NCBI GenBank assembly: GCA_963809215.1
Contig: CAWEIJ010000002.1
Coordinates: forward strand, 1,326,224 to 1,390,223
From: an uncultured Chloroflexia bacterium
GTDB taxonomy: Bacteria > Chloroflexota > Limnocylindria > Limnocylindrales > CSP1-4
Reading direction: 5' to 3'
Length of the DNA: 64,000 nt
The notes under the pieces are model-generated. The model saw nothing but the letters and a program-made list of their open reading frames with translations, did no database searches and was not told the origin of the DNA. The first letter of the stretch is position 1, and each line of letters begins with the position of its first letter. Shown here piece after piece: positions 1 to 64,000 of this stretch. The translations under genes and the position numbers were made by a program.

Positions 1-474
1 CAGGAGCTCGAGGAGCGCGCGGGCCCGGATCGGACCGGCATCGGTCGCCGGGTCACCCGGACCCCGCGGCCCTGCCGCCTCGAGGAGGCGCGCCACTTCG
101 GTCACCCCGAGCGGGTCCGGCAGGAGACGCGGCTCCCGCGGCAGGTCGAGGTGCGCGGCCACGTCGACTCGGGCAAGGTCCTCGGCCAGCGCGAACCGAT
201 AGAAGGCGCGGATCGCGGCGGTCCGCCGGCGACGGCTCGTCGCGCGGAGGCGGACGCCCGACGGACCCGCCGTGCTCGCGAGCCGGCCCAGGTAGGCGAC
301 CGCGGGATCCGGGGAGCGTTCCCACCCCGCCCGCGCCTCGGGGCCACCCGCGAAGTCGCGCAGGTCGGCGCCGTACGCGGCCAGCGTCGCCGGGGAGAGC
401 CCACGCTCGACCTGCAGGTGGAGCAGGAACGCCTCGATCGCCGCGACCAGGTCAGGCGGAGTCCCGGCGGGCAT
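1..474 (-). CDS. xerD: Tyrosine recombinase XerD-like, N-terminal part (runs off the window edge)
   Basis: Manual translation from ATG 474 gives MPAGTPPDLVAAIEAFLLHLQVERGLSPATLAAYGADL...RRTAAIRAFYRF...LDLPREPRLLPDPL...RARALLELL, the Xer SAM-like domain and start of the catalytic domain. It lies downstream of recN. Absent from the ORF track because it is truncated. Confidence 0.85.
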   Translation of the reverse strand, partial: MPAGTPPDLVAAIEAFLLHLQVERGLSPATLAAYGADLRDFAGGPEARAGWERSPDPAVAYLGRLASTAGPSGVRLRATSRRRRTAAIRAFYRFALAEDLARVDVAAHLDLPREPRLLPDPLGVTEVARLLEAAGPRGPGDPATDAGPIRARALLELL

Positions 475-575
475 CGTGCGCTGCCGGCGCGACCGCCCGG
501 CGCGAGGAACCGGGGGTGCCGTGCGCGCCCGGCCGCGCGCCGTCGCGCCGCCCGCTCCAGCCTCGCCAGCGGCAG

Positions 576-2330
576 TCATCGCCGCGCGCGAGCGGGTGCC
601 GCCCGCGAGGACCGGAACGCGGCAGCACGGGCGAGCAGGTCGCGCGCCGACGCTGCGGCGGCGGCGCCGGCCGCGAGGCCGCCGATCATCGCCGCGAGCT
701 CCTCCAGCCGCTCATCGTCGCTCAGCCGTCGCACCTCCGTCACGGTCCGGCCACCTCGCTCGATCTTCCGGATCCCGAAGTGCGCGTCTGCGTAGGCGGC
801 GATCTGGGGAAGGTGGGTCACGCACAGGACCTGGTGCCGGCGCCCGAGCAGCCAGAGCGTCTGCGCGACCGGGTCGGCGCTGCGGCCCCCGATCCCGGAG
901 TCGATCTCGTCGAAGACGAGCGTGGGGGTCGCGTCCGCGGCCGCGAGCACCTCCTCGATGGCGAGCGCGACCCGGGAGAGCTCGCCGCCGGAGGCGATCT
1001 TCGCGAGCGGCCGTGCGGGCTCGCCCGGGTTCGGCGCGATCAGGTAGACGACGACATCCGCGCCGGTCGCGTCGAACGCGACGGCGTCGCCACCGAGCTC
1101 GATGGCCGGTTCGTCCGGCCCTGCCGCTCGTCGCCCGACCGCGACCTGGACCCGCGTCCCCTGGAGGCCGAGATCCGCGACCGCGGTCTCGATGGCCGCC
1201 GCCAGCGCCGTGGCGGCAGCGGCGCGGCGAGAGGACAGGGCGGCGCAGACCACTGCCACGGCCGCCAGGAGCCGCTCCGCGGCGGCGCGGCGCCGATCGC
1301 GCTCGGTGCCGAGGTGGCGGAGCCGCTCGATGTCGGCGGCCGCTTCCTCCGCGCGCACGACGAGGTGGTCGACGTCGGCGCCGTACCGCCGCTCGAGGCT
1401 GTACAGGGCCGAAAGCCGAGCCTCCAGGGCGGCGAGCGCCGCGGGGTCGTGATCGAGGGTGTCCGCCAGGCGGCGCGCCTCGAATGCGACGTCCTCGAGC
1501 TCCGCGGCCGCGCCCGCGAGGCGCTCCACGAGCGGTCCGTACCGGGCATCGAGGCGGGCGAGGGCCGCGGCCTCGGCGGCGGCGCGCGATGCCTGCTCGC
1601 GGGCCCCCGGCGTCCCCTCCGACTCCACGTCGCCGCCGGCGAGGAGGCCGGCAAGCGCCGCGGACCCGCGCGCGATCGCCTCGCCGTGGCGGGCCGCGTC
1701 GAGCCGGGCGCGGATCGCGGCCGCCTCGCCCGGGACGGGTCGCGCCGTGGTGATCTCCTCGACCTCGTGCTCCAGGAGCGCGACCCTGCGTTCCAGCTCG
1801 AGCGGGTCGATCGCCAGCGACGCGAGCGCGGCCTCGTTGTCCCGCCAGGCCGCCACGGCGGCCGCGACGGCAGTCCGCTCCGCGGCATGGCCGCCGTACG
1901 CGTCGAGCAGCTCGCGCTGCCAGCGCTCGTCGAGGAGGCGGCCCTGGTCCCGCTGCCCGTGGATCTCGACGAGCGGCCCGGCCACGCCCGCAAGGCGCCC
2001 CGCGGTCACCGTCTCGTCGTCGACGCGGGCGACCGAGCGGCCGTTGGCTCCGACCTCGCGGACGCACAGGAGCGCTTCCGGGAGCCGGTCGAAGAGCGCC
2101 TCCACGCGGGCGACCTCCGCGCCATGCCGAACGAGGCCCGGATCCGCGCGCGCACCCAGGGCAAGGCCGAGCGCGTCGATGAGGAGGCTCTTGCCGGCCC
2201 CGGTCTCGCCGGTCAGCACGTTGAACCCGTCCGCGAACGTGATCCGGACGCGCTCGATCAGCGCGAGGTCGGCGACCGCCAGCTCGAGGAGACGCCCGGC
2301 GGCGAGCTCGGGGCCGCGCGGGTCGGCCAT
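576..2330 (-). CDS. recN: DNA repair protein RecN
   Basis: FNVLTGETGAGKS Walker A, VEIHGQ, IASGGELSRVALA signature, LVFDEIDSGIGG, QVLCVTHLPQIAA. ATG at 2330 sits just after the nadK stop. Confidence 0.96.
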   Translation of the reverse strand: MADPRGPELAAGRLLELAVADLALIERVRITFADGFNVLTGETGAGKSLLIDALGLALGARADPGLVRHGAEVARVEALFDRLPEALLCVREVGANGRSVARVDDETVTAGRLAGVAGPLVEIHGQRDQGRLLDERWQRELLDAYGGHAAERTAVAAAVAAWRDNEAALASLAIDPLELERRVALLEHEVEEITTARPVPGEAAAIRARLDAARHGEAIARGSAALAGLLAGGDVESEGTPGAREQASRAAAEAAALARLDARYGPLVERLAGAAAELEDVAFEARRLADTLDHDPAALAALEARLSALYSLERRYGADVDHLVVRAEEAAADIERLRHLGTERDRRRAAAERLLAAVAVVCAALSSRRAAAATALAAAIETAVADLGLQGTRVQVAVGRRAAGPDEPAIELGGDAVAFDATGADVVVYLIAPNPGEPARPLAKIASGGELSRVALAIEEVLAAADATPTLVFDEIDSGIGGRSADPVAQTLWLLGRRHQVLCVTHLPQIAAYADAHFGIRKIERGGRTVTEVRRLSDDERLEELAAMIGGLAAGAAAAASARDLLARAAAFRSSRAAPARARR

Positions 2331-2332
2331 CC

Positions 2333-3181
2333 TCAGGAGGGCAGCAGCTGCGCCTTCTGGCGCAGCAGGTCCCAGAACGGGAGCGCGCCGTCCGGCTCGA
2401 GGAAGCGCACGGGGCGCTCGAGCGCCGCGACCGTCACCACGTCGCCCACCGAGAGGCGGACGTCCTCGCGACCGTCGATCGAGACGAGCGCCTCGTGGGC
2501 CTCCGCGATTCGACAGCGAACCACGTGATCGGGGCTGACCACGACCGAGCGGATGGCCGACAGGTAGGCGGCGATCGGCGAGACGATCAGGTTGCGGCTC
2601 AGTGGATCGAGGATCGGGCCGCCCGCCGAGAACGAGTAGCCGGTGGAGCCGGTCGGGCTGGCCACGACGAGGCCGTCCGCGACGTACGTCGCCAGGTGGG
2701 ACGGCCCGATGTCCACCTCGAGCCGGACGACCCGGGCCAGCGACCCGCGCGCGACCACGACATCGTTGAGCGCGACGAACGTGCGCCGCGGCGCGCCACC
2801 GCCCGGCCCGTGGATCGCCCCTCGCAGGGCCATCCGCGGCTCGATCCTGAAGGCCCCGGTCCGGAGCTTCTCCAGGAGCGGCTCCAGCTCGTGCGCCTCG
2901 GCCTTGGACAGGAACCCGACCTTGCCGAGGTTGACGCCGACGAGCGGGACGTCGACCTCGGTGACGGCCCGCGCCGCATGGAGGAACGTGCCGTCCCCGC
3001 CGAGCACGACGAGCACCTGCGTCCCGGGCAGCGCGTGGACCAGGCGCTCGTGATCCGCGGCGGCGACCGTCCAGGACTCGAGCCCGCGCACGGCGCACCA
3101 GCCGCTGGCGCGGTTCGCGAGCTCGACCGCGTCCTCGTTCGTGGGGTTGTAGGCGAAGCCGATCCGCCGGATCTCGGTCAT
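2333..3181 (-). CDS. nadK: NAD(+) kinase
   Basis: VLGGDGTFL, GVNLGKVGFL, ALNDVVV, ADGLVVASPTGSTGYSFSAGGP. The ATG overlaps the corrected tlyA stop (ATGA). Confidence 0.95.
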   Translation of the reverse strand: MTEIRRIGFAYNPTNEDAVELANRASGWCAVRGLESWTVAAADHERLVHALPGTQVLVVLGGDGTFLHAARAVTEVDVPLVGVNLGKVGFLSKAEAHELEPLLEKLRTGAFRIEPRMALRGAIHGPGGGAPRRTFVALNDVVVARGSLARVVRLEVDIGPSHLATYVADGLVVASPTGSTGYSFSAGGPILDPLSRNLIVSPIAAYLSAIRSVVVSPDHVVRCRIAEAHEALVSIDGREDVRLSVGDVVTVAALERPVRFLEPDGALPFWDLLRQKAQLLPS

Positions 3182-4060
3182 GGGGCCGTGCAGGCCGCCA
3201 CGCGTGCCGCCAGGTCCAGCCGCGCGGAGCCCGCCGGCGCGGCCGGGGCGGCCGGGTCGGGCACGCCGAGGTGCGCGAAGAACTCGCGGTTGCCTGCCGG
3301 GCCGAGCAGCGGCGAGCGCGATCACGTCGATCGGGTCGAGACCGAGCCCGGCGGCCGTCCGCAGGACCCGCTCGAGGACCGAACGGTGGACGGCCGGGTC
3401 GCGGACGACCCCGCCGGGCACCTCTCCGCGGCCGGCCTCGAACTGCGGCTTGACGAGCGCGACGATGCGGCCGCCGGGCGCGACGCAGCGCGTCACCGGC
3501 CCCAGCACGAGCGCGAGCGAGATGAACGCGACATCGATGACCGCGAGCGAGACGGGCTCGCCGAGCACCGCCGGCTCCAGGTGCCGGGCATTCACGCGGT
3601 CGTGGACGATCACCCGGGGGTCGCCGGCGAGCGATGCCGCGAGCTGGCCGCGGCCGACGTCGACGGCATGGACGCGGGACGCGCCGCGCTGCAGGAGGGC
3701 GTCGGTGAAACCTCCCGTCGACGCCCCGGCGTCCAGGCAGACCAGGCCGGCCGGATCCACCCCGAAGGCGTCGAGCGCCCCGGCCAGCTTCTCGCCCCCG
3801 CGCGAGACGAAGGGCAGCGGGGTCGCCACCTCGAGGGCCAGCGAGCCGTCGACGAGGTCGCCCGGCTTCCGGTCGAAGCGGGCCGCGTCGCCCGCCCCGA
3901 CCCGGACGCGGCCGGCGAGGAGGAGCGCCTGCGCACGGCTCCGCGTCTCGGCGAGCCCGCGCTCGACGAGGAGCTGGTCCAGACGCACCCGCCCGGCGCG
4001 CGGCGGACGTGCCGATCCCCCTGGCGCTGTCGGGCGTTCCACGCGGCCGGCGGTGCTCAC
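3178..4060 (-). CDS. tlyA: TlyA family rRNA 2'-O-methyltransferase (one extra base near 3316, probably a sequencing error)
   Basis: RLDQLLVERGL S4 domain, FVSRGGEKL, LDAGASTGGFTD, VDVG, LVKPQFE. The conserved end SPLLGPAGNREFF is in a shifted frame and stops at TGA 3178. Confidence 0.9.
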
Positions 4061-4116
4061 GTCGCGATCATGCCACGGGCCGCTGCACTCCGGCGCATCC
4101 GGGCGCACCGGCTCCG

Positions 4117-6168
4117 TCAGGCGTGCGCCGGCGCGGACGAGGGCCGGGCGGGAGTCGCCGGTGGAGCGGCGCGGAGCATGGCCAGCGTCTCCCGCACCTG
4201 GGCCAGGATCCCCGGGCTGTCGAGGCGGATCAGCCGGCGCAGGTCGCCCACCGACCCGTGGTCCACGAAACGGTCCCCGGGGATGCCGACGATGCGGAGC
4301 CCCACCTCGCGGTACGCCGGGTCCGCCAGTCGGGCCTCCTCGAGAACCTCGAGGACCGCGGAGCCGAACCCGCCGATGGCGGTGCTCTCCTCGAGCGTCA
4401 CCACGAGTCGCTTCCCGCGGGCCTGGTCCAGGATGAGCTGGCGGTCCAGCGGCTTGAGGAAGCGAGCGTTGATCACGCCGACGGACCAGCCCTCGGCGGC
4501 CAGCGCGTCGGCGACCTCGAGCCCGCGCGCGACGATCGGCCCGAATCCGACGAGCAGGATGTCGTTGCCCTCCCGGAGGACCTCGCCGCGCCCGACGGGC
4601 AGGATCTCGGGCGTACGCTCGGGCACGCCGAAGCCGGCATCGCGCGGGTAGTTGAGCGCGAAGGGGTGGTCCTGGGCGAGCGCGGTCCGGACGAGCGACC
4701 GCAGCTCCTGCTCGTCCCTGGGCGCGGCGATGACGAGGTTCGGGATCTGGCGGTGGGCCGGGTACGAGAACATTCCCTGGTGGCTCGTGCCGTCCTCGCC
4801 GACGAGGCCGGCGCGGTCCACGCCGATGAGGATCGGCTGGTCGTTCTGGGCGGCATCGTGGACGATCTGGTCGAAGGCGCGCTGCAGGAACGTGGCGTAG
4901 ATCGCCACGATCGGCCGGCCCCCGCCGAGCGCGATCCCGGTCGCGAGCGCGACCGCGTGCTGCTCCGCGATCCCCACGTCGATGAACCTGTCCGGGAACT
5001 CGGCCTGGAAGCGGTTGAGGCCGGTCCCGGTCGGCATGCCCGCGGTGATCGCGACGATCCGGCGGTCCTCGCGGGCGGCGGCCACGACCTCCTGGGCGAA
5101 GTGATACGTGTAGTTGGGCTGCCTCGACTGTGCGGCCTGCTCGGCCGCCGGTCGGACGGCGCTCCCGTTGCGCGACCCGGCGCCGGTGGAGACGGCGCTG
5201 ATCTCGCCGGCGCCGAACGGGCTCGCCTGCCTTCCGCGGGGCGACTCGGCCGGGTCCGACATCGGCGGCAGCGCCGCGCCGTGGAAGCCCACCTGGTCCT
5301 TCTCCGCCGGGTGATAGCCGCGGCCTTTCTGGGTCCTGACGTGGACGAGCACGGGCACGTCGAGGGCGAGCGCGCTGCGGAAGGTGTGCTCGAGCATCCG
5401 CAGGTCATGGCCCGGCACGACGCCGATGTACGTGATGCCGAGGTCCTCGAAGAGCTGGCCGGGCTGGGCGAAGCTGACGACCGACTTCCGGACGCGCCGG
5501 CTGAACTCCAGGGCCGTCGGCCCGACCATCGGCACGCGCTCGACGAACTGGTCGTAGCCACGCTTCGACTGTTGCCAGGCGGTCGAGAGCTTGATCTCGG
5601 ACAGGTACTTGGAGAGTGCCCCGACCGACGGGCTGATCGACATCTCGTTGTCGTTGAGGACGATGAGGACCGGCGTGTGGCGATGGCCGAGGTCGTTGAG
5701 CGCCTCGAGCGAGAGCCCGCTCATCAGCGCGGCATCGCCGACGACGACCGCGATCCGTTCCATGCCATGGCGGACGTCGCGCGCCGTGGCAAGTCCTGCG
5801 GCGATCGAAAGGCCCGTGCCCGCGTGCCCGCCGTCGAACACGTCGTGGTCCGACTCGCTGCGACGCGGGAACCCGCCCACGCCACCGAGCTGGCGGAGCG
5901 TGCCGAACCGCGCGTAGCGACCGGTCAGGAGCTTGTGCGGGTAGGCCTGGTGTCCGGTGTCCCAGACGATCCGGTCGCGCGGCGACTCGAGGATCCGGTG
6001 GAGCGCCAGGGTGATCTCCACGACGCCGAGCGAGGAGCCGAGATGGCCACCGGTCGTCGCGACCGTCGCGATGATGGTTCTCCGGATCTCCTCGGCGAGC
6101 TCCGCGAGCCGTCGCTCGCTGAGGCCGCGAAGATCGCCCGGGCCCTGGAGTGTCGGGAGGATCGCCAC
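4117..6168 (-). CDS. dxs: 1-deoxy-D-xylulose-5-phosphate synthase
   Basis: GGHLGSSLG, WDTGHQAYPHK, VGDAALMSG...LNDNEMSI TPP motif, DVGIAEQHA, FLQRAFDQ, DRAGLVGEDG. Confidence 0.97.
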   Translation of the reverse strand: MAILPTLQGPGDLRGLSERRLAELAEEIRRTIIATVATTGGHLGSSLGVVEITLALHRILESPRDRIVWDTGHQAYPHKLLTGRYARFGTLRQLGGVGGFPRRSESDHDVFDGGHAGTGLSIAAGLATARDVRHGMERIAVVVGDAALMSGLSLEALNDLGHRHTPVLIVLNDNEMSISPSVGALSKYLSEIKLSTAWQQSKRGYDQFVERVPMVGPTALEFSRRVRKSVVSFAQPGQLFEDLGITYIGVVPGHDLRMLEHTFRSALALDVPVLVHVRTQKGRGYHPAEKDQVGFHGAALPPMSDPAESPRGRQASPFGAGEISAVSTGAGSRNGSAVRPAAEQAAQSRQPNYTYHFAQEVVAAAREDRRIVAITAGMPTGTGLNRFQAEFPDRFIDVGIAEQHAVALATGIALGGGRPIVAIYATFLQRAFDQIVHDAAQNDQPILIGVDRAGLVGEDGTSHQGMFSYPAHRQIPNLVIAAPRDEQELRSLVRTALAQDHPFALNYPRDAGFGVPERTPEILPVGRGEVLREGNDILLVGFGPIVARGLEVADALAAEGWSVGVINARFLKPLDRQLILDQARGKRLVVTLEESTAIGGFGSAVLEVLEEARLADPAYREVGLRIVGIPGDRFVDHGSVGDLRRLIRLDSPGILAQVRETLAMLRAAPPATPARPSSAPAHA

Positions 6169-6282
6169 GTGCTGGCTCCTTGGTTCGACGTGGTATGCGC
6201 CGCGGCCGGGGGAACCTGCCCGGCCCGCGCTCGAGGCGACCGGCGGCCGCCGGGCTCGCGCCCACCGGGTGGCCCCGGGAGT

Positions 6283-6576
6283 CTACTCCGCGGGCGCCGG
6301 GAGGGCGCCTGGCGGCGTGTCGGCGGCGGCTTCGTCGAGCCGGAGCTCGGCCACGGCGAGCGCGCCGCGGGCCCCCTCGACGAGGCGCCGGACGCGAAGC
6401 TCCGCGTCGGCGAGGAGCTGCTCGCAGCGCTGCTCCAGGGCCACCCCCCGCTCGTACCGGGCGATGGTCTGCTCCAGGGGAAGGCCGCCCGCCTCGAGCT
6501 CGGCGACGGTCCGCTCGAGCTCCGCGAGGGCCGCGTCGAAGGTCAGGGTGTCGAGCGGCGCCGGCCCCTCAGCCAC
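6283..6576 (-). CDS. xseB: Exodeoxyribonuclease VII small subunit
   Basis: TFDAALAELERTVAELEAGGLPLEQTIARYERGVAL...LADAELRV. GTG start at 6576 with a GGAGG RBS upstream. Confidence 0.92.
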   Translation of the reverse strand: MAEGPAPLDTLTFDAALAELERTVAELEAGGLPLEQTIARYERGVALEQRCEQLLADAELRVRRLVEGARGALAVAELRLDEAAADTPPGALPAPAE

Positions 6577-6769
6577 GAATCTCGCCTCCGTCCTCGTCCG
6601 GCTCGTCGCCACGGCCCGGCCGCGACCCGTCCTCTGCCTCGACGGCGTTCACGACGCCCGACCGCCGGTCGTTCCAGGCGCCAAGCCGCCGCCCGGCGAG
6701 CATACCAAGGACGATCCCGGCCGCCCCGATCACCGCGACGAGGACGACGAAGACGACGAGGTCAGCCAT
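6569..6769 (-). CDS. Small single-pass membrane protein (66 aa), unknown function
   Basis: MADLVVFVVLVAVIGAAGIVLGMLAGRR plus an acidic tail. It overlaps the xseA stop and the xseB start by 8 nt each, filling the gap exactly. GGAGG precedes the ATG. Confidence 0.7.
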   Translation of the reverse strand: MADLVVFVVLVAVIGAAGIVLGMLAGRRLGAWNDRRSGVVNAVEAEDGSRPGRGDEPDEDGGEIRG

Positions 6770-8174
6770 CCGCCTCGCCCTCCGCCCGCGCGGCCAGCTC
6801 GCCGCGGGCCACGCGGAGGCGCAGCCTCGTGCCTGCAGGCGACTCGGCCGGATCACGGACGATCGCGCCATCCTCGGCGCGGCGGACGATCGCGTATCCG
6901 CGTGCGAGCGTCGCCTCCGGGCCAAGGGCCCCGAGGGCGGCGGACGCGGTCGCGAGCCGGCCACGCTCGAGGCGGAGGCGTCCCGCGGCAAGGGGCTCGA
7001 GCGCTCGCCCTGCACGCTCCGCGGCGCGCCGGTCTACTGCGACGCGATCCGACACGGCAGCGGTCGCGCGGTCGAGGAGGTACCCGGCGCGCTCACGGGC
7101 GGCCGCCAGGCGCGTCGCCGGCCGGAGGCCCTCCAGCGCTCGCCGCTCCGCCGCCACCCGCCGGGACGACGCCGCGACCGCCCGCGCCGCGGCCTCGTCC
7201 AGACGGCGCCGACGCCCGCGCAGCGCCACGATCACGTCCAGCCGGTCGGGCACCGCGAGCTCGGCCGCTGCGGACGGCGTCGGCGCCCGGACGTCGGCCG
7301 CGAAGTCCGCGAGGGTCACGTCCGTCTCGTGGCCGACGCCGCTCACCACAGGGACGGGATGGGCCGCGATGGCCCGGACGACGCGCTCGTCGTTGAACGC
7401 GAAGAGGTCCTCGAGCGATCCGCCGCCGCGGGCGAGGATCACGAGCCCGGGTGCGTCCCCGGGTCGGCCGTCGTCCCGGCACGCGGCGTCGTAGCGCGCC
7501 AGCCGGCTCAATGCCGCGACGACCGTCTCCGCGGCGCCGTCTCCCTGGACCCGGCAGGCGCTCACCAGCACGCCGACCATCGGCCAGCGTCGCGCCAGCA
7601 CGCGCCGGATGTCGTGAATGACCGCGCCCGACAGGCTGGTGACGACGGCGATCGTGGCGGGACGGACGGGCAGCGGGCGCTTGCGCCGGGCGTCGAAGAG
7701 GCCTTCCGCCGCGAGCCGGGCCTTCGTCTGCTCGAAGCGCAGGGCCAGGTCGCCGAAGCCGGCCGGCTGGATCGCGCCGACGTAGCACTGGTAGACGCCC
7801 TGGGCGTCGAAGACGTCGATCCGGCCGTGCACGATCACGCGCATCCCGGCCTGCGGCTCGAAGGCGCTCGCCTGGCGGTCCTCCCGGAAGAAGACGCAGG
7901 CGAGCTGGCTCTTCTCGTCGCGGAGGGTGAAGTAGGCATGGCCGGCCGAGCTCACCGTCACCCTGCCCACCTCGCCCTCGACCCACAGGTCTGCCAGCCG
8001 CGGATCCCCGCGGACCGCGTCGCGGACCGCATGGGTGAGCTCGGTGACGCCGAGGATGCGCAGCCCGAACGCCCCGGCCGGGCGGTCCGGGCGCGATCGA
8101 TCGGCCGGCCGCGTCCCGAGGTCGAGCGCGTCCCAGGCCGGGAGGGCCCAGTCCGGGGGCTCCGACTCGGGCAC
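6762..8174 (-). CDS. xseA: Exodeoxyribonuclease VII large subunit
   Basis: OB fold LWVEGEV...GHAYFTLRD, ILARGGGSLEDLFAFNDE, SGVGHETD, RAPTPSAAAE, TLARGYAIV. Start codon uncertain. Confidence 0.95.
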   Translation of the reverse strand: MPESEPPDWALPAWDALDLGTRPADRSRPDRPAGAFGLRILGVTELTHAVRDAVRGDPRLADLWVEGEVGRVTVSSAGHAYFTLRDEKSQLACVFFREDRQASAFEPQAGMRVIVHGRIDVFDAQGVYQCYVGAIQPAGFGDLALRFEQTKARLAAEGLFDARRKRPLPVRPATIAVVTSLSGAVIHDIRRVLARRWPMVGVLVSACRVQGDGAAETVVAALSRLARYDAACRDDGRPGDAPGLVILARGGGSLEDLFAFNDERVVRAIAAHPVPVVSGVGHETDVTLADFAADVRAPTPSAAAELAVPDRLDVIVALRGRRRRLDEAAARAVAASSRRVAAERRALEGLRPATRLAAARERAGYLLDRATAAVSDRVAVDRRAAERAGRALEPLAAGRLRLERGRLATASAALGALGPEATLARGYAIVRRAEDGAIVRDPAESPAGTRLRLRVARGELAARAEGEADG

Positions 8175-8212
8175 GAAGGCGGGATCCGACGCCGCGCTGC
8201 GCCTGGCCGCGG

Positions 8213-8770
8213 CTACAGGCGGGTCTGGTACTCGCCGGTGCGCGTGTCGACCCGGATGGTGTCGCCCTCGGTCACGAAGAGCGGCACCGAGACGATGAGG
8301 CCCGACTCCGTGGTGGCGGGCTTGCGCGCACCGGTCGCCGTGTCGCCCGCGAAGCCCGGGTCCGTCTCGACGACGACGAGGTCGACCGTGATCGGCAGCT
8401 CCACGCCGAGCGTCTCGCCGTCGTAGCTGATCCGGTCGAGCGTCATCCCGTCCTTCATGTAGTTGACGGCGTCATCGAGCTGGTCCGCGTTGAGGTGGAA
8501 CTGCTCGTACGTCTCCATCTCCATGAAGTGGAAGGCGTCGCCGTCGCGGTACATGAACTGGATGGGGCGCCGGTCCAGCTGCGCCCGCGGCCACCTCTCA
8601 CCGGCCTGGAAGGACTTCTCGACGATCGAGCCCTTCTTCACGTTCTTGAGCTTGATCCGGACCTGGGCCGAGCCCCGGCCCATCTTGATGTGGTGGTAGT
8701 CGAGGATCTGCCAGAGGTCGCCGTCGAGCTCGATGACGACGCCCTTGTGCAGCTCGCCGGTGGAGATCAT
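8213..8770 (-). CDS. efp: Translation elongation factor P (Arg-type tip loop KMGRG)
   Basis: HIKMGRGSAQVRIKLKN, FMEMETYEQ, PGFAGDTATG, VPLFVTEGD, VDTRTGEY. Confidence 0.97.
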   Translation of the reverse strand: MISTGELHKGVVIELDGDLWQILDYHHIKMGRGSAQVRIKLKNVKKGSIVEKSFQAGERWPRAQLDRRPIQFMYRDGDAFHFMEMETYEQFHLNADQLDDAVNYMKDGMTLDRISYDGETLGVELPITVDLVVVETDPGFAGDTATGARKPATTESGLIVSVPLFVTEGDTIRVDTRTGEYQTRL

Positions 8771-8839
8771 GGAAGGCTCCCTCGGGGGCCGGCGGGGACA
8801 TGCGCACGCCGGCGCAGCTGGTCGTGATGGTGCGGTGGA

Positions 8840-8848
8840 TCGTAGCAG
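8840..8848 (-). promoter_or_regulatory. Putative extended -10 promoter element (TGcTACGAT) for efp
   Basis: TGn-TAnnnT motif in the intergenic region about 70 nt upstream of efp. Confidence 0.4.
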
Positions 8849-8914
8849 ACGGCGCGGTCCCGACCGGCGACCCGGGCGTCCATCGCGCCGACGGGCGCAC
8901 GCGCGGTCAGGCGA

Positions 8915-10135
8915 TCAGCCGACGACGAGCACCTCGCGGGGGAAGCGGGTGAGGCGGTCGACGCGGCCAGCCGCCGCGTCGAAGTGGACGAGGTCCTCGA
9001 TCCGCACGCCCGTCCGCCCGTCCAGGTAGACGCCGGGCTCGACGGAGAAGACCGTGGGGCTCGGCAGCGGCGCCTCCGACGCCACGCGCGAGAGCGACGG
9101 GGCCTCGTGCGTGGCAAGGCCGATCCCGTGGCCGGTGCCGTGCCCGAAATGCTCCCCATGACCGGCCGCGGCGATGGTGTCGCGGGCCGCCGCGTCGGCG
9201 GCCCGCCCGTTCGGGACCGTCCCGGCCGCGAGCGATGCCTCCAGGTACGCGATCGCGGCCGCCTGCGCGCGGGCAACGAGCTCGTGGATCGCGAGATCCC
9301 GCGGCCGCGGCTCGCCGACGAAGAACGTCCGGGTCATGTCGCTCCGATAGCCGGCCACCTGCGCCCCGAAGTCGAACAGCAGGACCTGGCCGGCGCGGAC
9401 CCGCCGCGCTCCGGGCGATCCGTGGGGCAGCGCTGCCTGGGGGCCGGCGAGTGCCGCCACGTCGAACGCGAGCGCCTCGGCCCCGCCTTCCCGCATGAGC
9501 GTCTCGAGCCGCCATGCAAGCGCCGCCTCCGTCATGCCCGGCCGGATCTCCGGCAGGAGCGCCGCGAGCGCCCGGTCCGCGACCGCGCATGCCGCGGCGA
9601 TGCGCTCGACCTCGGCCGGCTCCTTGAGCGCTCGCTGCTCGGCGACCCACGGGCCGGCCGGCACGAGCTCCACGCCGGGCGCGGCCGTGGCCAGGTCGCC
9701 CCACAGGGCGTGACCGATGTCGGCCGCGGGCACCGCGACCCGGCGCGCGCCGATCGAGGCGCAGAGCTCGGCCCACCGTGCGGGCAGGTCGTACGTGACG
9801 GCGTCGACCCGCGCGTCGACTGCTTCGCGACGTGCCTGGAGCGTGTACCGGCTGTCGGCGAGCACGACGACCGCGTCCCCCGAGACGAGGAACCGCCCGG
9901 AGTGGCCCGCGACCTTCTCCTCGCCCTCGCCGAGCGCGACCCCGGTCAGGTAGCGGATCTCCTCGCGGCCGAGGCCGAAGTATGCATCGAGCCCCGCGGC
10001 GGCCAGGCGGGACCGGAGGCGGGCCAGCCGCGAGGGACGCGCGTCTCGATCCGCCTCGTCCCAGGCGCGCCGTCGACGAGCGCCCGGAGGCGAGGCGAAG
10101 TCGGCAGGGTCCGGCAGGCGCCCGGCCCTCGTCAC
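8915..10135 (-). CDS. Xaa-Pro aminopeptidase (M24B)
   Basis: Creatinase-like N-domain, then ALPHG, FDFGA...YRSDMTRT, FGHGTGHGIGLATHEAP, FSVEPGVY, GVRIEDLV. GTG overlaps the mltG stop. Classic neighbour of efp. Confidence 0.92.
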   Translation of the reverse strand: MTRAGRLPDPADFASPPGARRRRAWDEADRDARPSRLARLRSRLAAAGLDAYFGLGREEIRYLTGVALGEGEEKVAGHSGRFLVSGDAVVVLADSRYTLQARREAVDARVDAVTYDLPARWAELCASIGARRVAVPAADIGHALWGDLATAAPGVELVPAGPWVAEQRALKEPAEVERIAAACAVADRALAALLPEIRPGMTEAALAWRLETLMREGGAEALAFDVAALAGPQAALPHGSPGARRVRAGQVLLFDFGAQVAGYRSDMTRTFFVGEPRPRDLAIHELVARAQAAAIAYLEASLAAGTVPNGRAADAAARDTIAAAGHGEHFGHGTGHGIGLATHEAPSLSRVASEAPLPSPTVFSVEPGVYLDGRTGVRIEDLVHFDAAAGRVDRLTRFPREVLVVG

Positions 10136-11523
10136 GTGCCGTACTTCGCGATGGCCTGGAGGTGCTCGGCGTACGTCTTCGAGAAGATCGTCGTTCCGTC
10201 CTTCTTGGCCAGGAAGAAGAGGTAGCCCCCGCGCGTGTCCGGCGTGAGCGCCGCGTCGATGGACGCCACCGTCGGGGTGCAGATCGGCCCCGGCGGGAGC
10301 CCCTTCGACGTGTACGTGTTGTAGCCGGCGAGGGCTGCCGGGAGCTTCGCCGGGAGCGCTCCCTGGAACGGCGCCCAGAAGTTGTAGTCGACCCACTTCG
10401 GCATCGAAAGGTCGGCCAGCGCGAGCGAGTCGTTCACGTAGAACACGGTCGGATCCGACCCGAGGAAGCCCGCGGCCTCGGTGCGCGGGTTCAGGCGGTT
10501 CTGGAGGACGCCGGCGATCCTGGCTCGCTCCGAGTCGAGCCGCGCCTCCTGCTCGACGATCGAGGCCATCGTCAGGACCTGGGTCCAGGTGAGACCGCGC
10601 GCGGCAGCGACCTTCATTCGTTCCGGTCCCACCTCGGCAAGGAAGCGGTCCAGCATCATGCGGACCAGCTGCTCAGGCGTGGCATCGGGGAGGATCGAGT
10701 AATCGCCGGCCGCAAGGTAACCCTCGAGCGTCCCGCCCCTTGGGATCTGCAGCCAGGGGTAATCCTGGAGGAGCGTCGCGGGCGGCGTGCGCACGACGTC
10801 GAGGAACGCCGAGGCGGACATCGTGAGGGTGGCGAGCCCGTGGTCGGCGGCCTTCGCCTCGATGAGCGCCGCGATCTGCTCCAGTCGAAGGCCGGTCCGG
10901 ATCGACATCACGATGTGGGGGTCCGGGGCGGGCGGCGTCAGGAGCGTCACGGACAGCTGGTCGGGGGTCATGGTCTGGCGGACCACGAAGTCCCCGGCCT
11001 GGTAGCTCGTGCTCACGTTCCGCTCGAGCGAGATGAGCACGAAGGCCCGCGCATCGCGCAGCACGCCCGCCTGCACGAGCCGCGTCGCGATCGTCGCGGC
11101 CGTGTCGCCGGGCGCCACCACGAAGGGGACGTCCGCCGCGTTCGAGCCGGCAGGGTCCGTCAGGGCGCTTCCCAGGTCCTCGCGGACCATGTCGGCCACG
11201 AAGCCGATCCCGAGCGCGCTCGGGTTGTCGCCCGCCAGGTTCACGACGACGCCGCGGACGATGGGCCGGCCGAGCGTCGCCAGGAGCGCGAGCACGAGCC
11301 CGGCCGCAACGACGAGGAACACGATGAACCGAAGCGCCCCGGATCCGCGCCGGCGGGTGCCGCGGCGGGCGAGCTCGGAGGCCGAGACCGTGCCGGAACG
11401 GGGCGGGGCCTCGCCGGTCGCCCCACGCGGCGTGGCTTCGCGGCCGAGGCGATGCGCCATCGCGGTGCTCTCGGCTGCTGCGGCCCGATCGTCTCGGGGA
11501 CTGCCGCCGCCACGGATCGTCAT
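10132..11523 (-). CDS. mltG: Endolytic transglycosylase MltG
   Basis: N-terminal TM helix, LEGYL, ASIVEQEA catalytic Glu, LGSDPTVFY, YNTYTSKGLPPGPICTP, YLFF. Confidence 0.93.
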   Translation of the reverse strand: MTIRGGGSPRDDRAAAAESTAMAHRLGREATPRGATGEAPPRSGTVSASELARRGTRRRGSGALRFIVFLVVAAGLVLALLATLGRPIVRGVVVNLAGDNPSALGIGFVADMVREDLGSALTDPAGSNAADVPFVVAPGDTAATIATRLVQAGVLRDARAFVLISLERNVSTSYQAGDFVVRQTMTPDQLSVTLLTPPAPDPHIVMSIRTGLRLEQIAALIEAKAADHGLATLTMSASAFLDVVRTPPATLLQDYPWLQIPRGGTLEGYLAAGDYSILPDATPEQLVRMMLDRFLAEVGPERMKVAAARGLTWTQVLTMASIVEQEARLDSERARIAGVLQNRLNPRTEAAGFLGSDPTVFYVNDSLALADLSMPKWVDYNFWAPFQGALPAKLPAALAGYNTYTSKGLPPGPICTPTVASIDAALTPDTRGGYLFFLAKKDGTTIFSKTYAEHLQAIAKYGT

Positions 11524-12137
11524 CGATTGTCCTCGTCGGCGCCGGGCCCGGTCCCGGAAGGCCAGGACAGGCCGCGTACGTGGCCTTCGGCGTCATCGGA
11601 AGGCGCCCCAAGCGTACCCGACTCCGTCGGGACGCCGCGTGCGCGGCCTCCCCGGTCGCGGTCGGGCAGGATCCGTTCGCCCGGACGCCCCATCCCGCGG
11701 GCCACGAGCTCGTCCTCGAGGATCACGCCCGCTGCCGCGCGATCGATCCGGGCGCGGTTCGCCGCACGCCGCGCCGGCCCCGGCGGTCCACCCGACGGGC
11801 CGCGCTTCGCCCGCCCGACGCGACCTTCGGCCACGTGGCTCGAGAGGCGCTCGTCGCGCAGGGTGACGGGCAGGCCGGTGGCGCTCGCCATCGCGACCGC
11901 CCATTGCCGGGCGACGGCCGCGGCGGGCCCCTCGGCGCCGGACATGTCGAGGGGAAGCCCCACCACGAGCTCTGCGATCCCGTTCGCGGCCGCCACCCGA
12001 CCGAGCGCGTCGGCGTCGGCCTCGACCGAACGGCCGCGACCCAGGGTGGCGAGCGGCCGTGCCCGGAGCGCGTCGTCGTCGGCGATCGCCAGCCCGATCC
12101 GTCGCGTCCCGAGGTCGACCCCGAGGAGCCGGCTCAC
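11520..12137 (-). CDS. ruvX: Holliday junction resolvase-like / pre-16S maturation nuclease RuvX (YqgF)
   Basis: LLGVDLGTRRIGLA, LVVGLP, DERLSS, IDRAAAGVILE. Confidence 0.92.
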   Translation of the reverse strand: MSRLLGVDLGTRRIGLAIADDDALRARPLATLGRGRSVEADADALGRVAAANGIAELVVGLPLDMSGAEGPAAAVARQWAVAMASATGLPVTLRDERLSSHVAEGRVGRAKRGPSGGPPGPARRAANRARIDRAAAGVILEDELVARGMGRPGERILPDRDRGGRARGVPTESGTLGAPSDDAEGHVRGLSWPSGTGPGADEDNR

Positions 12138-14065
12138 GGGGCCGTCGATGCCGACGGAGCAGGCGATGCCACCGATCCGGACGGGGCCGGCGAGACGGCA
12201 GGTGCCAGCGACGCCGGCGGGCCGGCCGACTCGGAGGTCGCCGCCGGGGCGGACGGGCCCGGAGAGGACGGCAAGGCCGGGGCCGGCGAGGGAGTTGGGG
12301 CCGGCGAGGCGGTCGGGGCCGGCGACATGGACGGCGGCGACGACGGGGACGAGCCTGTCAGGCCCTCGATCCGCAGGTCCACCCGCGCGTCGAAGGTCGG
12401 GATCGTCGATGCCCAGCCCGGCCAGAGGGTGACCGTGACGTCTCCGAAGGCACCGAGGATTGCCTGCGCCTCCACTGCCGACCGACCCTCGACCTGCCTC
12501 CGGAGCGTGGCCTCATCGATGCGCGGCGCTGCGTCAGCGCGGGCCGTGACGCCGAAGCGGACGCGCTGCCCGTCGACGGTGCCGGGCCCGACCGTGACGG
12601 CAGCCGAGCCCGCCACGAGGTCCTGGTCAGACGGGACGGCGGCCGCGGCCCGGGCCTGGCCGAGCGCGAGGATCGGCGCCGGGTCGACGGCCACGACGGT
12701 CCCCGTCGCCGTCACCCCGAGGTCGAACTGGGCAACCTCCTGGTCGACGAGCGTTGCCGGGTCGACCGTCGCCGTGGCCGTCCCGCGCGTCGCGGTCTCC
12801 GGGTAGGCCGTCGTCCCCGCGATCAGCCCGACCGGAGCCGCCGCGGCCGTGACGAGCTGCGCGTCGAGCTGCTTCCCGAGCGCCGTGAGCGCCCCTGTGA
12901 CGTCCTTCTGGGTGACCTTTGGGAACTCCGTCCGCTTCCCGCCACTGGTGGGAGCAGGGTTCGTCACGGAGATGACGACGTTGTTGTACTGCCCGGGAAT
13001 GACCGTGATGGTGCCGGCGGCGACATTCGAGCCGGTCCCCGTCTTCGCCGCGGTGACCGTCACCGTTCGGTCCTGGCAGGCGATCCGGGGCGGGTTGAGG
13101 ATCGCGACGGGGAGGAAGACCGCCTCGTCCGTCCCGAAGGCGATCCCAGCAGCGGTCCGCACGGGCGTGCCGCCCGGGATGGTGTAGGACCGGGTCGGGT
13201 CGCAGTTCGTCCAGCGCACGCTGCCGACCGCGGGCGCCTCGTCGACCCGCTTGCCCGACGCCTTGAACGTGCCGCTCGCCGTCAGCGGGAGGTCCAGCCG
13301 GATCGCCGGGACCACCGCCGCCCCGCTGTCCGTGGCGGTCACGTCGGGATCGGCCGTGACGACGAAGCTCACCGGGGGGATGGGCACGGAGTGGACGCTG
13401 AGGACGATCGACGCGCTGGGCAGGAGGAGGTACGCAGCCACGCCCCCGGCGACCCCCACGAATGCCAGGACCAGGAGCCCGACGAGGGCCGCGTTCCGGC
13501 GGCGGTGACTCAGTCGGGGCGCAGGGCCGGTGCCGCGGTCGGCGCCGAGGCCGGTCGTCGGTCCCGGCCGGGCCGACCCGGGATGGGGCGCCGATGGGGG
13601 GAAGCCTGTCCCGGCCGCGGACTCGAGCGCCCCCTGCGGGATGGCGGCCGCTTGCCCGGTCGAAGGCGCCCCGCCCGCCGGTCTCCCGGCGGCAGGTGGT
13701 CCCGCGCCCGCGGGTCGTCCCGCGCCAGGCCCGGAGGCCCCGCGCCCGGCGGGCGGCTCGGGCGCCCGAATGGCGGCTCCGGCCTCCGCCGGGAGCGGAA
13801 GCGACGCTTCGTACTCCATCGTCGACGCGTAGACCGGCAGGCCCGCGGTCGCGGCCAGGGCGCGGGCCGCCGCGTCGGGCGCGACGATCGAGAGCCGGCG
13901 GCTCCGTTGCTGCGCCTCGCGCGCGAGCAGCCGGAAGTTGATTCGGCTCGTCGCGATCCGCGACCCGGCCGGGAGGACGAGGACGACGACGAGGTCCGGC
14001 GTCCCGCGAATCCGTGCGGCCGCCGACGTGATCTCGTCGTCGATGTCGAGATAGAAGATGGCCAT
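12134..14065 (-). CDS. Single-pass membrane protein with an exported baseplate J/gp47-like domain
   Basis: Small N-terminal alpha/beta domain, Pro/Gly/Ala linker, HRRRN followed by a TM helix (AALVGLLVLAFVGVAGGVAAYLLL), then TIPGGTPVRT...F.TDEAV...VTAAKTGTGSNVAAGTIT...VTNPAPTSGG (baseplate-J-like pattern) and a Pro/Ser/Ala tail. Confidence 0.75.
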   Translation of the reverse strand: MAIFYLDIDDEITSAAARIRGTPDLVVVLVLPAGSRIATSRINFRLLAREAQQRSRRLSIVAPDAAARALAATAGLPVYASTMEYEASLPLPAEAGAAIRAPEPPAGRGASGPGAGRPAGAGPPAAGRPAGGAPSTGQAAAIPQGALESAAGTGFPPSAPHPGSARPGPTTGLGADRGTGPAPRLSHRRRNAALVGLLVLAFVGVAGGVAAYLLLPSASIVLSVHSVPIPPVSFVVTADPDVTATDSGAAVVPAIRLDLPLTASGTFKASGKRVDEAPAVGSVRWTNCDPTRSYTIPGGTPVRTAAGIAFGTDEAVFLPVAILNPPRIACQDRTVTVTAAKTGTGSNVAAGTITVIPGQYNNVVISVTNPAPTSGGKRTEFPKVTQKDVTGALTALGKQLDAQLVTAAAAPVGLIAGTTAYPETATRGTATATVDPATLVDQEVAQFDLGVTATGTVVAVDPAPILALGQARAAAAVPSDQDLVAGSAAVTVGPGTVDGQRVRFGVTARADAAPRIDEATLRRQVEGRSAVEAQAILGAFGDVTVTLWPGWASTIPTFDARVDLRIEGLTGSSPSSPPSMSPAPTASPAPTPSPAPALPSSPGPSAPAATSESAGPPASLAPAVSPAPSGSVASPAPSASTAP

Positions 14066-14075
14066 CGAGGCGACG

Positions 14076-15339
14076 CTACAGCTTCATCGCGCGAAGGACG
14101 CGCCGGAGCGCGGCGTCGAGGGGGTCCTGCTCCGCCTGGAGCTCGATCGCCTGGAAGGCAAGCCCCAGCGGCGTGACGTCCTGCTGGTCCACGAGCAGCT
14201 GCGTGGCGTCCGTGATCGACTCGACCATCGCGGGCTGCATGACCGACGACCTCCGGCGGCCGGCTGAACGGCAGGCGCTTCCAGAAGCGCGGGTCGCGCA
14301 GGGCGGTCGCCGTCTCGGGCAGCCGCGAGCCGCCCCCGCACAGGTAGATGCGCCCCGGCAGCAGGTCGCCCCCGGCAAGCTCGTCGAGGACCAGCTCCAC
14401 GCCGGCCGCCCAGACGGCCACGTCGTCGCCCACGATCTCGGCGATCGCGTCGTGCTCCGGCATCGCGAGCCCACGCGCGTAGTCGACCTTGAGCGCCTCG
14501 GCGCGCGGGAACGGGAGGTCCAGGCGGTCTGCCAGCGACTTCGTGAAGGCCCGGCCGGCGAGCGCGAACATCCGCGTCCCCTCGATGCCGCCCGCGCGGA
14601 CCAGCGCGACATCGGTGGTGCCGCCGCCGACGTCGACGAAGAGGGCGCCCGCCTGCTGCACCTGCTCCGAGGCGAGCACCCTGGCGACGGCGTACGGCTC
14701 GGCCACGATCTCGAGCAGCTCGAGGTCGAGCTGCGCCGCGACGCTCTCGAGGGCGCCAAGGTGGACGAGCGGAGCGAACGCGTTGAAGATCCCGATCCTG
14801 ACGTGGCGGCCCTGGAAGCCCACCGGGTTCGTGACCGCGTAGCCGTCGATGCTGGCCGACGTGACCGCGGCGTGGACCAGGCGCACGTCCACGTTGGGCA
14901 GGCCGGTCTCCCACGTGATCGCCCGCTCCGCCTCGATGAGCGCGGCACGCTGCACCCCGTCGATGAGCTTCTGGAGCTCTGCGTCCGTGATCGCGACGTC
15001 CGGCTTGCGGCGCTCCTGGCTGTGCGACGTCGTGAACCCCTTGACCAGCTCGCCGGCGATCCCGATGACGACCTGGGTGGGGCGGAAGCCTGCCATCTCC
15101 TCGGCTTCCTGGAGCGCGACGGCACAGTTGTCGACGACCGCGGCGATGTCTGCCACCGTCCCCGACTGCATGTGGGCGAGACCCTGGCGCTTTCGACCCA
15201 CGCCGCGGACGGTCCCGCGGCCCTGGGCGTCGATCTCGAAGACGAGCGCCTTCGCGAACTCGGTCCCGACATCGAGCGCGGTGCAGGCGGCAAGCTGGGC
15301 GCCGCCGTCGCGCTGCCAGAAGCGGCGCAGGAACGCCAT
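14076..15339 (-). CDS. FtsA-like actin-fold ATPase (one extra base near 14244, probably a sequencing error)
   Basis: ALDVGTEFAK (phosphate 1), FtsA-like 1C insert (SIDGYAVTNPVGFQG), VAEPYA, VDVGGGTTD (phosphate 2), LCGGGSRL (adenosine). The C-terminus MQPAMV...LDAALRRVLRAMKL* is in a shifted frame and ends 10 nt before the next gene. Confidence 0.85.
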
Positions 15340-15347
15340 GGCCGGGC

Positions 15348-18110
15348 CTAGCCGCCGCCGAGCGCGGCCAGAGCCGCGGCGATCGCCTCCAGCGCGGCCG
15401 GCAATCCCTCGCGTCGCGAGCCGCGGCCCTGGGCCATCTCCGGCCGCCCGCCGCCCTTCCCGTCGATGTGCGCCATCGCGGCGCGAACCAGGTCGCCGGC
15501 CGCCACGCCGCGAGCCACCAGGTCGTCGGACACGCCAACGAAGAGCTGCGGCTCGTCCGCGTCGAGCCCCACCGCGATGACGCCCGAGGGGAGGAGCCCG
15601 CGGGTCTCCTTCGCGGCCGCCTTGAGCTCCTCGATCGACGCCCATGGAGCCGCGCGGGAGACGAGGCGGATGCCGGGCGCGACCTCCCGCGCCCCGGCCG
15701 CGAGCTCGGCAGGCTTCGGGACGCCGCTTCCGGCACCGGCCCGCAGCCGCCGCTTCGCCTCCCGGAGCTCCGCTTCCAGCGCCGCGATCCGCTCGGCCAC
15801 GGCCTCGACGGTCTGGGCGCCGACGCGTTCGGCGACGCTCGCGAGGAGCTCGGAGCGGGCACGCAGGTAGTCGTCGGCGGCCTCGCCGGTGAGCGCCTCG
15901 ATCCGGCGCATCCCCGAGCCGATGCTGCGGTCCGCGGTGATCACGAAGCTGCCCACCTCGCCGGACGCGCGGCAATGCGTCCCGCCGCAGAGCTCGAAGC
16001 TGTAGTCCGCGACGCGCACGGTGCGGACCGTCTCGCCGTATTTCTCGTCGAAGAACGCGTCCGCGCCAGCGCCGATCGCGTCGGCCATCGGGAGGGTCTT
16101 CACGGTCACCGGCCGATCCTCGCGGACGACACGGCGAACCTCGTCCTCGATCCGGCGCTGCTCGTCGTCGGTCAGGGCGCGGTCGAGGGGGTAGTCGAAA
16201 CGAAGGTAGTCCGGCGAGACGAGCGAGCCGGCCTGCCGCGCGCCGGGGCCGGCGACGTTGCGCAGCGCACGATGGAGCAGGTGGGTGCCCGTGTGGTTGC
16301 GCATCGTCCGGGCCCGCCGCTCGGGATCGACCACGGCGCTCACGGTCTCGCCGACGCGGAGGCGCCCGTGGAGCCTGCCGCGGTGGACCACGAGCGCGCC
16401 GGCCGGCCGGAACGTCTCCTCGACGGCGAAGAGCGACGAGCCGCCGCCCTCCTCGCGGAGCTCGCCGGTGTCGCCGACCTGCCCGCCGCTCTCGGCGTAG
16501 AAAGGCGTCCGATCCAGGATCACCTCCGCCTCGCCCGAACCGGTGAGCTCGTCGTAGGCCGTGCCGTCGCGCAGGATCGAGAGGACACGGCCCTCCGACG
16601 TCGTCGCCTCGTACCCGACAAACGTCGTCGCGCCGGCGCGGCGCAGGATCTCCTCGTACTGCGCCGTCAGCTGCGCATGGCGCGCCAGCTCGGCCTTGCG
16701 GCCGCCCCGGCTGCGTTCCCGCTGCTCCGCGAGCGCGACCTCGAACCCGGGCCGGTCCACGCGCACGCCGCGCTCCGCGGCCAGCTCGATCGTCAGGTCG
16801 ATCGGGAAGCCGTACGTGTCGTGGAGCTTGAAGGCGACCCGGCCGGCGAGGATCGGGGCCTCGGCGGGGACGTCCTCGGGCCGGCGCCCGATGACGCGCT
16901 CGGCGTCGGTCAGGGGACTGAGCGCCGCGTCGAGCTGGGCCGTTCCTGCGTCGAGCGTCCGGGCGAACTGGACCTCCTCGCGCGCGATCGCGGCGAGGAT
17001 CCGCTCGCGTTCGTCACGGAGGAGCGGATATGCCTCGCCCATCACCTCGATGACCGTGGCCGCCGTCTCGACGAGGAACGGCTCGCGCCGCCCGAGCAGC
17101 CGGCCGTGTCGGACCGCGCGCCGGATGATCCGGCGCAGGACGTAGCCACGGCCCTCGTTCGCCGGGAGGACACCGTCGGCGATGAGGAAGGTCATCGCCC
17201 GGCTGTGGTCCGCGATCACCTGGTAGCTGAAGCGCTCGGCCTCGAAGGCCTCGGGATCGTGGCCCATCAGCACGCGCATGCGCGCGTGGATCGGCGTGAA
17301 GACGTCCGTGTCGAAGTTGCTGGGGACCTGCTGGACCACGCTCGCAAGCCGCTCCAGGCTCATGCCCGTGTCGACGCTCGTGAACGGGAGCGGCACGCGA
17401 CCGCCCGGTCGCTGCTCGAACTCCATGAACACGAGATTCCAGATCTCGAGCCAGCGAGGGCAGTTCTCGGAGTGATCCGGGATGCAGCCAGGTCCCTCGG
17501 AGAGATAGGCGCCACGGTCGAAGTGAATCTCGCTGCACGGACCGCAGGGACCCGTGTCGGCCATCCGCCAGAAGTTGTTGTCGTCACCCGAGTCGACGTT
17601 TCCCCAGCGCGCCATGCGCTCGGGCGGAAGCCCGATCTCGTCACGCCAGATCGCCCAGGCAGCGTCGTCGTCGGTATACGTGGTTGCCGCCAGGCGCTCG
17701 CCGGGGATGCCCATCTCCTCGGTCAGGAACTCCCACGCCCAGTGGATCGCCTCGCGCTTGAAATAGTCGCCGAAGCTCCAGTTGCCGAGCATCTCGAAGA
17801 ACGTGTTGTGGCGGGTGGTCCGGCCGACTTCCTCGAAGTCGTTGTGCTTGCCGGCGACACGCAGCACGCGCTGATAGTCCACCGCCCGGACATAGCTGCG
17901 CCTCTCGGCGCCGGTGAAGACCTCCTTGAACTGGACCATGCCCGAGTTCGTGAACAGGAGGGTCTGGTCTGCCGCCGGGATGAGACTCGCGCTGGGCACG
18001 ACCGTGTGGCCGCGCGCGGCAAAGAAGTCGAGGAACCGGTGGCGAATCTCCGCGGCAGAGAGCGAGACGATCCGCGGGTCGTTGCCAGGCGGGACGGGCA
18101 GGGTGGGCAT
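15348..18110 (-). CDS. alaS: Alanine--tRNA ligase
   Basis: TLLFTNSGMVQFK, FFEMLGNWSFGDYFK, GPCGPCSEI, EIWNLVFM, TPFYAESGGQVGD, editing NHTGTHLL and ELCGGTH, GKGGGRPEMAQG. Confidence 0.98.
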   Translation of the reverse strand: MPTLPVPPGNDPRIVSLSAAEIRHRFLDFFAARGHTVVPSASLIPAADQTLLFTNSGMVQFKEVFTGAERRSYVRAVDYQRVLRVAGKHNDFEEVGRTTRHNTFFEMLGNWSFGDYFKREAIHWAWEFLTEEMGIPGERLAATTYTDDDAAWAIWRDEIGLPPERMARWGNVDSGDDNNFWRMADTGPCGPCSEIHFDRGAYLSEGPGCIPDHSENCPRWLEIWNLVFMEFEQRPGGRVPLPFTSVDTGMSLERLASVVQQVPSNFDTDVFTPIHARMRVLMGHDPEAFEAERFSYQVIADHSRAMTFLIADGVLPANEGRGYVLRRIIRRAVRHGRLLGRREPFLVETAATVIEVMGEAYPLLRDERERILAAIAREEVQFARTLDAGTAQLDAALSPLTDAERVIGRRPEDVPAEAPILAGRVAFKLHDTYGFPIDLTIELAAERGVRVDRPGFEVALAEQRERSRGGRKAELARHAQLTAQYEEILRRAGATTFVGYEATTSEGRVLSILRDGTAYDELTGSGEAEVILDRTPFYAESGGQVGDTGELREEGGGSSLFAVEETFRPAGALVVHRGRLHGRLRVGETVSAVVDPERRARTMRNHTGTHLLHRALRNVAGPGARQAGSLVSPDYLRFDYPLDRALTDDEQRRIEDEVRRVVREDRPVTVKTLPMADAIGAGADAFFDEKYGETVRTVRVADYSFELCGGTHCRASGEVGSFVITADRSIGSGMRRIEALTGEAADDYLRARSELLASVAERVGAQTVEAVAERIAALEAELREAKRRLRAGAGSGVPKPAELAAGAREVAPGIRLVSRAAPWASIEELKAAAKETRGLLPSGVIAVGLDADEPQLFVGVSDDLVARGVAAGDLVRAAMAHIDGKGGGRPEMAQGRGSRREGLPAALEAIAAALAALGGG

Positions 18111-18201
18111 CGAGCCTAATGGTAGCGAACGGAGCGGGGCGATCCCGACCCGTGCCGTGGCCCCCCGGCCGTCGGGGGCGCGCTGACCCTCCCGGTCCGC
18201 G

Positions 18202-18483
18202 CTACAGCCTGCCCTCCCGTTCGGCACTCCGCCCTGCCCGGTCGCCCCCGGTCCGAGGCGGCCCCGCAGGGCGGCGGGGCGTCGGCGGGCCAGCGCCTCG
18301 CCGAGAAGCCGACGCCGACGCGCCGCCCACGCGGCGCCGGATCCGGCGCCAGACCGTGGATCCTGCGATGACCGCGCCGACGAATGCCCCGAGCGTGGCG
18401 CCCCGGACGAAGACCGCCAGCGGGTCGTCGTCGCGCCGGGGCGCGCCGGGCGGCGTGCGGGCGACGGCCGACCGGCGGCTCAT
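18202..18483 (-). CDS. Small membrane-anchored hypothetical protein
   Basis: LAVFVRGATLGAFVGAVIAGSTVW hydrophobic helix. The ATG overlaps the upstream stop (ATGA). Confidence 0.55.
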   Translation of the reverse strand: MSRRSAVARTPPGAPRRDDDPLAVFVRGATLGAFVGAVIAGSTVWRRIRRRVGGASASASRRGAGPPTPRRPAGPPRTGGDRAGRSAEREGRL

Positions 18484-18785
18484 CGGTCCGGCCCCGGACC
18501 GGCCTCGGCCCGGGTCGGCCCCAGGACGGAGACGAGGACCACGAGGACGATCCCGCCGAGCGCGCCGAGCGACGCCGAGATGAGCCGGAAGTCCCCGATG
18601 CGCAGGAGGTCGAACGGGCCGCCGATGCGCCCACCCACGGCGTCGCCCGCCCACGCCCCGCTGATGGCGAGGAGCAGCACGAACGGAAGGCGGGCGCCGG
18701 CCACGCCGCGGACCAGCACGGCGGCGCCCGTCCAGAAGACGCCCAGCAGGATCGCGAGGACGAGCGACGGCCCGATCTCCGGCAC
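18480..18785 (-). CDS. Small 3-TM membrane protein, possibly GlsB/YeaQ (transglycosylase-associated)-like
   Basis: Three Gly-rich hydrophobic segments (SLVLAILLGVFWTGAAVLV; LPFVLLLAISGAWAGDAVG; LISASLGALGGIVLVVLV). Starts 10 nt after the mnmA stop. Confidence 0.65.
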   Translation of the reverse strand: MPEIGPSLVLAILLGVFWTGAAVLVRGVAGARLPFVLLLAISGAWAGDAVGGRIGGPFDLLRIGDFRLISASLGALGGIVLVVLVSVLGPTRAEAGPGPDR

Positions 18786-18795
18786 GGTCCGTCCC

Positions 18796-19938
18796 CTACC
18801 CGTCGTCGCGCACGATGCGCCCGCCGCCCACCACGAGGTCAGGATCGTCGACGGCGTAGAGGACACACGCCTGCCCCGGCGCAGCGGCCCAGACCGGGAC
18901 CGCCGTCTCCACGGCCCAGCGCCGATCGCGGGCCGACGGCGCCGACCCGGTGACGGCCACGGGCCGGACGTCGGCGAGGACGGCCTCGGCGCGATGGCGG
19001 ACCTGCGCCCGGGCGGCGAACGACGCGCCCGCGGCGGTTGGCGGGCTCCCGGCGACGAACGTGACCTCGGCAAGCGTGAAACGTCGCGTCTCGAGATCGG
19101 CGCGGCGCGCGAGCACGATCGTGTTCGCGCCGGGGTCCACCCGGCTCACGTAGCGCGGCTCGCCGAGCGCGATGCCCAGCCCGCGGCGCTGCCCCACGGT
19201 GAAGCCGGCGGCGCCCGCGTGCGCGCCCACGACCCGGCCGTCGCGCGCGTCGATCGCCGGGCCCTCGACCGGCAGCCAGCCGGTCCGCGCCCGCAGGGCG
19301 TCGCGGGGATCGCCCGTCGGCACGAAGCAGATCTCCATGCTCTCGGGCTTCTCCGCCGTCGCGAGCCCGCGCGCTCGCGCGAGCTCGCGGACCTCGGCCT
19401 TCGTCAGCGCTCCCAGCGGGAACCACGCGTGGGCCAGCTGGTCCTGGCGCAGCCCGTACAGGAAGTAGGCCTGGTCCTTGGCCCGGTCGGCACCCCGCCG
19501 CAGCCGATGGATCGGCCTGCCGTCGGCGTCCGTGACGGTCTCGCGGCGGGCGTAGTGTCCGGTCGCGACGGCGTCGCAGCCGTACAGCCGCCGGGCCCGC
19601 CCGAGCAGCGCCCCGAACTTGACGGTGCTGTTGCAGTCCACGCACGGGCTGGGCGTCTCGCCGCCGAGGTACGCGGCAAGGAACGGGCGGATCACGCCGG
19701 CCTCGAACTCGCGCTCAAGGTTGAGGACGTAGAACGGGACGTCGAGCTGCGCCGCCACCCGTCGGGCGTCCTCGGCCGCGTCCGCGGAGCAACAGCTCTT
19801 CTTGATCTCCGAGTAGGCGTCCGCGCCCTCGTGGACCCGCATCCAGACGCCGATCACGTCGTGCCCGGCCTCGGCCAGCAGCGCCGCTGCGACCGAGCTG
19901 TCGACCCCGCCGGACATCGCGACGAGCACGCGTGCCAT
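18796..19938 (-). CDS. mnmA: tRNA-specific 2-thiouridylase MnmA
   Basis: [65 protein letters not shown]. Confidence 0.96.
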
Positions 19939-19944
19939 GCCGCC

Positions 19945-21129
19945 TCAGGCCCCCAGCCGCACACCGAGCGGATCCGCGGCCTGGGCGGCCGAGCCGTCGC
20001 GGATCTCCGCGATCACGCGCGGCACCACGAGGCAGGCCTCGCCCACTTCCGCGTCCGTGGTCGCGCGGCCCATCGAAAGGCGCAGCGCGCCGAGCGCCTC
20101 GGCATCCGTGTAACCCATCGCGGTCAGGACGTGGGACGGTTCCGGGGAGCCGGTGGAGCAGGCCGACCCGGTCGACGCGGCGATCCCGTCGAGGTCGAGC
20201 GCCACGCTGATGGCGACGCCGTCCGCCCCACGGACCCGCAGCGAGAGCAGGCCGGGGAGGCGCTCCGTCGGATGCCCGGTGACCTCGGCGCCGTCGACCG
20301 CGAGGCAGGCGGCAGCGAGCCGCGCGCGCAGCGCCCGCAGGCGCATCGCGGTCGTCGGGCGGTCCGCGCAGGCGCACTCGTAGGCGACGGCCATGCCCAC
20401 GGCGCCCGCCACGTTCTCGGTGCCCGCCCGCCGGTGGCGCTCCTGGCTCCCCCCGTGGACCTGTGCAAGGAGCTGCGTGCCGCGCCGGATCCAGAGCGCG
20501 CCGACGCCCTTCGGGCCCTCGAACTTGTGGGCCGAGATCGTCACGAGGTCCGCACCCAGCTCGCCCACGTCGAGGGCCAGGGTCGGGGCGGCCTGGACGG
20601 CGTCGACGTGGAAGAGGACCCCGCGACGCGCCCGGACGCGATCGGCGATCTCGCGGATCGGCTGGATCGTGCCGACCTCGTTGTTGGCCAGCATCACCGA
20701 GACGAGGATGGTCCGGTCGTCGACCGCGGCATCCAGCTCGTCGGGATCCACCCGGCCCTCACGGTCGACCGGGACCTCGACGACCTCGAAGCCGAACTTC
20801 TCGAGGTGGCGCATCGCGTGGAGCACGGCGTGGTGCTCGACGGCGCTCGTGACCAGGCGGTGGCCGCGCGCCTTGCCGGCCCAGGCCGCCCCCTTGATCG
20901 CCAGGTTGTTCGCCTCGGTCCCGCCCGAGGTGACGACGATCTCGCGGGCGCTCCCGCCAAGCGACGTCGCCAGCCGTTCGTGGGCCTCGTCGAGCGCGTT
21001 GCGCGCGACACGCCCGAACGAGTGCGCGGACGACGGGTTCCCGAACGCGCCGCCCAGGTACGGGAGCATCGCCTCGAGCGCTTCGTGGCGGAGCGGCGTG
21101 GTCGCCGCGTGGTCGAGGTAGATCGCCAT
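19945..21129 (-). CDS. iscS: Cysteine desulfurase (IscS/NifS type), probable sulfur donor for MnmA
   Basis: YLDHAATT, GNPSSAH, TSGGTEANN, HVDAVQA, SAHKFEGPKG (PLP Lys), RAGTEN, STGSACS. Confidence 0.93.
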   Translation of the reverse strand: MAIYLDHAATTPLRHEALEAMLPYLGGAFGNPSSAHSFGRVARNALDEAHERLATSLGGSAREIVVTSGGTEANNLAIKGAAWAGKARGHRLVTSAVEHHAVLHAMRHLEKFGFEVVEVPVDREGRVDPDELDAAVDDRTILVSVMLANNEVGTIQPIREIADRVRARRGVLFHVDAVQAAPTLALDVGELGADLVTISAHKFEGPKGVGALWIRRGTQLLAQVHGGSQERHRRAGTENVAGAVGMAVAYECACADRPTTAMRLRALRARLAAACLAVDGAEVTGHPTERLPGLLSLRVRGADGVAISVALDLDGIAASTGSACSTGSPEPSHVLTAMGYTDAEALGALRLSMGRATTDAEVGEACLVVPRVIAEIRDGSAAQAADPLGVRLGA

Positions 21130-21184
21130 CAGAGCGGGATTGTACGGCGGGATGACGTGGAGGCCCGCTGGCTATCCTGTCGCA

Positions 21185-21670
21185 GTGTCCGATCCATCGC
21201 ATCCCGCCGCGTCCCTCCCTCCCGGCGGCGCCGCACGGCCGTCGGGCTGGCTGCTGGGCTACCCGACCGACCACCTGATGGCGATACTGCCATCCGTGGT
21301 CGCCGCGGACGCCGCCGTCTCGGAGCTGGCCAGGGAGGGCGTCACGGCCGGCGCGGTCCGGATCCTCGTCGGCGAGGACGCGGCGCTCCGGATCGACGGC
21401 CGCGGGAAGCACCACGGGCTGGTGGCGCGCATCTACCGCCTGGTCCAGTTCACCCAGATGGACCAGGCGCCGGACTTCCGGCGCTACGAGATCGAGGCGC
21501 GGCGCGGCCACCCCGTGATCGCGGTGCGCGAGACCGATGCGGCCCGCCGCCGCGCCATCCTGGCGGTCCTGCGCAGCCACGGCGCGCACTTCATCAACTT
21601 CTATGGCCGCTTCTTCACCGAGACGCTGGACCCGTTCACGGGACCCGACGAGGGCGATCTCCGGATCTAG
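21185..21670 (+). CDS. Hypothetical protein
   Basis: Coding-like ORF (YPTDHLMAIL...VLRSHGAHFINFYGRFFTETL) divergent from iscS. TATCCT lies 6 nt before the GTG. Confidence 0.75.
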   Translation: MSDPSHPAASLPPGGAARPSGWLLGYPTDHLMAILPSVVAADAAVSELAREGVTAGAVRILVGEDAALRIDGRGKHHGLVARIYRLVQFTQMDQAPDFRRYEIEARRGHPVIAVRETDAARRRAILAVLRSHGAHFINFYGRFFTETLDPFTGPDEGDLRI

Positions 21671-21676
21671 CGAGGC

Positions 21677-23683
21677 TCAGGCCCCGCGGAAGCCGTCGCG
21701 CCCGTGCTCGCGCGAACGGAACGGGACGTCCGCGACCAGGATGTCCGAGCGGCCGGTCAGCGCCGCGCGGATCCGGTGGACGTTCTGGTTGAAGAGGAGC
21801 TTCTCCCACCAGTGGCGCGACACCCGCTCCGGCAGCAGGACCACCGTGACGCTGCTGGGATCCTGCTCGGCGGTCACCTCGAGATACCGGATGAGCGGGT
21901 CGACCAGGTTCCGGTACGGCGACTCCACGATCACGAAGCGGACCCCGGGCAGCTGGCGCTCAAATCGATCGCGCACCTTCTCGCCCGCCGCGACGTCGTC
22001 CGTCACGTGGACCGCCGTGATGTCGTCCGTCATCGAGCGCCCGAAGCGCACGGCCTGGATCACGTCCCACTGCACGTCCGCGACGGGGATGACGACGCGA
22101 CGCCGGTGGACCGGGGGGCCCCAGACGAGGTCCGGGGCCACCGTCAGGCCGGACATCCCGAAGCTGTACTCGCGGCGGATGAGCAGCATGATCGCGACGA
22201 GGATCGGCACGATGATCAGGACGATCCAGGCCCCGAGCGCGAACTTGGCGACCGCGAAGATCACGGCCACGATGGCCGTCGCGATGGCGCCCACGCCGTT
22301 GATGAGGGCGCTCCGCCGCCAGCCCGATCCCTTCTCGGAGAACCAGTGCCGGACCATCCCGGCCTGCGAGAGCGTGAATGCGGTGAAGACGCCGATCGCG
22401 TAGAGCGGGATGAGCGCCTCGACGCGACCGCCGAAGGCGACCGCGACGATGATCGCGAGCACCGCGAGGGCCACGATCCCCGCGTTGAAGGCGAGGCGCT
22501 CGCCCCGGTAGGCGAAGCCGCGCGGCATGAACCCGTCCCGGGCCAGGATCGAGGCGAGGCGCGGGAAGTCGGCGAAGCTCGTCTGGGCCGCGAGGACCAG
22601 GATCCCCATCGTGGAGATCAGGAGGATGTACCAGATCGGACCCTGCCCGAACGTGGCGCGACCGATCTGCGAGAGGACCGACTCGTCGTGAGACGGGACC
22701 GCCCCGGCCACGCCCGCGAGGTACGAGATCCCGAGGAAGACGAACCCGAGGATCGATGCCATCGCCACCATCGTCTTCTGGGCGTTCTTCCATTCGGGTG
22801 GCTTGAACGCTGGCGTCCCGTTGGAGATTGCTTCCGTGCCGGTCATGGCGCTGCAGCCGTCGGCAAAGGCCCGCATCAGCAGGAGGAGGCTCATGCTCTC
22901 CGCCTGGACCTGGATTGGCACGACGTCGGTGACGTGGGGTGCGATACCGAGCATCGTTCGGGCGATACCGACCACCACGAGGAGCAGGACGCTGACCATG
23001 AAGATGTAGGTCGGGAGGGCGAAGATCGTCCCGCTCTCGCGGATCCCTCGCAGGTTCACGACCATGACGAGCAGGATCGCGGCCACGATGAGCGGGACCG
23101 TCAGGTCGTGGAGGACCGGGAACGCCGAGGCGAGGTTGAACACGCCGCTCGAGACGCTCACGGAGACGGTCAACACGTAATCCGTCAGGAGCGCCGCCGC
23201 CGCGACGAGCCCGGGCAGAACGCCGAGGTTGGCCCGCGCGACGATGTAGCTGCCCCCGCCGCTCGGATAGGCTCGGATCGTCTGCCGGTACGAGAACGTG
23301 ACGAGGACCAGGAGCGCCACGATGAGGATCGCGATCGGCATGAGGTAGCTGAAGGCGACGGTGCCGACCGCGAGGAGCGTGAACATGCTCGCCTCCGTGG
23401 CATAGGCCACGGAGGACAGGACGTCGCTCGAGAAGACGGCCAGGGCCTTCCACTTGGGCAGCCGCTGGTCGATCTCCTGGGCCGTCGCGAGCGGGCTCCC
23501 GAACAGGGCACGGCGAGCGGCGATCGACGCGCGGCCGAGCGGCGTTCGCGCCTCGATGGCCGAGGCTCGCGCGACCACGACACCTGGGCCGGCATACCGG
23601 AAGTAGCGCGATTCGGGACGCCTGACGCGGACCCGACGGTCGGCCGGCTTCTGGCCGTGGAGGAGGCCCGGGTCGTCGTTCAC
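21677..23683 (-). CDS. APC-superfamily transporter, KimA/YdaO-like (probable K+/H+ symporter)
   Basis: LPKWKALAVFSSDVLSSVAYATE, SYRQTIRAYPSGGGSY, NLRGIRESG, GTEAISNG, FADFPRL, LIPLYAIGVF. About 12 TM helices plus a C-terminal cytoplasmic domain (SPYR, WWEKLLFNQ). Confidence 0.88.
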   Translation of the reverse strand: MNDDPGLLHGQKPADRRVRVRRPESRYFRYAGPGVVVARASAIEARTPLGRASIAARRALFGSPLATAQEIDQRLPKWKALAVFSSDVLSSVAYATEASMFTLLAVGTVAFSYLMPIAILIVALLVLVTFSYRQTIRAYPSGGGSYIVARANLGVLPGLVAAAALLTDYVLTVSVSVSSGVFNLASAFPVLHDLTVPLIVAAILLVMVVNLRGIRESGTIFALPTYIFMVSVLLLVVVGIARTMLGIAPHVTDVVPIQVQAESMSLLLLMRAFADGCSAMTGTEAISNGTPAFKPPEWKNAQKTMVAMASILGFVFLGISYLAGVAGAVPSHDESVLSQIGRATFGQGPIWYILLISTMGILVLAAQTSFADFPRLASILARDGFMPRGFAYRGERLAFNAGIVALAVLAIIVAVAFGGRVEALIPLYAIGVFTAFTLSQAGMVRHWFSEKGSGWRRSALINGVGAIATAIVAVIFAVAKFALGAWIVLIIVPILVAIMLLIRREYSFGMSGLTVAPDLVWGPPVHRRRVVIPVADVQWDVIQAVRFGRSMTDDITAVHVTDDVAAGEKVRDRFERQLPGVRFVIVESPYRNLVDPLIRYLEVTAEQDPSSVTVVLLPERVSRHWWEKLLFNQNVHRIRAALTGRSDILVADVPFRSREHGRDGFRGA

Positions 23684-23910
23684 CGGGTGACTGTACTCAC
23701 CCCGCGACAAACGCGGGAACGCGGCGCCCAGCCCGCGCGAACCTCGACGTCCCAGCCTCGGCCGCGTCGGATCTGCCGTTCGAGCACGATGCACGCGCCT
23801 GCTGCCTTGGCGTCAAGGCGGGCCAACCCGCCGCGGCGCGGCGCGCCACCGAGAGCGTTACGCGAAGACGCGGATCGCGCCGGGGAGGCGCGACCATGCC
23901 CGGACCCGGA

Positions 23911-25872
23911 TCAGCGGTCCTCGGCGGACCGGGCATCCTCGCGGGCGCCGGCCTGGCGATGGCGATCGTGCTGCGAGAGGAGCCGCTTGCGCAGGCGGAT
24001 CTGCCTGGGCGTCACCTCGACGAGCTCGTCCTCGCCGATGAACTCGATGGCGGTCTCCAGGGTCATCGGGCGGGGCGGGACGAGCCGGAGCGCCTCGTCG
24101 TGGGCGTGGGTCCGGATGTTGGTCAGCTTCTTCTCCTTCGTGACGTTCACGTCCATGTCGCCGGACCGGGCATTCTCGCCGACGACCATCCCCTCGTAGA
24201 CGTCCTGCCCGGAGCCGATCAGCATCTCGGCCCGCTCCTGGAGGTTGAACAGCCCATACGCGTTCGACGTCCCCTGGCGGTCGGCCACGAGGACGCCATT
24301 CGTGCGGTGGGTGACCTCCCCGGCGTACGGGCCATAGCCCTCGCCGATCTGGTGGAGCAGCGCCGTCCCGCGCGTCTCGGTCATGAGCTGCCCGCGGTAG
24401 CCGATGAGGCCGCGGACCGGCAGGACGTACTCCAGGCGGACGCGCCCGTCGGCGTCGGTGGACATCTGCTCGAGGCGGCCCTTCCGGCCCGCCAGCGCGG
24501 TCTGGATGGTCCCGATGTACTCGGGCGGGATGTCGATCGTGATCCGCTCGTAGGGCTCCTGGAGCTCGCCGCCCGTGGTCCGAAGGATCACCTCCGGGCG
24601 GCTCACCTGCAGCTCGAAGCCCTCGCGGCGCATCTGCTCGACGAGGACGGCCAGCTGCAGCTCGCCGCGCCCGCGCACCTCGAAGGTGTCGGCCGATTCC
24701 GTGGGGAAGAACTGGATGGCGACGTTGCCCAGGATCTCCTTCTCCAGGCGTGCCCGGAGCTGGCGGCTCGTGAGGTACTTCCCGTCCCGGCCGGAGAGCG
24801 GCGAGGTGTTCACGCCGAACGTCATCCGCAGCGTCGGCTCGTCCACCTCCAGGCGCGGGAGCGGACGCGGGTCGGCCGGATCGGTCAGCGTGTCGCCGAT
24901 CGTGACCTCGGGCAGCCCCGCCACGGAGACGATGTCGCCGGGGCCGGCCTCCTCGATGTCGGCGCGCTCGATCCCCCGGGCCGTCTGGAGCGCGGTCACG
25001 GTGCCCGAGAGGGTCACCGTCCGGCCGGGCTCCACGACGCCGCTCGGGTCGTCGGGCTCCTCGCGCACGACCACGATCCGCTGGCCGACGCGGATCGTGC
25101 CGTTCATCACCCGTCCGACGGCCATCCGGCCGACGTACTCGTTGGCGGACAGGTTCGTCACGAGCAGCTGGAGCGGGTGGCCCGGCTCGTAGGTGGGCGG
25201 TGGCGTCACGGAGACGAGCAGCTCGAGGAGCGGCCGCAGGCTCGTGCCGGGCACGGCCAGCGCGCGCGTCGCCGTGCCGCTCTTGGCGTTCGTGTACACC
25301 ACCGGGAACTCGATCTGTCCGGCGGTCGCGCCGAGGTCCATGAACAGCTCGTAGATGTCGTCGAGCACCTCCGCGGGCCGCGCGTCGCCGCGGTCGATCT
25401 TGTTCACCGCGACGACCACGGGCAGGTTGCGGGCCATCGCCTTCTGGAGGACGTAGCGCGTCTGCGGCAGCGGCCCCTCCGCCGCGTCGACGAGGAGGAG
25501 CACGGAATCCACGAGGTTCAGCGAGCGCTCCACCTCGCCGCCGAAATCCGCGTGGCCAGGGGTGTCCACGATGTTGATGTGGATCCCGTCGAACTCGACG
25601 TTCGTCTGCTTCGCGAGGATCGTGATCCCCTTCTCGCGCTCGAGGTCCATCGAGTCCATGACGCGCTCCGCGACGACCTGGTTGGCGCGGAAGGATCCCG
25701 TCTGGCGCAGCAGCGCGTCGACGAGCGTGGTCTTGCCGTGGTCGACATGGGCGACGATCGCGACGTTGCGGACGTCGGCGCGGACGTCGAGCGGGGCAGG
25801 CTCCGTGCGGGGCGCCTCCGGCTGCGCCTGGGTTGCGATGGGCATGCGGGGTCGCTCGCTCGTATCGGTCAT
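23911..25872 (-). CDS. typA: Translational GTPase TypA/BipA
   Basis: [75 protein letters not shown]. Confidence 0.97.
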
Positions 25873-25934
25873 GGGCCGCTCGATTGTCGCACAGGTGCCG
25901 TGTGCGGCCTCCCGAGCCTGCTAGCATCCCGGGC

Positions 25935-26609
25935 GTGACCGTCGCCGCGTGCATCCTGGCTGCCTCCCCGGACACCGCCCTGCGGGACGTCGAGGGGACG
26001 CCGAACGTGCGCCGGCTGGCGGACCTGGCCTGGGCAGGCGGGGCCTTCCCGGTCGTGGTCGTCGCGGCCGACCCGGGCGGAGAGGTCGCGGCGGCGCTCG
26101 CCGGGGCCCCGGTGATCCTCGGCTCCCCCGCGCCAGCCGAGGCGGGGCCCGCCGGCCAGATGGCGCGCGCGGTCGACCTCGCGCGGAGCGAGGTCCAGGC
26201 GACCGCGGCCGCGCTCCTCTGGCCAGCGGGGATGGGCTGGGTCGACGCCGAGACGGTGACCTCGCTCATCGAGGCCCACGGCGCGGACCCGGGGACGCTG
26301 CTGCGCCCCGCCTACCGGGGCACGCCAGGCTGGCCGCTCCTCGTCCCGGTCGCCATGCTCGCCGCGATCCGGGCGCTTGCTCCGGACCTCGCCCCGTCGT
26401 CGATCGCCGACGCCCTGGCCTCCGCCGGTCCATCACGAACGCTGGAGCTGGGCGATCCGGGCGTCGTGCTGGACCTCGACACGCCGCGAGCCGACCTGCC
26501 GCCATTCGACGGGCCCCCGGAGCCGGCCGCCGGGCAGCGGCACGAATGGGGAGCGCTCGTCGCCGCGGGACCTGACGAGGCGCCCGAGCCGCCGCCGACC
26601 CGCGGCTGA
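25935..26609 (+). CDS. MobA/MocA-like NTP-transferase fold protein with a degenerate nucleotide-binding loop
   Basis: VAACILAA start, P.Y.GTPGWP, DPGVVLDLDT match MocA-like proteins, but the GxSxRMG..K loop is missing. Confidence 0.7.
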   Translation: MTVAACILAASPDTALRDVEGTPNVRRLADLAWAGGAFPVVVVAADPGGEVAAALAGAPVILGSPAPAEAGPAGQMARAVDLARSEVQATAAALLWPAGMGWVDAETVTSLIEAHGADPGTLLRPAYRGTPGWPLLVPVAMLAAIRALAPDLAPSSIADALASAGPSRTLELGDPGVVLDLDTPRADLPPFDGPPEPAAGQRHEWGALVAAGPDEAPEPPPTRG

Positions 26610-26617
26610 TCCCCGGG

Positions 26618-27004
26618 TCAGCCCAGCCCGAGCGCCCGTCGGGCGCGACCGACGTCGTCCACGGTGAACGCGGTCTCGACGATCCCCGCGCGCCGCCCCA
26701 GGAACAGGACGCCGTGGATGTCGACGCCCGCCGCCGCCAGCTTCTCGGTGGTCGCGGCGAAGCCGCCGGGATGGTCGTCGATCTCCACGACGAGCGCCTC
26801 GCCCTCGACGAACGGGTACCCGGAGGAGCGAAGGACCGCCCGTGTCGCGGCATCATCGTCGGTGGTCAGGACGGCGTAGGCGTGCTCGCCGGCACCCCCG
26901 CTGGAGATCTCGTGGATGCTCACGCCGCGCTCGGCAAGCGCCCGCGAGAAGGTGGCCAGCGCGCCCGGGCGGTTCACCAGCTGGACCACGAACTGGGTAC
27001 CCAT
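26618..27004 (-). CDS. Tandem ACT-domain protein
   Basis: VQLVNRPGALATFSRALAERGVSI and VEIDDHPGGFAATTEKLAAAGVDI repeats. GGGAGG RBS. Confidence 0.85.
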   Translation of the reverse strand: MGTQFVVQLVNRPGALATFSRALAERGVSIHEISSGGAGEHAYAVLTTDDDAATRAVLRSSGYPFVEGEALVVEIDDHPGGFAATTEKLAAAGVDIHGVLFLGRRAGIVETAFTVDDVGRARRALGLG

Positions 27005-27092
27005 GGCAGCCCTCCCGCTGACGCGTGCCCCGCGTTCCGGGCCCCGCATCCATTGTCCCGCGGCGCACAAGCGGAAGCCCCGGGCCCTGTCG

Positions 27093-28946
27093 TCAGGCGC
27101 GGTCGGGGACGCCCACGAAGCGGAGGCCCAGCTCGGCGTACTGGCCCGGGTCCGGTGCCGACGGCGCATCGAGCATGAGGTCCGCGCCGGACGAGGTCTT
27201 GGGGAACGCCATGACCTCGCGGATCGTCGCCTGGTCGGCCATGAGCGCCGCCCACCGATCGATCCCGATGGCGATGCCGCCATGGGGCGGCGCCCCGTAC
27301 TCGAACGCCTCGAGCATGCCCCCGAACTTCGCCTGCATCGAGTCGAACGTGTGACCCTGGAGCGCAAACGAGCGCTCAAGGAGCGCGCGCCGGTGGATCC
27401 GGACGGACCCGCCGCCGAGCTCCCACCCGTTGAGGACGAGGTCGTACTGCATCGCCCGGGCGCGGCCGGCCGGGTCGTCCTCCGACGGGCGCTCGGGATC
27501 GCCGGAGGCGGTCACGAGGAGCGGCTCGTCCTCGGGCACGACGCCCGAGAACGGGTTGTGGGTCGCGTGCCAGCCGTTGCGCTCCGCGTCCCACTCGTAC
27601 ATGGGGAAGCGGTTGACCCAGCAGTAGGCAAGCACCGTCGGGTCGGCCAGGCCGAGGCGCGTCCCGAGCTCCGCCCGCAGTCGTCCCAGGATGTCCGCCA
27701 CCGCGTGCGGTCGATCCGCCACGATCAGCACGAGGTCCCCGTCGCCCGCGCCGCACCGTCGTGCGATCTCCGCCGCGCGCTCCTCCCCGAGGAACCTGAC
27801 GCTCGGCCCGTGGACTCGTTCGCCGGAAACGCCGAGCGTGACGAGCCCGCGCGCCCCGAGACGCTTCGCCGCCTCCGTGAGCTCGTCGATCCGGGCCCGG
27901 CTGGCGTCGCCGAGGCCGGGCACCGCGATCCCCTTGACACGGCCGCCGGCCGCGAGCGTCTCGTCGAAGACGCGGAACCCGGAGGCCGCGGCGCCGGTCG
28001 CGTCAATGAGCGCCGGGGCGAGGTCCACGAGCTCCATGCCGAAGCGGATGTCGGGCTTGTCCGAGCCGAACCGCTCGAGCGCCTCCGCGTACGTGAAGCG
28101 CGGGAACGGCACCTGCAGGAGCGGGCGCTCGGGCGTCACGGCGAGGGAGACCTCGATCGCCATCTCCTCGACGAAGCCCATCACCGTCTCCTCGGTGACG
28201 AAGCTCATCTCCAGGTCGAGCTGGGTGAACTCCGGCTGACGGTCGCCGCGGAGGTCCTCGTCACGGAAGCAGCGCGCGATCTGGAAGTAGCGGTCCATGC
28301 CCGCGACCATGAGCAGCTGCTTGAGCTGCTGAGGGCTCTGCGGCAGCGCGTAGACGCTGCCAGGCTGCAGCCGCGACGGGACGATGAAGTCGCGGGCGCC
28401 CTCGGGGGTGCTCTTGATGAGGATCGGCGTCTCGATCTCGACGAACCCGCTCGCGTGATGCGCGAGGCGGATCTCCTCCACCAGCCGGCTGCGCAGCAGG
28501 AGCCGTCGGAGCATCGGCTCGCGGCGGATGTCGAGGTAGCGATACTGGAGGCGCACGGACTCGTCGACCGGCGCATCTGGCTCGTTGATGTAGAACGGCG
28601 GCGTCTTCGCCTCTGCCAGGACCGTCAGCTCGCGCGCACGGAGCTCGATCTCTCCGGTGGCGAGCCTGGCGTTCTCCATCCCGGGCAGGCGTCGGTTCAC
28701 CGGCCCGGCGACCGTGACGACGAACTCGATGCGGCAGCGCATCGCCGCCGCGTGGGCCTCCGGCGCCGTCGTGGCATCGACCACGACCTGCGTGATCCCG
28801 TGCCGGTCCCGAAGGTCCAGGAAGATCAGCTGCCCGTGGTCGCGGCGGCGGTGGACCCAGCCGGCAAGGCGGGCGTCGGCGCCCGCGTCGTCCCCGCGGA
28901 GCGCGCCGCAGGTGTGAGTCCGGTACGGGGTGGCAAGGTTCGTCAT
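27093..28946 (-). CDS. aspS: Aspartate--tRNA ligase, probably non-discriminating (Asp/Asn)
   Basis: YRTHTCG, RRDHGQLIFLDLRD, STPEGARDF, YALPQSPQ, FRDEDLRGDRQPEFTQ, ELGGGSVRIH, YGAPPHGGIAIGIDR. Confidence 0.97.
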   Translation of the reverse strand: MTNLATPYRTHTCGALRGDDAGADARLAGWVHRRRDHGQLIFLDLRDRHGITQVVVDATTAPEAHAAAMRCRIEFVVTVAGPVNRRLPGMENARLATGEIELRARELTVLAEAKTPPFYINEPDAPVDESVRLQYRYLDIRREPMLRRLLLRSRLVEEIRLAHHASGFVEIETPILIKSTPEGARDFIVPSRLQPGSVYALPQSPQQLKQLLMVAGMDRYFQIARCFRDEDLRGDRQPEFTQLDLEMSFVTEETVMGFVEEMAIEVSLAVTPERPLLQVPFPRFTYAEALERFGSDKPDIRFGMELVDLAPALIDATGAAASGFRVFDETLAAGGRVKGIAVPGLGDASRARIDELTEAAKRLGARGLVTLGVSGERVHGPSVRFLGEERAAEIARRCGAGDGDLVLIVADRPHAVADILGRLRAELGTRLGLADPTVLAYCWVNRFPMYEWDAERNGWHATHNPFSGVVPEDEPLLVTASGDPERPSEDDPAGRARAMQYDLVLNGWELGGGSVRIHRRALLERSFALQGHTFDSMQAKFGGMLEAFEYGAPPHGGIAIGIDRWAALMADQATIREVMAFPKTSSGADLMLDAPSAPDPGQYAELGLRFVGVPDRA

Positions 28947-29073
28947 GCCGGCAATCGTAGCGCGGCGCCAACCGGCGCCGGACCGCGCCGCCGGAAGGGG
29001 CGCTGGCTGCGTCGCGCCGGCCATCCCGTGACGCCGCCGCCCCACGACGCGGCGGCGCGAGGCCAGGCTGCGG

Positions 29074-29349
29074 TCAGCCCGCGATCGACCGCCGGGCCGG
29101 GACGTTCCAGCCGATGAGCTCGCAGCCGAGGTAGTGCGGGGCGCCCTCCCCGGGGGTGCAGTCGGCGCAGCCCCAGCGGGTCAGCCCACCCTCGTCCGGC
29201 AGGTATGCGATGTCGCAGGAGCTCTCGGTCGGATCGCAGTTCCGGCCGTGACATGGGTGATCGCAATGGATCCAGTGCTCGCAGCTGCAGGTCGCCGCCA
29301 GCGAAGGCGCGCGGATCACGCTGGCGGGGAATGGGCCCTGGCTGATCAT
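29074..29349 (-). CDS. Small Cys/His-rich putative metal-binding protein (91 aa)
   Basis: ATG 29349 with a GGGGGAG RBS. Contains 9 Cys and 5 His: CSCEHWIHCDHPCH...C...C...CADC...HYLGC. Confidence 0.7.
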   Translation of the reverse strand: MISQGPFPASVIRAPSLAATCSCEHWIHCDHPCHGRNCDPTESSCDIAYLPDEGGLTRWGCADCTPGEGAPHYLGCELIGWNVPARRSIAG

Positions 29350-29455
29350 CGCTCCCCCCGGTGCCGATCGCGGGCGGCCTGGGACGCGGCCCGGATGGAT
29401 CGATTGTCCGCGACCCGTCAACCGGGCCCGGGCGAAGGTCCGGTTCAGGCGCAGT

Positions 29456-30160
29456 TCAGGCGGGCTCGGCCCGGTCCTCCATCTCCCAGGCGTGGTCCAG
29501 GGCGTGCCACGCGATGCGGCGTGCCGCGTAGCGTACCGGCCAGCGGCCGCCCGGGATCGGCCCGCCGTCGGTCGGGCGTGCCAGCACCCCCGCGATCGCG
29601 GCGCGGACGGCGGCCACGGCCGGTCCGTCGCGTGGATCGGGCTCGGGCAGCCGCAGGCCGATCCGCTGGGCGTAGGCATGCTCGGCGCTCACGACGTGGG
29701 CGACGATCGCGTCCCGGTCGCGCCCGCCACCGCGCGGTCCCTTCCGCAGCTCGGCGGGCGCGGCCGCGGCGACCCGATCGAGGACCGTCCACGCGGCCCG
29801 CACGATCGCCGCCAGTCGGTCGCCGTCGGCGGCGTCCGTGGGGCGGGCGTCGAGGGAGAAGACCACGTCCGGCACGCCGAACGCGGTCGAGGGCGTCCCG
29901 GGGAGCCGCTCGACGACCGAGAGCACGGCCGGCCCGACCGGCGCGAACACGATCCCGGCCTCACGGACGGCGACCGCGTACCGGTCGGCGCTCCCGGCCA
30001 GGGCGGCGAGCGCCGCGGCCTCGTCGCGCCCGGCGCGGGTCCATCCGGGCCACTCGAGCGCGGACGCGAAGACCCGCTTCGAGGCCGATTCCAGCCCGAC
30101 GGCGACCTGGCCTGCATCAGCGCCGGGTCGGATCGCCCCGCCGCCGGCCCGCGTGGTCAC
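29456..30160 (-). CDS. Hypothetical protein with a DinB-like C-terminal His motif
   Basis: KRVFASALEWPGWTR N-terminus, LRKGPRGGGRDRDAIVAHV, RRIAWHALDHAWEMEDR. GTG overlaps the hisS stop. Confidence 0.8.
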   Translation of the reverse strand: MTTRAGGGAIRPGADAGQVAVGLESASKRVFASALEWPGWTRAGRDEAAALAALAGSADRYAVAVREAGIVFAPVGPAVLSVVERLPGTPSTAFGVPDVVFSLDARPTDAADGDRLAAIVRAAWTVLDRVAAAAPAELRKGPRGGGRDRDAIVAHVVSAEHAYAQRIGLRLPEPDPRDGPAVAAVRAAIAGVLARPTDGGPIPGGRWPVRYAARRIAWHALDHAWEMEDRAEPA

Positions 30161-31449
30161 GGCGCCGCTGGCGCCCGGACCTTGCGCCGGAGGAGGGCGG
30201 CGAGATCGGCGAGCGCGACGGTCTTCTGCGACCCGCCGTCGAGGTCGCGCAGCCCGACCTCGCCGGCCGCCAGCTCGTCGCCCAGGATCACCGCGAACTG
30301 GGCGCCCTCGCGAACGGCGGCCTCCAGCTGGCGGCCGAGCTTGCGCACGCCGAGATCGGCGCGCACCGGCAGCCCCGCCCCGCGCAGGTCGGTCGCGATC
30401 CGGAGCCGATCCACGGTGTTTGCCGGATCCGCGCCGACGACGACCGCGACCGGGACGGCCTCCGCGGGCCCGGGCCCGCCGGTGGCCGCGAGGGCGAGGA
30501 CGACCCGATCGAGGCCGAGCGCGAATCCGATCCCGGCCGTCGACTTGCCGCCGAGCAGCTCGACCAGGCCGTCGTAGCGGCCGCCGCCGCCGAGCGCCTG
30601 CTGCTGCCCTTCTGCGCCGCGCCGGTAGAACTCGAACGCCGTCCGCGTGTAGTAGTCGAGGCCGCGCACGAGCCCGGGTTCGAGGCGGTAGGCCACGCCC
30701 ATCGCGTCGAGGTGCGCCCGGACTGCCGCGAAGTGCGCCGCGCACGCCGGGCACAGGTGATCGGTGATGCGTGGCGCGGCGGCGTTCACCTCCGCCATCG
30801 CCGGATCCTTCGAATCGAGCAGCCGCAGCGGGTTCGTCTCGAGGCGCCGTCGCTCGAGCTCCGGCAGGCGCACCTCCGCCGCGCGGTAGTAGGCGACCAG
30901 GCCAGCCAGGTACGCCGGGCGGCAGCTCGCGTCGCCGATCGAGTTGAGGAGGATCTCGACGTCGGAGAGGCCCGCGTCGCGGTAGAAGCGCGCCCCGAGC
31001 TCAACGAGCTCGGCGTCGATCGCCGGTCCCGCGTCGCCGATCGCCTCGACGTCCCACTGCCAGAACTGGCGGAAGCGGCCGGCCTGGGGCCGGTCGTAGC
31101 GGAACATCGGGCCGGCCACGCTGAGCCGCACCGGCTGCGGCCAGGTCTGCATGCCGTGCTCGACGTAGGCCCGGCAGATCCCGGCCGTCGCCTCCGGGCG
31201 GAGCGCCCAGGATTCCCGCTCCTCGCCGCGGCTCGGGAGGACGCGGAAGAGCTCCTTCTCCACGACGTCCGTGACCGCGCCGATGCCGCGCTCGAAGACG
31301 GCCGCCTGCTCGAAGAGCGGCGTCTCCATTTCGCGGTAGCCGTAGCGGGCCGCGAGGTCGCGGGCGATTCGCTCGAGGCGGGCGAACGCGGCCCGGTCGT
31401 CGGGCAGCAGGTCGCGAGTGCCCCGGGGGGCGCGCAGGGATGGTGGCAT
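30157..31449 (-). CDS. hisS: Histidine--tRNA ligase
   Basis: PRGTRD, LRPEATA, GPMFRYDRPQAGRFRQF, LVRGLDYYT, GGGRYDGL, GFALGLDR. Confidence 0.98.
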   Translation of the reverse strand: MPPSLRAPRGTRDLLPDDRAAFARLERIARDLAARYGYREMETPLFEQAAVFERGIGAVTDVVEKELFRVLPSRGEERESWALRPEATAGICRAYVEHGMQTWPQPVRLSVAGPMFRYDRPQAGRFRQFWQWDVEAIGDAGPAIDAELVELGARFYRDAGLSDVEILLNSIGDASCRPAYLAGLVAYYRAAEVRLPELERRRLETNPLRLLDSKDPAMAEVNAAAPRITDHLCPACAAHFAAVRAHLDAMGVAYRLEPGLVRGLDYYTRTAFEFYRRGAEGQQQALGGGGRYDGLVELLGGKSTAGIGFALGLDRVVLALAATGGPGPAEAVPVAVVVGADPANTVDRLRIATDLRGAGLPVRADLGVRKLGRQLEAAVREGAQFAVILGDELAAGEVGLRDLDGGSQKTVALADLAALLRRKVRAPAAP

Positions 31450-31485
31450 CGCCGCAAGTCTAGCGGGCGGCGATCGCCGCCTCCC

Positions 31486-33717
31486 CTACCCCAGGTCGCG
31501 CTGGACGGAGAGGACGTCCTTGACGTGCTCGATCCGGCTCATGACCCGGGCAAGCTGCGAGACGGACGCCACCTGCAGCGTCGCCATGACGGTCGCGGTG
31601 TGGTCCTGGCTGACGGCCACGTTCGCGGCCACGATGTTCACCTTGCTCTCGGCGACCGCTCCGGCGATGTCGTTGAGCAGGCCGGTCCGGTCGTGGGCCT
31701 CCACGCGGATCGCGATCGGGTAGGTCTCCGCAGGGGCGGTCTCCCACTCCACCTCGATGAGGCGCGCCGCCTCGCGCTCGTTGACCACCGTGGGACAGCG
31801 TCCCAGGTGGACGGTGATGCCGCGGCCACGGGTGATGAAGCCGACGATCGGGTCGCCCGGGATGGGGTGGCAGCACTTGGCGAAACGGACGAGGAGATCG
31901 CCGACGCCCTTGACCCGCACGCCGCCGGCTCGAACCGGGGTCGGCGCGACCGAGGGCAGCGTGAGCTGGGCGTCGTCGACGACGCCGAGTCGCATGACCA
32001 CCTGCTGTGGCGACACCGCGCCGTAGCCGATCGCCGCGTAGAAGTCGTCGAGGGTGTCGTGCCCGTAGGGCCGCGCGGCCTCCAGGAGGCGATCGTGGCC
32101 GACCGCCGCGATCGACGTCCGGGCCAGGCGCTTCAGCTCCCGCTCGAGCGACTCACGCCCGTGGGTGATGTTCTCGTCGCGATCCTTCTTCTTGAACCAT
32201 TGGCGGATCTTCTCGCGCGCATGCGAGGTCCGGACGATCGAGAGCCAGTCGCGCGACGGGCCGTGCTCGGCCTTCGTCGTCACGACCTCGACGATGTCGC
32301 CGTTCTTCAGGCGATAGTCGAGGGGGACGAGACGGTTGTTGACCTTCGCGCCGATGGTGCGGTGCCCGACGTCGGTGTGGATCCGGTAGGCGAAGTCGAG
32401 CGGCGTCGCGCCGGCGGGCAGGTCCTTGATGTCGCCCTTCGGGGTGAACACGAAGACCTGGTCCTGGAAGATGTCGAGCTTGATCCCCTCGACGAACTCC
32501 GTCGCGTCGGTGACCTCGCGCTGCCAGTCCATCAGCTGTCGCAGCCAGGCGAGCTTGGCGTCGTAGTCGCGCTCGGCCTTCGAGCCCTCCTTGTAGCGCC
32601 AGTGCGCCGCGATCCCGACCTCGCTGACCGAATGCATCGCGTGGGTCCGGATCTGGATCTCGAGGGGCTTGCCGTCGAGCGCGATCACCGCCGTGTGGAG
32701 GCTCTGGTAGCCGTTCGGCTTCGGGACCGCGATGTAGTCGTCGAACTGCCCGGGGATCGGCTTCCACAGGCTGTGGACCACGCCGAGCGCCGCGTAGCAG
32801 TCGCGGACCTCGTCCACGAGCAGGCGGATCGCGTACACGTCGTAGATCTCGCCGAACGCCGCGGACTTCCGCTGCATCTTCTTCCAGATGGAGAAGAGGT
32901 GCTTCGGGCGCCCGTTCAGGTCGCCCTCGATCTCGTGCCGGGCCAGCTCCGGCTGGAGCACGGCGATCGCCCGCTGGATGTACCGCTCGCGGTGGCCGCG
33001 GCGCGTGTCGAGGTTGGCCGCCAGCTCACGGTATCGCTCGGGGTCCAGGTGCTTGAACGAGAGGTCCTCGAGCTCCCACTTGATCTGCCAGATCCCGAGC
33101 CGCTCGGCGAGGGGCGCGTAGATCTCCATCGTCTGGCGGGCGATCCGGAGCTGCTTGTCGGGAGGCAGGCCGGACAGCGTCCGCATGTTGTGGAGGCGAT
33201 CGGCCAGCTTGATCAGGACGACCCGGATGTCCTGGGCCATCGCGAGCAGCATCTTGCGGATGTTCTCGGCCTGCTGCTCCTCGTGGGAGTGTGTCGAGAA
33301 CTTGGACAGCTTCGTGACGCCGTCGACGAGGTGGGCGACCTCCGCGCCGAAGTGCTCCTCGATGTCCGTCAGCGACTGGTCGGTGTCCTCGGGCACGTCA
33401 TGGAGGAGCGCGGCCTGGATCGAGGCCGGGTCGAGGGCCATCTCCGCGAGGGTCCGGGCCGCGGCGATCGGGTGCGTCACGTAGGCCTCGCCCGTCGCTC
33501 GGCGCTGGTCGCCATGGGCCGCCACGGCGAAGTCGAACGCGCGCTCGACCGGGCCGAGGTCGGCCTGCGGGTGGTGGCTCGCGACCTCGGCGAGGAGCGC
33601 GGCGCGGAGCGCCGGCAGCGAAAGCTCGTCAGCCGCGCCGCGCTTCAGGCTCGCCGGGGCCCGGCGGGCCCGGGGCGTGGGCGGCGCGGCGTCTGTGGGG
33701 ATCTGCTCGACGGACAT
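31486..33717 (-). CDS. relA: Long RSH (p)ppGpp synthetase/hydrolase Rel
   Basis: HD domain (ALLHDVPED, KLADRLHNMRT), synthetase (GRPKH, YQSLHT, EIQIRT), TGS (VFVFTPKG), AKCCHPIPGD, C-terminal ACT. Confidence 0.97.
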   Translation of the reverse strand: MSVEQIPTDAAPPTPRARRAPASLKRGAADELSLPALRAALLAEVASHHPQADLGPVERAFDFAVAAHGDQRRATGEAYVTHPIAAARTLAEMALDPASIQAALLHDVPEDTDQSLTDIEEHFGAEVAHLVDGVTKLSKFSTHSHEEQQAENIRKMLLAMAQDIRVVLIKLADRLHNMRTLSGLPPDKQLRIARQTMEIYAPLAERLGIWQIKWELEDLSFKHLDPERYRELAANLDTRRGHRERYIQRAIAVLQPELARHEIEGDLNGRPKHLFSIWKKMQRKSAAFGEIYDVYAIRLLVDEVRDCYAALGVVHSLWKPIPGQFDDYIAVPKPNGYQSLHTAVIALDGKPLEIQIRTHAMHSVSEVGIAAHWRYKEGSKAERDYDAKLAWLRQLMDWQREVTDATEFVEGIKLDIFQDQVFVFTPKGDIKDLPAGATPLDFAYRIHTDVGHRTIGAKVNNRLVPLDYRLKNGDIVEVVTTKAEHGPSRDWLSIVRTSHAREKIRQWFKKKDRDENITHGRESLERELKRLARTSIAAVGHDRLLEAARPYGHDTLDDFYAAIGYGAVSPQQVVMRLGVVDDAQLTLPSVAPTPVRAGGVRVKGVGDLLVRFAKCCHPIPGDPIVGFITRGRGITVHLGRCPTVVNEREAARLIEVEWETAPAETYPIAIRVEAHDRTGLLNDIAGAVAESKVNIVAANVAVSQDHTATVMATLQVASVSQLARVMSRIEHVKDVLSVQRDLG

Positions 33718-33841
33718 CGGTCGAACTAGGATAGCAGGGCCGTTTTCGGACCCCGTGAGCGTGTCACTGGACTCCGCGACGTTCGTCTAGCACAGCCGCA
33801 CCCCGCCGGCGCTGACGGCCGTCACGCCGCCGATCGCCGCG

Positions 33842-35536
33842 TCAGCCGTACCCCGCCGCGGCGAGGCACTCCTCCGCGACGCGGCGCTCGTCCCAGGGCA
33901 GCTCGGAACCAGCGTAGATGATGCTGCGCTCGTGGCCCTTGCCGGCGAGGAGCACGACGTCGCCATGCCGCGCGCGGCCGATCGCGGCGGCGATGGCGGC
34001 CCGCCGGTCCGCGATGAGGAGGAGGTCGTCGCCGCGCCGCAGGCCCGCCGCCTCCGCGCCCGCCGCGATCTGCTCCAGGATCGCCATCGAGTCCTCGCCG
34101 CGGGGATCCTCGTCGGTCGCGATCACCAGCCGGCAGCGCTCGCCGGCGACGCGGCCCTGGATCGCCCGCTTCGCCACGTCCCGCTCCCCGGCCGACCCGA
34201 AGACGGCGATCCGCCCGCCGCCCGGTCCGACCAGCTCCGCGAGGTCGTCGAGGACCGCGGCGAGCGACGCCGGCGTGTGTGCGTAGTCGACGATGAGCGT
34301 GAAGGGCTGGCCCCGGTCGATCCGCTCCATCCGGCCGCGCACGCCGTGGAACCCGGCCAGGCCGGCGAGGACCAGGCCCGCATCCAGGTCGAGCAGCTCG
34401 CCGAGCGCCACGACAGCCAGCGCGTTGTGGACGTTGAAGCGCCCGAGGAGCGGGAGCCGGAGCGTCCCGGCGCCCCGCGGCGTGGTGACGGTCGCGACGA
34501 GGCCATCGCCGGTGACCGCGACCGCGGAGGCCCGGACGTCGGCGTTCGTCGCCAGGCCGTAGCGCAGGAGCGTCGCGCCTGCCTCGCGCGTGGCCGTCTC
34601 GAAGACGGCGGCGTTCGGGTCGTCGGCGTTCACGATCCCGCCGCGCGGCCATCCGCGCCCCCCGGGCAGGCTTCGCGGCTTCTGCTCGGAAGCCGCCGGG
34701 TCGGCGGCCAGGCGCTCGAAGAGCGACCGCTTCGCGGCGCGATAGGCGTCGAACGTCCCGTGGAACTCGAGATGCTCATGGGTCAGGTTGGTGAGGATGG
34801 CGACGTCGAACGCGACCTCGCCGACGCGCTCGAGCGCGAGGCCGTGCGACGTCGACTCGACGACCGCTGCGACGTCGTTCGCGGCGCGGATCGCGCGAAG
34901 CGCCCGCTGCAGCTCCGGCGCCTCGGGCGTCGTGACATGGGCGAGCGAGCCCGCACGCGTGCTCCCGATCTTCTGCTCGGCCGTGCTCACGAGGCCGGTC
35001 GGGACACCGGCCGCCTCGAGGGCCGCGACCGCCATGCCGGCCGTCGTCGTCTTGCCGTCCGTCCCGGTGATCCCGATGACCCCGAGGGCCCGGGCCGGGT
35101 CGCCGTACCACCACGCCGCGACGGTCGCGAGCGCAAGCTGGCTCCGGTCCACCACGAGCTGCGGCACCCGCCGGACGTCGCCCGTGGGCAGCGGACGCTC
35201 GACCACGAGCGCGACAGCCCCGGCAGAGACGGCGGCTCCGACGAAGTCGTGGCCGTCCGCACGCGCCCCGGGCACCGCCACGAAGCATCCGCCGGCCGCG
35301 ACGCGCCGCGAGTCGTAGGCGATCCCGGCCACGAGCGTCGCGCCGATCGCGGCCACGTCGGGCCCGGAGGCAGCGGCGCCGTCCGGCCCGATCACCGCCC
35401 GCAGCCGGCCGGCCGAGCGGAGGCGGGCGATCAGCCCGGCGAGCGGCCTGGTCCCGCGCGGCTCTGCCGCCGCGAGGCGAGCGAGCAGGTCCTGCTCCGC
35501 GGCGGACGCGCCACCGTCGGGGCCGTCGGCGCTCAT
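33842..35536 (-). CDS. murE: UDP-MurNAc-tripeptide synthetase MurE (EDPR specificity motif)
   Basis: YDSRRV, GITGTDGKTT, TTPEA, ESTSHGL, TNLTHEHL, VDYAHTP, FGSAGERD, TDEDPRGED, LAGKGHE. Confidence 0.94.
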   Translation of the reverse strand: MSADGPDGGASAAEQDLLARLAAAEPRGTRPLAGLIARLRSAGRLRAVIGPDGAAASGPDVAAIGATLVAGIAYDSRRVAAGGCFVAVPGARADGHDFVGAAVSAGAVALVVERPLPTGDVRRVPQLVVDRSQLALATVAAWWYGDPARALGVIGITGTDGKTTTAGMAVAALEAAGVPTGLVSTAEQKIGSTRAGSLAHVTTPEAPELQRALRAIRAANDVAAVVESTSHGLALERVGEVAFDVAILTNLTHEHLEFHGTFDAYRAAKRSLFERLAADPAASEQKPRSLPGGRGWPRGGIVNADDPNAAVFETATREAGATLLRYGLATNADVRASAVAVTGDGLVATVTTPRGAGTLRLPLLGRFNVHNALAVVALGELLDLDAGLVLAGLAGFHGVRGRMERIDRGQPFTLIVDYAHTPASLAAVLDDLAELVGPGGGRIAVFGSAGERDVAKRAIQGRVAGERCRLVIATDEDPRGEDSMAILEQIAAGAEAAGLRRGDDLLLIADRRAAIAAAIGRARHGDVVLLAGKGHERSIIYAGSELPWDERRVAEECLAAAGYG

Positions 35537-35543
35537 CGGCGCT

Positions 35544-36692
35544 TCATCGCCCGGTCGCGGTTCGCCGTGCCAGGCGTCGTGCCCGGCGGCCCACGCGGGA
35601 GATCGCGGCACCGGCGCGTGCCCGGGCCGGACGAAGGACGAGCTGGTGCGCCCCGGACAGCTCCACCCATCGGCCGCCGAAGGAGCGCTTGAACTCGAGG
35701 AGCCCGTACATCGGGTCGCCGGGCCGGGGCTCGGATCGCGCGCCGGCCACGTCGACGCCGCCGAGATCAAGCTCGCTGCGGCCTTCCCGCGCCGCGAGCT
35801 GGAGCGCGCGCCAGAGGAGCAGGCGCGACGCGCCGGGATGGGCGCGCCGCAGGTCGGCCACGTCGCCGGAATGGGCGTAGGAGAGCCGCTCGCCGTTCCG
35901 GTAGAAGATCGCGGCCCCGAGGTACGTGTCGTCGGCGGCGCGTGCCTCCAGCAGCGCGAGGAAGCCCGCCGCGAGCGCGGCCCCCCACCACGCGACGGCA
36001 GCGGCGCGTGGCCCGATCGCGAAGCCGCGTCGCTCGCCGGTAGCGGCGAGGAGGCCGTGGAAGCGCTCGAACGCGGCCGTCGCGTCCTCGACGGGACGCT
36101 CGAAGGGCGGCCCGGCAGCGATCGCTCCCGGCGTCGCCGCGGCGGCCGCGTCGTGGCGCACGATCCGCATCCCGTGCCGCTCGGCCGCGACGATCATCTG
36201 GCGGGTCGTGGTCCCGATCGACGCAAGCAGCGCGCCGTCCTCGACCCGCGCCGGGATGGGCGCCGCCACGCGGTGGCGTGAGGGTCCGACTTCCTCGACG
36301 GGACGGAAGCCGCGCGCCGCCAGGGCTTCCCGGTAGCCCGTGGCGGCCGGGACCTCCGCGTCGGCGAGGATCACGTCGTAGCCGGACCGGCGCGCCCAGC
36401 CTGCCACTGCGGCCAGGCGCTCGGCCACGACCACCGCGGGCGCGCCGGCCGCCACGGGACCCTTCGGCAGGTAGAGGTGGCCGCCGCCGACAAGCGGCCA
36501 CGGTCTCCCGAGCGCGAGGACGGCGCTCCCGTCGTCGAGCTCGAGGTGATGGACCCTCCAGCCGGTTCGGGCGCGGTGCTCGCCCCACGCCAGTGACTGC
36601 TGGACGTCACCGCCCGCGACCCGGACCGTGCGGTCGTCCCAGCCGGTGAGCGCTTCCGGGCCCGCCTCGCGCACGCCGGGCGAATCGCTCAT
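35544..36692 (-). CDS. FemABX-family peptidyl transferase (second paralog)
   Basis: QSLAWGEHR, YLPKGPV, LLWRALQLA, LDLGG, GLLEFKRSFGG. ATG overlaps the upstream stop. Confidence 0.85.
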   Translation of the reverse strand: MSDSPGVREAGPEALTGWDDRTVRVAGGDVQQSLAWGEHRARTGWRVHHLELDDGSAVLALGRPWPLVGGGHLYLPKGPVAAGAPAVVVAERLAAVAGWARRSGYDVILADAEVPAATGYREALAARGFRPVEEVGPSRHRVAAPIPARVEDGALLASIGTTTRQMIVAAERHGMRIVRHDAAAAATPGAIAAGPPFERPVEDATAAFERFHGLLAATGERRGFAIGPRAAAVAWWGAALAAGFLALLEARAADDTYLGAAIFYRNGERLSYAHSGDVADLRRAHPGASRLLLWRALQLAAREGRSELDLGGVDVAGARSEPRPGDPMYGLLEFKRSFGGRWVELSGAHQLVLRPARARAGAAISRVGRRARRLARRTATGR

Positions 36693-37783
36693 CCCGCGTC
36701 GGCCTCGGCGTCCGTGCCGGCGGGCTCGTCGGTGCGGCCCGCCATGCCCGGCGCCCCCGCCCCGGCGAGCCCCGCACGCCGGCGCGCCCGGGCCACCCGC
36801 ACGCGCTGGGCGCCCAGGTAGACCTGACGGCCGAGCCGGCTCAGGACCAGGTCCCATGCCCCGATGAAACGGATCTCGCGCCCGCCGAAGCCGGTCTTGA
36901 AATGGGCGATCCCGGGGTTCGCCAGCCCCCACAGGTCGTAGGTCGCCGCGCCGGCGTCCCGTGCGCGCCGGATCGCCTCCCACTTGAGCAGGTAGTTCGC
37001 CCTGAGGTCGGCACCCGCGCCGGTCATCCCCCCGTACGGCTCCACGACGCGGCGGCCGGTCCGCACCAGGAACAGCGCGGCCTGGGGGGTCCCGGCGGCG
37101 TCGACCGCGAAGAGGATCGTGGCATCGCCTGTCGGCCGATAGGCCTCCCAGACGTCCCGGTACGCCTGCTCCACGCGGATCAGGAAGCCGGCCCGCGCCG
37201 CCGTCTCCCGGTAGATCGCGTAGAACGGACCGAGCGGGTCGCCCGGCAGCTCCACGACCGTCACGCCGTTCGAGCGGGCCTTGTTGACGTACTGGCGCCA
37301 CTTCTTGCGGAGGTTGCCCCAGAGGGCTTCCTCGTCGGCCGCCAGGTCGATGACGCGCGTCGAGGGCGGCTGGATCGGCGTCGCCGGCTGCCAGCCCGCG
37401 GCCGCGAGCGCGCCTCGGAGCGAGCCGCCCGGGTCGAGCGCCCCATCCCGCTCCACCTCGGGGTCGATCCGGACGTGCGAGACGCGCCCCAGCGGAGCCG
37501 ACCGCAGCGCTTCCGTGAAGGCGCCCACCGACTCGGCGGTCCACTCGGTGGCGACCGGGCCGCGCGGCGCATAGGCGAACGCCCACGGCAGCGGTCGCGG
37601 CCGCCGCAGCAGGACCTGGGCGCCGATCGGGGCCGGCCCGCCCGCGACCACCCGCTCGCTCGTCCAGCCGTTCACCGCCTTCACGCGGGCCCACGCCGTG
37701 CGCTGCAGGTACGAGCCGTGTTCGTTCCCGACCACGAACGCGTCCCAGGCGGCGGGGCCCGCGAGCGGCAGGGTCCCGGTCAC
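36689..37783 (-). CDS. FemABX-family lipid II aminoacyl transferase (FemX-like)
   Basis: YLQRTAWARVK, YAPRGPV, VRIDP, TRVIDL, KKWRQYVNKA, YLLKWEAI, YDLWG, HFKTGFGG. Confidence 0.9.
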   Translation of the reverse strand: MTGTLPLAGPAAWDAFVVGNEHGSYLQRTAWARVKAVNGWTSERVVAGGPAPIGAQVLLRRPRPLPWAFAYAPRGPVATEWTAESVGAFTEALRSAPLGRVSHVRIDPEVERDGALDPGGSLRGALAAAGWQPATPIQPPSTRVIDLAADEEALWGNLRKKWRQYVNKARSNGVTVVELPGDPLGPFYAIYRETAARAGFLIRVEQAYRDVWEAYRPTGDATILFAVDAAGTPQAALFLVRTGRRVVEPYGGMTGAGADLRANYLLKWEAIRRARDAGAATYDLWGLANPGIAHFKTGFGGREIRFIGAWDLVLSRLGRQVYLGAQRVRVARARRRAGLAGAGAPGMAGRTDEPAGTDAEADAG

Positions 37784-39354
37784 GCCGCGGATCCGCGGCC
37801 GAGCGCGGAGCGGAGCAGGCGCACGATCGTCGGGACCTCCGGGATCCGCAGGAGCCGCGCGAAGCCGAGGTAGATGCCCACGCTCACGAGGCCGACGACG
37901 ACGAGCTCTCCCGCGATCCCGATCTTACCGGGCGCCGGACCCAGCACGAGGCGTCCCGCCTCGAGGACCAGCCACGCGCCCACGCCGGCCGCCGCGGAGC
38001 ACAGCCCCGCGACGACCCCACCCGCGCTGATCGCCGCGACGTCGAGCGTGGGCAGGCGGCGGTCGAGCCGGACCAGCAGGATGATCGCCTCCAGCCAGGA
38101 CGCGATGGCGATCCCGAGCGCGAGGCCGACGACGCCGAGCGCCGGCGCCAGGGCGATCGAGATGACGACGCTGAGCGCCACCGCCACGAGCGCGGCCGTG
38201 ACCGGCGTGCGGGTATCCCGGGCCGCGTAGAACGCGCGGGCGAGCAGGACGATCGCGGTCTCCGACGGAAGCGCGACCATGAACGCGACGAGCGTCTGCG
38301 CCGTCACCTCGATCCCTGTCGCGTCCACCTTCCCGTAGCCGATCAGGAGGGTGACGGCGGGCCGCGCCGCGACGGCCGCGACGACCGCGATCGGGATCAT
38401 CGCGAAGAGCATGAGCCGGAGCGAGCGGCCGAGGAGCGAGACGAAGTCGCCGGTCGCGCCGGAGGCCAGCCGCTCGCTCAGGGCCGGGAACGCCACGACG
38501 CCGAGCGGCACCCCGAGCGTCCCGATCGGGATCTGGAAGAAGGTGAATGCGAAGTTGAAGGCGGTGATCGATCCGGCGGCCAGGGTGGACGCGATCGTCG
38601 TGGCCGCGAGCAGCTGCAGCTGCGCGCCGCCGAGCCCGATCGCGCGTGGCACCAGGAGCAGGATCGTCGTGCGGGCCTCCGGGTCGGCCAGGTCGACGCG
38701 GGGGTGGTAGCGGAAGCGCGTCGGTCCGAGGAGCGGGTAGAGCTGGACGGCGAGGTGGAGCGCGCTCCCCGCGACCACCCCCACGGCCACGCCCATCACC
38801 CCCATCGACGGCGCCAGGAACAGCGCGCCGCCGATGATCGCGAGGTTGTAGACGATCGGGGCCGCGACCGAGGCCACGAACCGCCCCCGGGCCTGCAGGA
38901 CGCTGGTGGCGACCGATCCGAGCGCGAGGAAGATCGGGCTCAGGAGCATGACGCGCGTCAGGTCCACGGTCGCGGCGATCTGCGCTGCGTCGAAGCCGGG
39001 CGTGATCGCGGGAACCACGGCCGGGGCGAAGACCAGGAGGAGCCCAGCCATGACCGCCAGCGCCACGAGCATCAGGTTCGTGACGGTGGAAACAACCCGC
39101 CAGGCTCGATCCTCCTCGTCGTGCGCCACGAGCGTCGCGATCGTCGGGATCAGCGCAGAGGCGAGCGCCCCGGCCGCGACGAGCTGGAAGATCATGTCCG
39201 GGATCCGGAACGCGGCGAAGAACGGGTCGAGGGCGCCCTGGGTCCCGAAGGTCGTGCCGATCACGACGAGGCGGACCCATCCCAGGACGCGCGAGGCGAG
39301 ATAGGCGCCGGTCACCAGCAGGCCGGCGCGGACGAGGGCGCGGCCGGATGTCAC
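37780..39354 (-). CDS. murJ: Lipid II flippase MurJ (MviN)
   Basis: [45 protein letters not shown], many TM helices. GTG overlaps the xerC stop. Confidence 0.94.
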
Positions 39355-40370
39355 CGCGGTCGGGGCGTCCCGTCGGCCGGTTCGGTTCCGGATTCCGCGG
39401 CGTGGGCACGCGGGTGGGCGCCGGCATACACGGCCCGGAGCCGCGCCGGCGAGACGTGCGTGTAGACCTGGGTGGTGGCAAGGCTCGCGTGGCCCAGCAG
39501 CTCCTGCACGACCCGCAGGTCGGCGCCGCCGTCGAGCAGATGCGTGGCGAAGGAGTGGCGCAGCGTGTGGGGGTGGGTCCCCTCCGGAGACCCCGCGCGC
39601 GCGAACGCGGCGTCGAGGCGGTAGCGCATGCCGCGCTCCCCGAGCGAACCACCACGGGCGTTGAGGAAGACGGAATCGGGGGCCGGGCCGGGCCGTGCCC
39701 GCGCCAGCAGGGCGGGCCGGCCCTCCGCCAGGTAGCCCGCGAGGGCGGCCCGCGCCGGCCTCCCGAGCAGCCCGGCGCGCTCCTTCCGGCCCTTGCCCAC
39801 GACCCGCAGCTCGCCGCGGCCCAGGTCCAGGCCGTCCAGGCGCAGGCCGGCCAGCTCCGCGATCCGGAGGCCTGCCGCGTAGGCGGTCTCGACGATCGCG
39901 ACATCTCGCAGCGCGAGCGCGCGCCCGAGCGCGGGGGTGCGGCCGGCGCCGCGGCCGCGGCCGCCGCCGGAACGCGGGTCCCCGCGCGCCCCCGGGTCCT
40001 CGCCCGCCGACGCCACGACCCGCTCGACCTCGGCGATCGAGAGGACCGGGGGCAGGCGGTGTGGACGGCGCGGCGTCCCGAGCGCGGCCCACGGGTCCGA
40101 ATCGGCGAGCCCGGCCCGCCGCGCCCACCGGTGGAACGAGCGGATCGCAGCGAGGCGCTGGGCCACCGACGAGCGGGCGCGCCCGGCACCCAGCTCCCCG
40201 AGATACGCGCGCAGGATCGTGCGCGACGGCGCCTGCCACGTGACGCCGCGCTCGCCGAGCCAGGCGAGGTACGCGCCCACGACGGTCCGGTAGGCGCGCT
40301 GCGTGTGCGGGGACGCGTCGCGGGCGGCCAGGCTCGCGAGGAACCGCTCGAGCGGGGCCGGCTCGTCCAC
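39351..40370 (-). CDS. xerC: Tyrosine recombinase XerC-like
   Basis: [51 protein letters not shown]...TTQVYTH; full catalytic set present. Downstream of topA. Confidence 0.88.
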
Positions 40371-40377
40371 CCGCGGC

Positions 40378-42865
40378 TCAGTCGGCGCCGGTCGTCGGCC
40401 GCCTGGCCGGCGCGACCCGTCGCGGCGGGCCGGCGCCGGGTCGCGCCCGCTGCAGACGGGCGCCGCGGGGCAGCGCTGCCCGCTGCCGCGCTCCGGCCGC
40501 GGCCCGCGGCCCCTCCGGGCCGGCGTCCTCCGCGGCCGCCCGGCCGCGCGAGCGCTGCTGGATCGGGCGGTCCACCGGCAAGGGTCGTGCCGGGAACGGG
40601 AACCGCCCCGCCGGGGAGCGGCACGCTCGCCCCGCACTTCAGACAGAGGCCGGCCTCGTCATCTCGACGCGCGACCGGCCCCCCGTCGGCGTCATGGATG
40701 GCGCCGAGCGGCTCGTGCGAGGTTGTCAGGTCACACTTCGGATACCGGGAGCAGCCCCAGAACACCGAGCCTGTCCGGCGCGCGCGGCGCGCCACGAGGT
40801 GGCCTTCGCCACAGCGCGGACACGTCACCTCGAACGGAAGCTGGTCCGGCGGTGGCGGGCCATCCTTCCGGATGTAGGAGCAGTCCGGATAGCGATTGCA
40901 GCCCACGAACGGCCCGAACCGGCCGCGCTTGACCGCGAGCACCCCGCCGTCGGTCGCGCCGCAGGTCGGGCACGGCTCGCCCGCGCCGGGCATCGCCGGG
41001 AGGTCGGGCTCCTCGCCGGGAAGCGGCCTCGACTCCTTGTGCTCGGGGTACAGCGAGCAGGCGAGGAACCGTCCGTTTCGGCCGAGCCGGATCACCATCG
41101 GGTGACCCAGCGAGCAGACCTCGTCGGTCGACTCGGTCGTGAAGTCCTTCCGGCGGAGCTCCTTGCGCTTCTCGTCCACGAGCGTCCGGAGCGGTGCGTA
41201 GAACTCCCGGAGGAGGGGCACCCAGGCGCGCTCCCCCCGCGCGATCTCGTCGAGCTCTTCCTCCATGCGAGCCGTGAACGCGAAGTCCACGTAGCGCCCG
41301 AAGTGCTCGACGAGAAGGTCGGTCACGATCTCGGCGACGGGCTCGGGGTAGAGCCGGCGCTCCCGGATCGTGATGTAGCCGCGGTCGACGATCGTCGAGA
41401 GCGTCGCCGCATAGGTGGAGGGACGGCCCACCCCGAGCTCTTCGAGCGCCTTCACGAGCGACGCCTCGGTGAAGCGCGGCGGCGGCTCCGTGAAGTGCTG
41501 CGTGGGCGCGACCTCCGCAACGGTTGTCGGGTCGCCCTCGGCCAGCGCGGGAAGCGTCCGCTCGGCTTCCTCGTCGCCCTCGTCGCGGCCCTCCGTGTAC
41601 ACCCGGCTGAAGCCGTCGAAGAGGGTGCGGGTCGCCGATGCGCGCAGGTCGTATCCGCGGTCCGCGAGGTCGACCGTGGTTGTCTCCAGCTGCTTCTCGG
41701 TCATCTGGCTCGCCAGCGCGCGCTGCCAGATCAGGCGGTACAGGCGCGCCTCGTCACGGCCCAGCGAGCCCGCGAGCGCCTCCGGGTCGCGCGCGAACGA
41801 CGTGGGCCGGACCGCCTCGTGGGCCTCCTGGGCGTTGCGTGACGTCGTCCGGTAGCGGCGGCCCTTCGCGACGACGTACGCGCGACCGTACCGCGCGTCG
41901 ATGACCGCGCGCGCCTCGACCAGCGCCTGGTCCGAGAGCGCGACGGAATCCGTCCGCATATAGGTGATGAGCCCGACCTGGCCGTCGGGCGTCTCGACGC
42001 CCTCGTAGAGGCGCTGGGCGACCGACATCGTCCGCTTCGGGCTGAAGCCGAGCTTGCGGCTCGCCTCCTGCTGGAGGGTCGAGGTCGTGAATGGCGGCGC
42101 GGGGCTCCGCTTCGAGGTCCTCACCGCGACGGCCCGGACCACGGGTCGGCTCGCCCGCAGCGCCTCGGCATGGCGGCGCGCCGTCTCGGCGTCCTCGATC
42201 ACCGGCTTGTGGCCCGCGATCCGCACGAGCTCGGCGGCGAAGGGCGTCCCGTCCGGCGCGAGCAGCGTCGCCTCGATCGTCCAGTACTCGCGGGCGACGA
42301 ACGCCCGGATCTCGCGTTCGCGCTCCACCACGAGGCGGACCGCCACCGACTGGACGCGGCCCGCCGAAAGGCCGGAACGGACCTTCCGCGAGATGAGCGG
42401 GCTCAGCGTGTAGCCGACGAGCCGGTCGACGATCCGGCGCGTCTGCTGGGCGTCGACGAGGTCGACGTTGATCGCCCGCGGCGCTGCGAAGGCCGCGCGG
42501 ATGGCGGGCTCCGTGATCTCGCTGAACGTGACGCGGCTCGTTCGGTCGGAGGGAAGGTGCGCCGCCTCCGCGACGTGCCAGGCGATCGCCTCGCCCTCCC
42601 GGTCGAGGTCCGTGGCGAGGAAGATGTGGTCCGCCCGGCGGCCCGCCTTCTCGATCGCGGAGACCTGTCGGCGCCGGTCCGGGGAGATCTCGTAGTCGGG
42701 CGCGAAGTCGTGCTCCACGTCCACGCCCAGCTGGCCCTTGCCGGGGTTCTCCGGCAGGTCGCGGACGTGGCCGTACGAGGCGAGGACGGTGTACCCGGGC
42801 CCCAGGTAACGTTCGATCGTCTTCGCCTTCGCGGGCGACTCGACGATCACGAGGTTGTCGGTCAT
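40378..42865 (-). CDS. topA: DNA topoisomerase I with C-terminal Zn ribbons (probable 1-nt indel in the low-complexity tail near 40400)
   Basis: [40 protein letters not shown] (catalytic Tyr), AQEAHEA, GRPSTYA, C4 ribbons. The likely stop TGA 40378 is one frame off and lies 7 nt before xerC. Confidence 0.93.
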
Positions 42866-42959
42866 GGCGAGCGAGTCTAGCACCGGCCCCTGACCGCCCG
42901 ATCACGCAGCGCCTCGGCGCCTGGCGCCCGACCCTGCGGAGACCGGCGAGAGACGCCGG

Positions 42960-43271
42960 TCAGAGCTCGCGGACCCTGCGCAGGAAGTCCTCGTCGACCT
43001 CCAGGTCGGGCTCCGGCTCCGCGAGCTGGATCGACAGGATGGGCTCGACCGATTCGGAGGCGGCCGCCGCGACGGGGAGCTCCACGAACCGGATGTGGGT
43101 GTACGGGAACACGAACGTGGAGCTCTCGCGCTCCGCGAAGAGCGGACGCGTCCGGCTCATCGTCCGCAGGTTCGTGCCGATGAGGACCGTGTCGCCCGGG
43201 CCCGGCGCCTCGAACAGGTCGATGAGCAGGGGCTGCTCGTTGATCAGGTGGAGCACCGCGTCGCGGATCAC
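42960..43271 (-). CDS. Small hypothetical protein (103 aa)
   Basis: VLHLINEQPLLIDL...TNLRT...FVFPYTHIRFVEL plus an acidic tail EDFLRRVREL. GTG overlaps the stop of the Ig/CAP gene. Confidence 0.75.
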   Translation of the reverse strand: MIRDAVLHLINEQPLLIDLFEAPGPGDTVLIGTNLRTMSRTRPLFAERESSTFVFPYTHIRFVELPVAAAASESVEPILSIQLAEPEPDLEVDEDFLRRVREL

Positions 43272-44994
43272 GGGTGGTAGAAGTCGATGACGATCCGGAT
43301 CTGCCCGCCGGAGATCCAGACGCCGATCCCGACCCGGTCGTAGGCGGGGTTCATCATGTTGACGTAGTGCCCGCCGGGCGGGCTCCACGCGCCCTCCGAC
43401 TGGAAGTACAGCTGGGTTCCGAGCGCGGACGCGTTCGCGCTGGAGGCCGACAGGCAGCCGAGGTTCTCGCCCCATCGGTAGCTGGTGTAGCCCGCGCGGC
43501 GCAGACGGTCGCCCGGGGTTCCGCCGTCGAAGTGGCTGCAGACCCCGCTGCCCGCCAGCAGCTTCGCGTACGGCCGGGAGACAGCGGCGCTGATCGCTTC
43601 GTCGAGGACCAGGGGCGCGACCCCGCTGCCGCCCGGGCTCGAGCACGCGCCCGACGAGGTCACGATCCCGCCGCCGCGCGTGCAGTTCATGAGGCTCAGG
43701 TAGTAGCGCTCGGCCGCGGCCCAGCGGAGCCGCTGCCCGTCGAGCCGCTGCCCGACGACGGTGGAGCGGGCCTTGGCGTCGGCTTCGCCGTCGGGGTGGC
43801 GGGGACGAGCGCGGGCTTCGTCCCCGGCTTCGGCGTCGGCGTCGGCCTCGCGGTCGGCCGGGAGGTGGGCGGCGGGGTTGCCGCGGGCTTCGCGAGGGTC
43901 GTGAAGCTCGCGGTGATCGGGCCCGAGATGGGTGCGCCATCGGCGCCGGTGGCACCGCCCGTCACCGACATCACGACGTCGGTGCTCCACGGCAACGGGT
44001 CGCGCGTGTTGAAGATCAACACCGTGTCGTCCTCGGCCCAGTGGTAGTCGCCGGCAAGCGTCTTCCCCCCGGTCGAGACCACGAACGCCCGCTGCGTGGT
44101 CGCCCGGTCCATCGGGCGCGTGAAGCGAACCGAGATGTCCGCGTCGCGCGCCACGTCCTCGGTTCCCGCGCGCGGGCGGAAACGGACCACCGTGGGCGTC
44201 ACGATCGTCTGCACGATGAGGGGCGAGATCGGGGCGATCCGCGCCCCCTCCGCGTCGACGAGCCCGGCCGCGATCGAGACCGTGTAGCGGGTGCCCGAGG
44301 CGAGGCCGTCCGCGGGGATGAAGGTGAGCCGCTCCGTCGGGCCGACGGCGCTCTCGGCCTGGAGGTCGCCCGGCGTGGGCGGGTCGATGCGGAAGGCGGC
44401 TCGGGCGGCAGCCGCGTCGACCGGGCGGTCGAACGCGACGAGGAACGCCGTGTCCGGCGAAACCCTACCGTCGGGGAGCGCGGCCGTGGCGACGATCCGG
44501 GCGCCGGTGGGGCCCCGCGTGTAGAAGGCGGTCCTGAGCGGGTCGGCGAGCGCGACCCCGCCCGCGCTTCGCGCCGAGGACCCGATCGTCAGCGTGTAGT
44601 ACGTCTCGGGCGCCCACCCGTCCCGGGAGCTCACCAGCAGGCGGCGGCCGCCGTCGAGCCAGGCGAGCGTGAGCGGTGTCGGAGGGTCGACGCTGACCGC
44701 GGCTGCCACGCTCGCCTCATCCATCGGCGTCAGGAATTCGAAGGTGACCGCTCCGTCGAGCGCCTGGCGCGACTCGACGTCCGGGCCGAAGCGCTCGGCC
44801 GCGACCGGGCCGGCGATCGCGGGCGGAAGCGCCGCTGCCTCGCGGGGCAGCGCCCCGACCGCGGCGACCAGCACCAGCACGCCCGCGCCCGCCGCGAGCC
44901 CTGCCCGGATCGCGACGCCGCGCCGGCGAACAACCGGGAGGTAGAGCGCCAGCACCACGGGAACGGCCAGGATCGCGGCCGCGATCTTCCGCAA
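43268..44994 (-). CDS. Membrane-anchored Ig-like (Big_5-type) repeat protein with a C-terminal CAP/SCP domain (1-nt deletion near 43724)
   Basis: TTG start with a GAGGAG RBS, two N-terminal hydrophobic helices, three repeats of F..P(M/V)D...Y.., a Pro/Thr linker, then CAP motifs SHFDG, DRLRRAGY, WGENLG, GHYVNMMNP.YDRVGIG in the shifted frame. Confidence 0.82.
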
Positions 44995-45163
44995 TAGACG
45001 CTCCTCGCTGGTTGACCCGCGCCGTGCAGGCGTCGTGCCCCGCTCGATCAGCCCCCGCGATCGGCTCGCACCATACCACCGGCCGGCGACGCGCGGCAAC
45101 ACGTGCCGAACCTTCTCGTCCCGCGCCCGGCCCCGTCCTCCGCCGCTCCAGGGCAGGGTCTGC

Positions 45164-46624
45164 TCAGGAGCTCGCGGCGACCGTGGACGTGACGCCCGAC
45201 GGGTGCGCGCGCCGGCGGCGCGGCGTGGTCGCCGCCAGGGCGCCGGCCGGCGCGTACCGTCCGAGCGCGGCAACGACCAGCTCCCGTTCCTCGAGGCGCG
45301 TGAGGACGGCGAGGACGGTCGCGGGGGCGAACCCGGTCGCGTCCATCAGCTCCTCGAGCGTCGCCGCGCGGGGCAGGATCGCCCTGGCGACGGCGGCCTC
45401 GGCCGCGCCGAGGCCGGCGAGGATCGCGTCGGGATCAGGTCCGACCGCGCGCCCGCCGCGGAGCCAGCGACGGTCCGGTGCGCTCCGGGGGGCGGTGCCC
45501 GCCAGACCGAGGTCCTCGAGCAGCTCGGCAACGCTCGGCACGGCGCGTGCCTGGCCCGGGTACATCCTGAGCAACCGGTTGCAGCCCAGGCTCTGCTCGG
45601 AATCCAGCGGCCCGGGCACGACGAAGCACTCGCGCCCCTGCTCGAGCGCCCAGCTCGCGGTGATGAGGGCGCCGCTCCGCTCGCCGGCCTCGACGATGAC
45701 GGTCGCGTCGGCGAGGCCGCTGACCACGCGGTTGCGACGGGGAAACGTGCCGGGGACCGGACCGACATCGGGAGCGAGCTCGGAGATCACGGCGCCGCCG
45801 CCGGCCACGATCTCGTCCGCGAGGTGTCCATGCGCCCGCGGATAGAGCCGCTGGTGACCCGACCCGAGGACCGCGACGGTTCGCCCGCCACTGGCCACGG
45901 CGGCAGCGTGCGCCGCGCCGTCGATGCCGACCGCGAGGCCCGAGACCACCACGGCGCCCGCCGTCGCGACCGCGCCGCCGATGGCGCCGGCGATGCGGCG
46001 CCCTTGCTCGGTGGCCCGCCGCGTTCCCACGATGGCAACGCACCGGCTCGCATCGAGCGCAGCGAGATCACCACGGACGAACAGCACGGGCGGCGGCAGG
46101 TCCAGGAGGCGGAGGCGTCCCGGGTAGTCCGACGACTCCAGGGTGAGGACCTGGATGCCGAGTGCGCGCACCCGCGCGACCAGGACCGGCGCCGCCATCG
46201 CCGCGTCGGCGATGGCGCGCCCGAGCGCGGCGTCGAGGCGGCCCCCTCGGCGCGTCACCGCCTCGGCCAGGCGCCGCGGCCCGGCCGGGCCGGCGGCCGT
46301 CTCGAGCACGGCCCGGCCGCTGCCGAGCGCACCCAGCAGCGCGGCGAGTGTCGCCGGCCCGATTCCGTCCACGGCCACGAGCACCGCCCACGCGTCGACC
46401 TCGTCGAACGACAAGCCGCCGGGCGCGGGCCCCGATGACCGCGAAGGCACCGGAAGCGCGGACGTGGGAGGACGGGTTGCCAGGGACCCGCCACCCGGAG
46501 TGACGGCACCGAAGGAGCGCCCGGCGCCCTCCGTGCCGGACCCGCTGGCGTGGTCGAGGCATTCTCCCGGCCCTCCACGGCCGTGCCACTCGCCGCGCGC
46601 CCCGTCCCGGCCGACACCCAGCAT
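45164..46624 (-). CDS. dprA: DNA-processing protein DprA
   Basis: PPVLFVRG, VAIVGTR, VVSGLAVGIDGAAH, FPRRNRVVSGL, VEAGERSGALITA, C-terminal winged helix. Start uncertain. Confidence 0.93.
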   Translation of the reverse strand: MLGVGRDGARGEWHGRGGPGECLDHASGSGTEGAGRSFGAVTPGGGSLATRPPTSALPVPSRSSGPAPGGLSFDEVDAWAVLVAVDGIGPATLAALLGALGSGRAVLETAAGPAGPRRLAEAVTRRGGRLDAALGRAIADAAMAAPVLVARVRALGIQVLTLESSDYPGRLRLLDLPPPVLFVRGDLAALDASRCVAIVGTRRATEQGRRIAGAIGGAVATAGAVVVSGLAVGIDGAAHAAAVASGGRTVAVLGSGHQRLYPRAHGHLADEIVAGGGAVISELAPDVGPVPGTFPRRNRVVSGLADATVIVEAGERSGALITASWALEQGRECFVVPGPLDSEQSLGCNRLLRMYPGQARAVPSVAELLEDLGLAGTAPRSAPDRRWLRGGRAVGPDPDAILAGLGAAEAAVARAILPRAATLEELMDATGFAPATVLAVLTRLEERELVVAALGRYAPAGALAATTPRRRRAHPSGVTSTVAASS

Positions 46625-46625
46625 G

Positions 46626-48196
46626 TCAGCCTGCACGCGAGCTTGTCGCGGCCGTGGCCGGAACCCGATACCGGGCGGCCTCCTCGAGGTGCTGGACCTG
46701 CACTTGCTCCGCCAGGTCGAGGTCGGCGATGGTGCGAGCGACCCGGAGCAGGCGCTCCGTGGCGCGCGCCGTCAGGCCGCCCGCGTCGGCCAGTCGGATG
46801 GCCGCTCGCTCCGAAGCCATGTCGAGCCCGCACGCGGCCCGAAGCGCCCTGCCGGAGAGGCGCCCCGCGAGGCGTCCCCTCCCGGCCACCTGGCGCGCCC
46901 GGACCCCCGCGATGCGAGCCGCGACCGGGCGTGGACGCCTCCCCGTCGCCTCGGGCCAGGAGCGCCGCGGGCGCGACGCGCGGCAGGCAGACCCAGAGGT
47001 CGAGCCGATCCCGGAACGGGCCCGAGATCCGCGCCGCGTACCGGTCCGGGAGCCCGGGCGGGCACGTGCAGCGGCCGGACGGGTCACCCGCCCACCCGCA
47101 CGGGCACGGGTTCATGGCGGCGACGAGCTGGAAGCGGGCCGGCATGACCGACGGCTCCGCCCGGCCCGCGCGATGGCGACGCGGCCCTCCTCGAGCGGCT
47201 GGCGCAGCGCCTCGCGCGCACGTCCGGTCGAACTCGGGCAGCTCGTCGAGGAAGAGCACGCCGTGGTGGGCGCGCGTCACCTCGCCCGGCGCCAGGCGCG
47301 GCCCGCCGCCGACGAGCGCCGCGTAGGACGCCGTGTGGTGCGGAGCCCGGAACGGCGGCGCTCCGCACGAGGCCTCGGACCGGCCCCTCGCCCGCCACCG
47401 AGGCGATGACCGTCGCCTCGTGCGCCTCGTCCGGATCGAGCGGCGGGAGCAGCCCCGGGATCGTCCGCGCCAGCAGCGTCTTGCCCGAGCCGGGCGGCGC
47501 CGATCATCAGCAGCGCGTGGCCGCCGGCGAGCGCGATCTCGAGCGCGCGGCGCGCCTCGGCCTGGCCGCGGACGTCCGCGAGGTCCGGCCAGGCGTCGCT
47601 CCTCGGAGCGGCGTCGGCAGCGGCCGGCTCGGCCACGTCCGGGATCAGCTCCGCGCGCGTCATGGGCCGCGTGGCCGCGCACGCGCCTGCCGCGGACGAG
47701 CGTCGACGGCCTCGGCCGAGCGACGCAGCCGGCAGCGACCTCGATCCCGGGGACGAGGCGGGCCTCGTCGAGCGCGTCCGCCGGGCACGACGACGCGCCC
47801 GGCCCCGCGCCGGGCGAGCGCCGCGATCATGGGCAGCAGGCCCGGCACGGGCCGGATCTCGCCGCCGAGCGCCGAGCTCGCCGAGCAGCGCCCAGCGGCC
47901 GAACGGCCGGACCTGCTCGGAGCCGACGAGGATCGCGATCGCGATCCCGAGATCCAGCGGCGGAGCCGGCCTTCGGGACGTCCGCCGGGGCGAGGTTCAC
48001 CGTGATGCGGCGTGGCGGGTGGACGAAGCCGGCGTTTCGGAGCGCACCGCGGACCCGCTCGCGGGCCTCGCGCAGGGCCGCGTCCGCGAGGCCGACGATC
48101 GTGAACCCGGGCAGGCCCGGGCGCCACGTCGACCTCGACGCGGACTGGGCGGCCCTCGAGGCCGCGAAGCGTGGCGGCGAGGACCGTGGCGAGCAT
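46626..48196 (-). CDS. comM: ComM/YifB Mg-chelatase-like AAA+ ATPase (multiple frameshifts, probably sequencing errors)
   Basis: Fragments across frames: [98 protein letters not shown]. Adjacent to dprA. Confidence 0.88.
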
Positions 48197-48310
48197 GCCC
48201 CAACCGTACGGGCGGCGCTCACCCGGCGGCCACTCGCCCTTCACCGGCACTTACCGCCGGCGCGCCGGCGCGTCATCGCCGCGTCGAACGCGACCCGGCG
48301 GCTGCCCGAC

Positions 48311-49500
48311 TCAGCGCGCCGGCACGACCACGGCGGTCGCCGTGCCAGCGGCGCGAGGCTGCTTCGTCGATCGCCCGCGCGAAGTCATGGAACGATCGCG
48401 CCCAGCGGCGAGTCGGCCTTCGTGAACATGACCGGCGCGCCCGGAGTTCAGCGCGCTGATCGCGCCCCGGTACTCGTTGATGATCTGGTGGTCGATCGTG
48501 CGCTTCAGGGCGCCCTCGGCGTTCTTCGACGTTGATGCCCGTGAACGCGTTCGAGCGGTTGAGGACCAGCTTGACCCGCTCGTCCGTCGTAGCCGATGTG
48601 GCCGAGCGTCTCGAGGACCAGGCGCACGTTCTTGAGGCACGAGAGGTCCGCGGTCATGACGACGAAGAGCGCGTCCGCCGCGTCGAAGATCGCCGAGGTT
48701 CGAGGTCGTCGAGGCGCTTGTCGACGTCGACGACGACGTAGTCGTAGAGGCCGCGGAGGACCTCGAGGATCTGGGCGAGGTGCTCCTTCGTGACGAGCTC
48801 GGCCGTCTCGGGCGACGGGCGGCGCGAGGAGCAGGTCGATCCCCGAGTCGTGCTTGACGAGCGACACTGCGGAGGAGGTCGGCGTCGATCGACGGCGCGG
48901 TGACGACGTCGACGATGCTCTTGCGGTCCAGGCCGAGGTCCAGGAAGACCCGGTGGTCGCCGAACTGGAGGTTGGCGTCGACGAGGCAGACCTTGCGGCC
49001 CAGCTCGCGGTGGAGCGCGATCGCGGTGTTGATCGCGATCGTCGTCGTCCCCACGCCACCCTTGGCGCCGTAGAACGCGAGGACGCGGCCGAGCGGCGGC
49101 CGGCCGACGAGCATGTCGTCGGGGCGCGAACCGCGCCAGCAGGCTCTTGATCCGGGCCAGGAGCTCGGCCGGGTGGAAGGGCTTGACCAGGTAGTCGTCC
49201 GCGCCGGCCCGCAGGCCGCGGATCTTCTGCTCGACCTCGCTCTCGGCGGTGAGCATGATGATCGGGACGTGGCCCGCGGCGCCCTCCTCGGCGCGGATCT
49301 TGCGCGGCGACCTGGTAGCCGTCGAGCTTCGGGAGCATGACGTCGAGCAGGATGAGGGCAGGCGGATCCTGCGCCCAGAGCTTGAAGCCCTCGGCGCCGT
49401 CGCCCGCCACGACGACGTCGTAGCCCTCCTGCTTGAGCGTGAAGCTCAGGAGGCGCTGGACGTTCGGGTCGTCGTCGACGACGAGGATCTTGGCGGACAT
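48311..49500 (-). CDS. Response-regulator receiver fused to a CpaE/TadZ-like MinD/ParA ATPase (frameshifted)
   Basis: [31 protein letters not shown], then [28 protein letters not shown]. Confidence 0.82.
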
Positions 49501-49627
49501 CCGACCTTCCTGGTTCACCGCGTGCGCCGGGGCGCGATCATCCCCTTGACCGCTCGACCACGGCCCACCCGTGGCCGATCATAGCGGACCGCCACCGCCG
49601 GGATCCCGCGGTTCTCGATCACGCGGC

Positions 49628-50557
49628 TCAGCCCGGCCCTCCGACAGGGTGCGTCGGCGGGGTGCCGGTCACGGCGCCCGACGCCAGGCCTGCCCCGAGC
49701 GTGAGCGCGAGTGGCTCGAGGAACCGGGTGAACTCGGTCGGGATGACGAACTTCGTGGACGGGCTCGCGCCGAGCGCCTTGAGCGCCTCGAGGTACTGGA
49801 GCGGCATCGTCTTCTGGTCGATGCCGGCTGCGGCTGCGAAGATCCGCTCCAGCGCCTGGCTGAAGCCCTCGGCGTCGCAGGATCGCGCGCCTGGCGCTCG
49901 CCCTCGGCGTCGAGGATCTCGGCCTGCTTCTCGCCCTCGGCGACGTTGATCGCCGACTGGCGCGTGCCCTCCGACTCGGTGATGACGGCGCGCCGGGTCC
50001 GCTCGGCGGACAGCTGCCGGTTCATCGCGTCCTGGACGTCGCGCGGCGGGCGTGATCTCGCGGATCTCGACCGTCGTGACCTTGCCGCCCCAGCGCTCGG
50101 TCACCTCGTCGAGCTTGACGCGCAGGACCTCGTTGATCTGCTCGCGCTGGGACAGGACCTCGTCGAGGAGGATGTCGCCGATGACCGCGCGCAGGGTCGT
50201 CGTCGCGACGCCCTGGAGGGCGCCCGCGAAGTTGGCGACGTTGACGACGCTCTTGAGCGGGTCGACGATCCGCCAGTAGATCAGGAAGTCGACGTTGATC
50301 GGCGCGTTGTCCTTGGTGATCGTGGTCTGGCTGGGGACCTCGATGAACTGCTCGCGCACGTCGACCTTCACCGGCCGGTCGATGATCGGGATCAGGAACC
50401 GGAGGCCCGGGCCGCGGACCAGCGCCTCGTTCGTCTTGCCCAGCCGGAAGACCACCATCTTCTCGTACTGCTGCACGACCCGGACGGACAGGTAGAGGAG
50501 CAGCAGGACGAGGATGAGGACGGCCACCAGGATCGCGAACAGGACGGCGACTTCCAC
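49628..50557 (-). CDS. SPFH/Band 7 (stomatin-like) protein (compensating internal frameshifts)
   Basis: N-terminal [52 protein letters not shown]. Confidence 0.9.
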
Positions 50558-50584
50558 GCGGGCGCTCCTTTCGAGCTGCGCGGA

Positions 50585-51952
50585 TCAGGCTGGTCGAGCC
50601 GGCGCTCGACCGGCTCGAAACGTACAGCGTCAGCCCCTCCTGCCGGACGACCTCGAACGCGAGCGCCGCGCGGCGAGCGGCAGCCCGTCGGCGCTGCGGG
50701 CGGTCCACTCCTCGCCGACCGCGTGCACCGTGCCGAGCGGGTCGATCTCGGTCGACGACCACGGCCGCCCTCGCCGGCGACCCGGAGGTCGCCCACGAGC
50801 ACCGGGCTCGAGCGCATCCGGCGGATCCGGTACGCGGCGAACGACGATCAGCGCACCGAACGCCGGCGGTCAGGACCACCATCACGACGATGACGGGCAG
50901 CGCGACCTCCACGCCGGGCACGCTGGGGGCGCCGGGCTCGCCGTAGAGGGCCGCCGCCCCGAGCGCGACGCAGACGGCCGCCGCGATCGCGAGCAGGCCG
51001 TGGCTGGTGACGTGGGTCTCGAGCACGAACGAGGACGAGGCCGAGCCCGATCGAGCAGCAGGCCGGCGACGTTGAGCGGCAGGTCCCGAAGCCGATGAAG
51101 GCGAGGAGGAGCGACAGCGCGCCCAGGATCCCGGTCGACGATGTTCGGGCTCTGCGAGCTCGAAGAGCGAGGCCGTAGGATGCCGGCGACGAACAGGATG
51201 AAGGCGATGTTCGGGTCCGCGAGGAGGCGCAGGAGCGCCTGGAACGGGTTCAGCTCGACCACCTCGGTCGCCGCGCCCGCGAGGGCAAGCGTGACCTGCC
51301 GGCCACCCGCGACGGTGACCGTCCTCCCGTTCGCAGCGGCGAGCACGTCCGCCTCGGTCGCCGCGATGCCGTCGACGCCGCCGGCCGCGACCGCCTCCGA
51401 GGCCGAGTAGCTCGTGGCGTCGCTGACGGTCGAGACGGCCCACGCCACGGGCCGGCCGCGCGCCTGGGCGATGGCCGAGATGTTGGCGATCGCGTCGTTC
51501 TTGACCTTCACGCCGAGCGTGCCCGGGATGTCCTCGCCGCTGCTGTCGATCGGGCTCGCGGCGCCGATGTTCGTGCCGGGCGCCATGAACGCGAGGTTCG
51601 CGGCGAGCGTGATGAACGTGCCGGCGCTCGCGGCCCGGCCGCCGGCGGGCGCGACCCAGACGATCACCGGCACCGGCGACTCCAGGAACGTGCTCGTGAT
51701 CTGCTGCATCGCGTCGAGGCTCCCGCCGGGCGTGTTGAGCTCGACGATCACCGCCGGGGCGCCCTCGCGCTCGGCTCGCGCGATCCCGTCGGCGAGGTAC
51801 TGGGCCATGACCCCGTCGACATCGCCGGTCGTGGGCAGGACCACGACGGCGGGCGTCGCGGCCCGGGTCGGGCCGGCGAACCCGGCGAGCGCGACCACCA
51901 GCACTCCCGCCACGAGCGGGATGGAGCGGGCCAGGAGGATCGGTCGGCGCAT
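50585..51952 (-). CDS. nfeD: NfeD family membrane-bound serine protease (frameshifted; 3' end approximate)
   Basis: Signal peptide, LNTPGG, VWVAPAGGRAASAGTFI, MAPGTNIGAASPI, DPNIAFIL TM region, C-terminal OB fragment (GEEWTA). Paired with the SPFH gene. Confidence 0.85.
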
Positions 51953-52022
51953 CAGGAATGGGCTCGGGCCAAGTATGCACCCGCGGCTCGTCGCGGGCCG
52001 GGGACCGTGCCGGCGAGCGCGG

Positions 52023-52668
52023 TCACGACGTGAGCGGCAGCTCGTCGCCTGCGCCGGGCGTCCCGCCGCGGATGCCGGGTTCCCGGCCGCTCACGTGATC
52101 GAAGACGAGCTGGCTCCACGTCTCCATCCGCTCGTGGACGGCCAGCACGTCCCGCGGTGTGGCGAAGCGACCCTCGAGCTTGTCCGTCTCGCGGACCGCG
52201 ACCGGCCGGCCGTCCGCCTCGGCCGCGAAGACGACACCCACGTGGACGCGGCCGACCTCCGTCGTGTCGTCGTTGAGCAGGCCCGACGAGGCGGAAGTCG
52301 GGCACGAAGGCTGCCTCGAGCTCCTCCGCCCACTCGCGCGCAAGGCCGCCGGCCAGGCTCGCGTCGCCCGGGTTGAGGTGGCCGCCCACCCCGATCGAGA
52401 ACCGATCGTGGAGGCGCGCGTCGGCGCCCGCCCGGGTGCGCCGCATGAGGAAGTAGCGTTCCCGATCGCGCAGGACGAGGTACGGGATGACCTGCTTGTA
52501 GCGCGGATCCGACCTCCATCTCGGCACGCGGAGCGAAGCGCCCCTCCGCGCTCGATGACGGCGAGGTACGGCTCCGCGCCCCGATCGATGACGCCTCGCC
52601 AGCCCGCCGGGCCCATCAGCGCGGCGCGCGGCACGACGAGGACCGACTCGCCCGAGCCGTTCGCCCAC
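52023..52668 (-). CDS. Predicted NUDIX-family phosphoesterase (frameshifted)
   Basis: VLVVPR, DPRYKQVIPY, ARLHDRFSIGVGGHLNP, GLAREWAEE, LLNDDTTEVGRVHVG, METWSQ. Confidence 0.8.
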
Positions 52669-52669
52669 G

Positions 52670-53563
52670 TCAGCCGGCGGCCGCGAGACGATCGCGCGCA
52701 GCATCCAGACGGGCGCGGATCGCCGCTTCGTCCGGAAGCCCGTCGGATCCCGCCGCCTCGAGCGAGGCGAGCCATGCGTCGATCCGGTCGCGATAGGCGC
52801 GCAGGCGCCGCGGCAAGCGCGGCCGCGTTCGTGGCCGCGATCCCGGCACCCATCGCCGCGTCGCCACGGGCGAGCCGCGTCGCATCGCGCCAGCCGGAGG
52901 CCGCGAGGGCGGCCGCCGCCGGCCAGTCGGCGGGCGGCGGCGCTCCCGCGGCGCCCGCCGCCGCCTCCACGAGCGCGGCGGCCGCGAGGAGCGGCAGGTG
53001 GCTGATCATGGCGACCGCGGCGTCGTGCGCAGCCGCGTCCATCCGGACCGGGTTCGCGCCGGCGGCCCGCGCCAGCCCCTCGACCCGCTCGATCGCGGCG
53101 CCGTCTGCCGGATCGCCGGGCACGACGACCCAGGGCCGTCCCGCGAAGAGCGTCGCGTCGCCGCACCGAAGCCGCTCGTCTCGCGGCCCGCCATCGGGTG
53201 GCCGCCCACGAAGCGCAGGCCGAGGCGATCGCGGCGCGCCGCCACGATGAGCGCCTTCGTGCTCGCGACGTCGGTCACGACCGCGCCGGCCGGAAGCGCT
53301 CGACGCGCCCGGCCGGCGAGCCGGTCGAGGAGCGCCAGGCAGGCCGTCGGCGGCGCGGCGAGCACGACGAGGTCGGCGCCAGCGAGCGCATCCTCGAGCG
53401 TCGCGGGCGCGGACCTCGAGGACGCCCGACGCGAGCGCGCTGCGCCGGCCCGGCCCCCGTCGGGCTCCAGGCGGCGGTCGCCCAGCCCCCGGCCTCGCGC
53501 AGCGCGAGGGCGACGGAGCCGCCGATCAGGCCCAGCCCGAGGAACGTCGACGTGCATGGGCAT
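52670..53563 (-). CDS. tyrA: Prephenate/arogenate dehydrogenase (frameshifted)
   Basis: LGLGLIGGS Rossmann motif, VTDVASTK, FVGGHPMAGRE, HDAAVAMISHLP, SGWRDATRLA. Confidence 0.85.
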
Positions 53564-53607
53564 CGTCGCGTCCCGCGACGGCGAGACCACGCGCGGGACC
53601 ATGCTCG

Positions 53608-53851
53608 CTACCGGCCGCGGCGCCGCGGGACGGATCGACGCTCCTTCACGCGGCGCTCTCCGTCGGGCGGGGGCCCAGGGTCGTCGGGTGGGTTGTCGCG
53701 ACGGACCTGCTCGCGGCGCTCGGCGTCGCGGCGCTCGATGTTCATGCGCGCGCCGCAGCGCGGGCAGCGGCGCTCCTCGGCGAAGAGCGACTGCGAGCGG
53801 CGAGGTCGCGTAGATGCTCCGGCCGCACGACCAGCAGGCGAGGCGGGGCAT
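53608..53851 (-). CDS. Small Zn-ribbon protein (about 80 aa) with an Arg-rich ERR-repeat tail (one extra base near 53794)
   Basis: [11 protein letters not shown]...RCPRCG...[13 protein letters not shown]...[19 protein letters not shown] lies 6 nt before the ATG. Confidence 0.7.
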
Positions 53852-53871
53852 GCCCGGATCCTAGGCTGCGG

Positions 53872-53899
53872 GCGGGGCGCCGCGGTGACGGCGCCCCGC
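53872..53899 (-). terminator. GC-rich hairpin after trpB2, possible terminator
   Basis: GCGGGGCGCCG-6 nt-CGGCGCCCCGC, a perfect 11-bp stem 7 nt after the trpB2 stop. No U-tract. Confidence 0.4.
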
Positions 53900-53906
53900 T
53901 GTGAGC

Positions 53907-55274
53907 TCAGCCGACGACGGGCAGTGCCGCCAGCGCGTGCGCGACCCGCTCGGCCGGGTACTCGAAGTCCTCGAGCGCCCCGGACAGGTACCGCTCGTAC
54001 GCCGTCAGGTCGAAGTGCCCGTGCCCGGACAGGTTGAAGAGGATCACCCGGGCGACCGCCCTCCTCCTTCGCCTTGAGCGCCTCGTCGATCGCGACGCGG
54101 ATCGCGTGGTTCGACTCGGGCGCCGGGAGGATCCCCTCGGTCCGGGCGAACTGGACGCCCGCGGCGAAGGTCGAGTTCTGGTGCACGGCCCGGGCCTCGA
54201 TCGTGCCCGAGGTCCCGCAGGAGGCTGACGAGCGGCGCCATGCCGTGGTACCGCAGGCCGCCGGCGTGGATCGGCTCCGGGATGAACTCGCTGCCGAGCG
54301 TGTGCATCTTGACGATCGGGGCCATGTGCGCCGTGTCGCCGTAGTCGTAGGCGTAGACGCCGCGGGTCAGCGACGGCGCCGCCGCCGGCTCGACGGCGAT
54401 CACGCGGTAGGTCGCCTCGCCGCGGAGCATGCGCCCGACGAACGGGAACGCGAGCCCGCCGAAGTTGGACCCGCCGCCGGCGCACGCGATCACGACGTCC
54501 GGCTCCTCGCCGGCCATCTCCATCTGGAGGATCGCCTCCTGGCCGACGACCGTCTGGTGGAGCAGGACATGGTTGAGGACGGACCCAGCGCGTACTTCGT
54601 GTCGTCGCGCGTCGCCGCGTCCTCGACCGCCTCGCTGATCGCCATGCCGAGCGAACCCGGATTGTCCGGGGTCACCGCGAGCACGGCCCGCCCGTAGTTG
54701 GTGGTCAGCGACGGGCTCGCGACGACCGAGGCGCCGTACACCTCCATGAGCATCCGCCGGTACGGCTTCTGGTCGTAGCTTGCGCGGACCATGTAGACCT
54801 TGACCTCGAGGCCGAAGAGCGCCCCGGCGATCGACGAGCGCGCGTCCCCCACTGGCCGGCGCCGGTCTCGGTGGCGAGGCGCTTGACGCCGGCCTCGGCG
54901 TTGTAGAAGGCCTGCGGGATCGCCGTGTTCGGCTTGTGGCTCCCTGCCGGGCTCAGGCCCTCGTACTTGTAGTAGATGTGGGCCGGGGTATCGAGCGCCT
55001 TCTCCAGCCGGCGGGCGCGGAACAGCGGGCTCGGGCGGTACAGGCGGTACGCGTCCCGGACCGGCTCGGGGATCTCGATGTCGCGCTCCGTGCTGACCTC
55101 CTGCATGATCAGCGCCATCGGGAAGAGCGGGGCGAGGTCGTCCGGACCGAGCGGCTGCATCGTGCCCGGATGGAGCGACGGGGGCGGCGGCGACGGCAGG
55201 TCCGCGACGATGTTGTACCAGGCCCGCGGGATGCGCTCCTCGTCGAGCACGAACTTGGTCCGGTTGGTCGCCAT
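53907..55274 (-). CDS. trpB2: TrpB2-type tryptophan synthase beta-like PLP enzyme (frameshifted)
   Basis: [81 protein letters not shown]. Confidence 0.9.
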
Positions 55275-55341
55275 GCGCGCATCTCCTGGGATCACGGGTG
55301 GAACGGTCGGGGACGGCCCCGTCGCCGGGCGGGCCACGAGG

Positions 55342-56023
55342 CTACAACGCGCCGCCCGGGTCCCGCAAGGCGGTGCCGTCAAGCGGTGCCGTCCGGAGCG
55401 CCACGTAGCGGGCGGGACCGCCGCCGAGGACGCTCTCGAAGAGGACGATCCGGTCCACGCTCCATGCCGCGTCGAGCGTTGCCGCGGCGGCGCTCAGCGC
55501 ATCGACGGCGGTCGAGCGCGCCCGGCACCCCGTCCGAGCGGGCAAGCGTGAGGTGCGCCGCGAACGGCCGCTCGGCAGGCGGCCAGCCGCCCTCGGCGAG
55601 CTCCGCGGAGAGGCGTTCCGCGAGCGCTCCGAGGTCCCGCGCGCCATCGCCGACCCGCAGGAAGACGGCCCGCGGCCGCGACGGCGACGGGAAGGCTCCC
55701 GCCCCGGACAACCGCGCTTCGAACGGCCGCGCGGCGTGCGCCGTCCGGTCGACGGCCGCCTCGAGCGCGGGCAGGGACGCGGATGCCGTCGCGCCGAGAA
55801 AGCGGAGCGTCAGGTGCAGGTTCGTCGATCGCACCCAGCGCAGGCGGGCCGAGGGTGGCGCGGAGGGATCCGGGTTGCGACCGCCGTCCTGCGGCGCCCC
55901 GAGACCGTTCATGAGGCGGGCGACGGCCTCGCGTGCTGCGTCACCGAGGGGTGCAGCGATGAAGAGGCGCCGCTCGCCGGGCGCGAGCGGGCGGACCCAG
56001 CGTTCGGATCCGCCCCGGGTCAT
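55342..56023 (-). CDS. thpR: RNA 2',3'-cyclic phosphodiesterase (2H family; frameshift near 55520)
   Basis: RLFIA, two HxT motifs (LHLTLRFLG; AHLTLAR), GAFP, and LFESVLG...ARY in the shifted frame. Confidence 0.88.
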
Positions 56024-56538
56024 CGTGGGTGCTCGCGACCCCACGTGGCGCGGTCCGCGCGGAGGATCTCGAGGGCGTGGTCACGGTCGCGCCAGCCCAC
56101 GACCTCGGTCTCCTTCTTCTCGAGGAGCTTGTAGGTCTGGAAGAAGTGCTCGATCTCCACGAGGCGGTGCGGTCGCACCTGGTCCAGCCGGAAGATGTGG
56201 GCCTGGTGCGGATCGCCGATCGCCACGCACAGGACCTTGAAGTCGAAGCCGTTCTCGTCGCTCATCTCGAGCCCCCCGATCGGCCTGCCCCAGACGTGGC
56301 ACCCGGTGAACGTCGGCGCATCGATGATCAGGAGCGCGTCGGTGTGGTCGCCGTCGGCGGCTCGCGTCCCCTCGATGAAGCCGTAGTCGAAGTTGTAGAA
56401 GACGGCCGACGAGAGGATCCGATCGAGCCGGAAGACGCCGGCCTCCTCGTCATACTCGTACTTGTTCCGGCTCCCGCGGGGGATCTCGACAACGATCTCG
56501 ACCGTGTTCGGGAAGTCGGCACGATGGGCGGCGGTCAT
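56020..56538 (-). CDS. ppa: Inorganic pyrophosphatase (family I)
   Basis: VEIPRGSRNKYEYD, LDR, YGFI, DGDHTD, D.KVL, IEHFFQTYK. Confidence 0.95.
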   Translation of the reverse strand: MTAAHRADFPNTVEIVVEIPRGSRNKYEYDEEAGVFRLDRILSSAVFYNFDYGFIEGTRAADGDHTDALLIIDAPTFTGCHVWGRPIGGLEMSDENGFDFKVLCVAIGDPHQAHIFRLDQVRPHRLVEIEHFFQTYKLLEKKETEVVGWRDRDHALEILRADRATWGREHPR

Positions 56539-56697
56539 GCCGGGACGATACGACAGCGTGGCTCGGCGCGCACCCGGGGAGGCCCGCCAGGCGGCGCTCG
56601 ATCAGCCGCCGCAACCGGAGGTCGGCACGCCCGGTGCCACGGGCCCGGTCGCCCGCCCTCGGCTGCGTGCCCGGTGACGCCCCGCCCTCGCGGGCGT

Positions 56698-57780
56698 TCA
56701 GTCGTTGTAGAGGCGCTCCTCGATCAGCTTCTCCTGCACCGTGCGACCGTTCGGATCGAAGCAGGAGAACTCGAAGTGCTTCTCGAACTCCACGTCGACG
56801 TTGTCCTGGCCGCCCCGGTTCTTCTCCACGGAGACGATGATCCAGTCCCGGAAGCGCTGCGCCTGGTACGGGTTGAACTCGATGTTCACCTTGGCGACGA
56901 TCTGGTACTTCTCGTTCAGGATCAGGATGATGTCCGCTTCGTAGTTGATCGCCGACGACCCTCGCAGGTGATGGTTGCGCAGGCGCGAGGCCTTCAGGCC
57001 TTCCTTGTCGGCCGCCACGATCGCGATCATGCCGACCTGCTCGGCGAGGGCGATGTCCTTGAGGCCGTTGACCACGAAGGTGACCTTCTCGGTCTCCGAG
57101 TCCGGCTCCGGGTACTGCGGCACCTTCTGGAGGTAGTCGACGACCACGAGAAGCTGGCGATCGCCGGACAGGACGCGGTGCTTCTGGACCAGCAGCCGGA
57201 TGTTGTCGATCGTGCTGGCGGTCTGCGTTCCGCGCATCAGGAAGAGGTTCTGCCCGTAGCGGCCGATCCGGTCGAGGCTCGGCCGCAGGCGCGGGTTCGA
57301 AGCGAGGACGGGACCGCCCTGGCCCTCCGCGACCCACGACCCGAGGATCTCGCGCCGGACATCCTGGATCTTGATGGCGCCGGTCTTGTGCGGCAGGTGG
57401 GCGAGCGCCGACTCCATCGCGATCATGCGGTTGAGGAGGTAGTGCTCCTCGTGCTCGAAACAGATGTAGAGGACGTTCGCCTGGCCGCCGGACGCGACGT
57501 TGCGCGCCATCTGGAGCGCCATCGTCGTCTTGCCCGTGCCCTGCGCTCCGCCGATGAGGAGGAGCTCTCCGGGACGGATGCCGCTGCCGATGGTCTTGTC
57601 GAGCGGGGTGAATCCGAGGGGAACGGCCTGGTAGTCCGCCAGGTTGCCGCTCGAGATCCGATCGTTGAGGTCGACCAGGACGTCGAGCGCCGAGCGCGGA
57701 ACCAGGCTCCCGGTCGGCGAATCGTGACGCCACTCGGCCTTGGGCTCAATGGTGGGTGGGCGCTCCATCTCGGTGCTCAC
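56698..57780 (-). CDS. Stand-alone DnaB-like (SF4/RecA-fold) ATPase lacking the DnaB N-terminal domain
   Basis: PLGFTPLD...GIRPGELLLIGGAQGTGKT (H1), ICFEH (H1a), VVVDYLQ (H2), LRGSSAINYEADII (H4), EKNRGG. GTG start with a GAAGGA RBS. Confidence 0.85.
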   Translation of the reverse strand: MSTEMERPPTIEPKAEWRHDSPTGSLVPRSALDVLVDLNDRISSGNLADYQAVPLGFTPLDKTIGSGIRPGELLLIGGAQGTGKTTMALQMARNVASGGQANVLYICFEHEEHYLLNRMIAMESALAHLPHKTGAIKIQDVRREILGSWVAEGQGGPVLASNPRLRPSLDRIGRYGQNLFLMRGTQTASTIDNIRLLVQKHRVLSGDRQLLVVVDYLQKVPQYPEPDSETEKVTFVVNGLKDIALAEQVGMIAIVAADKEGLKASRLRNHHLRGSSAINYEADIILILNEKYQIVAKVNIEFNPYQAQRFRDWIIVSVEKNRGGQDNVDVEFEKHFEFSCFDPNGRTVQEKLIEERLYND

Positions 57781-57904
57781 GCGGTCCTTCGCTTCCTGGA
57801 ATGCCGAGGAGACGGGGTCGTCCCCGTGCGGCCATCGTAGCACCAGGCCCGAGCCCGATCACCCCACGGAAGTGCCCCCGCGTCCCCTGACCTCCGGGTC
57901 GCGC

Positions 57905-59287
57905 TCAGCCGGCTGGATGCCCGGCGTAGTCGTCGAAGAAGGCCACGAGCGCCCGGATCCCGGTCTCGAAGTTCGTCATGTCCATCCACTCGTTCGGCGC
58001 GTGGAAGTTGCCCGTTGGCGGCATGAATCCCATCACCGTGACGGGCAGGCCGAGGATCGAGGCGAAGCTGGCAGCCACGGGCACCGAGCCGCCTTCCCGG
58101 ACGAAGAGCGGCTCGCGGCCGAACGCTGCCTCGAGGGCGCGGGCGTAGGCCCGCGTGGCGGGCTGGTCCCGCGGCGTCAGGGTGGGGCGTCCGCCGCCGG
58201 TGGAGACGACATCGACGCGCACGCCGGGGGGCGCGATCTGCATCACGTAGTCGTGGAGGAGCGCGAAGACGCGGTCCGGGTCCTGGTTCGCAACCAGCCG
58301 GCAGGTGATCTTGGCGTTGGCCCGGCCGGGGATGATCGTCTTGCTCCCCTCCCCCGAGAAGCCGCCCCAGATCCCGTTCACGTCCAGCGTCGGACGGGCC
58401 CCCCGTCGCTCGGTCGTGGTCCAGCCCGTCTCGCCGACGAGCGCCGGCACGTCGAGCTCGGCACGGAGCGCCTCCTCGTCGAACGGGAGCGCAGCCAGCG
58501 CCGCCCGCTCGGCGTCGGTGAGCGCCACCACGTCGTCGTAGAAGCCGGGAATCCGGACCCGGCCGTCGGGGCCCTTGAGGGCCGCGATGATCGACGCCAG
58601 CGCGTTGATCGGGTTCTCGATCGCGCCCCCGAAGGAGCCCGAATGCACGTCCTGGAACGGGCCGCGGACGTGGATCTCCGCCGCGGCCAGGCCGCGCAGG
58701 CCCACCGTGATGGCGGGCAGGTTGCCCGCGAAGAATCCCGCGTCGGCGACCAGGGCCACGTCGGCCGCAAGCCGCATCGCGTTCGCGACAAGCCATGGCT
58801 CCAGGTGGATGGAGCTGGACTCCTCCTCGCCCTCGAATACCAGGCGCAGGTTGAGCGGGAGCGCCCCTCGCACGGCGAGCACCGCCTCCGCGGCCGACAG
58901 CGCGATGGAGATGTTCGACTTGTCGTCCGAGGCGCCCCGGGCGAGGACGCGCCCGTCCCGGATGATCGGCTCGAACGGGGACGCCAGCCACTCGTCGAGC
59001 GGATCGACCGGCTGCACGTCGTAGTGGCCGTACAGGAGGACGGTCGGCGCGCCCGTCGCGTGAAGCCAGTCGGCATAGACGATCGGGTGGCCGCCCGTCT
59101 CGCTCACTTCCACGTTCTCGAGGCCGGCGGCCCGGAGGTCGGCCGCCAGTTGCTCCGCGGCCCGCCGGCAATCCGCGGCATGGGCCGGGATGCCGCTGAT
59201 GCTCGGAATGCGCAGGAAGTCGAGGTAGCGCGCGAGGCGCCGATCAGCCGTTGCGACGAGGTGGGCCTCGACGGCCCCGTCCGCCAC
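57905..59287 (-). CDS. M20 family dipeptidase
   Basis: LRIPSIS, LYGHYDVQP, RGASDDK, EGEEE, GLRG, DVHSG, GGSVP, FHAPNE. Confidence 0.93.
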   Translation of the reverse strand: MADGAVEAHLVATADRRLARYLDFLRIPSISGIPAHAADCRRAAEQLAADLRAAGLENVEVSETGGHPIVYADWLHATGAPTVLLYGHYDVQPVDPLDEWLASPFEPIIRDGRVLARGASDDKSNISIALSAAEAVLAVRGALPLNLRLVFEGEEESSSIHLEPWLVANAMRLAADVALVADAGFFAGNLPAITVGLRGLAAAEIHVRGPFQDVHSGSFGGAIENPINALASIIAALKGPDGRVRIPGFYDDVVALTDAERAALAALPFDEEALRAELDVPALVGETGWTTTERRGARPTLDVNGIWGGFSGEGSKTIIPGRANAKITCRLVANQDPDRVFALLHDYVMQIAPPGVRVDVVSTGGGRPTLTPRDQPATRAYARALEAAFGREPLFVREGGSVPVAASFASILGLPVTVMGFMPPTGNFHAPNEWMDMTNFETGIRALVAFFDDYAGHPAG

Positions 59288-59292
59288 GATCG

Positions 59293-61203
<1,911 letters not shown>

Positions 61204-61446
61204 CCTGGCCTCCGGGTCAGTCGCGCCGGCGGCGCTCCGCCGACGTCAGGGTTGGAGTATAGCCGCCCTCTCCGCCGACCCCGTCCGGGGCGCCCGTCGG
61301 GATGCCCCGCACCGGGGGTCTCTCCCCGCGGAGAGTTGTACGCAGGCGCGGGCCCCCCGGATGTCGGCGCGGCAGGCCGCGGGTATCGTGACGGCCAGCC
61401 GCCCGGGCCCGAATTCCCGACGACCGCGGGGCGAGCCGGAATCGGA

Positions 61447-61469
61447 ACGGCCGGCCATGGGCCGGCCGT
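61447..61469 (-). terminator. Hairpin downstream of tRNA-Met, probable terminator
   Basis: ACGGCCGGCC-3 nt-GGCCGGCCGT, a 10-bp stem 14 nt after the CCA end. Confidence 0.5.
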
Positions 61470-61483
61470 CGAACTCCACTCGG

Positions 61484-61559
61484 TGGTAGCTGGGACAGGA
61501 CTCGAACCTGTGACCTAGCGATTATGAGCCGCTTGCTCTGCCAACTGAGCTACCCAGCC
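61484..61559 (-). tRNA. tRNA-Met(CAT), elongator type
   Basis: GGCTGGGTAGCTCAGTTGGCAGAGCAAGCGGCTCATAATCGCTAGGTCACAGGTTCGAGTCCTGTCCCAGCTACCA forms a 76-nt cloverleaf with a CAT anticodon and encoded CCA. The GGCU acceptor start and absence of the initiator GGG/CCC anticodon stem fit elongator Met. Confidence 0.93.
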
Positions 61560-61803
61560 ACGTCACCCCATTCTAACGCAGCCCCGGAACGCATCGGTCG
61601 GGACGCGCGCCGGCGGTGACGCGGACGTTGGCCGGGTTCAGCGCGGGCCGTCCCCCCGCCGGCATCGACCTGCGCAGAACGTGTCCAGCTCGCTCCCGCC
61701 GCGGGAGTCCCCAGGGGCGTTGCGGGTGCTGCGCCGAGCGGGCTCGGCATCCGGCCCGTGCCGTATGCATGCAAGCGCGCCGGTCACGCAGGCGCGGGCG
61801 ACG

Positions 61804-62280
61804 TCAGTTGCCGGCGGTGCCCCCGGACCCGAACAGGGTGTCCAGCCAGGCGTCGAGCGGGGAGCGCTGCTCGACGACCGAGCCGAGCCTGCGTGCCGGC
61901 GAGCCCGGTGCATCCGGCGCGATCGACGGGGCGTCGGCCGCGATCGCGAACGGCCGCTCGTTCCCGCTGCCCAGGCCGTAGGCGCGCGCCTGCTGGAGGA
62001 TCCAGCGCTGTGTCTGGACCAGGCTCAGCTCGTCGCGCAGCGCGGCGACGCGGGCGACGAGCGCCTCGTTCGCGGTTTGCTCCTGCGTGACGCGTTCCGC
62101 GGCGCGCGCGGCATCCGACGCCTGTCCCGCGAAGCCGACGAGGATCCAGGCCGTGACGAGCGCCACGGCGGCCCAGCCCACGCGACGCCGCGACAGCCCC
62201 GCGATCCCCAGCCCGGCGAGCGAGACGGGTGCCGGGGCGACCTCCGGAAGCACGTGGCGTGCCGGTCTCGTTGGACACAT
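61804..62280 (-). CDS. Septum-formation initiator FtsB/DivIC-like protein (true start may be 62317 with a 1-nt indel)
   Basis: TM helix followed by a coiled coil (NEALVARVAALRDEL...WILQQARAYGL...ERPF). An out-of-frame ATG at 62317 has TACCAT 6 nt upstream. Confidence 0.7.
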   Translation of the reverse strand: MCPTRPARHVLPEVAPAPVSLAGLGIAGLSRRRVGWAAVALVTAWILVGFAGQASDAARAAERVTQEQTANEALVARVAALRDELSLVQTQRWILQQARAYGLGSGNERPFAIAADAPSIAPDAPGSPARRLGSVVEQRSPLDAWLDTLFGSGGTAGN

Positions 62281-62472
62281 CCGGGTCGGCCACGTTCGAT
62301 GGCGGCTTCGACGGCATGGCGGGATGGTAGCTGCGCGCAGCTAGCGTGTCAAACCGCCGGGCGTGCCAAACAACCTGTCACTGATCACCGGGACGATCGC
62401 CCGGGCGACAGGATCGCGGTGCTAGACTGGCCCGAAACCGCTCACCTGTTCTCTATGCGAGGAGGCGTCGCG

Positions 62473-64000
62473 ATGCGCACGTACGCGCCCGCTCCGGCCG
62501 ACGCGGTGCTCGCGCGGCTGCTCGACGAGCCCTCTCTGGCGCGCGGCGTCGTCCACCATGCCCGCGTGCCTGCCCGGGCCGCGGAGACCGCGCCGATCCC
62601 CGGGTGGGTGGATCCCCGCATCCGGGCGGCCCTTGCGCAGCTGGGGATCGGCTCCCTCTACACCCACCAGGCCGAGGCGCTCGAGGCGATCCGCGCCGGA
62701 CGCGACGTCTGCGTGGTCACGCCCACGGCGTCCGGGAAGAGCCTCTGCTACGAGCTTCCCGTCCTCCAGGCGCTCGCGGACGACCCATCCGCCCGGGCGC
62801 TCTGGCTCTTTCCGACGAAGGCCCTCGGCGAGGACCAGGTCGCCGCGTTCCGTTCCCTCGCGGGGGCCGCAGGCCTCTCGATCGCCACCGCCACCTACGA
62901 CGGCGACACGCCGGCGCCGATCCGCTCCTCGATCCGGCAGGCAGGCCAGGTGGTGGTCACGAACCCGGACATGCTCCATGCCGCGATCCTCCCCCACCAC
63001 ACGAAATGGTTCCAGCTCTTCGAGCAGGTCCAGGTGATCGTCGTCGACGAGCTCCATCTCTATCGCGGGCTCTTCGGGAGCCACGTCGCCAACGTTCTCC
63101 GGAGGCTCCTCCGGATCTGCCGGCACTACGGCTCGAACCCGGTGATCGTCACCTGCTCGGCCACGATCGCGAATCCGGGCGAGCTGGCGACGCGCCTGAC
63201 CGGCCGGGCGCCGCTCGTCGTCGATCGAAACGGCGCGCCAGCCGGGGCGCGCCACATCCTCCTCGTGGACCCGCCCATCGTGGATGGGCCGTCGGGGGCC
63301 CGCGGATCGGCGCTCACCCTGGCCCAGCGATGGGCGCTGCCCTTCCTGCGGGCCGGCAGGCAGACGATCGTCTTCGGACGATCGCGCACGGGTGTCGAGC
63401 TGATCCTCACGGGGCTGCGCGAATCGCTTCGGCAGCACGGCGGGCCCCGGACGCGGGTCCGCGGCTACCGTGGCGGGTACCTGCCAACCGAGCGGCGCTC
63501 CATCGAGGAAGGCCTGCGGAACGGCGAGGTCCTCGGGGTCGTGAGCACGAATGCGCTCGAGCTCGGCGTCGACATCGGCCGGCTCGACGTCGCGGTGCTC
63601 GCCGGCTATCCAGGCTCGATCGCCGCCACGTGGCAACAGATCGGGCGCGCCGGTCGGCGCCAGGACGTCTCGGTCGCGATCCTCGTCGCGTCGGCAGCGC
63701 CCGTGGACCAGTACGTGATCCACCACCCCGAGTTCCTCCTCGAGAACCCGCCCGAGGAGGCCCGCGTCGACCCCGACAACCTGCACGTCCTGCTGGCCCA
63801 CCTGCGGGCGGCAACGTTCGAGATGCCATTCGAGCCGGGGGAGACCTTCGGGGATGGCCCGGCCGACGACCTGCTGGCGTTCATCGCAGAAAGCGGGCAC
63901 ATCCACCAGGGCGAGGACGGCCGCTGGTACTGGAGCTCGGAGAACTTCCCGGCCTCGGAGATCTCGTTGCGCACCGCGGCCCCCGAGAACGTGGTGATCA
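62473..64000 (+). CDS. DEAD/DEAH-box helicase, MrfA/YprA/SftH-like (partial, runs off the window)
   Basis: Manual translation: [88 protein letters not shown]. Confidence 0.92.
   Translation, partial: MRTYAPAPADAVLARLLDEPSLARGVVHHARVPARAAETAPIPGWVDPRIRAALAQLGIGSLYTHQAEALEAIRAGRDVCVVTPTASGKSLCYELPVLQALADDPSARALWLFPTKALGEDQVAAFRSLAGAAGLSIATATYDGDTPAPIRSSIRQAGQVVVTNPDMLHAAILPHHTKWFQLFEQVQVIVVDELHLYRGLFGSHVANVLRRLLRICRHYGSNPVIVTCSATIANPGELATRLTGRAPLVVDRNGAPAGARHILLVDPPIVDGPSGARGSALTLAQRWALPFLRAGRQTIVFGRSRTGVELILTGLRESLRQHGGPRTRVRGYRGGYLPTERRSIEEGLRNGEVLGVVSTNALELGVDIGRLDVAVLAGYPGSIAATWQQIGRAGRRQDVSVAILVASAAPVDQYVIHHPEFLLENPPEEARVDPDNLHVLLAHLRAATFEMPFEPGETFGDGPADDLLAFIAESGHIHQGEDGRWYWSSENFPASEISLRTAAPENVVI

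Follow-up and report, generated by a model that had tools for sequence, protein, structure and literature searches.

The closest described relative of the ATPase studied here is FtsA, in whose actin fold subdomain 1C takes the position of 1B and which works by the membrane with a bitopic partner; the C-terminal tail of FtsZ binds on subdomain 2B and the bitopic FtsN binds on 1C (PDB 4a2a, 7q6i). In PilM-PilN (PDB 2ych, 5eou) an FtsA-like ATPase is likewise encoded just upstream of a single-pass partner, whose short N-terminal peptide lies in the 1A/1C groove, and in MreB-RodZ and MreB-MreC a bitopic protein connects an actin-like protein with the enzymes of the wall. The gene pair described here, coding for an FtsA-like actin-fold protein (F) and a bitopic membrane protein (B), has a logic in common with these systems; unlike MreB, F is of the FtsA type, and the genome carries separate mreB genes and mreC. 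We consider that F and B probably form a conserved two-protein module, which would span the cytoplasmic membrane and couple the cell interior to the envelope.

The window, by which we mean the whole stretch of 64,000 nucleotides analysed, carries the block alaS-F-B-ruvX-mltG on the minus strand. The block opens with the alaS ORF (alanyl-tRNA synthetase, 15348-18227), inside which the real start of the gene possibly lies; its stop is separated by 8 nt from the start of F at 15339 (F, 14076-15339; 420 aa if intact, the frame being broken in the assembly). Another 10 nt lie between the stop codon of F (14076-14078) and the start of B at 14065 (B, 12134-14065, 643 aa, identified as an ORF with homologues; model pLDDT 80.8). 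The stop of B and the start of ruvX overlap by 4 nt (12134-12137), and ruvX (11520-12137, a YqgF-type nuclease, Pfam RuvX E 4.4e-27) shares 4 nt with mltG (10132-11523, a YceG-family lytic transglycosylase, Pfam YceG E 3.4e-64). The tight packing described in the initial annotation was confirmed, and the two genes that it placed between alaS and ruvX-mltG are both real, although F is not a single open frame here because of an extra base at about 14245. In agreement with the absence of ftsZ from the window stated in the initial annotation, the canonical ftsA-ftsZ pair is located at about 924k on contig C2, approximately 400 kb off, and all genome-wide matches to PF14450 and PF04865 other than those of F and B fall outside the window (C2:924k, C2:2919k, C3:292k and C2:1882k).

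Analysis of the F model (pLDDT 93.1) and its structural matches revealed an actin fold with subdomain 1C replacing 1B, in agreement with the initial annotation, and the best match was the 1C-bearing FtsA structure 7q6i_D (E 4e-33, TMt 0.86, 394 columns). FtsA was the best match at the profile level as well, with a profile alignment that spans FtsA residues 3-262, and Pfam FtsA PF14450 gave E 1.1e-11 (45.6 bits, cut-off 31.8). The nucleotide-site columns D23, G25, D236, G238, G335 and G336 are invariant in 42 sequences, these site residues being conserved as in FtsA, and most of the 42 F members conserve a basic/hydrophobic C-terminal helix, modelled at residues 406-419 with a pLDDT of about 83 and without a long linker ahead of it; this helix may or may not be a membrane anchor, whereas in canonical FtsA an amphipathic membrane-targeting helix follows a flexible linker. 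F differs from FtsA in that it scores below the cut-off of the FtsA equivalog TIGR01174 (103.8 versus 175.85 bits), is only 24% identical to the canonical FtsA of its own genome, and does not adjoin ftsZ but sits between alaS and B; the canonical ftsA (410 aa, C2:~924k) is directly followed by ftsZ. In five of five Patescibacteria genomes TIGR01174 gave 307-407 bits for the canonical FtsA and 102-111 bits for the F paralogue, while the F-family HMM gave 574-613 bits for F versus 98-128 bits for canonical FtsA. These reciprocal profile scores, on which the separation of the two families is based, indicate that F is a distinct, ancient FtsA paralogue coexisting with the canonical FtsA, and not the only FtsA of this genome.

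The order alaS-F-B-ruvX-mltG was kept in all 11 loci of the genus. In the nine genus loci with a whole F, F was 88-99% identical, while the identities of B, RuvX and MltG in the same loci were 51-80%, 62-84% and 49-84%, respectively. Searches with F matched 342 representative clusters at E<=1e-30, and the identity to the Patescibacteria members was about 50%. Among the 61 Chloroflexota genomes with matches to both proteins, F was directly upstream of B in 56, while in the remaining five the two were on different contigs; in none were they apart on one contig. In Patescibacteria the N-domain of B was found downstream of F in 80 of 80 loci and the outer domain in 77, the other three being cut by contig ends, and alaS was upstream of F in the relatives and in most Patescibacteria loci. 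The pair therefore co-occurs well beyond this genome: in Chloroflexota and in Patescibacteria F and B lie side by side in one orientation, within an alaS-ruvX-mltG block. A match to B without a match to F was obtained in 53 of 301 genomes of the phylum, and in four such loci that were read B precedes ruvX-mltG, with the N-domain still present in three. The occurrence of B-ruvX-mltG without F in several Chloroflexota families indicates that dependence of B on F is not general and that the partnership is not obligate. MltG was present in 264 of the 301 genomes, far more than the carriers of F or B, so that a phylogenetic profile against MltG is uninformative beyond containment; many Chloroflexota families with MltG had neither F nor B matched by these queries, for example f13 (0/18) and f16 (0/12).

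The models and homologues of B indicated four parts: a cytoplasmic domain resembling STAS, a disordered linker, a single transmembrane helix and an outer domain of about 350 aa. The cytoplasmic N-domain (aa 1-90, 13796-14065, minus strand as for all parts of B) was modelled with a pLDDT of 93-97 as an alpha/beta, STAS-like fold and is the predicted docking site of F. Structural comparison with many STAS entries gave Z scores of 6.2-7.9 over 82-93 aligned residues, which is the middling range of the tool, and Pfam STAS was not matched at E<=0.1. The linker (aa 93-187, low pLDDT) and an RRR motif precede the modelled transmembrane helix (aa 191-213, 13427-13495), and the position of this motif ahead of the helix suggests, by the positive-inside rule, that the N-terminus is in the cytoplasm. 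The extracytoplasmic domain (aa 217-567, 12365-13417) was modelled with a pLDDT mostly above 90, followed by a Pro/Ser/Ala-rich tail, and includes a baseplate-J-type beta barrel (aa 272-382, 12920-13252) recognised by PF04865 and by superposition. B is thus predicted to cross the membrane once, with a folded N-domain in the cytoplasm and the barrel in a large domain outside, in agreement with the single-pass, N-in protein with a baseplate-J-like exported part of the initial annotation, and some public records name it a baseplate J/gp47 family protein.

The match of B residues 277-380 to Pfam Baseplate_J PF04865 (E 1.4e-5, 24.9 bits, cut-off 21.1) spans only profile positions 21-113 of 255. This profile was matched by 30 of 42 members of the B family, while other baseplate families were matched by none. 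The barrel superposed on the baseplate wedge proteins 8kea, 9gb2, 9ki1, 9euf and 8v3w with Z 11-14 and rmsd 2.0-3.4 A over 91-106 residues, so that the structural likeness to baseplate J holds at this level, and Foldseek with the outer domain retrieved J-type baseplate proteins of phages and contractile injection systems (CIS; best E 1.5e-8). Over about 345 columns, however, the outer domain aligned to baseplate proteins (347-386 aa) with rmsd 30-46 A and TM 0.13-0.25 in Foldseek; rigid superposition is limited to the barrel of about 110 aa. B and the baseplate J/gp6/gp47/TssF wedge proteins thus share a barrel of about 100 residues with 18-29% identity, while beyond the barrel no rigid superposition is obtained, and B, unlike them, is membrane-anchored, has a cytoplasmic domain and is encoded in a housekeeping operon without tail genes. 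The same barrel occurs in a cellular enzyme, GlxA of Streptomyces lividans (PDB 4unm, 5lqi; Z 13.5-14.2, rmsd 1.7-2.0 A, 96-98 residues), whose barrel family PF21110 was matched by 13 of the 42 B-family members. GlxA is an envelope protein of the cell with a membrane anchor and acts as a copper oxidase; its propeller domain is absent from B. With rigid superposition confined to the barrel, and the barrel shared with this cellular enzyme, the domestication of a phage fold suggested in the initial annotation is no more than a possible origin of B.

Modelling of F with the N-domain of B, a check proposed in the initial annotation for the ATPase and its partner, placed this domain on subdomain 2B of F (ipSAE 0.69). 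The ipSAE values obtained were 0.67, 0.69 and 0.71, while the best of three controls gave 0.00; among solved complexes 58 of 80 reached this ipSAE mark, versus 2 of 110 mismatched pairs, a calibration that is only rough for F-B since own alignments were used. The ipSAE score expresses the confidence of the model itself and is not a measurement. The pLDDT of the partner was at least 61 and the runs agreed in at least 23% of the contacts. The predicted interface comprises B residues 9-20, 36-50 and 66-70 and F residues 258-272 and 305-317. Subdomain 2B is the face on which FtsA receives the FtsZ tail, so that B, and not FtsZ, would keep F at the membrane; F thus resembles FtsA in its predicted partner site and differs from it in the ligand, which is a peptide tail for FtsA and, as predicted, the folded 90-aa N-domain of the membrane protein B for F. 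In the mechanism that we propose the 2B helices of F would dock onto the STAS-like domain of B, and the pair would connect an actin-like scaffold in the cytoplasm, dependent on ATP, with an outer domain active in the envelope. The predicted co-transcription with mltG makes wall growth or division the likely setting, gene order being the one link to the wall. The cytoskeleton-to-envelope idea of the initial annotation is plausible, while the positioning of MltG or of other wall enzymes, which it also proposed, would be a conceivable role.

Comparison of the F region with four relatives showed one extra base on the minus strand within 14241-14250 (about 14245), where the alignment reads GTCGTCGGTC here versus GTCGT-GGTC, and this base puts the last 55 codons of F in another frame. 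In the relatives the corresponding 365+55 aa form one continuous frame, while here the frame opened by the ATG at 15339 continues to 13510, crossing the start of B. We think, without taking it as proven, that the extra base is an assembly error. That F is instead a true pseudogene of the source organism, and the module decaying, would account for a frame broken 55 codons ahead of the stop but seems to us quite unlikely: upstream and downstream of the break the protein has 96-99% identity to the nearest relative and so shows no visible decay, and the same assembly contains other frame-broken genes, namely an mreB and the gene of the CIS baseplate J, while several sister assemblies give multi-piece matches, the pattern expected from indel errors. 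Even less credible, and nearly refuted by the conserved position, is that B is a remnant of a prophage or of a contractile injection system and is paired with F by chance. The Pfam Baseplate_J match, the phage baseplate fold matches and a true CIS-type baseplate J encoded elsewhere in the genome (C2:1882k, away from B) agree with such an origin. Against it, B is flanked by alaS, F, ruvX and mltG with no tail, sheath or tube gene, the same housekeeping block is found in two phyla, the rigid match is to the barrel only, none of the 42 B-family members matches a baseplate family other than PF04865, and the transmembrane helix and cytoplasmic domain of B are absent from baseplate proteins.

Two further explanations concern function. 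NCBI names the closest Patescibacteria relatives of F pilus assembly protein PilM, PilM structures are the second-best fold matches of F (2ych, TMt 0.77; 5eou, TMt 0.72), and a bitopic partner on a PilM-like ATPase follows the logic of PilM-PilN, so that F and B might be part of a pilus or secretion assembly platform, with F as PilM and B as a PilN/PilO- or GspL-like partner. This is very unlikely in our judgement, since FtsA structures and profiles fit F better and the F scores for TIGR01175 pilM (23.3 bits) and Pfam PilM_2 PF11104 (12 bits) are below the respective cut-offs of 133 and 27. B, of about 640 aa and with a large outer domain, is unlike PilN, the predicted contact is that of a folded domain on 2B and not the peptide mode of PilM-PilN, and the neighbours are alaS, ruvX and mltG, with no pilN, pilO or other pilus gene among the neighbours identified in the mapped loci. 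The pilus loci of Saccharibacteria TM7x, in the portion of PMC12206443 available to us, contain separate pilM genes, pilM1 and pilM2, together with pilN and pilO. Somewhat less improbable, though still doubtful, is a regulatory or surface-protein device unrelated to wall growth, in which a STAS-like domain and an actin-fold ATPase control or scaffold the outer domain, for example in sortase-dependent anchoring of surface proteins or transmembrane signalling. The resemblance of the B N-domain to STAS partner-switching and transporter domains (Z 6-8), the retention of B without F in some families and a kinase-F-like fusion seen in a single sequence (P0301) would be in line with it. On the other side, these Z scores are in the tool's middling range and the fixed neighbour is mltG; a sortase gene was neither adjacent to the pair in the window nor seen at the 23 Chloroflexota and 80 Patescibacteria loci mapped, a weak argument as only alaS, F, B, ruvX and mltG were mapped there.

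The membrane-spanning module formed by F and B is thus our preferred reading. A more far-reaching version, which we put forward as speculative and rather improbable as a whole, is that F is a second, FtsZ-independent actin-like scaffold recruited to the membrane by the STAS-like domain of B, that through the outer domain of B, which may itself oligomerise like baseplate wedges, it would organise with MltG the termination or insertion of peptidoglycan strands, and that the system would be ancestral to Chloroflexota, Dormibacterota and Patescibacteria and may be essential in Patescibacteria with their tiny genomes. Patescibacteria have reduced genomes and keep few non-essential genes. If the preferred reading is true, a large part of the bacterial tree, including Patescibacteria, has an unstudied cytoskeletal module, composed of an FtsA paralogue better conserved than its housekeeping neighbours and a membrane protein re-using a barrel that has been known chiefly from the baseplates of phages; it would be a fourth actin-to-membrane coupling system besides FtsA-FtsN/FtsZ, MreB-RodZ and PilM-PilN and would give a testable handle on envelope building in poorly understood lineages. 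We found no description of the F-B pair in the literature searched, including the available portions of PMC10633639, PMC11665869 and PMC12206443. According to the portion of PMC10633639 available to us Saccharibacteria are now genetically tractable, so that the module would be directly testable.

Searches with F also retrieved 16 longer, fused forms, nearly all single sequences and 73-91% identical to F, joined to AlaS, B or RuvX domains. These were set aside as read-through products of assemblies with broken frames, like the source assembly, rather than natural fusions. In P0301 a Ser/Thr kinase is fused to an F-like domain with 48% identity.

Analysis of the window, which has a G+C content of about 74% and belongs to a member of the Chloroflexota to judge by the organisms named for close homologues, revealed five co-oriented genes on the minus strand: alaS (15348-18227), F (14076-15339), coding for an FtsA-like actin-fold protein, B (12134-14065), coding for a bitopic membrane protein with a baseplate-J-type barrel in its outer domain, ruvX (11520-12137; Pfam RuvX, E 4.4e-27) and mltG (10132-11523; Pfam YceG, E 3.4e-64). 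The spacings described in the initial annotation were reproduced, namely 8 nt between alaS and F, 10 nt between F and B and a 4-nt overlap of B with ruvX, and a 4-nt overlap was also found between ruvX and mltG. Judged by eye from their translations, the genes that flank the block seem to be of the usual housekeeping kind, with a likely elongation factor P gene (8213-8770) on one side and one for a likely tRNA 2-thiouridylase (MnmA-like, 18796-19938) on the other.

Profile searches set F apart from canonical FtsA as a distinct paralogue. It matched Pfam FtsA with E 1.1e-11 and scored 103.8 bits against the FtsA equivalog profile TIGR01174, under the cut-off of 175.85. A canonical ftsA (410 aa), followed directly by ftsZ, is located about 400 kb from F in the same genome and its product shares 24% identity with F; the genome also carries two mreB genes, one of which adjoins mreC. 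In all five of the Patescibacteria genomes scored on TIGR01174, canonical FtsA reached 307-407 bits and the F paralogue 102-111 bits, while a HMM built from 42 F-family members, all full-length and picked by hand out of 150 listed matches, reversed the order (574-613 bits for F, 98-128 bits for FtsA). The same 42 sequences were invariant at D23, G25, D236, G238, G335 and G336. These columns correspond to the phosphate-1, phosphate-2 and adenosine motifs of actin-fold proteins, so F probably binds nucleotide. Of 1.84 billion representatives searched, 5185 matched F at E<=0.001, 342 of them at E<=1e-30, and the matches listed included full-length relatives of about 400-430 aa with 30-50% identity to F. 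A lone 791-aa database protein, P0301, carries Ser/Thr kinase domains (PF00069, PF07714) joined to an F-like domain with 48% identity to F.

The structure model of B (overall pLDDT 80.8) is made up of a confident alpha/beta domain (residues 1-90), a disordered stretch (93-187), a single transmembrane helix (191-213) with RRR just before it, and a confident outer domain (217-567) followed by a Pro/Ser/Ala-rich tail. Residues 1-90 superposed on many STAS domains with Z 6.2-7.9 over 82-93 residues, values that are consistent with one another and middling by the guide of the tool. The tail (window 12134-12364) is of low complexity, about 75 aa long and of differing length among relatives, and may be a wall-spanning spacer.

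Foldseek matched the outer domain of B to baseplate J-type proteins of phages and contractile injection systems (top match 8kea_d, E 1.5e-8), with an rmsd of 30-46 A over about 345 columns, and rigid superposition was confined to residues 272-382. Over this region Z was 11-14 (rmsd 1.7-3.4 A, 91-106 residues) for the baseplate proteins of cyanophage A-1(L), phiCD508, Mu, phi812 and diffocin and 8-9 for AFP, T4 gp6 and TssF, while the barrel of a cellular enzyme, GlxA, matched B as well as the baseplate barrels did. The match of B to PF04865 (Baseplate_J) was limited to profile positions 21-113; among 42 family members, 30 matched PF04865 and 13 the GlxA barrel in Pfam. The rigid superposition at 272-382 and the agreeing Pfam matches establish a barrel common to B and baseplate-type proteins.

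Comparison within the genus revealed that B is present in all 24 other genomes searched and that the order alaS-F-B-ruvX-mltG is kept in all 11 loci compared, in which F is the most conserved gene of the block (88-99% identity, against 51-80% for B). Among 301 Chloroflexota genomes, single-sequence queries detected the outer domain of B in 114 and F, at E<=1e-25, in 93 (including G309 and G212, two genomes flagged as unpublished); MltG was found in 264, a tally that includes G184, G078, G212 and G266. In 56 of the 61 genomes with both, B comes directly after F in the same orientation; the remaining five had them on different contigs, and none had them apart on one contig. Twelve hand-picked loci were inspected, three of them with both matches. 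All five inspected from the 32 genomes with a match to F only carried a B gene after F that was too divergent for the query; all four inspected from the 53 genomes with a match to B only had B before ruvX-mltG without F, and three of these kept the N-domain. In one Chloroflexota family (L052, G245:C1:1810000-1821000) B occurs without an upstream F and without the STAS-like N-domain, still between alaS and ruvX-mltG.

A single F protein from Berkelbacteria, used as query, brought up 80 Patescibacteria loci, most of them with alaS upstream and ruvX-mltG downstream. The N-domain of B followed F in all 80 and the outer domain was found in 77, the three misses being cut by contig ends. One to three small genes separate F and B in seven loci (L085, L088, L091, L092, L094, L097 and L136); they code for a coiled-coil protein and a single-pass membrane protein (about 210 aa, C-terminal 'STFQF'), and two of the seven loci encode a third protein, about 200 aa long.

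The complex model of F with residues 1-215 of B supports, but does not show, binding of F to the N-terminal region of B. The ipSAE values were 0.67, 0.69 and 0.71 and the best of three controls gave 0.00; 58 of 80 solved complexes and two of 110 mismatched pairs attain this ipSAE mark, a calibration that is only rough here as custom alignments were used. Partner pLDDT was at least 61 and contact agreement among runs at least 23%. The confident predicted contacts join F 258-272 and 305-317, both subdomain 2B helices in the F model, with B 9-20, 36-50 and 66-70, and a few further ones fall at F 58-59, 97 and 143-147. In FtsA, subdomain 2B holds the FtsZ tail.

The best-supported reading is that F and B form a membrane-spanning module, in which the cytoplasmic domain of B would keep F, an FtsA paralogue, at the membrane and the outer domain of B would act in the envelope. 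Four rivals were weighed: the pair could belong to a pilus platform or act as a regulatory or sortase-linked device, B could be left over from a phage, or F could be a pseudogene in this genome. As to PilM, the nearest F relatives outside the class, among the matches listed, were records of Candidatus Berkelbacteria bearing this name, and PilM was the second-closest fold (TMt 0.68-0.77) to the F model (pLDDT 93.1, pTM 0.91), the closest being FtsA (7q6i_D, E 4e-33, TMt 0.86). Public annotation of the homologues consists of family names only ('baseplate J/gp47 family protein', 'PilM', 'FtsA'), and full-text searches of the literature, like the matched passages of Patescibacteria papers, gave no account of the pair. 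For the membrane-spanning module, the connection with the wall proposed in the initial annotation is suggested by gene order, the fixed position before ruvX-mltG being its sole basis.

With regard to a pseudogene, the frame opened at 15339 passes 14076 without a stop and ends at 13510, across the start of B, and the final 55 codons of F sit in a different frame, a point missed in the initial annotation. DNA alignment with four relatives revealed one extra base near 14245. Nine of the 11 genus loci compared encode residues 1-365 and the 55-residue tail without interruption in a single frame; the remaining pair consists of one locus truncated by its contig end and one broken into four frames. 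Since other genes of this assembly, one mreB and a baseplate J gene of the contractile-injection type, are also frame-broken and sister assemblies gave multi-piece matches, the extra base is probably an assembly indel. The broken mreB, one of the two in the genome, lies at L002 (G000:C2:2917585-2921058), where its reading frame is divided between ORFs 1059.. and 1342-2058, another sign, beside F, of indel errors in the assembly. The baseplate J gene, a bona fide contractile-injection or phage-type one (PF04865, E 3.3e-15), lies at L005 (G000:C2:1880631-1884182), about 540 kb from the window, and is broken into ORFs 692-3220 and 1270-2241 on the minus strand.
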